40,210 nt of DNA, from the UHGV virus genome UHGV-0388459; one strand, 5' to 3'. The notes beneath the pieces were generated by a model, which saw only the letters and a program-made list of their open reading frames with translations, was not told where the DNA came from and did not search any database. This document shows positions 1 through 40,210 of the stretch, piece after piece. The stretch comes from a virus. Position numbers and translations under genes: made by a program. How positions within the stretch are numbered: the first letter of the stretch is position 1; each line of letters begins with the position of its first letter.

Positions 1-126
1 GCATTTCCGTATACCCGTGCATCTCCGCTTACCCTTGCATCTCCGTATACCCTTGCATTTCCGTATACCCTTGCATTTCCGTATACCCGTGCATTTCCGC
101 TTACCCATGCCTCTCCGCTATGGTCG
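1..126. repeat. Seven tandem 18-bp units (gcatYtccgYWtacccKt) = coding hexapeptide repeats
   Basis: Units begin at 1, 19, 37, 55, 73, 91 and 109. They are near-identical at DNA level; the same unit recurs at 40121..40210. Confidence 0.9.
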
Positions 127-260
127 AGATTATCTTCTTTTTCCACGTATCCACCAAGATCGCCCTCTTCCACGTCTGAAAAGCTTTTCAAAGCCTTGAT
201 CCGGTGGAGTATTCTGCCACCTACCGTAATAGTGTCATCTGTTAATTCATGTTTTTTCAT
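1..260 (-). CDS. Left-handed beta-helix (hexapeptide-repeat) protein, N-terminal part; the gene runs off the window start and its C-terminal part is at 39907..40210
   Basis: Minus-strand ATG at 260 with RBS GGAGAGGAG upstream. Translation MKKHELTDDTITVGGRILHRIKALKSFSDVEEGDLGGYVEKEDNLDHSGEAWVSGNARVYGNARVYGNARVYGDARVSGDARV..., a canonical V-x-G-x-A-x hexapeptide periodicity. The plus-frame track ORF 17..199 is the antisense frame of these repeats. Confidence 0.6.
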   Translation of the reverse strand, partial: MKKHELTDDTITVGGRILHRIKALKSFSDVEEGDLGGYVEKEDNLDHSGEAWVSGNARVYGNARVYGNARVYGDARVSGDARVYGN

Positions 261-277
261 TTTCCTTCTCCTCTCCT

Positions 278-441
278 TATATCTGCCCGAAAGCCACACA
301 GCAGACCATTAATGCAACCGAGAACCCGATCACGAACCAAAAGGCTTTCTCAACAGCCTTATCATATTTATCCGGCTCATGGCTTTGAGCCACTTCTTTG
401 GGCTTTCTCTTCCTGATCTGAATTACCTTTAACTGCTCCAC
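278..441 (-). CDS. Small putative membrane protein (54 aa, GTG start)
   Basis: Not in the ORF track (<60 aa). GTG at 441 preceded by GGAGGTGA. Product (M)EQLKVIQIRKRKPKEVAQSHEPDKYDKAVEKAFWFVIGFSVALMVCCVAFGQI has a C-terminal hydrophobic helix. Stop lies 18 nt before the hexapeptide gene start. Confidence 0.35.
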
Positions 442-504
442 GCTTCTCACCTCCTTTAAGTTTGAGTACCATACATTTTTACATCATTCTCAAACCTGCA
501 CTTC

Positions 505-885
505 CTACACGGACTGCTCACTCGCCTCTCCCTCCATTTTCTTTACAAGCACCATTGCCTCCAGTGGATCATAAGCAGGAACGTATTTTCGTCCCGCTCC
601 CTCCAAGTACTTGAAGAACCGGTTGTAATCGGCATACACCGCCTTATCAATAAATCTTTCAATCAATGCACTTTCCGGGTATCTCCCGGACCTGATTTCT
701 CTCCGGATTCCCTCTTTCCTATTGTTCACAGTTCCCATTGACTGCCCGTACATATCACGGAAATAGGAAGTCTTGCCATACTGGTTGATTGGTTTCTTCT
801 CTTCTTTGACGGCTTCTGCTATCAATGGGAGGATTTCATAAATATGTTCCAGTTCTGCAATGGCTTGTGCTTTGGTCATCTGCAT
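505..885 (-). CDS. Hypothetical phage protein (126 aa)
   Basis: Clean ORF with protein-like composition. No motif recognised. Confidence 0.5.
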   Translation of the reverse strand: MQMTKAQAIAELEHIYEILPLIAEAVKEEKKPINQYGKTSYFRDMYGQSMGTVNNRKEGIRREIRSGRYPESALIERFIDKAVYADYNRFFKYLEGAGRKYVPAYDPLEAMVLVKKMEGEASEQSV

Positions 886-904
886 TTCCTCACCTCGCTC
901 TTCC

Positions 905-933
905 TTGCCTTTTTCATTACATTCTCCTATACT
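905..933 (+). promoter_or_regulatory. Candidate sigma-A promoter for 984..1229 (TTGCCT-17-TATACT)
   Basis: -35-like 905-910, 17-bp spacer, -10 TATACT 928-933. RBS AAAGGAG before the ATG at 984. Confidence 0.3.
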
Positions 934-983
934 TTAACTACAGGCATCGCCATGCCGAGTATTTATGAAAGGAGAAAAGTTTT

Positions 984-1229
984 ATGTCTCAAAATTTCGG
1001 ATTAAGCTATTCTGAACTCGACACCTTACATAACATTGATTCCGAACAGGCAGCTCATAACATCGCACTTGCTTACGTAACTACTGTTGCTCAAAATTCC
1101 AAATTAACTAACGGTGAAGATGTGATTATGACAGATGTTCTGTCTCTAGCTAATCAATACGCTCAGGCATATCAATATGCTTACAACTTCATTGAGCATG
1201 AAAACGATGTTATAAATCATTCGGAATAG
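984..1229 (+). CDS. Hypothetical small protein (81 aa), the only plus-strand gene in this block
   Basis: ATG with strong RBS AAAGGAGAAAAG. No recognisable motif. Its 3' end overlaps the convergent gene 1210..1440. Confidence 0.55.
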   Translation: MSQNFGLSYSELDTLHNIDSEQAAHNIALAYVTTVAQNSKLTNGEDVIMTDVLSLANQYAQAYQYAYNFIEHENDVINHSE

Positions 1230-1440
1230 TACTTATTTTTGTATCTGGACTGCGTTTATACATTTTTTCCATAACGCTGTCCAGATGCTTTCTTGCAATC
1301 AGGCTTTCGGCGATTGTCAAATCACCCATTGCTGACACGCACTCGCTTACGGCTTTAAGAATTTTTTCTTTGTCATATCCACACGCTCTTAAACTGTAAT
1401 CATCAAGTCCGCCTGTCAATTTCTTCATCCTCTTCCTCAC
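1210..1440 (-). CDS. Hypothetical small protein (76 aa)
   Basis: ORF with ATGA start-stop overlap to the Cro-like gene at 1437..1440. Confidence 0.5.
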   Translation of the reverse strand: MRKRMKKLTGGLDDYSLRACGYDKEKILKAVSECVSAMGDLTIAESLIARKHLDSVMEKMYKRSPDTKISTIPNDL

Positions 1441-1685
1441 CTCGCTTCGTCTTCATCTGTTGCAAACAGATAATCAAATTTCACCTTGAATATCTTGCAC
1501 ATTTTCTTCGCTTCGAGTGCAGTGAATTTCCCATTTTTTTTCTTATTCTCATAAGATACTCTTGAAATTCCGACCATATCTGCCATTCGCTGATTTGTGT
1601 AAGAATGTCTTGCCTGCTCAGCATCTAAATTTTTAAACAATTCCTCTTCGCTCCCTTCTGCTATAATATTGGTTGCGGACTGCAA
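1437..1685 (-). CDS. Cro-like XRE-family HTH transcriptional regulator (82 aa, TTG start)
   Basis: HTH_XRE-like segment MADMVGISRVSYENKKKNGKFTALEAKKMCKIF. Divergent from the repressor gene. RBS AAAGAGG lies 5 nt upstream of TTG. Confidence 0.65.
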   Translation of the reverse strand: MQSATNIIAEGSEEELFKNLDAEQARHSYTNQRMADMVGISRVSYENKKKNGKFTALEAKKMCKIFKVKFDYLFATDEDEAR

Positions 1686-1884
1686 ATCGCCTCTTTGCCC
1701 TAACTCAATCCCAAAATAGGACTGAGCTTCTCCGAAAATATGAAAAGTTCGGATATAAACTTCTGTATTTTACTTACACTGGTAATGACCTCTCCACAAT
1801 GTCAGCCCATTTAGAAAAGGAACTGTAGTGTTCCAGTAACTGTCAACCTCGCTCCAATGCAGTCCGCGTTTCAAAATTTGCATT

Positions 1885-1957
1885 TCGCAAACTTTAATTA
1901 TACTATAATTGCTTATTGCAAACTTGTCAATAGTTTTCTTTTCATTTTGCAAACTTT
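1885..1957. promoter_or_regulatory. Three operator-like repeats (tYGCAAACTTK) at 1885-1895, 1916-1926 and 1947-1957, spaced exactly 31 bp apart
   Basis: Read directly. The TTGCAA/TTTGCAAA core is palindromic. The sites overlap the two divergent promoters. Confidence 0.5.
1902..1930 (-). promoter_or_regulatory. Leftward (lytic, Cro-side) promoter TTGACA-17-TATAGT
   Basis: Reverse complement of 1925-1930 is TTGACA and reverse complement of 1902-1907 is TATAGT, with a 17-bp spacer. Operator copy 2 overlaps the -35/spacer. Confidence 0.45.
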
Positions 1958-1961
1958 TTTA

Positions 1962-1990
1962 TTGACACTTTTTCAATACGCAACTATAAT
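1962..1990 (+). promoter_or_regulatory. Rightward (repressor-side) promoter TTGACA-17-TATAAT
   Basis: Consensus -35 at 1962-1967 and consensus -10 at 1985-1990. RBS AGGAGG 2001-2006 precedes the ATG at 2016. Confidence 0.6.
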
Positions 1991-2015
1991 CTTAATTAAC
2001 AGGAGGTACTAAAAT

Positions 2016-2324
2016 ATGGGTGAGCACTTCAATGAAAATTTAAAAGAAGCAAGACTAAAATCTGGGCTATCTCAGAAAGATCTTTCAGAAAATATAGGTG
2101 TTGCAAAATCAACATATTCTCTATATGAAAGCGGAAAACGCGAGCCAAATGTAGATACGATTAAAAAAATAGCATCTGCATTAAATGTTTCTGCCGATAT
2201 GTTACTCGGACTTGAAGCTGAACCAACCACTCTTGCCGCCCACTTTGACGGTGATGAATACACAGAAGATGAAATGGAAGAAATCAAAAACTTCGCTGCA
2301 TTTGTAAAGAACAGAAGAAAATAA
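2016..2324 (+). CDS. cI-like prophage repressor, XRE-family HTH (102 aa; no S24 peptidase domain)
   Basis: LKEARLKSGLSQKDLSENIGVAKSTYSLYESGKREPNVDTIKKIASALNVSADMLLG is a classic HTH_XRE. The C-terminus is acidic. Confidence 0.8.
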   Translation: MGEHFNENLKEARLKSGLSQKDLSENIGVAKSTYSLYESGKREPNVDTIKKIASALNVSADMLLGLEAEPTTLAAHFDGDEYTEDEMEEIKNFAAFVKNRRK

Positions 2325-2372
2325 GACATTTTTATTGGACAGATAAGCTGATATGCTGTAGTGGGAGGTGTT

Positions 2373-2843
2373 ATGCATATGAACACATACGAATGTTTAC
2401 AAGACGAAGCCTGCAGGGACAGTATAAATGTTATAGATTATACATTTCACAGTGACCGGATAAAAGGATTGTACTGTGATGGTACTGTAGCAATCAAAAA
2501 AGATATGAATACAATTCAGAAAACCTGCACACTGGCTGAAGAGCTTGGACATCACCACACATCCGTTGGTGATATTATAAATACAAATTCCGTACAAAAC
2601 CGCAAGCAAGAACGACAGGCTCGTTTGTGGGGATACAATAAATTAATTGGACTCATGGGGATTGTCCGGGCATTTAATGCCGGATGTCAAAACCAATATG
2701 AAATTGCAGACTATTTAGATGTTACAGAAGAATACCTGCAAGAATGCATTAACTGCTATCAGAGTAAATATGGAATCTGCACTACTGTAGATAACTATGT
2801 TATTTACTTTGTTCCTTATCTGACAGTTACAGAAATGATATAA
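2373..2843 (+). CDS. ImmA/IrrE-like (DUF955) anti-repressor peptidase homolog with an atypical motif
   Basis: Position immediately after the XRE repressor, as in the ImmR/ImmA arrangement. Motif LAEELGHHH sits where ImmA has LAHELGH. ATG at 2373 after GGGAGG; the track start at 2361 is a GTG. Confidence 0.55.
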   Translation: MHMNTYECLQDEACRDSINVIDYTFHSDRIKGLYCDGTVAIKKDMNTIQKTCTLAEELGHHHTSVGDIINTNSVQNRKQERQARLWGYNKLIGLMGIVRAFNAGCQNQYEIADYLDVTEEYLQECINCYQSKYGICTTVDNYVIYFVPYLTVTEMI

Positions 2844-2919
2844 CCCCTCGTGGGATTATATAAATGAATAAGTGGTGTTATTCATAAAGAACGGTTCTTA
2901 TTAACAAAGGAGAAAACAA

Positions 2920-4512
2920 ATGGGTATAGGGGATATTTTTAAAATCAAGCAATTCAAAGAACGGATTGCCAGTCTTGAAGCGGAAAATCAAACGCTTTCG
3001 CAAAATAATACCGACTTACAGTCAGCTACTACTGAATTGAGAGGAAAACTTTCTGAAATTGGTGGATTTGACTACTATAAAGTAAAATCCATGACCGAAC
3101 AGATGGAAAAAGAGTACGCTGTAAAACAAAGGGATCTGAGTATAGAGTATGATGTAAAAGTAGATACTCTGAAAAAGGAATACGAAAGAAAGCAGGCAGA
3201 AGCAGAAAAAGGCTTACGAGAGCAACTCGTCCAGCTTGAAAGAATGATTTCTGACCGCACAGACAAATCGCAGTCGTTACAGGAAAAAATTGCAGAAGAA
3301 ATGCTTCAGGAGAGTAAGCTTGCCAAACAGATCAAGACCCAAACTAATAAACTCGGACGATCAAAAGAGTTGGTAAAAGCAATCAATTACAGTTTGGACA
3401 ATTTCTTTAATTATGATCCTGCAATCAGTTCTTTAAAATTTAGCGAAAAAGATTTAACCGATTTGGAGGAAATCAGTCCTTCCGTTATCCTAAAACTCCA
3501 TTGCATGGATGTAAAAGATCTCCGCAAAGCCTACCGTCAAAATGATAAGCAAATCAATGATCTTTTAGCAAAATATTCTGCCCGGTATACTACTAAAGCG
3601 AATCAGGCAATTTATAAACTTATGGTCATTGCTCTTAGAGCAGAACTTCAAAATATCCTGTATAACCTTAAATTTGAAAAGCTTGAAAAATCTATTGATG
3701 ATATCAAAGATGTAACTCATAAATATCTTGAGATTGCAGGAAATGGAAATCAGAGCATCGCAGGAACTCTTACCAAATTTATTGGAGAAATAGAGTATTT
3801 GTTTATTAATGCAGCAAAGATTGAATATAATTACTACGTTAAAAAAGAACAGGCTCGTCAGGAACAACTTGCTATCCGTGAGCAAATGAGACAGGAAGCC
3901 GAGGAACGTAAAGCACTGGAAGCTGAACGTAAAAAAATAGAACAGGAAGAATCAAAATACAATTCCGAAATTGAAAAGCTGAGAACCCAACTCACCAGTG
4001 CTAAAGACGAGGAGGTTGAAAAATTAAACGCAAGAATCCTTGCACTACAGGCTCAACTTGCTGACGTTGCTATAAAGAAAGACGAAATTTCTACTCTTGC
4101 CAATGGAAAAGCTGGTAACGTGTACGTTATCAGTAATCTTGGATCTTTTGGCGAAAATGTATTTAAGATTGGAATGACCCGAAGACTCAATCCACAGGAT
4201 CGAGTAGATGAACTTGGTAATGCATCTGTTCCATTCCGTTTTGACGTACATAGCTTTATTTTTTCTGATGATGCAGTTGGTCTTGAAAACAAACTTCATA
4301 CTATCCTGACTGACAAACGTGTAAATAAGGTAAATATGAGGAAAGAATTTTTCAACGTATCACTTGATGAACTGGAACAACTTGTTACAGGAATAGAACC
4401 TACAGCAGAGTTCAACAGGACTATGGCTGCCGAAGAGTTCAGACAATCACAATCAACAGATAGTGTTTATTCGTCTGATTATACTTATAGTGATGACGAA
4501 GACGATGAATAA
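2920..4512 (+). CDS. DUF4041-like coiled-coil protein with a C-terminal T5orf172 (GIY-YIG-like) domain (530 aa)
   Basis: About 390 aa are rich in heptad/charged residues. The C-terminus GNVYVISNLGSFGENVFKIGMTRRLNPQDRVDELGNASVPFRFDVHSFIFSDDAVGLENKLHTIL...EFF matches the T5orf172/MUG113 pattern. RBS AAAGGAGAAAAC. Confidence 0.7.
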   Translation: MGIGDIFKIKQFKERIASLEAENQTLSQNNTDLQSATTELRGKLSEIGGFDYYKVKSMTEQMEKEYAVKQRDLSIEYDVKVDTLKKEYERKQAEAEKGLREQLVQLERMISDRTDKSQSLQEKIAEEMLQESKLAKQIKTQTNKLGRSKELVKAINYSLDNFFNYDPAISSLKFSEKDLTDLEEISPSVILKLHCMDVKDLRKAYRQNDKQINDLLAKYSARYTTKANQAIYKLMVIALRAELQNILYNLKFEKLEKSIDDIKDVTHKYLEIAGNGNQSIAGTLTKFIGEIEYLFINAAKIEYNYYVKKEQARQEQLAIREQMRQEAEERKALEAERKKIEQEESKYNSEIEKLRTQLTSAKDEEVEKLNARILALQAQLADVAIKKDEISTLANGKAGNVYVISNLGSFGENVFKIGMTRRLNPQDRVDELGNASVPFRFDVHSFIFSDDAVGLENKLHTILTDKRVNKVNMRKEFFNVSLDELEQLVTGIEPTAEFNRTMAAEEFRQSQSTDSVYSSDYTYSDDEDDE

Positions 4513-4704
4513 TTAAAAAACCGCCCCTTCGCCAAAAGGAGCGGTACTGGAAGAAACACACGCCAATGTGCTTCTTTTGGTAACTCCGAAGAGATACACT
4601 AATGCCAATGAATATTGTATCATCTTCGGAGCAGTCACGCAAGCAGAACAGCCGTTCTGTGCTGGCTGTTATTTTTATACTCAAAAACAGAAAGGAAGAT
4701 GATT

Positions 4705-5799
4705 ATGTGGGTAGAAGAAAGAAAAACCGGATTCAAATTTGTTGAACGCTACACCGACCCGATGACAGGAAAGACCCGGAGGGTTTCTGTTGTAATGGAG
4801 AAAAATACGGCACAGTCAAGAAAACTGGCTGCTGTTGCACTGTCTGAAAAGATTGACAAGGCATTACTGCCACAGGTGGACAAGATCCGCTTGAAAGACC
4901 TGGTGGATTTATACAGAAAAGAACAGTTCCGAACACTTAAGCAGTCAACCTATCGCAGGAACAGTGCCGTGTGCAATACGCTAATGAAGATACTGGATCC
5001 TGAAATCTATGTTGACAAACTCACCGCAGGTTACATCCGTGAGCGATTTCTCAATACTGGTCGGGAACACAGTACATTAAACGAATGGATGATTCGTTTA
5101 AAAGCCTTGCTCCGCTGGGGATATCGCAATGACTATATTAAAGACATATCCTATCTCAACAAAATAGAAAGATTCAGCGATATTCCACACCGTCAAAAGA
5201 TTGAAGATAAGTTTCTTGAATCTGCCGAACTGAAAGAATTGCTCTCCGGCATGACAATTCTAAAATGGAAACTCCTTACCGAGTTCCTTGCACTATCCGG
5301 GTTGCGATTCGGTGAAGCCGCTGCTCTCACGAAGTCTGACGTTGATTTGAAAAGCAGGAAAATCCACGTGACTAAAACCTACGACAGTGTGGCTGATATT
5401 ACTACAACGCCCAAAACAGCCTGTTCCGTACGTGACGTATATATTCAGGACGAATTGCTTACAGTTTGTAGAAACGTGCTTCTAGGCTGTCACAGTGGCA
5501 CTGTAGTTTCAATTAGTGGCGTATTCTTTCCCGGTACAATCCGGGAACATATTGAATTTGATTGCTATGCCAAATACCTAAGAGAAACATCTCAGAGAGT
5601 TATTGGACGCAGGATCACGCCGCATACACTCAGGCACACTCACGCAAGTTTGCTGATGGAACAGGGAATTGATATTGATAGCATATCCAAAAGACTTGGA
5701 CATAATGACAGCAGGATTACCAGAGAGATCTATCTGCACGTAACGAAGAAACTCGAAGAACAGAGAAATGCACAGATCAAAGAATTAAAAATTTTATAG
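4705..5799 (+). CDS. int: Tyrosine site-specific integrase (phage integrase family)
   Basis: C-terminal catalytic region ...ITPHTLRHTHASLLMEQGIDIDSISKRLGHNDSRITREIYLHV carries the R/H-x-x-R/Y box. N-terminus MWVEERKTGFKF is typical. The ATG at 4705 has better RBS spacing than the in-frame ATG at 4699. Confidence 0.85.
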   Translation: MWVEERKTGFKFVERYTDPMTGKTRRVSVVMEKNTAQSRKLAAVALSEKIDKALLPQVDKIRLKDLVDLYRKEQFRTLKQSTYRRNSAVCNTLMKILDPEIYVDKLTAGYIRERFLNTGREHSTLNEWMIRLKALLRWGYRNDYIKDISYLNKIERFSDIPHRQKIEDKFLESAELKELLSGMTILKWKLLTEFLALSGLRFGEAAALTKSDVDLKSRKIHVTKTYDSVADITTTPKTACSVRDVYIQDELLTVCRNVLLGCHSGTVVSISGVFFPGTIREHIEFDCYAKYLRETSQRVIGRRITPHTLRHTHASLLMEQGIDIDSISKRLGHNDSRITREIYLHVTKKLEEQRNAQIKELKIL

Positions 5800-6062
5800 T
5801 TTGCCCCCTTTATGCCCCCTTTTGACAATAAAAAATCTCCGAACCCCTTGCAAACACTGGATTTACAGGAGATTCAGAGATTCAATCTAATGCCGCAGAC
5901 CGGCTACCCTATACATATAAATAGGTATAAACACTGTAAAAATATTTGATTTTCACAAATTTCTCATGTATTTCAATACAAGCAAATATAATAAACTGCC
6001 CCCTATTTGCCCCCACTTAAGATGATACAATATTCAGCCCCGGAGTGACTGCTCCGGGGTAA
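5800..6062. other. Candidate attP/recombination region downstream of int
   Basis: Direct repeats tgccccctttatgccccc (5803-5820) and tgccccctatttgccccc (5996-6013). An 8-bp-stem hairpin ccccggag-tgactg-ctccgggg lies at 6038-6059. Sequence blocks here are shared in inverted orientation with 4603-4632. Confidence 0.3.
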
Positions 6063-6064
6063 TC

Positions 6065-6376
6065 TTATTCTCTTTTGTCCCTCGCCTTGTTCTTTCCGAT
6101 TTCGAGATACAATATCATCTCTTGTGGCATTTGCTTTTTTATCATCTCCCCCATTTCTTCTATTGTGATCAGATCCATGAGTTCCATCATCTTCTTGTTT
6201 AATTTTTCCGGTATTCCTAACGCTACCGCTCTCGGATAGATCATCACAAGGCACTTCATCGGATATCTGTCTGACATCCAGTTATACGGATCATGAACAC
6301 CTCCATTTAATACTTGTAGTGTTCGCTGATATATTTCTCCGATCAATTCCACTTTTTCTCTTGTATACACAACCAT
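6065..6376 (-). CDS. Hypothetical protein (103 aa)
   Basis: Protein-like ORF. The overlapping alternative frame 6003..6254 is low-complexity and was rejected. Confidence 0.5.
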   Translation of the reverse strand: MVVYTREKVELIGEIYQRTLQVLNGGVHDPYNWMSDRYPMKCLVMIYPRAVALGIPEKLNKKMMELMDLITIEEMGEMIKKQMPQEMILYLEIGKNKARDKRE

Positions 6377-6381
6377 TCACC

Positions 6382-6885
6382 TCACCTTGTCCATTCTTCC
6401 TTCTTTTCAAGCACATCCTTCATTACCGTTTCCGGCACATCTTTCATTTTCTTTAATTCTTCCTCTGTGTATCCCATCTTGTTAAGTTCTCTTGCTATCA
6501 TTACCGGTGTTACTTCTTCCGGCTTTGCATTTTCGTTTTCTCCCTTCAGTTCTTCCAGTGCTGCATTCAGAGCTTTTCCAAACACTTCCCGCGAATCCTC
6601 TTCTTTTTCATCCTGTTTAGGAATGTAGACAACGATGGTTTTTTCTTCCTTGTCATAGCTTCCTGATTTTGTTTTACAGTCTGCATAGTTCTCTTTGTAT
6701 TCGCTGTATTTCATTTCTACTTCTTCACAGTTTTCTGCTTTTTCTTCGTTCATTTTCTTTTTATAGCATTCTGGGCAGAGTCCGCTTTTTCCGAAATATT
6801 TAATCTTTCTTTCACGTTCTTCTGCTTTTCCGTAAATCTGTACTTTTTGTGTGTGTCCACAGCTAAACGTTACATCGTACTTCAT
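6382..6885 (-). CDS. Hypothetical protein with an N-terminal Cys-x-His...Cys-Pro-Glu-Cys zinc-ribbon-like motif and an acidic Lys/Glu-rich tail (167 aa)
   Basis: FSCGHTQKV...GLCPECYKK, then a low-complexity charged region. RBS AAAGGAGAA. Carries its own copy of the promoter/operator module. Confidence 0.55.
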   Translation of the reverse strand: MKYDVTFSCGHTQKVQIYGKAEERERKIKYFGKSGLCPECYKKKMNEEKAENCEEVEMKYSEYKENYADCKTKSGSYDKEEKTIVVYIPKQDEKEEDSREVFGKALNAALEELKGENENAKPEEVTPVMIARELNKMGYTEEELKKMKDVPETVMKDVLEKKEEWTR

Positions 6886-6920
6886 TGCTTCGTTCTCCTT
6901 TCTTTCCTTTCCACAATTAT

Positions 6921-6970
6921 AATATACACCAATTTAGTGTATATGTCAATGGTTTTTCACTAATTTAGTG
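6921..6970 (-). promoter_or_regulatory. Promoter/operator module copy 1 (TTGACA-17-TATATT with two 13-bp CACYRATTYAGTG sites)
   Basis: -35 is the reverse complement of 6944-6949 and -10 the reverse complement of 6921-6926. Site caccaatttagtg lies at 6927-6939 within the spacer. The perfect 6-1-6 palindrome cactaatttagtg lies at 6958-6970 upstream of -35. Confidence 0.5.
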
Positions 6971-7009
6971 TATTTTTAAAAAGTGAATGTAGAATCACAA
7001 CCTTTCAGA

Positions 7010-7429
7010 TTACAGGCAGTACATAATATAATACGTGTTGCCATTATCTTCGACAATTCCCCAGTCTGGAATTGCTATCTTTTCCTCTAGCATTTTTCTA
7101 TACTTTTCTTGCTCTTCTTCGTCAACTCCCCATTCTTCCATGTAATCATCGAAGTGTCTTTCAAAGTCTTCTCCTTCGAATACTACAGTGCCTCTTTTAA
7201 GTTCTTCTTCCGCTTTTCTTTTTGAATATCCATTTTTCATTAATACTTCGATATCAGTCATCTTTTTTCCTCCTCTCAGAATCTCGGCTACAACTAGCCG
7301 TTCTACATAGTCGGGGCATTTGCTAAGCCCCTTCTCCCAATTTTCGAGACTCCTGTACGGAATCCCGAGTTTCCGGGACACGTCCTTTCTGGACATCCCC
7401 CGTGCCTTGCGAGCTTCTTCAATATTCAT
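7010..7429 (-). CDS. HTH (XRE-like) DNA-binding protein with an acidic C-terminal domain (139 aa)
   Basis: ARKARGMSRKDVSRKLGIPYRSLENWEKGLSKCPDYVERLVVAEIL is a helix-turn-helix. Preceded by promoter/operator copy 2. Confidence 0.6.
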   Translation of the reverse strand: MNIEEARKARGMSRKDVSRKLGIPYRSLENWEKGLSKCPDYVERLVVAEILRGGKKMTDIEVLMKNGYSKRKAEEELKRGTVVFEGEDFERHFDDYMEEWGVDEEEQEKYRKMLEEKIAIPDWGIVEDNGNTYYIMYCL

Positions 7430-7464
7430 CGCTTCGCTCTCCTTTCTTTCCTCTCTGTAATTAT

Positions 7465-7515
7465 AATATACACCAATTCAGTGTATATGTCAATAGTTTT
7501 TTCACCGATTTAGTG
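7465..7515 (-). promoter_or_regulatory. Promoter/operator module copy 2 (near-identical to copy 1)
   Basis: -35 is the reverse complement of 7488-7493 and -10 the reverse complement of 7465-7470, with a 17-bp spacer. Sites caccaattcagtg at 7471-7483 and caccgatttagtg at 7503-7515. About 95 bp is approximately 90% identical to 6890-6985. Confidence 0.5.
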
Positions 7516-7523
7516 TATTTTAA

Positions 7524-7557
7524 AGCAAAAAAAATAAGGCCGGAGAAACCTCCGACC
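7524..7557 (-). terminator. Rho-independent terminator of the late/lysis operon
   Basis: Minus strand reads ggucgga-gguuuc-uccggcc followed by UUAUUUUUUUU. Lies directly 3' of the lysin gene. Confidence 0.6.
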
Positions 7558-7568
7558 TGTTAATCATT

Positions 7569-8480
7569 TCAGAACAACTGGAATCTGTCAACTTTCTTCC
7601 CAAAGCTTCCGGCATATCCATCCTGTCCACCGCCTGTCTCATTATTGTACTGCCAGTCATAGTAGTTGCCGTTCACTGGACTGACTCTGTACTGTGCTTT
7701 CTGGCTGCTGCCATCCGGGGCAATATAGATCACCTCGATAGCATCAATCGGCTTACCGTTTCCGGCATATCCATTTACCGGATCAGCCCAATTGAACCCG
7801 CTCACGTATGGCAGCCACTTTCCACCAAGAACATGAACACGGTATTCGACTTTTCCCACGTTACACATGATTGCAACGTCTGTGATCGCCTTTCCCCTGA
7901 CTCCTGCATAATCGGCAAGATTCTTCACGGATGGATACGTCTTTCCGTCAGCTTTCACGCAGTAGGTGAATACCACTGCCGCATTATAGTGTCCACCTGA
8001 TGGTTTTGCACTCTCTTTCGGAGCAGAAGTTGTTCCCTGTCCATAATCGATATCGCAGAGCTTCAGAAGATGCGTAAATCCATTCTGTGAAAGATTGGCG
8101 ATCCGTACACCGTAAGCTGATCCATCAGCAGCAATATACTGATCATTTCCGAGATAGATTCCAATATGCCCATTCATCCATACTGCCCAGCCGATATGCA
8201 CATTAGATCTTTTGCTGATCGGGATCACCTCAACTGCTGTACTCTTATACTGTCCTGATCCCCGGACAATGCCGGTATACCAGCTAATCAGACCAGAACA
8301 GTCTACGCATACCCTTCCAGCTTTCTTATCATCTGATTTCCATACACAATTAGATCCATACATTTTCCGGAGTGCCTGGATCTTTGCCAGACTCATCACT
8401 GCACCCTTTGCCCCATATACATAGGGTGTTCCGATCTTACTTTTTGCAAATGCGATTAATCCTGCTGCTGTCTTACTCAT
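7569..8480 (-). CDS. Endolysin: N-terminal NlpC/P60 (CHAP-like) peptidase plus a C-terminal putative cell-wall-binding region
   Basis: GTPYVYGAKG...CVDCSGLISW...HIGIYLGNDQYIAA contains the Cys/His catalytic pattern of NlpC/P60. Position is after the holin. Confidence 0.8.
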   Translation of the reverse strand: MSKTAAGLIAFAKSKIGTPYVYGAKGAVMSLAKIQALRKMYGSNCVWKSDDKKAGRVCVDCSGLISWYTGIVRGSGQYKSTAVEVIPISKRSNVHIGWAVWMNGHIGIYLGNDQYIAADGSAYGVRIANLSQNGFTHLLKLCDIDYGQGTTSAPKESAKPSGGHYNAAVVFTYCVKADGKTYPSVKNLADYAGVRGKAITDVAIMCNVGKVEYRVHVLGGKWLPYVSGFNWADPVNGYAGNGKPIDAIEVIYIAPDGSSQKAQYRVSPVNGNYYDWQYNNETGGGQDGYAGSFGKKVDRFQLF

Positions 8481-8510
8481 ATTTTTCTCCCTTCCTGCAC
8501 CGGTGCAAAC

Positions 8511-8834
8511 TTAGTTCTTCTTATATTTATTGCGATTCCACATTTCCGTGACACGTTCCCAACCACCAGTGCTTACCAGATAGACAATAAATGCGGCAAT
8601 AAATGATGCGAAAATGTAATACCATTCAATTACTACTGTGTAATATGTGCATAGTACGATCACTGACACGGGCGTCAGGATCAGTGCTGCAGCCAGTGCG
8701 ACTGCATTGGTCTGCACCTTTTTTAATCCCGGCATCTCCTTAATAACCTGCACGATCACGCTGACAAGAAATGCCAGCACACCGATTCCTGCCAATATGT
8801 AACTCATATACTGCATTAATATTTCAATGTTCAT
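8511..8834 (-). CDS. Holin (multi-TM small membrane protein)
   Basis: 107 aa with 2-3 hydrophobic helices and a charged C-terminus NRNKYKKN. Lies between the XhlA-like gene and the lysin. Confidence 0.7.
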   Translation of the reverse strand: MNIEILMQYMSYILAGIGVLAFLVSVIVQVIKEMPGLKKVQTNAVALAAALILTPVSVIVLCTYYTVVIEWYYIFASFIAAFIVYLVSTGGWERVTEMWNRNKYKKN

Positions 8835-8846
8835 AGTTAGTCTCCT

Positions 8847-9179
8847 TTATTTCAATCCAAATTTCATTGCCACTGCACCAAGAACAAGACCGAGGACAGT
8901 TGTAAGGACGTATTTTACAGCTGTTCTCCACATATCTCCATCTCGACTTTCTAATGTTTCCAAGCGTTTCCCTTGCTGCTTCTGCTCGCTTACCATAAGT
9001 TCTATACTCTGTGCGAGCTTTTCGACTGACACTGTAAGCGAATTAATCTGCTGCGTAATCTTTTCCAATACTTCAATCCGCTTGTTCTGACGATGATTTT
9101 CGTCCTCGATCCGCTTCTTGAACTCTTCATGTTCTGCCCTTGTAATTACGTCATCCATCTTTCTCACCTCCTTTTGCAT
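8847..9179 (-). CDS. XhlA-like lysis-associated protein (coiled coil plus C-terminal TM)
   Basis: 110 aa. The N-terminus is charged/coiled and the C-terminus VKYVLTTVLGLVLGAVAMKF is a TM helix. Synteny matches PBSX xhlA-xhlB-xlyA. Confidence 0.5.
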   Translation of the reverse strand: MQKEVRKMDDVITRAEHEEFKKRIEDENHRQNKRIEVLEKITQQINSLTVSVEKLAQSIELMVSEQKQQGKRLETLESRDGDMWRTAVKYVLTTVLGLVLGAVAMKFGLK

Positions 9180-9191
9180 TTAAAGTCAAAA

Positions 9192-10316
9192 TCATCCGAC
9201 TGCAAACACCGGGCGAACCCCATAAGTGCTTGTAGCCATATCACTGCTAGCATCGCCGTATTGCGATATCAAGGTGTATGTCTGTGATCCTGCTACATTC
9301 CGCAACCAATAGTTTACACCAATAGTCTTCAATTCAGGAGCAAGCCGGAACAGTGCTAACTGTTGTGTATCGGATGTCTGCTTATTACTATTGTCAGTGC
9401 AAATATAAGTTCCATGCACCATTACTTCACTCATGAGATCCACGGACGCATTTATCCAAGCTCCGTCGGAAAACATTCTATGAGTTAGCAATAAACTTTT
9501 AAATGTATCCGGCAATGTTTTCGCTATATTATTCAATCGAGTCGATTTCATTTCCGAATTTCTATAACCACCGTACGTACTGTTGCTTGTATGCATCTGT
9601 CCGCTCCCTAACACAGTATCCGGGACTATTAATATATGGGGTTTTTGTACTTTTTCTGATTCCGGATAACCTACATTTCGCCAATAATTTATGTCTGCTA
9701 TCCTGTATTTGGTTCCGTTTATCTCCCAGTAGTCGCCGACGTACAGATCTGCAAAGCTTCCGTCTCTAATCACAGCTAATTGTCCCGCGGTGATCGACTC
9801 ACCAAGACACCGTCCGCGGAAGATATTACGATGCATTTCCGGTGAAAATCCAGCCATAAATACGCTGACTGCCTGTTCTACCATCTCAGCGGTAGCCGCA
9901 AACTTTCCGGCATCTGCATCGTCCCGGACTGACTGGGCAATCTGCTGTGTCTCGTTCACCTTGTCAAGAATCTGCTGCCATACTGTCGGCTCAGGATCGG
10001 ATGGAGTGCCACCGCTTAAGGTTGCCGGCAGTGAAAAACTCTTGATATCGGTCGTGATGACAGTATCACCGAGCACGCCGGATACGGATACACCGACCCG
10101 ACCATGTACGGCAAGAGCTTCTGCTGGCACGGTACAAGCGTCATTTTCCAGTAGCTGTGAACAGGTATTACCATCCGCCCCACGGAAGAAAGCCGTCTTT
10201 GTCAGCCCCTTCCACTCTTCCGAGAAACTGAACTCCGCCCGTAAATACTCCCTCGTCCCCTCTGCTGTCTTAGGCGGCTCCAGATAGAGCCGCTGATTTA
10301 CTACCTTGATTTTCAT
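9192..10316 (-). CDS. Tail fibre / host-specificity (XepA-position) protein (374 aa)
   Basis: Ser/Thr/Gly/Asn-rich and beta-rich composition. Position is between the XkdX-like gene and the lysis cassette. Confidence 0.45.
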   Translation of the reverse strand: MKIKVVNQRLYLEPPKTAEGTREYLRAEFSFSEEWKGLTKTAFFRGADGNTCSQLLENDACTVPAEALAVHGRVGVSVSGVLGDTVITTDIKSFSLPATLSGGTPSDPEPTVWQQILDKVNETQQIAQSVRDDADAGKFAATAEMVEQAVSVFMAGFSPEMHRNIFRGRCLGESITAGQLAVIRDGSFADLYVGDYWEINGTKYRIADINYWRNVGYPESEKVQKPHILIVPDTVLGSGQMHTSNSTYGGYRNSEMKSTRLNNIAKTLPDTFKSLLLTHRMFSDGAWINASVDLMSEVMVHGTYICTDNSNKQTSDTQQLALFRLAPELKTIGVNYWLRNVAGSQTYTLISQYGDASSDMATSTYGVRPVFAVG

Positions 10317-10516
10317 GCTTTTTCCTCATCCTCTTTTACAAGCTCCGACATACCGGAGTCCTCCAGGATCTCCCGAACTTTCTCTTTGAGCAGTCTTGGG
10401 ACCTGTCCATATGTTTTCTTTCCTAAGATAATCTGCTGTGCCCATAACATTGCCATCATTTCTTTACCTCCTGCATTTTGCATTAATATGAATATATTGG
10501 TTAATAGAGTTACCAT
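10313..10516 (-). CDS. XkdX-family small phage protein (67 aa)
   Basis: LWAQQIILGKKTYGQVPRLLKEKVREIL resembles the Phage_XkdX signature. Confidence 0.5.
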   Translation of the reverse strand: MVTLLTNIFILMQNAGGKEMMAMLWAQQIILGKKTYGQVPRLLKEKVREILEDSGMSELVKEDEEKA

Positions 10517-10517
10517 T

Positions 10518-10889
10518 TTACTGATACACCTCTTCAGACATTTCCAAGATGCATCCTTTCAACATCTCCACCTGTTCTTTTAAACCTGCATTTTCCTGAA
10601 TCAGTGCGTCCATCTTTTCTGCCACTGTCTCTCCCGGCTTTGACAGGATGATGCCCGTGATACCGGCTGTGTACTTGATGATTCCCTCAAGAGTGGTATA
10701 CCCCTCGTACTCTCCGACCGTCTGGCTACGTTCTGATATAACCATCTTCCGGGTCTTCAGCTCATCCCCAAACATTGCCCGTAGATCCTCTTCCGTGGCT
10801 GACACGGTTTTGATCAACAGTGTCCCGTCCCCCTGGATGGATGCCGACTGGATCTGCAGGTCTGTACCATCGTTGTATGTAAGTTTCAT
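10518..10889 (-). CDS. XkdW-position hypothetical tail-associated protein (123 aa)
   Basis: Synteny only. Confidence 0.35.
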   Translation of the reverse strand: MKLTYNDGTDLQIQSASIQGDGTLLIKTVSATEEDLRAMFGDELKTRKMVISERSQTVGEYEGYTTLEGIIKYTAGITGIILSKPGETVAEKMDALIQENAGLKEQVEMLKGCILEMSEEVYQ

Positions 10890-10907
10890 GATCTCACCTC
10901 CCCAATC

Positions 10908-11723
10908 TTAATCTACTAGCCATGCAATCTGTGAGCAGATATACCCATTATATTGCATCTGCACGTTGGCTCCACGGAAAAGTCCTACCTTTCCTGTCCC
11001 CATGCTTGCCGGTGTTACAGAGATGAAAAAGTCCGGATAGGTCTGTCCTCGTACTACCGCCGGTGCGAATACATAATTCGCCGGACGATCATTTGCCGCA
11101 AGATTAATAATCGTTCCGTCTGCTGCGGAACTGGTGTCCACAAGATTCAGGATCCTTAACTTTCCCATCCGCTGCAGCCGCACTCCTGATTTCAGCGTTT
11201 CCGTGGACGGAGTCATATCTTCCTGTATCGTAGCCATTGACGGCAGGACTTCTAATAGCTTTTTCACTTCCGTCACATTGATTCCATCCAATGTAATCTC
11301 AAATACCGGGCAATCATCCACAAGATCACCCTCCTGCAGATTTCCCTGCGTATATCCCGGAACTGTAGGTGTACCGCTTGTTGGCGTTCCCATAATATAC
11401 AGCCATTCACCTGTCTCGATACCGGTCTCTTTATTCCGGGTATATCGGTTTACGACCAGATCTTTTCTCTTCATTCCCTGTGTTCCGTTCGTGATCGTGA
11501 CCTCATCATAAGTACCAATCTTCACAGCTGATACATTCCCGTGATGTGCCATGATTCCGCTTCGGATCTTAAGCAGATTATTCGATGTTAATTCCGGTTC
11601 AAGATTTTCCCCGGAAGTCAGAATGCAGCTCCCCTGCCCGATCGTTCCCTCAAGGATCTGCCGGAACTGCTGACTGGTAACGTGAGGACTGCCGGTCTTT
11701 CCTGATACTATCTTCATGTTCAA
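10908..11723 (-). CDS. Putative tail fibre / baseplate protein (271 aa)
   Basis: Position in the distal tail module. Gly/Thr-rich. Confidence 0.4.
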   Translation of the reverse strand: MNMKIVSGKTGSPHVTSQQFRQILEGTIGQGSCILTSGENLEPELTSNNLLKIRSGIMAHHGNVSAVKIGTYDEVTITNGTQGMKRKDLVVNRYTRNKETGIETGEWLYIMGTPTSGTPTVPGYTQGNLQEGDLVDDCPVFEITLDGINVTEVKKLLEVLPSMATIQEDMTPSTETLKSGVRLQRMGKLRILNLVDTSSAADGTIINLAANDRPANYVFAPAVVRGQTYPDFFISVTPASMGTGKVGLFRGANVQMQYNGYICSQIAWLVD

Positions 11724-12697
11724 TCTCCTTCCAATTTATATTCTTTTGATATGATTCCATTTGTGACACTGTAAACGATATTTCCGACTGATTTTTTCAT
11801 TGCCATCCCTGTAAGGTAATCTCTGCCACCGATGACATCACCGATCGCCACATCAATTCCCAATTTTTCAATATCCATATCGAATGCCTTTTTATTGCAG
11901 ATTTCTTTCAACTTTTCCACTGCTTTCGACTTAAGCTCCGCTGTCTCCGTTGACGTATTTTCGTAAACTTCCGCAATCTCATCCAGACCTATATAGTAAG
12001 GCTCTTCCCGAAAAGATCCGTCCGGCCAGACATACAGATGGTATACAGTACGATCAGCAAGCTCCCCTTTTCCAGCTACGATCAGATGATTGATTCCGTT
12101 CCGACTGTCTTTCATCGTATAGTTCAGGCTGCAGTCTTTTGATAATTCCACCTGATCCGAATGATCTACAACCGGCACGGCACTGATCAGAACGTATCCG
12201 GGAATCCCTTCCTCTCGTTTGTGCCGGATCTCTAATCTGTACCCCTTACTTGCGAGCATTTCTACAATTCCATCGAGCAAGGTGCAATATCGGTCAAACT
12301 GGTAGTTGCTCACAGACACCCCGGTATTTTCCTGACTGACTACAAAAAGTCCATCAAATTCCGGGTCGATCAGCGTCTTCAACACTTCATTCAGTTCCCC
12401 TGATACTTTTTTATAATCACTTCCGGCTGGTGGCTGGATAATTTTATGCTCCAGCATTCCACGCCACGTATAGCCTTTCAGCTCCACGTAGTCCAGAGTT
12501 GTATCTGTCAGTACACTTCCTATGATTCCGCCATATTCCGTATCCGGGACGTACACCAACGCATCAAATGTCAGCGACTGTGTCCAGTAGCAGCGTGCAA
12601 TCTGCACTGTAAACATCTTTTTGTTGTTGACATCAAATTCAACATTTGCGTTCTTCAGACTTCCGATTTCTCTTTGTGCATCTGCCAAAATCACCAT
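11720..12697 (-). CDS. Tal-like tail tip / minor structural protein (325 aa)
   Basis: Position immediately after the Dit-like gene. ATGA overlap chains it to its neighbours. Confidence 0.45.
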   Translation of the reverse strand: MVILADAQREIGSLKNANVEFDVNNKKMFTVQIARCYWTQSLTFDALVYVPDTEYGGIIGSVLTDTTLDYVELKGYTWRGMLEHKIIQPPAGSDYKKVSGELNEVLKTLIDPEFDGLFVVSQENTGVSVSNYQFDRYCTLLDGIVEMLASKGYRLEIRHKREEGIPGYVLISAVPVVDHSDQVELSKDCSLNYTMKDSRNGINHLIVAGKGELADRTVYHLYVWPDGSFREEPYYIGLDEIAEVYENTSTETAELKSKAVEKLKEICNKKAFDMDIEKLGIDVAIGDVIGGRDYLTGMAMKKSVGNIVYSVTNGIISKEYKLEGD

Positions 12698-13479
12698 GCT
12701 GCTTCCCTCCGTTCCAGAAAGATATCCAAATCTATCCCATACGTTCCCGCCCAGTTCACCCGGATGAGACCGCTTGGGATCTTTTCAAAAATGGAATATT
12801 CATAACCTCGTTCATTAAACAGATTGGATACAGTTCCATTTGTCAGATATTTATATACTGTCTGCTCTGCGGATTCAATAATCATGTATTCATTTCGTTC
12901 CAGTGTGGTCCTGACTTCGTAAGGGTGTCCGTTGATTAATATCTTCGGATTCGTACAAGGTCCATATACCGTCATCTTAAAATCTGATGCAGAGGGATGG
13001 TCAATTTTAAATTCGGCCGTCCCCGCCCGAACATCTGCGAAATCAAAAGGGAAATCAAAGGGAAAATCCAATCCGCTTGCTGCTGTCAGCTGACTTTGCG
13101 GAAAAAGCTGCTGACTTACTACTGTCATCCATGACAAGGACGGAGCTGCAAAAGTAAGCTCCACTTCTGCCATATCGAACCCTTTCCAGTTCGACTTCTT
13201 TGATTTCTCTACATGGCAAGAGAGGAATGTACCGTTCACACACAATTTTCCATGTACTCCGAGATCTGCATCTACAGCAAGCACGCTGTACAGCTTTTCC
13301 ATATTTTTCGCAAGACCTTCCCCGCTGTCATATACATCTACCTGTATCGTCTTCTGATATCCGCTTGCAGTCTCATCCCATTCGGAATCATACCAGTCTG
13401 CTTCTGCCGTATAATACGGATCAACAAGAAAATTCAGGATCACTCCTTTTGAATTTATGTAATACGCTTCTCTTATCAT
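12691..13479 (-). CDS. Distal tail protein (Dit-like)
   Basis: 262 aa, placed immediately downstream of the tape measure gene with a 4-nt overlap. Confidence 0.5.
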   Translation of the reverse strand: MIREAYYINSKGVILNFLVDPYYTAEADWYDSEWDETASGYQKTIQVDVYDSGEGLAKNMEKLYSVLAVDADLGVHGKLCVNGTFLSCHVEKSKKSNWKGFDMAEVELTFAAPSLSWMTVVSQQLFPQSQLTAASGLDFPFDFPFDFADVRAGTAEFKIDHPSASDFKMTVYGPCTNPKILINGHPYEVRTTLERNEYMIIESAEQTVYKYLTNGTVSNLFNERGYEYSIFEKIPSGLIRVNWAGTYGIDLDIFLERREAAW

Positions 13480-16400
13480 ATTTTCGGCACCGCTCCTTTC
13501 GGCAGTTCCCGGTCTAACCGGGTCGTACCCAGGTATACCGGCCTGCTCTGCATCTTCTTAACACCGGCAGCCGTTGCATTCCCGACTTTCACTGCCAGTT
13601 TCGTCAAATCCTCGTCTGAAATCCTCATAGTACTCTGTACGCTCTGCTGATTTATGATCTTTTCTGTACTCTGCAGGGCAAATGAGCCGGCGATCCGGTT
13701 TGTATTTACTGCCATCGCTTCCCTCACCCTATTGGACAGATCTGCCATGTCCAGTGAGTTCAGTGCCGAACGTGCCAGTTGTTCCGAAGCCTTTTTTACA
13801 GCCGGTATCTGATCATCAATTCCCAATGTGAAGCCTTCACCGTAAAAATGCCCCGTTTCTCGCATTACTTTTGACGGCGAATGAATCCCTAACACACTCT
13901 TGACTTTTTCATAAGCCGTACTCGCCAGCTCTGCCGCTTTTGATGCAGCATTTCCGATCCAGTCACCAATTCCACGGACAAATCCTGATCCAAAATTAGA
14001 ACCGGTATCATACGAGTCAATACTTCCTGCTCCGCTTTTTGCACTGGTAGCAAGGGAAATTCCTTTTGCCCTTGCATCCCCTTTCTTATTCCCTACAGCG
14101 GAAGAATATGCTGTTCCGAACGCTGTTCCGGTACTTCCGGGATTCACCGATCCCGCTCCACGCTTCGCACTGTCTGCCAGTCCTTTTCCTCTTGTCAACA
14201 GCTTTCCGACAAAGCCGCCGATTGCTGTATCGAAAAATCTTCCAAATGCACTGCCGGTCGAGGTTGGATCAACAGCCCCTGCTCCTCTTTTGGCAGCTTC
14301 TGCATTCGCTTTTCCCTGCTGTTCCGACACTGACAGCTGTGATCCAATTCCTTCATTAAAAGAAGTCATCAGCCCTGATCCGATTTCCTTCGTGTCTCCT
14401 ACTGATCCCCGCATAGCTTCAAGCAGCCGGGAAATTACACCTGTACCGGAAGAAGTAAGTTCCTCCTGACCTTCATTCAGTCCTTCAACTGCTCCCGGCC
14501 AGACATACGAAAAGATTTCTGCCACCGCACGGGACGGACTGTGAACATCAAGAGCCGTGATCAGGCTTTGCAGAAATGCGTCCGCACCCTGTTCTGCCGG
14601 ATCAGCAAGTTTGTCGAATCCTTCCAGTCCCTCCAAAGCTCCATACCACGCCTGTGACCATGTCTCTTTGGTTTTTTCATCCAGTCCTGAAAAGCCTTTC
14701 AGAAAGCTTTCCATTCCTGCCTGTGCCTCAGTACTCAGCGTGCCGGATATCTTCGCCTGTGCCATAGCCGCCACAAGTTCTGCAGAACCATCCTTACCGG
14801 CATTTTTTAATATTTCCTTGATCTGATCTGCACCAGTTCCGACCTGATTCAGGGCAATCCCCATAGCCTCCGTCAAGCCATCTTTGGTCTGCTGGGATAT
14901 GTCCTTAGCTCCAGCTGCCGAAGCAGTATATACACTTTTTATCCGATCAACAGCTGTGTTCGCCTGTTCGATGGCTGCTTCTGATCCAATCTCCAAAGTA
15001 GTGTCAATTCCGCTCTGAATTTCTGCCAGTGCAGAGTTGATCGTATCAGTATTTCCACTCATTGCCGCCTCTGTCAGGCTACTGTAATCGGAGATGACTT
15101 TCTGATTGTCCTGCATTGCCGCATTGGCAGCATCAAAGTTGGCTTGCAGCTCTTTTTCCTCATTTTCTGCCTTTGCAAGAGCTTCTTCCAACTCTTTATA
15201 TTTTTTTGTACATTTCTCAACAGCCGTTCCCTGCTCTGTATAATACAGCACCACATTATTGGTGCTTTCTTCTTCGAGTGCTTTCTTGAGCTCCGCAACC
15301 TTGCTTTGTTTACCGCTAAGCTTCTCATAAGCATCTGCCAGATCCACCACACAATCTGCCTGCTCCTGCATTGCATCCGCATAGTCCGACTTCATGGAAT
15401 CGAGAATGGCTTCTGCTTTTTTTGCCGCAATCAGATCGTAAACAGATTTTTCCAATTCACTGTAATTCTGAATCAGTCCATCATTCAGACTGATCTCTAT
15501 ACCTAACGCACTGGACAGCTCACCTGTGATATACGCCGCCCTTGCCTCCTGTCCTGCCTGCACCTTTCCATTCGCATCAACAATCTTTTGCAGTTCTCCC
15601 CACAATGCTTCTGCATTGTCGATCTCAGATGTGGCTGCCTGAATATTTTTCTGCCTTGCCGCTGCCTTTTCGTTAATACTGTCAATTTCATCCTGTGCCG
15701 CCTGGATATTTTCCTTTTGTGCCTCCGTCAGCCGATCTGTTGATGCCGCTTCATCATCCGTCAGCAGGATTGCTGTTCCGATACAGGCTGCCAGTGCCGC
15801 CCCTGCGGTAACAAGCAGACCGATTGGATTTGATGCCATAGCAGCGTTCAGGGCTGTCTGTGCTTTCGTCCACAGTCCGGTCAGGGCAGTCGTGACTCCG
15901 ATCTGACCGCTATAGACTCCCATCAACATTTCCCGGAGCGTCAGACCGCCGTTAGATGCTACAAGCTGTAAAGCATTTGCTTTTTCCATCGCAGTCAGCC
16001 TTGCCAGGGCTGCCGCATTCAGGTTCGTCTGATTCTTGCTGATCTTGGTGGCTGTACTATACAACTTCAATGCTGTCGTAGCTCCCGCCACCAATGGAGC
16101 AATCACACCTAGATTCCCACTCAGCAGGTCGATGGCTTTTGTGACCGGTGGGAGTGCCACTTTCGCAAGCGTTCCTGCCGCTTTGGTCAGATTCTTGAAT
16201 ACAGATACCGCTTTTTTCCCGGCTGATTTCAATCCGCCTGAATTGAGCGACTCTGACAAGGCTTCTACTGCATCCTGTGCCGGTTTCTTTAATTCTGCCG
16301 GCAGAAGGCTTGCAAGTCCTCCCGCTATTGATTCTGCCACTTCTGCTGCGGCTGTCAGAAGTCTTCCTTTATTTCCTGACACACCGGAAATGAAAGATTC

Positions 16401-17618
16401 GATGAAATCAACCGCTGTATCCACCATTTCCGGTGCGTGGGATGCTGCATCCACGGCAAAATCTGCAAAGATGTTTCCGGCCTCTTTTACAGCCGCTTTC
16501 AGACCACCATTTTTAAAGGCGTCCGTCATATCGCCTACAGCCTGCGTGGCTTGCACGGCTGTATTTTTCAGTGGCGTATCAAGAGATTCATAAATTTCAA
16601 TGCCGAGACCCTCAAGACTGGATTTCAAAATCGTAACCGCACCTTCAAGGTTGTCCTGCATTGTCTCTGACATATTCGCAGCCGTTCCGTCAGCGTTCTT
16701 TATGGCAGATGCAAGCTTGTCAAAATCACCCTGCGATGCATTTACGATAGCCAGCAATCCAGACATCGCCTCCTGTCCACCAAGAGCCGAAGCTACCTGT
16801 GCTTTCTGTGCTTCTGTCAGACCGGCAAATCCAGAACGCAGGTCTTTCATAATCTCATTCAGAGACTTCATGGATCCGTCACTCTTTGTCAGAGATATTC
16901 CCAGGGCATCCATAGCCCCCTGGACTTCGTTGGTTGGCTTCGCCATTCGGGTAAAGATACTTCGCAAAGCAGTACCTGCCTGGCTTGCCTTAATTCCGGA
17001 GTTTGCCATCAGCCCGATTGCTGTGGCACAATCCTCCGCAGAAAATCCGAGAGCTCCGGCTACTGGTGCAACATATTTGAACGTCTCTCCCATCATGCCT
17101 ACGTTAGTGTTGGCATTACTGGACGCTGCCGCAAGGACATTCGCAAAATGGGCGGAGTCCTGAGCAGTGAGTCCAAAAGCTGTCAGTGCGTCTGTAACGA
17201 TGTCAGAAGTCGTTGCAAGATCTTCACCGGATGCTGCTGCGAGATCCATGATGCCTTCAATACCAGAAAGCATATCCTGTGTCTTCCATCCTGCCATAGC
17301 CATGTATTCCATAGCCTGGGCAGATTCGGAAGCACTGAACTTCGTCTTTGCGCCCATTTCCTTTGCCTTGTCAGTCAGTTTCTGCAGTTCGTCTCCTGTA
17401 GCTCCTGATATGGCTGATACTTTTGACATCTCGGACTCAAAACTGACACCGACCTTTACAGCTGCCGCCGCTGCACCTCCAAGAGCAGTGGACACTGCAC
17501 TCACTGTTGTTGCTACAGTTTTCAAGCCAGTTTTCGCAAGCTTTCCCATTTTGCTTAAATCTTTTTCAATACCGGATGTGTCCAGTCCAGTATCAATAAT
17601 TACTTTTCCGTCTGCCAA
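13476..17618 (-). CDS. Tail tape measure protein (1380 aa)
   Basis: Very long Ala/Gly/Ser-rich alpha-helical protein. The N-terminal region has TP901-like TMP core features. Position is after the two chaperone genes. Confidence 0.9.
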   Translation of the reverse strand: MADGKVIIDTGLDTSGIEKDLSKMGKLAKTGLKTVATTVSAVSTALGGAAAAAVKVGVSFESEMSKVSAISGATGDELQKLTDKAKEMGAKTKFSASESAQAMEYMAMAGWKTQDMLSGIEGIMDLAAASGEDLATTSDIVTDALTAFGLTAQDSAHFANVLAAASSNANTNVGMMGETFKYVAPVAGALGFSAEDCATAIGLMANSGIKASQAGTALRSIFTRMAKPTNEVQGAMDALGISLTKSDGSMKSLNEIMKDLRSGFAGLTEAQKAQVASALGGQEAMSGLLAIVNASQGDFDKLASAIKNADGTAANMSETMQDNLEGAVTILKSSLEGLGIEIYESLDTPLKNTAVQATQAVGDMTDAFKNGGLKAAVKEAGNIFADFAVDAASHAPEMVDTAVDFIESFISGVSGNKGRLLTAAAEVAESIAGGLASLLPAELKKPAQDAVEALSESLNSGGLKSAGKKAVSVFKNLTKAAGTLAKVALPPVTKAIDLLSGNLGVIAPLVAGATTALKLYSTATKISKNQTNLNAAALARLTAMEKANALQLVASNGGLTLREMLMGVYSGQIGVTTALTGLWTKAQTALNAAMASNPIGLLVTAGAALAACIGTAILLTDDEAASTDRLTEAQKENIQAAQDEIDSINEKAAARQKNIQAATSEIDNAEALWGELQKIVDANGKVQAGQEARAAYITGELSSALGIEISLNDGLIQNYSELEKSVYDLIAAKKAEAILDSMKSDYADAMQEQADCVVDLADAYEKLSGKQSKVAELKKALEEESTNNVVLYYTEQGTAVEKCTKKYKELEEALAKAENEEKELQANFDAANAAMQDNQKVISDYSSLTEAAMSGNTDTINSALAEIQSGIDTTLEIGSEAAIEQANTAVDRIKSVYTASAAGAKDISQQTKDGLTEAMGIALNQVGTGADQIKEILKNAGKDGSAELVAAMAQAKISGTLSTEAQAGMESFLKGFSGLDEKTKETWSQAWYGALEGLEGFDKLADPAEQGADAFLQSLITALDVHSPSRAVAEIFSYVWPGAVEGLNEGQEELTSSGTGVISRLLEAMRGSVGDTKEIGSGLMTSFNEGIGSQLSVSEQQGKANAEAAKRGAGAVDPTSTGSAFGRFFDTAIGGFVGKLLTRGKGLADSAKRGAGSVNPGSTGTAFGTAYSSAVGNKKGDARAKGISLATSAKSGAGSIDSYDTGSNFGSGFVRGIGDWIGNAASKAAELASTAYEKVKSVLGIHSPSKVMRETGHFYGEGFTLGIDDQIPAVKKASEQLARSALNSLDMADLSNRVREAMAVNTNRIAGSFALQSTEKIINQQSVQSTMRISDEDLTKLAVKVGNATAAGVKKMQSRPVYLGTTRLDRELPKGAVPKI

Positions 17619-17623
17619 TCATC

Positions 17624-18241
17624 TCACCATCCTTTTAGCAGCTCGCTTACATCTTCGCCCCGTTCCAGTGCCTCCTCCAAAGCTTTCAATTTCGCCTTAT
17701 CCGGTGCTTTTTCTGTATCCAGTCCGTAATATTCCTGCATCGCCTGGTAGAATTTCTTTTGCTCCTTCGATAAACCTTTTGCCGACAGATCCAGTGTCCG
17801 GTACTCCATGATCTTCTGAAATCTTGTATCTCCTCCGAGATTTTCAAGTAAGATCATAAATTTCCACCAGTGCATCTCCTCTGTCTGCAGGTCGATTCCG
17901 TACTGCTGGATAAATCCCGCATAGATCAGATCGGCATCCGCCTCAAAATCAAATGCCTGCTTGCTGTTGATCCCGGCGATCTTCCGTGGAAAATGTTTCC
18001 GTTCCGGCTCTCTCCCGCAAGAGAAAAACCACAGCATCTTGTCAAAATGTTCTTCTGTATACCAGGTGTACTGACCGTAAAAAAGCCTGAGCATTCTCGC
18101 CATCTCGTCCTCAGTCAGCTCTCTTCCTGCATCCTGAAGGATTTTCTGACAACGTAAAACGGTGCGGAAATCCCAATGGATCGGACATTCCACACCGCTA
18201 ATGGTCAGACTTACCGGAAAAGGCTCTGTAAGGGAACTCAT
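17624..18241 (-). CDS. Tail assembly chaperone (Gp15-like)
   Basis: 205 aa located between the major tail protein and the tape measure gene. Overlaps the upstream ORF by ATGA. Confidence 0.45.
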   Translation of the reverse strand: MSSLTEPFPVSLTISGVECPIHWDFRTVLRCQKILQDAGRELTEDEMARMLRLFYGQYTWYTEEHFDKMLWFFSCGREPERKHFPRKIAGINSKQAFDFEADADLIYAGFIQQYGIDLQTEEMHWWKFMILLENLGGDTRFQKIMEYRTLDLSAKGLSKEQKKFYQAMQEYYGLDTEKAPDKAKLKALEEALERGEDVSELLKGW

Positions 18242-18588
18242 TCAGCCCCTTTCATTCCCAGTCGCTCTTTTACTGCTCTATACCTCTCACACTGTCGGAT
18301 CTGTTCGTTAAGCAGTGCTTCATAAGCTTCCAGACATAAGAGGTGATCGTGACCCGTTCCGCATACTTTTTCCCCTGTGCCTTCCCCAAAAGTCACATCA
18401 AAAAGGTGCTTGATTGTATCACACTGCTGTCTGATCGCATCCGATTCTGTTCCTGTATCTCCAAGCTTTGAGATTTCTTCCAGTTCCTTCAGATATGCCT
18501 TTTTACCCTCCTCAAAATCCGGGTCGAAAAATGAAAAATTTAATGTAACTCCGTTAATCTGCATTGTCTTTTTCCTCCATCTGCTCAT
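18238..18588 (-). CDS. Tail assembly chaperone (Gp14-like)
   Basis: 116 aa acidic protein upstream of the tape measure gene. Confidence 0.45.
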   Translation of the reverse strand: MSRWRKKTMQINGVTLNFSFFDPDFEEGKKAYLKELEEISKLGDTGTESDAIRQQCDTIKHLFDVTFGEGTGEKVCGTGHDHLLCLEAYEALLNEQIRQCERYRAVKERLGMKGAE

Positions 18589-18651
18589 ATAAATCTTTTT
18601 CCGCTTCGTCCGCTACAGCCTCACCAACTGAAGCATTATCAGTGAGGGAGA

Positions 18652-19182
18652 TTATTCCCCCTCTGTAAATGCCTTGGTTGCTGTGTTGAACGTACCCTTT
18701 ACCCAGTCAGTCTTGCCAAGCAGGTTGCCGGACCCCTGGATCTCACCGTCATTGTCCTTGAATTCTGAAATTTCAACCGCAACTTTTCTCCGCTTTGCCT
18801 CATAAGTTCCAGCTGATTCGCTTACCGGTTTGTCCAGACACACCTTCACATAGAACGTATCTGCCTCCACCCCGGTCTTTTCGTTCTCGCCGATCTCGGA
18901 AATGTAAGCGATTGCCGGCTCACTCTGGATCAGATCAAACTCAAGTGGTGCTGTCCATTCATAACCGCCAATGCTCTGTGTTGCACTTTTCTGATTGACG
19001 TATCTCTTTGACGTAGTCTGTGCGGACGGTGAATCATCCAGCTGAGTCACGCCAATTCCGAGGAGCTCATATTTCGGGGAATCAGATCCCCCTGTAACGT
19101 CAATGTAATCTGCACGCTGGTAACGCTGCGTTACACCGGTGTCTTTTGCTGCTTCAAAAATCTGTAAATTCATTCTTTTCAT
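18652..19182 (-). CDS. Major tail protein (176 aa)
   Basis: Start chosen at MKRMNLQIFEAAKDTGVTQ with RBS GGAGGTAAGGCA. The longer track ORF to 19512 is upstream read-through. Confidence 0.6.
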   Translation of the reverse strand: MKRMNLQIFEAAKDTGVTQRYQRADYIDVTGGSDSPKYELLGIGVTQLDDSPSAQTTSKRYVNQKSATQSIGGYEWTAPLEFDLIQSEPAIAYISEIGENEKTGVEADTFYVKVCLDKPVSESAGTYEAKRRKVAVEISEFKDNDGEIQGSGNLLGKTDWVKGTFNTATKAFTEGE

Positions 19183-19186
19183 TGCC

Positions 19187-19615
19187 TTACCTCCGTTTGT
19201 AATATAAAAAGCGGCACTGAATGCGGTACTGGCATTTCGTGCCTTCGTTATCGTATAAATAGCCGCCTGTCGTTGCCCGGACAGACTTGCTCGTGAGATT
19301 TCCCGACAGTGCCGGAAGTCTTCCCCGCTCCGTACATTCATCCAGCCAGTCAGAGAATTTTTCGTAAAATTCCGCTGTGTCCTTGTTGCTCTCTTCTCCG
19401 TACCATTCCCGGGAACAAAGAGAAAATACCATCTGTCGGATTGTATCTCCGTTCGTATACCGTTTGACAATCGGGTCTGCCGGAGTAAGTTCCAGGCTAT
19501 ACGCTGTTGCATCCTCTCCCAGCAGATCCACGTTCACGATCGGGAACATCTGTTCAAACTCTTCCAGGAACGGACAGCCTGCTATAAATTCAGCGACTTT
19601 GGTTGCTACACTCAT
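19187..19615 (-). CDS. Tail terminator / head-tail joining protein (142 aa)
   Basis: Start at MSVATKV gives an ATGA overlap with the upstream gene. Confidence 0.4.
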   Translation of the reverse strand: MSVATKVAEFIAGCPFLEEFEQMFPIVNVDLLGEDATAYSLELTPADPIVKRYTNGDTIRQMVFSLCSREWYGEESNKDTAEFYEKFSDWLDECTERGRLPALSGNLTSKSVRATTGGYLYDNEGTKCQYRIQCRFLYYKRR

Positions 19616-19941
19616 CCTGCTTTCCCTCCACAAAAACTGGCTACTGCCTTTACAATCTCCGGCCCTCTGTCTGCCCACATCCGTTCTGCCCAGTGCGGAC
19701 CCCGAAGACCGTCTCCTTTGTGTTCATAATACTGCCGCCTTGCATAAGGTTCATTGTATGTGATCGTGGAAATTGCTTCTGTGGCATCCGTCTTCAATCG
19801 TCCAGTCAGCCGTGGAACATAAGGATCGGACAGCCGTCTGACCTCACTTGTAAAAAATCTCTGTCCTTTTCCATTCTTGTTCAGGCTTCTCCTGAGCAGG
19901 ATCTGATCTTTCGGGTCTAACTGCATTCTGATTACCATCAC
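19612..19941 (-). CDS. HK97 gp10-like tail-completion/head-tail protein
   Basis: 109 aa. Position and size. Confidence 0.4.
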   Translation of the reverse strand: MMVIRMQLDPKDQILLRRSLNKNGKGQRFFTSEVRRLSDPYVPRLTGRLKTDATEAISTITYNEPYARRQYYEHKGDGLRGPHWAERMWADRGPEIVKAVASFCGGKAG

Positions 19942-20342
19942 ACACCTCCACTGATCCTGATATGTGGGGATGATCCGATAAAGTTCTCGGAATGGCTCTT
20001 CACCATCCCGACCACTCCGTTATACTGCTTTTTCAAGTCATCAATCCCCATGACTTCTCCACCGCACCATTCTCCCTGAATAAAGAGATCCCCGTTCTGA
20101 ACAGTCCAGCAAGATCCTTTCTGTCCTGTCGCAAATTGATCTGCAGGTTTCCAGTCTGCACACTGATCAAATGGGATGCGGATCATATGCTCGTCCGAGC
20201 TGATCAGGCCACCCTGTGATGGCGTAGTCTTCCTGCTGACGTGATACCATGCCCAGTCAATCCGGTGCGGCAGATACACTATCTTTTTCTGCTCCTTATC
20301 CGGGTAACGGTTAAAGAGCGTGATCACTGCATTTGTAAGCAT
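19938..20342 (-). CDS. Head closure / head-tail adaptor protein
   Basis: Start at MLTNAVITLF. ATGA overlap with the downstream gene. Confidence 0.4.
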   Translation of the reverse strand: MLTNAVITLFNRYPDKEQKKIVYLPHRIDWAWYHVSRKTTPSQGGLISSDEHMIRIPFDQCADWKPADQFATGQKGSCWTVQNGDLFIQGEWCGGEVMGIDDLKKQYNGVVGMVKSHSENFIGSSPHIRISGGV

Positions 20343-20724
20343 CACAATATCCCACCTTCCTGGACAGCCATCCCAGCGGAAGCAGATAGGTCCGTGCAAC
20401 TTCGTAAGCTTTGCGGGATGCGACCGCTTCTGCCGTCTCTCCGTCCACCTGCTCGTTTACATAAGTCACACTGTATCCGTCCGTATTTTCCGACTTTACA
20501 GATCCATTTCCCTGCTGATTTTTCAGGTCGCAAGAATAATAAATCTCTGCAACTGCACATACAGCATCTTTTACGGTATCGTTTTCACAAGCAAAAATAT
20601 CTCCGTGCATATAAGTCAGATGCCTTATATAGGCTTCTGCTTTTTTTTCTGCTTTTGCAAATTTTTCAAGTGGAATCAGCTCACCACCGTATTCAGACAA
20701 ATAATAGAAATGATCCGCATACAT
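20311..20724 (-). CDS. Gp6-like head-tail connector protein
   Basis: Start at MYADHFYYLSEYGGELIPLEKFAKAEKKAEAYIR with RBS GGAAGGAG. Phage_connect_1-like N-terminus. Confidence 0.5.
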   Translation of the reverse strand: MYADHFYYLSEYGGELIPLEKFAKAEKKAEAYIRHLTYMHGDIFACENDTVKDAVCAVAEIYYSCDLKNQQGNGSVKSENTDGYSVTYVNEQVDGETAEAVASRKAYEVARTYLLPLGWLSRKVGYCDAYKCSDHAL

Positions 20725-20741
20725 ATTGTCTTGCTCCTTCC

Positions 20742-21722
20742 TTATTCTCCCGCTTTCAGGATCGCAAACGGGCATCTCTTGGTCTTATCTTTTGCAAGAG
20801 CATTGATTGGATTCGGGATTTCCCATCCAAGACGCATCACCGCACGAAGAGCAATCATATCATTCTGCATCAGGTTGTATGCGATAGTGCCATCTGTGTT
20901 CTGAATCACACCTTCCGTGAACAACTTGAAGGTAATATCCTGTCTGATGGAATATACAAGCTGAGAGAAATCTCCTGAAATCATCAGTGCCTTTGATTTG
21001 TCAAACGCTCCGTTGTTTGGGAAATTCATCGGAGAGCCATCTAAAGCATACTGCGTTGTTCCCTGCAGATCCTGTTTGAACAGCGGATCACCATTCGCAT
21101 TCTTCAATCCCCTGAGCTTTGCCCTCATGGAGATATCTGCCATGTGACCATTCACAAAGTAGCCGGATCCCTCGACTTTTGCGATGACACCATCTTCTGC
21201 CATAATCTTGTCATAAAGGCTGTCAGATGCTCCGAGTGTTACGATTGCACTCGCCTTTGTTGCAGTTGCAACAACATCTTCTCTCCATGTTGACGGCTTA
21301 TTTTCTCCAAAAAGCACCGCTCCATCAATGACTTTTCCAAATGCTTCTGTTACTCTTGGCTTTACTTCTGACCAAATATCGTATTCTGAATCATCCAATA
21401 CAGCTTCTGGAATCGGAACAATTACCGCAATTTCTTCTGCGGTGATAAATTTCTTGTCCCATGCCTGCTTTGTTGTTTTCTTCTGACCGTTATCGCCGTT
21501 TACAAAATAAGCGATCGGCAGCATATCCAATACAGGCATCTTGTACTGCTTACTGGTCATATTTGCAAGCTTACGCCCTCTTGACAGAACCGCTGACTGT
21601 GCGATTGTTCCCTGGATGATCTCGTTGGATTCCTGAATCGGAATTAAAGACTCTGCCCCGCTACGATCAATGATATTTGTGTCTGCTTCAAACAATTTTA
21701 AATTCATTCTGTTTCTGTTCAT
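20742..21722 (-). CDS. Major capsid protein (HK97 fold)
   Basis: 326 aa. Position after the scaffold gene. Typical MCP size and composition (MNLKLFEA...). Confidence 0.8.
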   Translation of the reverse strand: MNRNRMNLKLFEADTNIIDRSGAESLIPIQESNEIIQGTIAQSAVLSRGRKLANMTSKQYKMPVLDMLPIAYFVNGDNGQKKTTKQAWDKKFITAEEIAVIVPIPEAVLDDSEYDIWSEVKPRVTEAFGKVIDGAVLFGENKPSTWREDVVATATKASAIVTLGASDSLYDKIMAEDGVIAKVEGSGYFVNGHMADISMRAKLRGLKNANGDPLFKQDLQGTTQYALDGSPMNFPNNGAFDKSKALMISGDFSQLVYSIRQDITFKLFTEGVIQNTDGTIAYNLMQNDMIALRAVMRLGWEIPNPINALAKDKTKRCPFAILKAGE

Positions 21723-21734
21723 CTTCTACCTCCA

Positions 21735-22337
21735 TCACTTTCTTGCTGCAGCACGGATACGTTCATTGATAGAAGCATTCATGCTTCCACCAGCTCCCTC
21801 CGAAGAGCTTCCTGAAGACGTAGACATCCGATACGTGCTGCCTGTATATTTCGGATTTTCTTTCAAATACTGTTCTGCAGCTTTTTCAAATGTTGTCTTG
21901 TCGTTTACAAGCTTCGATACCTTGAACATGACATAATCAAGATCCTCTGTCTTCACGCCTTTACCTGACAGAAATTTCTCATTTTTCATCTGCTGAACTT
22001 CCTTCAAAGCGTCATCACGTTCTTTCTGCAGCTTTGCCGTGTCCGGCTGATTTGCTGCACGTTCTGCCTTGAATCTTGTGATTGCTTCTGTGACTTCTCC
22101 CTCTGTCATTCCCTGACCACGGAAAAAGCTTGCAAGAGCTGCACGTTCCGACTTGCTTGCCCTGGCACTTGCAATTTCTTCCAGCTGTTCATAGGTATAA
22201 GTTCCGGAATTGGAAGCTCCGGATGTGCTTCCAGCGGATCCATTACCGCTGTTCCCAGTCCCGGCATTTCCACTCTGTCCATTAGAGCCAGCTCCGCTGC
22301 CGTCCTCGAAAAGCTGTAACATCATTCTTTTTCTCAT
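21735..22337 (-). CDS. Scaffolding protein
   Basis: 200 aa. Gly/Ser/Asn-rich low-complexity N-terminus followed by a helical charged region. Lies immediately upstream of the MCP. Confidence 0.6.
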   Translation of the reverse strand: MRKRMMLQLFEDGSGAGSNGQSGNAGTGNSGNGSAGSTSGASNSGTYTYEQLEEIASARASKSERAALASFFRGQGMTEGEVTEAITRFKAERAANQPDTAKLQKERDDALKEVQQMKNEKFLSGKGVKTEDLDYVMFKVSKLVNDKTTFEKAAEQYLKENPKYTGSTYRMSTSSGSSSEGAGGSMNASINERIRAAARK

Positions 22338-22392
22338 TTCTACCTCCGTTTATGCTTCGTTGAGCTCCCGAGCTTTTAACGCCTTCACGTTT

Positions 22393-22420
22393 TGGGCAAA
22401 AGAAAAACACCCCTCAGGGT
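22393..22420 (-). terminator. Intrinsic terminator-like hairpin between the Prp and scaffold genes
   Basis: Minus strand reads acaccc-uga-gggugu followed by UUUUCUUUUG. Confidence 0.4.
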
Positions 22421-22425
22421 GTCTC

Positions 22426-22713
22426 CTACAAAAATGTTATACAATTATATTCCCGGTTGATATCTGTCAATCCGAGAAACCACGAATCCAGTAGCAACTT
22501 CCCTCTGTCAGAAAGCCGCTCCCATTCGATTACGGTTCTTCCGCTCCCGGTATCTGCCCTGATCCGGTCACCTGTCAGATCATTCAGCGAATTGATCAGG
22601 TTGCAGGTGAGAGCAGATACCGCTGCACATGCCCGGTCAATACCATCTGACCCTTTTCGGCAGGCATGGCCTTTTAATGCAAGCATGTCCTCTCGGACTT
22701 TCACCTCAATCAA
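22426..22713 (-). CDS. Prp-like cysteine protease (DUF464), a likely prohead/scaffold-processing protease
   Basis: KGHACRKGSDGIDRACAAVSALTCNL matches the Prp GHA...G.DIVCAAVS.L signature. Confidence 0.6.
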   Translation of the reverse strand: MIEVKVREDMLALKGHACRKGSDGIDRACAAVSALTCNLINSLNDLTGDRIRADTGSGRTVIEWERLSDRGKLLLDSWFLGLTDINREYNCITFL

Positions 22714-22776
22714 ACAATCACTCCTTTACATTTCCGGTCATTCCCCGCCGGTGGGAGATATCGGATCACCGCCTTT

Positions 22777-23226
22777 CTATGGATAGTCGTTTGCCATCAT
22801 TTTCTCGAGATACCATTTTTTTAATTGTTTTTCATTGTCAATCTGTCGCTCTATCATTTCGATTTCGTTATCGATCATTCTGATCTGTTCTACAATGTAT
22901 CGCTGGTCTTTCTCGTTGTCATGCCAGTCTAAAATAAAATTTACGAGAGTACTAAACTGCAGATTGATTGTAGTCCTATATCTTCTTAAAAAATCTGGAA
23001 ATACTCTTTTGATAGCTATGTAAAGGTAATCACAATCCACTTCTTTTTTCGGTTCAAACACTGCAAATCGGCTGTCTATGTTCCCAGCTTCCTTGATCTG
23101 TCCGACGAACTCATCGACTGCACTCAATTTAATAAAGCATGTACCGGCTTTATATTTCTTTCCTGATACAGCTCTCTCAACAATGCACACTTCACTGATA
23201 TTTCTTTTTCTGCATCTTAATTTCAT
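22777..23226 (-). CDS. Type I RM specificity-subunit-like (half-S, single TRD) protein, possibly a remnant
   Basis: 149 aa. The C-terminal helical region DNEKDQRYIVEQIRMIDNEIEMIERQI resembles the HsdS conserved coiled-coil. Overlaps the methyltransferase stop (ATGA). AT-rich. Confidence 0.35.
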   Translation of the reverse strand: MKLRCRKRNISEVCIVERAVSGKKYKAGTCFIKLSAVDEFVGQIKEAGNIDSRFAVFEPKKEVDCDYLYIAIKRVFPDFLRRYRTTINLQFSTLVNFILDWHDNEKDQRYIVEQIRMIDNEIEMIERQIDNEKQLKKWYLEKMMANDYP

Positions 23227-24449
23227 GTCCAGCTCAACTCCAACTGATCATATTGTTTCTTTTCTGTTTTCCTTCTTTGCTTTGGATTTAAAATGATCTT
23301 ATGCATCTCAATGGCATTCATATCCTCAGCGTTTCCAGTTAAATCCTGCAGCATTTTATATAGCTCGTCTTTAACTTTTTTCTCTTCTTCGTCAATTTCT
23401 CTAAGATTCGTCAAAATCTTTCGTACATCTGGCAAAGGTTCATGCACGAAGCTGTCTACATACCTTGGTATGTTCAAATTGAAATCATTCTTTTCAATTT
23501 CCGAATAACTCGTAATATGCGAGTATCTCTCCACTTCTTGTCTGTTTAAAAAAGTATCTACAACTTTACCGGTCTGCTGTTCTGTCATATCGTTTTGTGC
23601 AGATTTTTTTATGAAATCTTTGCTCGCATCTATAAAAAGTATGTCCGGAGAATCATATTGCAAAATTAAAACGAAAACCGGAATACTTGTATTTAAGAAC
23701 AACTTATCCGGAAGTCCTATTACCGCATTGATTAAGCGCTCTTGCACTAACCATTTTCGGATATCTCCTTCACCTGCCCCACGGAATAAAACACCATGCG
23801 GAAGAATTGCGATCAGTCGCCCGCCTCTGTTTAGATGCTCTAATCCACGTAATATGAATCCATAATCTGCTTTACTTTTCGGTATTTTATGTCCCATGAT
23901 TCTCATCTCATCCGCCTCCGGAAATTTCATGGAATACGGTGGATTCATGATTACATTATCAAAACATCCTGCTTCTTGTCGTTCCTGTAAGGATACGATA
24001 CTGATACCGCCCCGCTCTTCAAGTAAGTAGGTTTCCTGTACTGTATTCCTCAGACAATCCGCCTTGCTTATCGTGCCTTGCATACCGTTCATACATGCGT
24101 CCAGAATGGCAAATGGAATCGTCCTTTCAGAAAATTCCTGTTCGTTAATTTCAATCCCACGTTTTAATGCAGCCATTTTACTCAGAGCTCCTGTTCCGGA
24201 ACACATATCCAAACAAGTACCGTCAATCATTAGATCGGCTACAATAGAGCAGATGCAATCGGGTGTAAAATCTTGCTTTAAACTTTTTCTATCTCCCTGC
24301 TCTTCCTGGAACATATCCCGAATATCGCAAGAAATTTGTTCTTTAATCTGCGTGATAGTCTTTTCTGCATCCGGTGATAATAACATCTCCATTATTTTGT
24401 CCGGAAGCCGGTAAGATTCTTTTACGTCAAAAAACTCCTGAAGTGTCAT
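23223..24449 (-). CDS. HsdM-like N6-adenine DNA methyltransferase (gamma class)
   Basis: Motif I LDMCSGTGAL and motif IV NVIMNPPYS. Start at MTLQEFF with RBS GAGGAGAGG. Confidence 0.7.
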   Translation of the reverse strand: MTLQEFFDVKESYRLPDKIMEMLLSPDAEKTITQIKEQISCDIRDMFQEEQGDRKSLKQDFTPDCICSIVADLMIDGTCLDMCSGTGALSKMAALKRGIEINEQEFSERTIPFAILDACMNGMQGTISKADCLRNTVQETYLLEERGGISIVSLQERQEAGCFDNVIMNPPYSMKFPEADEMRIMGHKIPKSKADYGFILRGLEHLNRGGRLIAILPHGVLFRGAGEGDIRKWLVQERLINAVIGLPDKLFLNTSIPVFVLILQYDSPDILFIDASKDFIKKSAQNDMTEQQTGKVVDTFLNRQEVERYSHITSYSEIEKNDFNLNIPRYVDSFVHEPLPDVRKILTNLREIDEEEKKVKDELYKMLQDLTGNAEDMNAIEMHKIILNPKQRRKTEKKQYDQLELSWT

Positions 24450-24516
24450 ACCACAACCTCTCCTCGCCTTAAAAATGGGTACAAAAATACCACTCACTCT
24501 CTCGAATGGGTGGTAT

Positions 24517-24774
24517 CTATTCAATTTGTTTCATTTCATCTTCTATTTCTTCTCTTTTCCAACCTTCCTCTGAGAGAATATCTAAGATTTCTTCCGGCTC
24601 ACACAATATCTCTTCCAATTTCCAAATTCTTTCACGCAAGTGTGTTCTTCTGACGGCAAATTCTATTTCTTCATCAGAATCCCCTAGCCTTCTAAAAACA
24701 TCTTTCATTTCCTCATCTTCAATTTCCTGAAGTTTTTTATCGATATCAGGTGTATCTGGGTCAAACATTGTCAT
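24517..24774 (-). CDS. Small highly acidic protein (85 aa), a candidate immunity/inhibitor partner of the upstream metallopeptidase domain
   Basis: About 35% Asp/Glu. Start overlaps the stop of the MuF fusion gene. Confidence 0.45.
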   Translation of the reverse strand: MTMFDPDTPDIDKKLQEIEDEEMKDVFRRLGDSDEEIEFAVRRTHLRERIWKLEEILCEPEEILDILSEEGWKREEIEDEMKQIE

Positions 24775-34359: not shown

Positions 34360-34599
34360 TCAACCCTTTTCTTCTTCACTGTATCCATCCTCCACGATTG
34401 CATTGATGATCGGTGACCACGAAAGCGTCAGCCAGCTGATAAAGTTATACATCGTCATGCTGATTTTACTGTATTTACTTTCCAGTGCCTTTACAGTGTC
34501 ATTGAATCCTCTTGCACTCTTTGTTTCCTGTGTTTCCTTGTATGCTTTCCATATGGCATTCTGTATGTCTGCCACGTATTCATGCTTAATCTCACTCAT
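34360..34599 (-). CDS. Hypothetical small protein
   Basis: ORF. Confidence 0.4.
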   Translation of the reverse strand: MSEIKHEYVADIQNAIWKAYKETQETKSARGFNDTVKALESKYSKISMTMYNFISWLTLSWSPIINAIVEDGYSEEEKG

Positions 34600-34600
34600 A

Positions 34601-34803
34601 GTTACACTTTTCTCCTGTTCGTTACAGTCGGTTACAAACTGGCTTGTAACGCTAAACCCCTTGTATTTACTGGCTTAAATGGCATTTTTAAATATCGGTT
34701 ACACGGTTACAACGCTTTTTCCTATATAGGGAGCGGTCTGTGTATATACACACAACACCATATATATATTAAATTCCGTGTGTAACCTTTGTAACTTTGT
34801 AAC
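34601..34803. repeat. Iteron-like array: 9 copies of GTTACA/TGTAAC, a 12-bp palindrome GTGTATATACAC and an AT tract, giving a candidate replication origin
   Basis: GTTACA at 34601, 34621, 34631, 34698 and 34706. TGTAAC at 34645, 34781, 34790 and 34798. Palindrome at 34740-34751. catatatatatt at 34759-34770. Non-coding, directly downstream of the helicase gene. Confidence 0.45.
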
Positions 34804-34811
34804 CGCCCCGC

Positions 34812-36659
34812 CTATTTAAACGGCAATTCTTCTTGATCCGCTGGACTGAATCCATCAGAATCCATCGCACTGTCCAGCTTCAGCCACACGCACCGCACCG
34901 CTTTTTTACCCATTTTTTTATTTTTGGTCTGATTCTTCCCGTCCGTCTGAAGCAGTCCGTTCTTATCCGCCCAGTTCATGAAAGCTTTATAAGAATAGCT
35001 GCCACTTTCGCAGAGATCCTTTACTGCCTGAACGTACATGATTGCATATCCCTGGTCGATAATTCCCCACTGCTCTACATTTACAGCCGCATCAAACCGC
35101 TGGCTATTCATACTGATCTTGTCAAGCAGATACCGGTAGCATCGTTCATGCTCTGACACTTCTGACTGGCTCGCGAGAACCTTTTTTGCACTTTCTATGT
35201 CAATATATTCGCCATCACAAAAGATCCGGTCTGTAGCGATCCGATCGGCTGTCAGGATCACGGACAGGGCTATGCTCTGCTTCTGCATGGCATCGTCCCT
35301 GTAAATTTCCTTTTGGATCTCTGCCTGCATTTCTCTGATCTGATCCACACCGATCTCTTTTATTGCTTTTACAAATTCCTTCCCGGCAAAACCGTAATTC
35401 TTTTTTAAGAAATTGGCGGTATACTGTGGATCGGCAAAAACCTTTTCTCCGCATTCTACTTCGATGATACGGTTAATTGCACCGCCTTGGGTGACGTAGG
35501 AACTTAAGGGACGCTCTCCATTGGTCAGGATGGCATTTTTCCACCGGTTCTCCTTTCGGATTCCCAGTTCTCTGTTCGACCGGCTCTTTCCCTTTCCGGA
35601 ACAGAGATCATATACAACCCCCTCGAAGTTATCTTTAATCCTGGCATTGACCTTGCTTGAATCATCCAGCATCAGCGGGAGATTGTTGAGCAGATCAGAC
35701 CGCACCTCCAGCTGCACGTCCGTGGTCTTAAAATCACCGATATACATACTGTCTGCTGGATTCGCCCAAACAGACGCTGCCAGCATCATAGCAACCGTCT
35801 TTCCGCCTTCTGTCTCGCCCCACAGGTCCACGATAAACGGAAGTGCTCCCAGTAATCCGACCAGGACACTGGCAAAGGATGCTGCGAGGAAAAACTTGAT
35901 TTCCATCCGGTCACGTTTCCGAAGTTCGCAGACATGATTCAACCATTCCATATAGCTTCCTTGCTGCCGGATACTTTCATACAACTGCTTGAACTGCAGA
36001 TCTCCATCAAAGAGGATGTCCGTATCGTATGGTATAAAATCCCCACCAATCCATCCCAGCTTTGACGTAGATTTCTGCAATGGGATATCATTATCATTCA
36101 AATTTTCTACATCCGACAGGTATTTAACCAACAGCTTCGCATTCTCCGAAGTTACGGAAACACCAAGCTTTGACAGACTCACAATTTTGCTGGCAGAAGA
36201 TATGATATCTTTCGGTACCGTAATCTCTGTCCAACGATGATTCCGTTTGTATGCCAGTTTAATCTGTTCTTCTCCTGTTTCAAGATTCTTCAAGCGTCCA
36301 ATCGGGAGGACTGGATGATAGCAGACAATGACCTCATTATCATAATCCTTATTAAATGTCCTTATGCCGTCATCTGCCGCCAGCCATGACCCACATTTCA
36401 TTGCCTCGTATTTTCCGGTAAAATCCGTCCAGTTGCTCAAAGCATTACTACTCCGTCTCTTCTTGTTCATTTCCTGCTCGACTTTTTTGTAAGCTTTTAA
36501 CATCGTGTCGAATCCCTGTTTTACGCCCAGTTCCTTCGCTCTGTCCTGAAAAGAAAGCAGCATCTGTGCCTTTTTTATTTCGTCCTCCTGTTCAAAGATT
36601 TCCGTAAAAACCTCTTCTGCAAGGATACTTTTTTTATCGTATTCACTTAACTTTTTCAT
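34812..36659 (-). CDS. Replication protein with P-loop NTPase (SF3 helicase / DUF927-like) domain
   Basis: Walker A LWGETEGGKTV and Walker B LPLMLDDS. 615 aa. Confidence 0.6.
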   Translation of the reverse strand: MKKLSEYDKKSILAEEVFTEIFEQEDEIKKAQMLLSFQDRAKELGVKQGFDTMLKAYKKVEQEMNKKRRSSNALSNWTDFTGKYEAMKCGSWLAADDGIRTFNKDYDNEVIVCYHPVLPIGRLKNLETGEEQIKLAYKRNHRWTEITVPKDIISSASKIVSLSKLGVSVTSENAKLLVKYLSDVENLNDNDIPLQKSTSKLGWIGGDFIPYDTDILFDGDLQFKQLYESIRQQGSYMEWLNHVCELRKRDRMEIKFFLAASFASVLVGLLGALPFIVDLWGETEGGKTVAMMLAASVWANPADSMYIGDFKTTDVQLEVRSDLLNNLPLMLDDSSKVNARIKDNFEGVVYDLCSGKGKSRSNRELGIRKENRWKNAILTNGERPLSSYVTQGGAINRIIEVECGEKVFADPQYTANFLKKNYGFAGKEFVKAIKEIGVDQIREMQAEIQKEIYRDDAMQKQSIALSVILTADRIATDRIFCDGEYIDIESAKKVLASQSEVSEHERCYRYLLDKISMNSQRFDAAVNVEQWGIIDQGYAIMYVQAVKDLCESGSYSYKAFMNWADKNGLLQTDGKNQTKNKKMGKKAVRCVWLKLDSAMDSDGFSPADQEELPFK

Positions 36660-37152
36660 CTAATGGCCTGCCCGCCTCCTTTTCATATTCGTCATGCAGA
36701 TACAGCTGATACTGTAGTTTGTTGTAACAATCCGTCCAGACATCAGAAAAAGGCTCTGACCTTTTCCACCAGTCCCGGTAAACATCAATCAGGAGATTGT
36801 TCAACGACCTCCTGTCCTTTTCCCTCCGTTGCTGTTTGTCCCTCATTTTTTTTTGCTGATCCGAACGATATCGGACCAACTTTGACTGAAATGTAGGCTT
36901 CTCATATTCACCGCCAAGCAGATAGAATGCGTCTTTAAAGCTGCAACACTCCATTTTCATGACAAACGAAAAGATATCTCCGTGGGCTCCGCAGGCGAAG
37001 CAGTGAAAGTCTCGATCATAAACCTTCATGGATGCGTCCCGATCTCCCTGATGGAATGGACAGTGGATGAACCCTTTCCCGCTTGGCTGCAATCCGTAGC
37101 GGATCAATATATCTCGCATACTATATATTTCTTTGATTTCATCACTCGTCAT
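36643..37152 (-). CDS. CHC2 zinc-finger (DnaG-type primase N-terminal) protein
   Basis: CPFHQGDRDASMKV...FHCFACGAHGDIFSFVMK is the zf-CHC2 signature. No TOPRIM domain follows. Confidence 0.6.
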   Translation of the reverse strand: MTSDEIKEIYSMRDILIRYGLQPSGKGFIHCPFHQGDRDASMKVYDRDFHCFACGAHGDIFSFVMKMECCSFKDAFYLLGGEYEKPTFQSKLVRYRSDQQKKMRDKQQRREKDRRSLNNLLIDVYRDWWKRSEPFSDVWTDCYNKLQYQLYLHDEYEKEAGRPLDEKVK

Positions 37153-37655
37153 AAGTCATCACTCAATATCTCTATGATTCTTTTCCCGGTATCCTTTTTG
37201 TTGCAAAATTCAAATCGGACGTTGTAGCGATCCCGGATGGTACAGAGCGATTTATATAGCTGCTCTCCGTCCACAGCTTTGGCTGACACCACATACCGCT
37301 CCTTTTTTCCATTCACCATTCTCCATCTGACTTCATGCTTTCTCGGGTTTTTCCAAAACCACACATCTTCCAGCGACTGGATATCCGGACCATGCTCCGC
37401 AAGGATCACAAGCCGGATCCCTGCGTCAATCGCCCGGATCAGTTCCTTTTTAAACCTCTCGTGCTGCTGGCAGACATTCCCACATAGCTCCTGCAGGTTC
37501 TGCTTCCGGTCAATGATAAGCCGGGGATTATCCAGGCTCATGTAATCCCCGACCAGCAGCTTACTGGAAAAATGCCCGATGCCATTCTCGTCAAATGTCT
37601 TGATGATCTTCCTGATCGCCCTCGCCTTTTCCCTGCTGTCTATCTGTATATCCAT
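37149..37655 (-). CDS. ERCC4-type (XPF/Hef-like) nuclease domain protein
   Basis: Start at MDIQIDSREK. GDY...IDRK...LQEL resembles the ERCC4 GDF...ERK..DL motif. Confidence 0.45.
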   Translation of the reverse strand: MDIQIDSREKARAIRKIIKTFDENGIGHFSSKLLVGDYMSLDNPRLIIDRKQNLQELCGNVCQQHERFKKELIRAIDAGIRLVILAEHGPDIQSLEDVWFWKNPRKHEVRWRMVNGKKERYVVSAKAVDGEQLYKSLCTIRDRYNVRFEFCNKKDTGKRIIEILSDDL

Positions 37656-37668
37656 TACGATCACGCTC

Positions 37669-38280
37669 CTAATTGAATGGCAGCATCTCGTCCAGTCCAT
37701 CCGGCACGTTCATGAATCCATCTCCTGCTGGAACTGCATTGACCGGATAGTTGTTGATATGATTTTTATATGCCTGTGTTTCCGTAATATCCGGGATCGC
37801 TGCATCTGCCACCTTGTCAATCGACGTGAACCATCTCAGGACACGTTTTTCTAATTCTCTGCCGTTGTAGTAGTCCATCTGAGGACCGTACACCCCACCG
37901 GCCAGCTTGTTCTTGATTCCTGTAAAATCAAACGTATCATTCGCTTTCCAGCAGCTGAATCCCTTATTGGAATGCTCGATACAGGTCACAAACGTCTTGA
38001 ATGATCTGCTGCAGTTCCCGCTATCATCTTCTGTCAGGATGTACTGTGTAGCCTGGTTCGGCCATTTCTTCTCCGGCCGGATATCATTTTTGAATGCTTC
38101 CGTGAAATATCCTGCCTGCTTATCTCCCTGGGCGAAGTCAAAAAATACCACAAGCATCGGCTTGTTAGTCTTCGACATTCGCTCCTCTACACTCTTAATA
38201 ACCAGTCTGTGTCCTCCAAGCTCTACAGGGGTAAATTCCCCCTGAGCCTGTGTATTTTCATAATTCTTAGGTTTCTGCAT
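37669..38280 (-). CDS. DUF669-like protein (partner of the Sak4 ATPase)
   Basis: Position directly after the Sak4-like gene. Confidence 0.4.
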   Translation of the reverse strand: MQKPKNYENTQAQGEFTPVELGGHRLVIKSVEERMSKTNKPMLVVFFDFAQGDKQAGYFTEAFKNDIRPEKKWPNQATQYILTEDDSGNCSRSFKTFVTCIEHSNKGFSCWKANDTFDFTGIKNKLAGGVYGPQMDYYNGRELEKRVLRWFTSIDKVADAAIPDITETQAYKNHINNYPVNAVPAGDGFMNVPDGLDEMLPFN

Positions 38281-38281
38281 G

Positions 38282-38953
38282 TTAAAAATCCTCCAATGCT
38301 TTAAGTACTTCTACAATATCGTTATCAATTTCCATCTGATCAAATGCCCCCATCGGTGACTTGGCTGTACTGTTGTTTGCCTGAGTCTCAAATTTATAGT
38401 GACCATCTACGCATTTGCTCAGGAGAACCGTGGTGAATTTACTTTCAAGCACGATCTTGTCCAGCTTTTTTCCCGATGTCTTAATTCGTGTGAACATATA
38501 TCCGTTCTCATCATGATCCGTCTGGGTGTGAGCTGTGAAGATAATCGTCAGATCATCCCTGTATGTATAGCACTCGCACACGAGATCCCACACGCACGCT
38601 GCAAGATCCACCCACTTGTCATATCCTTTTTCTTTGCTTCGACGCATCTCATCCGCAACCATAAGACCGTTGATCGTATCAACCACAATCACCTTTACAC
38701 TCGGGCAAGCTTCTGCAATACGCTTGATGTACTGGCGGACTATAGTTGCCTCATCGCACGCAAAATAATTCTTATTTTCCTGGCTGTACTGCTTTCGCCA
38801 TCCCTTCCAGGACAGTCCTTTTCCGTCAGCATCAATATAATATGTAGTCTTTGGATCCAGATTTCTCATGGATGTTGTTTTTCCAGAGCCCGATTCTCCC
38901 GCAATACAAATAACTTTTGACATATTTTTCTTCTCCTTATCTATCAAATTCAA
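38282..38953 (-). CDS. Sak4-like RecA-fold AAA ATPase (single-strand annealing/recombination)
   Basis: Walker A VICIAGESGSGKTTS and Walker B VIVVDTI. 223 aa. Confidence 0.65.
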   Translation of the reverse strand: MNLIDKEKKNMSKVICIAGESGSGKTTSMRNLDPKTTYYIDADGKGLSWKGWRKQYSQENKNYFACDEATIVRQYIKRIAEACPSVKVIVVDTINGLMVADEMRRSKEKGYDKWVDLAACVWDLVCECYTYRDDLTIIFTAHTQTDHDENGYMFTRIKTSGKKLDKIVLESKFTTVLLSKCVDGHYKFETQANNSTAKSPMGAFDQMEIDNDIVEVLKALEDF

Positions 38954-39131
38954 TCAGATTCTGCTCGATAGCCTGCAAGATGATTTCGCTCGCAACTGCT
39001 CTAAGGCTTAATCTCGATTCATTTACTACTTCCGCTAATGCACTATAAGCTTCTGGTGTAATTTTGATTACTCCCTGCTGATTTGGTGCAACTGCTTTTC
39101 CAGGAATATGTATCTTTCCGTCCTTCTGCAT
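38937..39131 (-). CDS. Hypothetical small protein
   Basis: ORF. Confidence 0.35.
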   Translation of the reverse strand: MQKDGKIHIPGKAVAPNQQGVIKITPEAYSALAEVVNESRLSLRAVASEIILQAIEQNLIEFDR

Positions 39132-39141
39132 CTCTGTCCTC

Positions 39142-39627
39142 CTATCTGATCCTTAAGCTCTCGCCCTGTTCCAGGTGAGCAAAGTCTGCCTTGTTGTCTT
39201 TGAGCCACTTTTTAAGAGCTGTCTTATCCAACTTCGGCTGCTGTGCAATCCAGTACTCTTCCGGAATATCTTCCTTCCGGTCAATCACTACACTTGGTGG
39301 GTTTTTCTGAATGTTAAATCCAAACAGGTCTGTCTTGAATTTCTTCTTTCCGGTTGCGATCATCGCAGATTCGATGTACTTTTTAAGGTTCTGTGCATTG
39401 CTTATAAGTGCATCCCTCCTCTTCTCCAGGCGGTCAATTTCTGCATCGAGGGTGCTGACTGATCCGTTCAGCTCCTGAATGAGTTTTGCACAGTTATCTG
39501 CTTTCACTTCGATTTCGCCACCGACACCTTCCAAGGTATCGTTTACAACTTCCTGGTCCACAGAATCATCCTCAAGCAGATCTAAAAGCTCCAAATATTC
39601 CTCTGTTAATTTATACAATGTTGCCAT
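39142..39627 (-). CDS. Siphovirus Gp157-family protein
   Basis: MATLYKLTEEYLELLDLLED... N-terminus is typical of Sipho_Gp157. The start at 39627 has better RBS spacing than 39639. Confidence 0.55.
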   Translation of the reverse strand: MATLYKLTEEYLELLDLLEDDSVDQEVVNDTLEGVGGEIEVKADNCAKLIQELNGSVSTLDAEIDRLEKRRDALISNAQNLKKYIESAMIATGKKKFKTDLFGFNIQKNPPSVVIDRKEDIPEEYWIAQQPKLDKTALKKWLKDNKADFAHLEQGESLRIR

Positions 39628-39646
39628 TTCTCTCTCCATCCTTTCC

Positions 39647-39820
39647 TTATTCGTCGTACATCCCGATGATTACTTTTATAACTTCCCTGTCTGAATACGT
39701 TGATGTGCAATTTTTATCTTCCTGCCTCATAAAAGCGATCAGTGAATCCATTTTCCCATCCTGCCGGCACAGACGGGCGTATTCTTCTGCATCAATGCAG
39801 ACTTTTTCTTTTTCTGCCAT
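39647..39820 (-). CDS. Small hypothetical protein (57 aa, not in ORF track)
   Basis: ATG preceded by AAGGAAGG. Product MAEKEKVCIDAEEYARLCRQDGKMDSLIAFMRQEDKNCTSTYSDREVIKVIIGMYDE. Confidence 0.3.
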   Translation of the reverse strand: MAEKEKVCIDAEEYARLCRQDGKMDSLIAFMRQEDKNCTSTYSDREVIKVIIGMYDE

Positions 39821-39906
39821 TGCACTTCCTTCCTTTCTTCTTTATAATGTAATTGGTTATTTTTTCTAAGTGCCTGAGAGGTTGCCGCCTCGCTATGGCA
39901 CTTTCC

Positions 39907-40210
39907 TTACGCATTTTTAAACTTGTACTCCATCAGATCGGCAAGCATAAGGTACTCCTTCCCCATCTTGCTTTCTTTGTGAGTTTCCTTAACTTTTTCC
40001 CTAAACTCTTCAAGCGTTCCGCAGAAGCATCCGCATCGAACGCCAATTCCTCCGTCTTGCAGCCTGAAAAAAGTAGTGGTCCTATACTCTCGACCAAATC
40101 CTTTTGCCGCAGCGTAATCATTCTCTCCGCTTACCCTTGCATCTCCGCTTACCCGTGCATCTCCGCTTACCCTTGCATTTCCGTATACCCTTGCATTTCC
40201 GTATACCCGT
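39907..40210 (-). CDS. C-terminal part of the hexapeptide-repeat protein (enters from beyond the window end)
   Basis: Reverse-strand frame reads ...RVYGNARVYGNARVSGDARVSGDARVSGENDYAAAKGFGREYRTTTFFRLQDGGIGVRCGCFCGTLEEFREKVKETHKESKMGKEYLMLADLMEYKFKNA*. The stop is the reverse complement of 39907-39909. Confidence 0.6.
   Translation of the reverse strand, partial: RVYGNARVYGNARVSGDARVSGDARVSGENDYAAAKGFGREYRTTTFFRLQDGGIGVRCGCFCGTLEEFREKVKETHKESKMGKEYLMLADLMEYKFKNA
40121..40210. repeat. Five tandem 18-bp units identical in type to those at 1..126
   Basis: The last 18 nt equal the first 18 nt of the window. Confidence 0.9.

What the first reader, a model, noticed from the sequence alone, without database searches (positions are those of the whole stretch)
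2920..4512. Large coiled-coil DUF4041-like protein with a C-terminal T5orf172 (GIY-YIG-like) domain sitting in the lysogeny module
The gene lies between the repressor/ImmA pair and the integrase, on the lysogen-expressed strand, with its own strong RBS. About 390 aa of heptad-rich coiled coil are followed by a domain matching the T5orf172/MUG113 pattern (GxVYVxxN...KIGxT..L..R..EL......PF.....F...DA...E..LH). T5orf172-domain genes are enriched in anti-phage defence islands and prophage moron positions. This is therefore a candidate superinfection-exclusion/abortive-infection effector rather than a lysogeny housekeeping gene.
Basis: partly seen in the sequence, partly recalled or inferred. Interest (0 to 1): 0.7.

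Follow-up and report, generated by a model that had tools for sequence, protein, structure and literature searches.

The report
Prophage-borne SNIPE/PD-λ-1 defence nuclease homologue
This gene in a gut-Clostridia prophage encodes a relative of SNIPE (PD-λ-1), a known anti-phage nuclease that cuts incoming phage DNA at the membrane, so it is a new member of a known defence family, though it has no membrane anchor.

Summary

The N-terminal 390 aa are not one coiled coil. "Abortive infection" is the less likely mode. The family is already characterised.

The window protein has no transmembrane helix. Among 79 homologues, a conserved MG-φ-x-DIFK N-terminus (50) and a TM segment (21) never occur together, and an acidic C-tail is typical of the subfamily. 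The gene sits in a cargo-swapping slot with conserved junctions. Sister phages carry lipoproteins, a HicB-like gene or a canonical DUF4041 allele there.

Verdict: new member of a known kind, with modest interest.

The parts
1962..1990 (+). Perfect sigma-70-type promoter (TTGACA-17-TATAAT) upstream of the repressor; likely drives repressor, ImmA and possibly the nuclease gene in the lysogen
   Evidence: 12/12 match. A divergent 11/12 promoter lies at 1930-1902 on the minus strand. Function is inferred.
2016..2324 (+). CI-like repressor (HTH_3)
   Evidence: PF01381, E=1e-19; PHROG transcriptional regulator/repressor families
2361..2843 (+). ImmA/IrrE-type metalloprotease (anti-repressor protease of the immunity module)
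   Evidence: Peptidase_M78, E=1e-5; phrog_87 metallo-protease, E=1.5e-35
2838..2919 (+). Conserved left junction and 5' leader of the cargo slot: hairpin 2838-2861 without a T-run, then RBS AAAGGAG at 2906-2912
   Evidence: identity with L016 starts at the hairpin although the upstream gene differs; the same leader precedes different cargo genes in L026, L031 and L028.
2920..4512 (+). SNIPE/PD-lambda-1-family gene, 530 aa
   Evidence: ORF; PD-Lambda-1, E=2.5e-82, aa 60-515; phrog_1847, E=6e-100
2920..2958 (+). Conserved N-terminal motif MGIGDIFKIKQFK (aa 1-13); candidate targeting element that replaces the TM helix of other family members
   Evidence: M1, G2, D5, I6, F7, K13 invariant; 50 of 79 homologues have it, never together with a TM. 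Function is inferred.
2929..3405 (+). Long N-terminal helices (aa 4-46 and 49-162), leucine-zipper-like at the start
   Evidence: model; only generic coiled-coil matches, E>=0.03
3325..3615 (+). Subfamily-specific basic block (aa 136-232, net charge +5, near-invariant within the subfamily); not alignable to the pre-core region of canonical DUF4041 proteins
3616..3804 (+). Diverged DUF4041 core equivalent (aa 233-295)
   Evidence: hhalign 98.2%, aligned to E. coli PD-lambda-1 aa 197 onward, where Pfam DUF4041 hits at 198-252; Pfam itself negative
3751..4101 (+). Long connecting helices (aa 278-394) between the middle domain and the nuclease
4102..4455 (+). GIY-YIG-superfamily nuclease domain (T5orf172/MUG113), aa 395-512; putative catalytic Glu E456 at 4285-4287
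4456..4509 (+). Disordered acidic tail (aa 513-530, net charge -8), typical of the subfamily
   Evidence: at least 6 D/E in the last 20 aa in 71 of 79 homologues; absent from canonical DUF4041 proteins
4515..4545 (.). Conserved right junction and hairpin after the stop codon. The T-run is on the minus-strand side. Sister phages diverge inside the loop.
4647..4670 (+). Terminator-like hairpin with T-run between the nuclease gene and the integrase
4699..5799 (+). Tyrosine integrase
   Evidence: Phage_integrase, E=5e-22; phrog_1

Best explanation
The gene encodes a diverged, TM-less member of the SNIPE (PD-lambda-1) family of single-gene anti-phage nucleases. It is carried as exchangeable cargo in the lysogeny module of a siphovirus-type temperate phage of gut Clostridia, probably Lachnospiraceae.

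Proposed mechanism:
1. In the lysogen the gene is transcribed with, or next to, the repressor-ImmA operon.
2. The protein is an elongated helical molecule. Its N-terminal part positions it at the site of phage genome entry.
3. The central DUF4041-type domain binds DNA and/or the incoming phage's tape measure protein.
4. The C-terminal GIY-YIG domain, with E456 as the catalytic Glu, cuts superinfecting phage DNA as it enters.
5. The cell and its resident prophage survive.

Shown here: family homology, nuclease fold, conservation of the catalytic Glu, gene position and orientation, and cargo-slot behaviour. Inferred from the E. coli homologue: direct (non-abortive) defence, cleavage during injection, and the DNA/tape-measure-binding role of the middle domain. 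Speculative: the conserved MG-phi-x-DIFK N-terminus substitutes for the missing TM anchor, and the acidic tail restrains the nuclease.
For: Homology and domain content:
- PADLOC PD-Lambda-1 E=2.5e-82 over aa 60-515. The non-nuclease part alone still hits (E=6e-12).
- hhalign to DUF4041 proteins: 98.2% probability.
- MUG113 and T5orf172 above Pfam cut-offs.
- The C-domain model is closest to GIY-YIG nucleases.
- E456 aligns with E414, whose mutation abolishes SNIPE defence.

Functional evidence from homologues:
- 34% of SNIPE homologues lack a TM.
- A Gram-positive homologue gives a reduction of more than 3 logs against S. thermophilus siphoviruses.

Gene context:
- Same gene order (repressor/ImmA, this family, integrase) in Corynebacterium phage Poushou. 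The gene lies between the repressor gene and the integrase in EJ-1, CDMH1, Javan523 and PLE3.
- 42 of 70 homologue loci have a recombinase within 2.5 kb downstream.
- Phages with identical or near-identical repressor/ImmA carry other cargo in the slot, between conserved junctions.
Against: - No TM helix (best 19-residue Kyte-Doolittle score 0.98), and no significant similarity of the N-terminus to any membrane-associated protein.
- The hydrophobic moment of the N-terminus is low. Removing the TM makes E. coli SNIPE toxic, so how this variant is restrained is unknown.
- Pfam DUF4041 is negative, and aa 136-232 do not align with the canonical domain.
- No promoter was detected in the 76-bp spacer, and a hairpin sits at its start.
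- A 98.5%-identical S. thermophilus homologue was inactive, so activity cannot be assumed from homology.
- There is no experimental datum for this protein.
Confidence: 0.62

Rival explanations
1. Cytoplasmic, phage-triggered abortive-infection nuclease. Lacking a membrane anchor, the protein sits auto-inhibited in the cytoplasm (for example through its acidic tail). On infection it degrades DNA indiscriminately and kills the cell before phage release.
For: - No TM.
- SNIPE without its TM localises to the nucleoid and cuts host DNA.
- The acidic disordered tail is specific to this subfamily.
Against: - The characterised homologue gives direct defence.
- TM-bearing members of the same subfamily carry the same acidic tail, so the tail does not replace the anchor.
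- The N-terminal motif and the TM are mutually exclusive alternatives at the same position, which suggests equivalent roles.
Confidence: 0.15
2. Selfish free-standing GIY-YIG homing endonuclease. Its presence/absence polymorphism would reflect its own mobility and not a benefit to the lysogen.
For: - GIY-YIG fold.
- The gene is present or absent between near-identical phages, with sharp junctions.
Against: - The nuclease lies at the C-terminus, behind about 390 aa of helical and DUF4041-type sequence. There is no C-terminal DNA-binding domain of the kind that follows the catalytic domain in I-TevI-type homing enzymes (I-TevI architecture from established knowledge).
- The same junctions flank unrelated cargo such as lipoproteins and a HicB-like gene, so exchange is a property of the slot.
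- Homologues confer phage resistance experimentally.
Confidence: 0.04
3. Phage housekeeping protein: an SMC/SbcC-like 'chromosome segregation ATPase', a helicase or a replication factor, as several public records name family members.
For: Source annotations such as 'DNA repair exonuclease SbcCD ATPase subunit', 'chromosome segregation ATPase', 'helicase' and 'replication'.
Against: - No Walker A motif (GxxxxGK[ST]) anywhere in the sequence (read directly).
- No ATPase or helicase Pfam hit.
- The gene is dispensable: phages with repressor/ImmA at 98-100% identity lack it.
- The names are explained by coiled-coil compositional similarity.
Confidence: 0.02

Closest known systems
SNIPE (= PD-lambda-1) of E. 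coli; Vassallo et al. 2022 (PMC9519451) and Saxton et al. 2025 (bioRxiv 10.1101/2025.11.03.685801)
   Same: - Single-gene system of about 500 aa with an elongated helical architecture.
- Central DUF4041-type core followed by a long helix.
- C-terminal T5orf172/MUG113 GIY-YIG domain with many invariant residues across the five aligned proteins (about 30% identity over the whole protein), including the catalytic Glu (E414 in SNIPE, E456 here).
- Carried on prophages. An E. coli phage (PhiR26_1) carries a copy annotated PD-lambda-1.
   Different: - No N-terminal TM helix.
- The Pfam DUF4041 model does not hit.
- The region before the core (aa 136-232) is remodelled.
- Acidic C-terminal tail.
- The host is a Gram-positive gut anaerobe, so ManYZ (which SNIPE associates with in E. 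coli) and the periplasmic topology do not apply.
- No experimental data.
Canonical DUF4041/T5orf172 proteins of temperate Gram-positive phages: Streptococcus EJ-1 ORF3, C. difficile CDMH1 gp42, Lactobacillus PLE3 gp32, Corynebacterium Poushou gp33, S. pyogenes Javan523
   Same: - Same location: between the repressor (or ImmA) and the integrase, on the same strand.
- Same nuclease domain.
- PLE3 gp32 and the L028 allele share the MG-x-x-DIFK start.
   Different: - They hit Pfam DUF4041 at E=1e-15 to 1e-24.
- EJ-1 and CDMH1 have TM helices.
- The four aligned here (EJ-1, CDMH1, Javan523 and the E. coli protein) have no acidic tail.
S. thermophilus PD-Lambda-1(EU01) (bioRxiv 10.1101/2024.10.22.618286)
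   Same: Gram-positive family member with demonstrated protection (more than 3 logs) against siphoviruses when expressed from its native promoter.
   Different: It is chromosomal, not prophage-borne as used there. Its sequence relationship to the window protein was not examined here. A 98.5%-identical allele was inactive.
Ltp / Sie2009-type superinfection-exclusion proteins of lactic-acid-bacteria prophages (PMC3952083)
   Same: Ltp is encoded in the lysogeny module, is expressed in the prophage state, acts at genome entry, and has a proposed binding site in the tape measure protein of the incoming phage. Sister phages of the window phage carry lipoproteins in the very same slot.
   Different: These are small, extracytoplasmic, lipid- or TM-anchored proteins without a nuclease. 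They block injection and do not cut DNA. There is no sequence relationship.

Membership tests
SNIPE / PD-lambda-1 | Significant full-length match to the family's curated HMMs | tested here: met
   PADLOC PDLC03976 E=2.5e-82 (aa 60-515 against profile 41-474/491) and PDLC03977 E=1.3e-76
SNIPE / PD-lambda-1 | C-terminal GIY-YIG (T5orf172/MUG113) nuclease domain with the catalytic Glu (E414 in SNIPE) | tested here: met
SNIPE / PD-lambda-1 | Central DUF4041 domain detected by Pfam PF13250 | tested here: not met
   No hit even at E<=10, and none precomputed for the subfamily. All five canonical homologues scanned hit at E<=1e-15.
SNIPE / PD-lambda-1 | Central domain homologous to the DUF4041 core at profile level | tested here: met
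   hhalign 98.2%, E=4e-14, window aa 233-388 against E. coli aa 197-345. aa 1-391 alone hit the PD-Lambda-1 HMM at E=6e-12. aa 136-232 are not aligned.
SNIPE / PD-lambda-1 | N-terminal transmembrane helix (present in about 66% of homologues; essential in E. coli SNIPE) | tested here: not met
   Best 19-residue Kyte-Doolittle score is 0.98, against 2.3-3.4 in the TM-bearing references. No upstream start codon is available.
SNIPE / PD-lambda-1 | Membrane localisation by some means | not testable with these tools
   Indirect evidence only: the conserved N-terminal motif is mutually exclusive with a TM in 79 homologues. There is no significant match to membrane-binding proteins.
SNIPE / PD-lambda-1 | Direct (non-abortive) defence by cleaving phage DNA during injection; dependence on the tape measure protein | not testable with these tools
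   Known only for E. coli SNIPE
SNIPE / PD-lambda-1 | Single-gene system with no obligate partner | tested here: met
   Neighbours differ between loci that carry the 99%-identical gene, and the recombinase type varies
GIY-YIG nuclease superfamily | Alpha/beta GIY-YIG fold | tested here: met
GIY-YIG nuclease superfamily | Conserved Tyr (GIY), Arg, Glu and Asn catalytic set | tested here: inconclusive
   Y402, R421/R422, E456 and N469/N472 are invariant in the family alignments. Only the Glu is tied to experiment. Residue-level superposition on I-TevI was not done.
Ltp/Sie-type superinfection exclusion | Encoded in the lysogeny module on the lysogenic strand | tested here: met
   Expression itself was not tested.
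Ltp/Sie-type superinfection exclusion | Small envelope-anchored (lipoprotein or TM) protein acting outside the cytoplasm | tested here: not met
   No signal peptide, lipobox or TM; 530-aa nuclease
Abortive infection systems | Death or arrest of the infected cell | not testable with these tools
   The E. coli homologue is non-abortive
Free-standing GIY-YIG homing endonucleases (I-TevI/Seg type) | [quoted passage not shown] | tested here: not met
   The nuclease is at the C-terminus, after about 390 aa of helical sequence, and there is no DNA-binding Pfam domain
SMC/SbcC-type ATPase (public mis-annotation) | Walker A/B ATPase head | tested here: not met
   No GxxxxGK[ST] in the sequence and no ATPase Pfam hit

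The most novel reading that the evidence does not exclude
The invariant N-terminal peptide (M-G-phi-x-D-I-F-K/R..phi-K) is a peripheral membrane- or injection-site-targeting module that functionally replaces the TM helix of SNIPE. Its first seven positions follow the pattern of the MinE membrane-targeting sequence (hydrophobic residues 3, 4, 6 and 7, then basic residues; PMC5473585). Together with a subfamily-specific acidic tail that restrains the nuclease, it would define a soluble-to-membrane 'recruitable' SNIPE variant, widespread in prophages of gut Clostridia. That would explain how the one-third of SNIPE homologues without a TM avoid self-cleavage.
Probability: 0.25. Interest if true: 0.45.

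Novelty: new member of a known kind. Interest (0 to 1): 0.3.

Why it matters
This finding extends a recently explained defence principle to prophages of abundant human-gut Clostridia. The principle is self/non-self discrimination by location: DNA is cut only while it is being injected. At least 264 species-representative genomes encode relatives of the window protein.

The finding also identifies an easily recognised cargo slot between ImmA and the integrase, bounded by conserved junctions. That slot could be mined for further exclusion genes, since none of the alternative cargo genes matches a known defence model.

The TM-less architecture raises a specific open question: how is an unanchored SNIPE kept away from the host chromosome? 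Otherwise the gene is what standard defence annotation tools would already call it.

Tried and rejected
- **Pfam DUF4041:** scanned at E<=10, on the whole protein and on aa 1-397. No hit.
- **NCBIfam:** nothing meaningful.
- **phmmer of the C-terminal 139 aa against PDB sequences:** no hit at E<=1.
- **Foldseek of the whole model against PDB:** only generic helical proteins, uninformative. This was solved by modelling the C-domain alone.
- **Second homologue search with a five-sequence profile:** returned almost the same close subfamily, with little added diversity.
- **N-terminal 60-aa profile against PDB:** only leucine-zipper-type hits (E>=0.03). GpsB at E=2.8 is not significant.
- **Hydrophobic-moment analysis of the N-terminus:** low values, no support for a classical amphipathic helix. 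The same measure is equally low for MinE's verified membrane-targeting sequence, so it does not discriminate.
- **My simple heptad scan:** not discriminating.
- **PADLOC on ten alternative cargo proteins:** no hits.
- **Promoter scan of the 76-bp spacer:** no candidate at 9/12 or better.
- **Rejected readings:** SMC/SbcC ATPase, helicase or replication protein (no motifs, dispensable gene); homing endonuclease (wrong architecture, and exchange is a property of the slot).
Full report
**1. Observation**

The ORF at 2920-4512 (+, 530 aa) exists, and its ATG is the first start codon after the upstream stop, so no N-terminal extension is possible. AAAGGAG lies 7 nt upstream of the ATG. An HTH_3 repressor (2016-2324) and an ImmA/IrrE metalloprotease (2361-2843) lie upstream on the same strand, and a tyrosine integrase (4699-5799) lies downstream. 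Most of the rest of the window is minus-strand phage genes: a tape measure protein of 1380 aa, major head protein, portal, large terminase, primase/helicase and endolysin. The element is therefore a siphovirus-type temperate phage. A perfect TTGACA-17-TATAAT promoter precedes the repressor, and a divergent promoter faces the other way, as in a classical genetic switch.

**2. What the protein is**

*Database matches.* Pfam gives MUG113 (E=2e-18) and T5orf172 (E=1e-14) at aa 400-490, but gives no DUF4041 hit even at E<=10. PADLOC gives PD-Lambda-1 at E=2.5e-82 over aa 60-515. PHROGs gives phrog_1847 at E=6e-100, a family of unknown function.

*The known family.* PD-lambda-1 was found by Vassallo et al. 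[quoted passage not shown] It has since been characterised as SNIPE (Saxton et al. 2025):
- It has an N-terminal TM helix, a DUF4041 domain that promotes DNA binding and is implicated in tape-measure recognition, and a GIY-YIG nuclease whose E414A mutation abolishes defence.
- It gives direct, non-abortive defence by cutting lambda DNA during injection.
- It does not affect induction of a resident prophage.
- Deleting the TM makes it toxic.
- 34% of homologues lack a TM.

*Alignment with references.* I aligned the window protein with an E. coli phage PD-lambda-1, Streptococcus EJ-1 ORF3, C. difficile CDMH1 gp42 and S. pyogenes Javan523. Overall identity is about 30%, but the nuclease domain is highly conserved, and E456 aligns with E414.

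*Middle domain.* The non-nuclease part alone still matches the PD-Lambda-1 HMM (E=6e-12). hhalign of the subfamily against nine Pfam-positive DUF4041 proteins gives 98.2% probability (E=4e-14) for window aa 233-388. This stretch aligns with the DUF4041 core and the following long helix. Residues 136-232 are basic and nearly invariant within the subfamily, and they do not align with the canonical region before the core.

*Overall architecture.* The full-length model (pLDDT 75) shows these elements:
- helices at aa 4-162;
- a low-confidence stretch without regular structure (about aa 163-180);
- a helical bundle at aa ~181-277;
- long helices at aa 278-394;
- the alpha/beta nuclease domain;
- a disordered acidic tail.

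**3. Differences from the characterised relative**

The window protein has no TM helix: its best 19-residue Kyte-Doolittle score is 0.98, against 2.3-3.4 in the TM-bearing references. The N-terminal 60-aa profile matches only generic leucine zippers.

I surveyed 79 homologues from species-representative genomes:
- 50 begin with M-[GSN]-phi-x-D-I-F-[KR]...phi-K, with D5, F7 and K13 almost invariant.
- 21 have a TM segment instead, and five of those also have a zinc ribbon.
- 8 have neither.
- None has both (Fisher p=6e-13, not corrected for phylogeny).

The motif also starts canonical DUF4041 proteins (PLE3 gp32, P0121 and the L028 allele). This fits the 'N-terminal adapter' idea of Saxton et al. 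and suggests the motif is an alternative to the anchor.

The first seven positions resemble the MinE membrane-targeting sequence, which has hydrophobic L3, L4, F6, F7 and L8 plus basic R10, K11 and K12 (PMC5473585). The N. gonorrhoeae MinE N-terminus was verified in PDB entry 2kxo. This resemblance is a lead and not a test. Hydrophobic moments are low and uninformative, and the SNIPE paper does not mention MinE or amphipathic helices.

An acidic tail (at least 6 D/E in the last 20 residues) occurs in 71 of 79 subfamily members, including TM-bearing ones. It is absent from the four canonical reference proteins aligned here.

**4. Context**

*Occurrence.* A 99%-identical protein occurs in human-gut contigs in two contexts. 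In one the integrase is followed by lysis genes, as in the window. In the other the element is integrated next to bacterial genes, at a tRNA-Thr gene. A 71%-identical relative lies directly upstream of a serine recombinase at the end of a different prophage. Relatives occur in at least 264 species-representative genomes, mostly Lachnospiraceae and Oscillospiraceae, and the closest is a Mediterraneibacter MAG at 74% identity. Of the 70 loci with enough downstream sequence, 42 have a recombinase within 2.5 kb downstream, nearly always on the same strand. Cultured phages show the same arrangement. Corynebacterium phage Poushou has exactly the order HTH, metalloprotease, DUF4041 protein, integrase. 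In EJ-1, CDMH1, Javan523 and PLE3 the gene also lies between the repressor gene and the integrase. ES18 gp19 was annotated as a 'possible moron'.

*A variable slot.* Among 29 viral contigs with a related integrase, the cargo between ImmA and the integrase varies:
- L041 carries the same gene at 99% identity.
- L026 and L031, whose repressor is 100% and whose ImmA is 98-100% identical to the window's, carry a 177-aa lipoprotein plus a HicB-like gene.
- L028 carries a canonical Pfam-positive DUF4041/T5orf172 allele of 443 aa.
- L017, with a 99%-identical integrase, carries a 290-aa lipoprotein.
- Other contigs carry membrane proteins or zinc-ribbon/FtsK-gamma proteins.

*Conserved junctions.* Both ends of the slot are conserved. 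The left leader, with its hairpin and RBS (window 2838-2915), precedes different cargo genes. The sequence AAAAACCGCCCCTTCGCCAAAA after the stop codon is shared even with the canonical allele, and the loci diverge inside the hairpin loop. This marks an accessory-gene hotspot. It is also the position where Gram-positive prophages are known to carry superinfection-exclusion genes such as ltp, which is transcribed in the lysogen, is membrane-tethered, and has a proposed binding site in the tape measure protein of the phage it excludes (PMC3952083).

**5. Mechanism and rivals**

*Best explanation (confidence about 0.62).* This is a SNIPE-type direct-defence nuclease expressed by the lysogen. It cuts superinfecting siphovirus DNA at entry and spares the resident prophage. 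Homology, fold, catalytic residue and context are shown here. Localisation, timing and target are inferred from E. coli SNIPE and from S. thermophilus PD-Lambda-1, which gives a reduction of more than 3 logs, although a 98.5%-identical allele was inactive.

*Rivals.*
- Cytoplasmic abortive-infection nuclease (0.15).
- Homing endonuclease (0.04).
- ATPase or replication housekeeping protein, as some public annotations say (0.02). There is no Walker A motif, and the gene is dispensable.

*Expression is unproven.* No promoter was found in the 76-bp spacer. A hairpin without a T-run lies at the start of the spacer. Terminator-like hairpins separate the gene from the integrase.

**6. Novelty and verdict**

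PADLOC-type annotation would already label this gene PD-Lambda-1, and the family's mechanism is published. It is therefore a new member of a known kind. It belongs to a diverged subfamily: Pfam-DUF4041-negative, usually without a TM, and acidic-tailed. The non-nuclease part finds 271 clusters at 50% identity in 1.84 billion representatives. Interest is modest at 0.3. The remaining open point is how SNIPE variants without an anchor are targeted and restrained.

Noticed in passing
window 2838-2919 and 4513-4545; loci L016-L042: The ImmA-integrase interval is a cargo-exchange hotspot with conserved left (hairpin plus RBS) and right (AAAAACCGCCCCTTCGCCAAAA) junctions. Sister phages with repressor/ImmA at 98-100% identity carry entirely different genes there.
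   Followed up: yes
L018:3399-4907, L027:2683-4275, L035:3350-4744, L037:3740-4747: Zinc-ribbon proteins of 335-530 aa occupy the same lysogeny-module region in related phages; the three larger ones (464-530 aa) also carry FtsK-gamma and DUF7577 domains. They match no PADLOC model and may be uncharacterised exclusion or defence candidates.
   Followed up: partly
L026:4483-5016, L017:4060-4932, L035:4825-5643, L021:1347-1925: Predicted lipoproteins (signal peptide plus lipobox Cys) and a membrane-anchored protein in the same slot. They are reminiscent of Ltp-type superinfection-exclusion proteins but have no Pfam or PADLOC hit.
   Followed up: partly
L026:5430-5828; L041:5273-5827: L026 carries a HicB-like antitoxin ORF (Pfam HicB_lk_antitox, E=2e-13) immediately upstream of the integrase. 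L041 has a 184-aa ORF at the equivalent position that was not scanned. A cognate HicA was not looked for.
   Followed up: no
window 1902-1990: Back-to-back near-perfect sigma-70 promoters (12/12 on the plus strand, 11/12 on the minus strand) between the repressor and an 82-aa minus-strand ORF (1437-1685). This looks like a textbook lysis/lysogeny switch. Operators were not mapped.
   Followed up: no
L009:8968-9040; window 5800-6064: The sister phage that carries the 99%-identical gene is integrated at the 3' end of a tRNA-Thr(ggt) gene. The window's region downstream of the integrase differs there, so its attachment site is probably different. A GC-rich hairpin at 6037-6060 is conserved in the phage-form contig.
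   Followed up: partly
window 6382-6885 and 7010-7429 (minus strand): Two ORFs lie between the integrase end and the lysis genes. One is Cys-rich and acidic (167 aa). The other is a 139-aa protein whose N-terminus reads like an HTH. Both sit in another typical moron position and were not analysed.
   Followed up: no
public records: Family members are annotated in public databases as 'chromosome segregation ATPase', 'SbcCD ATPase subunit', 'helicase', 'AAA-ATPase', 'replication' or 'putative regulatory protein'. These names appear to be coiled-coil artefacts: the window protein has no Walker A motif and no ATPase Pfam hit.
   Followed up: partly
P0135 (alignment A2, columns 519-542): One homologue has a 24-aa internal tandem duplication inside the nuclease domain (RLEPQERVNELGNASVPFKFDVHS, twice). 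It is probably an inactive or misassembled copy.
   Followed up: no
L024:5161-5790 and L023:5173-5802: An unrelated 209-aa cargo protein in the same slot also begins MGFLD..., and it has a Gly/Ala-rich hydrophobic segment near aa 137. It is unclear whether the shared start reflects recombination within the first codons or a shared targeting peptide.
   Followed up: no

Follow-up and report, generated by a model that had tools for sequence, protein, structure and literature searches.

An orphan HsdM-like methyltransferase and its half-HsdS partner inserted in the head operon of a phage genome

Methyltransferases related to the phage pair

The nearest known counterparts of the gene pair described here are the 'Type 1 1/2' M2S2 methyltransferases such as M.AhdI, of which the pair would be a phage orphan. 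M.AhdI, M.BsaBI and M.PshAI are natural 2M+2S enzymes in which the M and S genes are separate, S comprises one TRD and a dimerisation helix, and M, a relative of HsdM, belongs to the gamma-class N6A enzymes (Loenen et al. 2014, PMC3874165). The phage pair shares these features; a 2M+2S assembly with a symmetric, interrupted-palindrome target is for the phage pair expected only. Half-S homodimers produce symmetric targets (PMC3874165). The M.AhdI-type enzymes accompany a Type II endonuclease on bacterial chromosomes or plasmids, whereas the phage pair is an orphan, and, compared by description, the phage M is N-terminally truncated (408 aa) and the phage S very small (145-149 aa).

Canonical Type I methyltransferases (M2S1; EcoKI, EcoR124I and 3lkd, with the HsdS proteins 1yf2, 1ydx, 3okg and 5ybb) provide the best sequence and fold matches for both phage subunits, which share with them motifs I and IV, the C-terminal helix of M and the coiled-coil helix of S. 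The phage pair differs from these in having no HsdR, one TRD rather than two and no HsdM_N domain, and its TRD is conserved whereas the canonical TRD is hypervariable. A single TRD with a conserved region is also found in the half-HsdS proteins EcoDXXI-deltaC, EcoR124I-delta50 and S. aureus CC398-1 M-half-S, which homodimerise as a full S and have palindromic bipartite targets; engineered half-HsdS dimerises and is active (PMC6158711). These are laboratory derivatives or spontaneous mutants of HsdR-bearing Type I systems, whereas the phage family is natural and widespread. Several phage orphan methyltransferases (P1 Dmt, T4 Dam, the multispecific C5 methyltransferases of Bacillus phages, M.EcoGII) are likewise encoded without a cognate nuclease and presumably target DNA that will shortly leave the cell, being expressed on exit and protecting that DNA (PMC12707154). 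In contrast to the two-subunit, Type I-derived pair with its presumably long bipartite target, they consist of one chain, resemble Type II enzymes and often recognise short or degenerate targets.

Phage genes of this kind are ordinary; what is unusual about the M+S cassette is its compactness, and it had not been annotated before. The S gene is invisible to Pfam and NCBIfam and appears as 'hypothetical protein' in deposited phage genomes; left unrecognised, it makes phage 'type I M subunit' genes look like broken fragments although they belong to complete two-subunit enzymes. Recognition of the pair improves phage annotation and the reading of gut-metagenome methylomes. With subunits of 47 and 18 kDa, M+S is among the smallest natural Type I-style pairs in this analysis and is useful for structural work and specificity engineering. 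Near-isogenic phages with and without the cassette form a natural pair for gauging the worth of a phage-borne methyltransferase, and the conserved TRD poses a small but real puzzle as to which target such phages need marked.

Identity and pairing of the M and S subunits

We analysed a viral genome of 40,210 nucleotides, the gut prophage UHGV-0388459, the whole of which is referred to as the window; the features of the region are collected in Table 1.

Table 1. Coordinates of the M+S cassette and of surrounding features in the window
Feature	Position	Strand	Remarks
Major capsid gene	20742-21722		after scaffold
Scaffold gene	21735-22337		after Prp
Prp cysteine protease gene	22426..22713	minus	context; immediately downstream of cassette
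Right junction	22777..22798	minus	final S codons (..ANDYP-stop) read, in another frame, from remnant 3' end of resident 67-aa ORF
S gene, half HsdS	22777..23226	minus	149 aa, 17.9 kDa; single small TRD and single conserved-region helix
Inserted cassette	22799..24469	.	1671 bp; blastn breakpoints against L081 and L154, and alignment
M gene, HsdM-like gamma-class N6-adenine DNA methyltransferase	23223..24449	minus	408 aa from ATG, 46.9 kDa
Terminator-like hairpin with T-run	24490..24509	minus	just upstream of cassette; backbone, conserved in cassette-free relatives
Acidic protein, 85 aa, pI 4.3	24517..24774	minus	downstream of MuF, not part of cassette; present in cassette-free relatives
MuF-type minor head protein (Phage_min_cap2)	24774..26672	minus	context; variable C-terminal ATLF-like metalloprotease-type domain

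An earlier note on this DNA had described a Type-I-like methyltransferase with motifs I and IV, and the M product bears this out at exactly these coordinates, with a match to Pfam N6_Mtase (1.3e-49), motif I (DMCSGTGAL) at residues 81-89 (24209-24183) and motif IV (NPPYS) at residues 169-173 (23945-23931). M also matches PADLOC MTase_I (4.6e-65) and, in the PDB, the S. thermophilus HsdM 3lkd (1e-50), with which it shares, by an estimate made by eye from the alignment, ~55% identity over residues 157-374. In the AF2 model (pLDDT 85.9) a long C-terminal helix spans residues 342-369, and Type I HsdM and PacII M account for all of the best 21 Foldseek matches. Compared with canonical HsdM, ~140-200 residues are missing at the N-terminus: the family profile aligns to residues 200-515 of EcoR124I HsdM, the Pfam search found no HsdM_N in M, and only four short helices precede the Rossmann core of the model. 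The NCBIfam hsdM model TIGR00497 scores 125.5, under its cutoff of 242.75, because the match covers profile positions 197-513 only. A 433-aa ORF initiated at TTG (to 24524) was rejected as the true M, its extra 25 codons being backbone DNA common to cassette-free phages and the homologues, which are 400-420 aa long, beginning at ATG.

The 149-aa ORF does encode a half HsdS with a single TRD, in agreement with what the earlier note had proposed. Profile searches were divided: Pfam and NCBIfam returned no match, Methylase_S included, and 16 PADLOC Specificity_I models (best 8e-7) and phrog_2668 of PHROGs (9e-8) did match. Searched against the PDB, the family profile finds the HsdS 1yf2 (1.1e-7), followed by 1ydx (0.0026) and 5ybb_D/3okg (0.012); the leading Foldseek matches of the AF2 model (pLDDT 90.6) are 5ybb_D, 1ydx, 1yf2, 3okg and 7bst_A, all HsdS, and Esub1 (8vsr) is also among its structural matches. 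A TRD of ~100 aa (~residues 1-103) is followed by a 41-residue coiled-coil helix (residues 105-145), and by AF2 and Foldseek no second TRD or second conserved region is present in the 149 residues. The same mini-TRD serves as TRD1 in the two-TRD Methylase_S proteins P0237 and P0354. Such proteins are found on short or uninformative contigs; in L164 the upstream 480-aa product has no N6_Mtase match.

M and S are obligately paired and co-evolve. The S start and the M stop share 4 nt (ATGA), M stands immediately upstream of S in every locus that covers both (~70 loci), in 69 of 70 loci the two ORFs have 1-44 nt in common, and pairwise M and S identities are correlated with r=0.98. Natural M~S fusions also occur, as proteins of 553-606 aa in which an M homologue bears the mini-S at its C-terminus; of the two that were inspected, P0246 and P0257, the former is phage-borne. 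Length and motifs are conserved across the family, which comprises 1089 clusters at 50% identity. Family-wide the TRD is conserved as much as M (mean identity 64% vs 60%), with no TRD swapping.

All sampled loci carrying M+S have a phage context. In most lineages the cassette lies in or just before the packaging/head module, where it occupies three independent in-module slots, and many loci are placed directly before TerS or TerL; other positions are early/replication regions and sites beside integrase or endolysin. The M gene is split in the L006/L156 lineage. A scan of a genome collection with the S profile yielded three loci only (a Lachnospiraceae MAG, Bilifractor porci and a MAG binned as Bacteroidaceae), each of them phage-like, so that the host is only loosely constrained. 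Megablast with 20700-28100 found no match among INPHARED phages, and thus no annotated close relative. The same gene pair, unannotated as such, is carried by the Streptococcus prophages IPP23, IPP16 and phiZJ20091101-4 ahead of the terminase, in the late-early region; there the M gene has the annotation 'type I restriction-modification system, DNA-methyltransferase subunit M', and its end overlaps the next ORF, which is ~141-143 aa long, labelled 'hypothetical protein' and only ~35% identical to the window S.

No HsdR accompanies the pair, as the earlier note had also observed: a ResIII/helicase plus nuclease protein was found neither in the window nor within 10 kb in ~70 related M+S loci. The tape-measure protein (PF10145) is the only window ORF over 650 aa, and the remaining large ORFs are TerL, portal, MuF, a DUF927 primase/helicase-type protein, integrase and a T5orf172 protein. 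Across ~78 S-bearing loci, all ORFs of at least 600 aa within 10 kb belong to clusters in which the members that were checked are tape-measure, PcfJ, MuF, VapE, PolA, SNF2-MTase and ABC proteins; one L156 ORF (622 aa) carries no annotation. Nor was a companion Type II endonuclease gene found next to the cassette, whose window neighbours are the acidic protein and Prp; in other loci M+S neighbours are phage structural, replication or lysis genes. The partner missing from M+S need not be HsdR, because the M.AhdI-type M2S2 enzymes, the nearest known architecture, pair with Type II endonucleases.

Insertion into the head operon

The M+S pair was acquired horizontally and lies as an insertion within the head-morphogenesis operon, which confirms the placement and origin given in the earlier note. 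The near-isogenic phages L081 and L154 contain no M and no S, and their portal, MuF, acidic protein, scaffold and capsid are 95-100% identical to those of the window; these empty sites give exact breakpoints. More broadly, M+S is absent from 60 of the 62 resolved relatives. The M ribosome-binding site, AGGAGAGG, lies at the left end of the cassette, 7 nt ahead of the ATG. At the other end the insertion replaced most of a resident ORF of 67 aa, which is intact in L081 and ends there in FDGKSLSVERR-stop; the window retains ..NDGKRLSIERR-stop in a different frame over the 3' end of S. S homologues elsewhere terminate in ..KMMV-stop.

Base composition along the window is not flat, and the AT-rich block reported in the earlier note (22777-25600) is a real dip (GC 0.370, 3rd percentile). 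For the cassette the dip is modest: its GC of 0.384, against 0.437 for the window, falls at the 10th percentile of same-size windows. The minimum for the window is reached in the C-terminal part of MuF together with the acidic gene (0.343), the MuF C-terminal domain at ~24774-25514 having a GC of 0.339. The toxin-like C-terminal domain of MuF and the acidic protein are 98-100% identical in relatives without M+S. A single acquired island of 2.8 kb, as the earlier note had supposed, was therefore rejected, as the MuF tail and acidic gene occur without M+S in L081 and L154; two independent variable modules lie side by side.

The cassette lies between genes that are adjacent in related phages, as a moron sensu Hendrix does, and in this respect the term applied to it earlier is apt; a promoter and terminator of its own for autonomous expression in the lysogen, the other part of that description, were not seen. 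A consensus promoter/terminator scan of 21600-25000, which is a weak test, found promoter-like sites at the level of chance (9 vs 7.3 +/- 2.4 expected), and the same scan found no promoter-like site in the 67-nt gap upstream of the cassette. The sole terminator-like hairpin near the cassette is a backbone element. The cassette contributes just a ribosome-binding site and two translationally coupled ORFs.

Proposed role and alternatives

We consider that M+S is probably a restriction-less, mobile M2S2 methyltransferase cassette for late self-methylation of phage DNA at a symmetric bipartite site, with an anti-restriction function. We infer the M2S2 stoichiometry, the symmetric target, the late expression and the anti-restriction benefit. 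Coupled translation of M (408 aa) and half-S (149 aa) would most likely lead to a 2M+2S assembly of ~130 kDa, in which the single long helices of two S chains would pair antiparallel, replacing both conserved regions of a normal HsdS. The target read by the two identical TRDs would be symmetric and bipartite (an interrupted palindrome), and in each half-site one adenine would be methylated (m6A) by one M. Support for the M2S2 arrangement comes indirectly from the natural M~S fusions and from a two-TRD protein bearing the same TRD. The position in the late head operon and the lack of an own promoter lead us to expect expression while progeny DNA is replicated and packaged, and progeny genomes would exit pre-methylated and be protected in the next host from restriction enzymes with matching or overlapping targets. 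De novo methylation, as opposed to maintenance, is a possible mode of action for M: M.EcoKI was turned into a de novo enzyme by N-terminal HsdM mutations (PMC3874165), and loss of the N-domain is consistent with such an enzyme and with one that never partners HsdR.

Several observations count against late anti-restriction methylation. The conserved TRD fits an arms-race role less well than a broad or variable specificity, as a single fixed specificity would protect only against enzymes with the same target. The absence of the cassette from near-isogenic phages means that it is dispensable, and the terminator-like hairpin just upstream makes the assumed level and timing of expression less certain. 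A search of the window for symmetric bipartite motifs that are depleted or enriched, using half-sites of 3 and 4 nt, spacers of 2-9 and the remaining spacings as controls, gave 8.6e-4 as its lowest p in 448 tests; this is not significant, and no target could be inferred.

Methylation might instead serve the phage itself or lysogen epigenetics, by marking the pac or packaging site, setting late-gene timing or altering host gene expression. The unswapped, family-wide conserved TRD implies one fixed target, most lineages have the cassette within the packaging/head module or just before it, and P1 Dmt at pac provides a precedent (PMC12707154). However, near-isogenic phages lacking the cassette indicate that packaging and development can do without it, its placement elsewhere in early/replication regions, beside integrase and beside endolysin argues against such a function, and a cassette without its own promoter by consensus scan is poorly suited to a role in the lysogen; we regard this explanation as unlikely. 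A broader form, which we hold to be quite unlikely, is that M+S belongs to a large family, specific to phages, of minimal M2S2 adenine methyltransferases with fixed specificity, in which an M without N-domain and a TRD of ~100 aa are conserved over more than 1000 clusters and whose conserved target serves the phage (as a packaging licence, in late-gene timing or as a 'self' mark among co-resident prophages), with anti-restriction not the main role. A target function of the phage's own would explain both the undiversified TRD and the repeated landing in or next to the packaging/head module.

It is very improbable that phage M+S recruits a host HsdR or other nuclease in trans to form a restriction enzyme of phage-chosen specificity, directed at competing phages or host DNA. 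M is closest to genuine Type I HsdM, as the S. thermophilus alignment indicates, and engineered half-HsdS methyltransferases restrict once HsdR is supplied (PMC6158711), but the whole HsdM N-terminal domain is absent, an R gene occurs in 0 of ~70 loci, a late-operon position leaves no time for exclusion, and restriction of unmodified DNA would also strike the phage's own replicating DNA. Equally remote is the idea that the 149-aa protein is not an M subunit at all (an independent DNA-binding protein or an Esub1-like decoy) or that the pair is a decaying Type I remnant. The structural match of S to Esub1, a solitary S-like protein reported without convincing HsdM binding (PMC11754733), the missing Pfam Methylase_S match and the split M gene of one lineage are in its favour; against these stand the strict synteny, overlapping ORFs, co-evolution and natural fusions of M and S, together with conservation of length and motifs across the family's clusters.

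A shortened HsdM paired with a half HsdS

The earlier note had described a Type-I-like methyltransferase gene (M) and a short S-like gene among the head genes, and its coordinates for both proved exact. In the window annotation, the minus strand is the coding strand for every gene from TerL through the major capsid protein.

Late genes and other features of the window
Feature	Position	Strand
TerL (Terminase_3)	28086-29444	-
SPP1-type portal	26674-28089	-
MuF/Phage_min_cap2 protein, ATLF-like C-terminal domain	24774-26672	-
MuF residues ~386-632	24774-25514	-
Acidic protein, 85 aa, pI 4.3	24517-24774	-
Hairpin with T-run	24490-24509	-
Methyltransferase M	23223-24449	-
S ORF, 149 aa	22777-23226	-
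Prp	22426-22713	-
Scaffold	21735-22337	-
Major capsid protein	20742-21722	-
Early-region protein, 148 aa	31927-32373	-
Second low-GC region	1000-4500	
Stretch of special note in this region	2920-4512	+
Tyrosine integrase	4615-5799	

M, the METHYLTRANSFERASE, contains both motif I (DMCSGTGAL, residues 81-89) and motif IV (NPPYS, residues 169-173). Its Type-I-like character is borne out by matches to Pfam N6_Mtase (1.3e-49) and PADLOC MTase_I (4.6e-65) and by an HsdM-type fold; the closest solved structure is the Type I HsdM of S. thermophilus (3lkd, 1e-50), followed by EcoR124I HsdM and PacII M1/M2. M covers just positions 197-513 of the NCBIfam hsdM model and for this reason scores under its cutoff, while a profile of 28 M-family members covers residues 200-515 of EcoR124I HsdM. 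The AlphaFold model (pLDDT 85.9) has a Rossmann core, with four short helices ahead of it and a long helix (342-369) at the C-terminus; each of the best 21 Foldseek matches is a chain of HsdM or PacII M. From the profile alignment, the model, these matches and a search for the HsdM_N domain that gave no match in M, we conclude that M is an HsdM minus approximately 140-200 N-terminal residues. The gene starts with the ATG at 24449, preceded by AGGAGAGG, and homologues are 400-420 aa long. A longer, TTG-initiated ORF was rejected: its 25 added codons are DNA common to phages without an M gene.

Pfam and NCBIfam searches with the 149-aa S protein gave no match, and phmmer against the PDB gave two only, both HsdS (1yf2, 0.01; 1ydx, 0.85). 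The protein does match PHROG 2668 (9e-8) and 16 PADLOC Specificity_I models (best 8e-7), and a profile of 30 homologues matches PDB entries 1yf2 (1.1e-7), 1ydx (0.0026) and 5ybb_D/3okg (0.012). In its confident AlphaFold model (pLDDT 90.6) a small globular beta/alpha domain (~1-103) leads into a single helix of 41 residues (105-145); the top Foldseek matches are the HsdS chains 5ybb_D, 1ydx, 1yf2, 3okg and EcoR124I S (TM 0.6-0.7 on the query), and the S-type modules Esub1, PacII S and BsaXI S come after them. A conserved segment, RTTINLQ...W-H..E..Q, corresponds to the motif at the HsdS end-of-TRD and start of the conserved region. The family, profile and structural matches agree that this protein is a half HsdS, as had been proposed from sequence.

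A 90%-clustered database contains 92 close members of the S family, nearly all of 143-152 aa, and at 50% identity the family comprises 1089 clusters with E <= 1e-3 (256 with E <= 1e-10), mostly of 140-160 aa. In every locus that covers both genes (69 viral loci and further loci from metagenomes and genomes were compared), S is directly preceded by an M homologue. The two ORFs share 1-44 nt in 69 of 70 loci, the window overlap being 4 nt (ATGA), and pairwise M and S identities are tightly correlated (r=0.98, 2415 locus pairs). Natural fusions support both the M-S partnership and the mini-TRD as a genuine TRD: in approximately 12 representatives of 553-606 aa, two of which (P0246 and P0257) were read directly, an M homologue ends in a C-terminal mini-S; two further proteins, 341-348 aa long and matching Pfam Methylase_S, have the mini-TRD in first position (TRD1), then a helix, a canonical TRD2 and another helix. 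The P0246 locus is a phage with the fusion gene between replication genes and terminase, and the single-chain M~S fusions of phages are expected to work as homodimers. In locus L162 an M~S fusion occupies 6831-8543. At L006/L156 (Lachnospiraceae MAG CAJKWK010000002.1), M is called as two ORFs (173 and 236 aa) next to an intact S, probably owing to a frameshift, and the cassette may thus be inactivated there.

The orphan status of the methyltransferase also holds. The tape-measure protein is the sole window ORF >650 aa, and no HsdR was found among the checked members of >=600-aa ORF families in S-bearing loci, the 622-aa ORF of L156 being left aside; these members were tape-measure, PcfJ-like, MuF, VapE-like and PolA proteins, an SNF2/N6_N4-MTase fusion and an ABC ATPase.

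Insertion site and neighbouring variable modules

A portal-based search identified 80 related loci, including two near-isogenic phages without M+S (L081 and L154) that match the window at 98% in portal, 98-99% in full-length MuF, 98-100% in the acidic protein, 95-98% in scaffold and 95-97% in capsid. In both, the acidic gene continues directly towards Prp with no M or S between, and M+S is absent from 60 of the 62 relatives with a resolved MuF-to-Prp interval, the remaining two being window-type contigs. Alignment with blastn and MAFFT places the left breakpoint at 24470, 20 nt downstream of a hairpin, and the right breakpoint (versus L081) at 22798, in agreement with the horizontal acquisition put forward earlier. 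Where the window has the 1671-bp cassette, L081 has 184 bp carrying most of an intact 67-aa ORF (~12629-12832) for which no Pfam match was found. In L154 just 48 bp (12621-12668) occupy the slot, and the N-terminus of Prp differs. For gene replacement, the interval from MuF to Prp is a hot spot. The 3' remnant of the 67-aa ORF (..NDGKRLSIERR*) is kept in the window in a different frame from S, and S ends in ANDYP* (KMMV* in homologues) because its frame enters this remnant. As read from the aligned sequences, the remnant and the altered S tail form an asymmetry that argues for insertion into the window lineage and not deletion in relatives. In other relatives the same slot carries a single ORF or a pair, each of 88-113 aa.

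The terminator-like hairpin separates the acidic gene from the head gene that follows, within a presumed single late operon. It belongs to the backbone and is conserved in cassette-free relatives, and may thus be an attenuator or an RNA-processing/stability element.

The proposal of a single AT-rich acquired island did not hold. Cassette GC (0.384, 10th percentile) is indeed below that of the window (0.437), but the lowest value of all same-size stretches (0.343) belongs to the neighbouring MuF C-terminal domain and acidic gene. Since this module also occurs in the cassette-free sisters, and MuF C-termini (past ~residue 385) and small downstream ORFs vary among relatives, the island is two adjacent variable modules and not one acquisition. 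The variable tail and small ORFs look like a MuF polymorphic toxin/immunity-type module. MuF residues ~386-632 are ATLF-type metalloprotease-like, with an HEMGH motif and a Pfam ATLF match below cutoff (1.4e-5). In portal-related loci L107, L124, L130, L132, L133, L134, L141 and L151, the MuF gene is split, with breaks at ~residue 249 and 282-322 and insert ORFs of 65-97 and 203-238 aa; such an insert in a head gene may represent an intron or homing-endonuclease-type insertion, or else an intein-like element. Next to the tyrosine integrase lies a second low-GC region (0.35-0.38). On the strand opposite the phage genes it encodes a protein of 530 aa whose C-terminal domain is of the T5orf172/MUG113 (GIY-YIG-like) type; the gene may serve in defence or be cargo at the prophage end.

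Predicted complex, expression and target

Type I methyltransferases are M2S1 assemblies, and S subunits cut to one TRD and one helix form homodimers with symmetric targets such as GAA N7 TTC (PMC3874165), as does an engineered half-HsdS (PMC6158711). The natural 'Type 1 1/2' enzymes M.AhdI, M.BsaBI and M.PshAI contain 2M+2S (PMC3874165). M+S is a phage-borne, orphan and minimal version of these known half-S (M2S2) methyltransferases. By analogy, M and S would assemble into an M2S2 complex of ~130 kDa whose target, an interrupted palindrome, would receive m6A on each strand. N-terminal HsdM mutations turn M.EcoKI from a maintenance into a de novo enzyme (PMC3874165), and the missing N-domain of M would be compatible with de novo methylation. 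A consensus scan found no promoter within the cassette; the moron that had been suggested is, in the strict sense of the word, not supported. Lacking a visible promoter and lying inside the late operon, the cassette would be expressed during packaging, as is described for protective phage orphan methyltransferases (PMC12707154).

Mean identity in the M+S family is 64% for the TRD, 60% for M and 53% for the helix, so that TRD conservation exceeds that of the helix and is no lower than that of M. In canonical Type I systems, by contrast, TRDs are hypervariable and helices conserved. None of the 2415 locus pairs combines similar M with dissimilar TRD; together with the conserved TRD, this suggests that the family probably keeps a single target or few closely related targets. 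The conserved TRD fits protection against one common host endonuclease specificity, and a role of the mark intrinsic to the phage is compatible with it too. Among symmetric bipartite motifs, none shows significant avoidance or enrichment in the window.

Lar of E. coli prophages and Ral of phage lambda relieve Type I restriction and stimulate modification. As the 148-aa early-region protein matches Lar_restr_allev above cutoff (1.2e-9), the phage may carry a second anti-Type-I device.

Cassette positions and hosts

Elsewhere the cassette occupies the gap between portal and ClpP protease in HK97-type head modules (L004-6, L156), lies between TerL and portal (L032), immediately ahead of TerS-TerL (L015 group) or two small ORFs ahead of TerL (L017, L158). 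The largest group (L022 etc.) has it at the end of the replication region, a few kb before TerL and often beside a Dcm-type C5 methylase; further positions are after PcfJ- or ParB-type genes, beside an integrase and just before a choline-binding endolysin. M+S adjoins the Dcm-type C5 cytosine methylase in L022 and ~20 similar loci, and in L014 and L047 N6_N4 methylases, one of them joined to an SNF2 helicase domain, precede it by a few genes. Phages of these kinds gather methyltransferase clusters upstream of the terminase.

The main worth of the M+S pair lies in annotation, a compact model enzyme and sister phages with and without the cassette. Named hosts of the S family are Lachnospiraceae (a Lachnospira MAG, Bilifractor porci) and one MAG binned as Bacteroidaceae. 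Distant relatives (~35% identity) occur in Streptococcus prophages IPP23, IPP16 and phiZJ20091101-4, in whose records M is labelled a Type I M subunit and S a 'hypothetical protein'.
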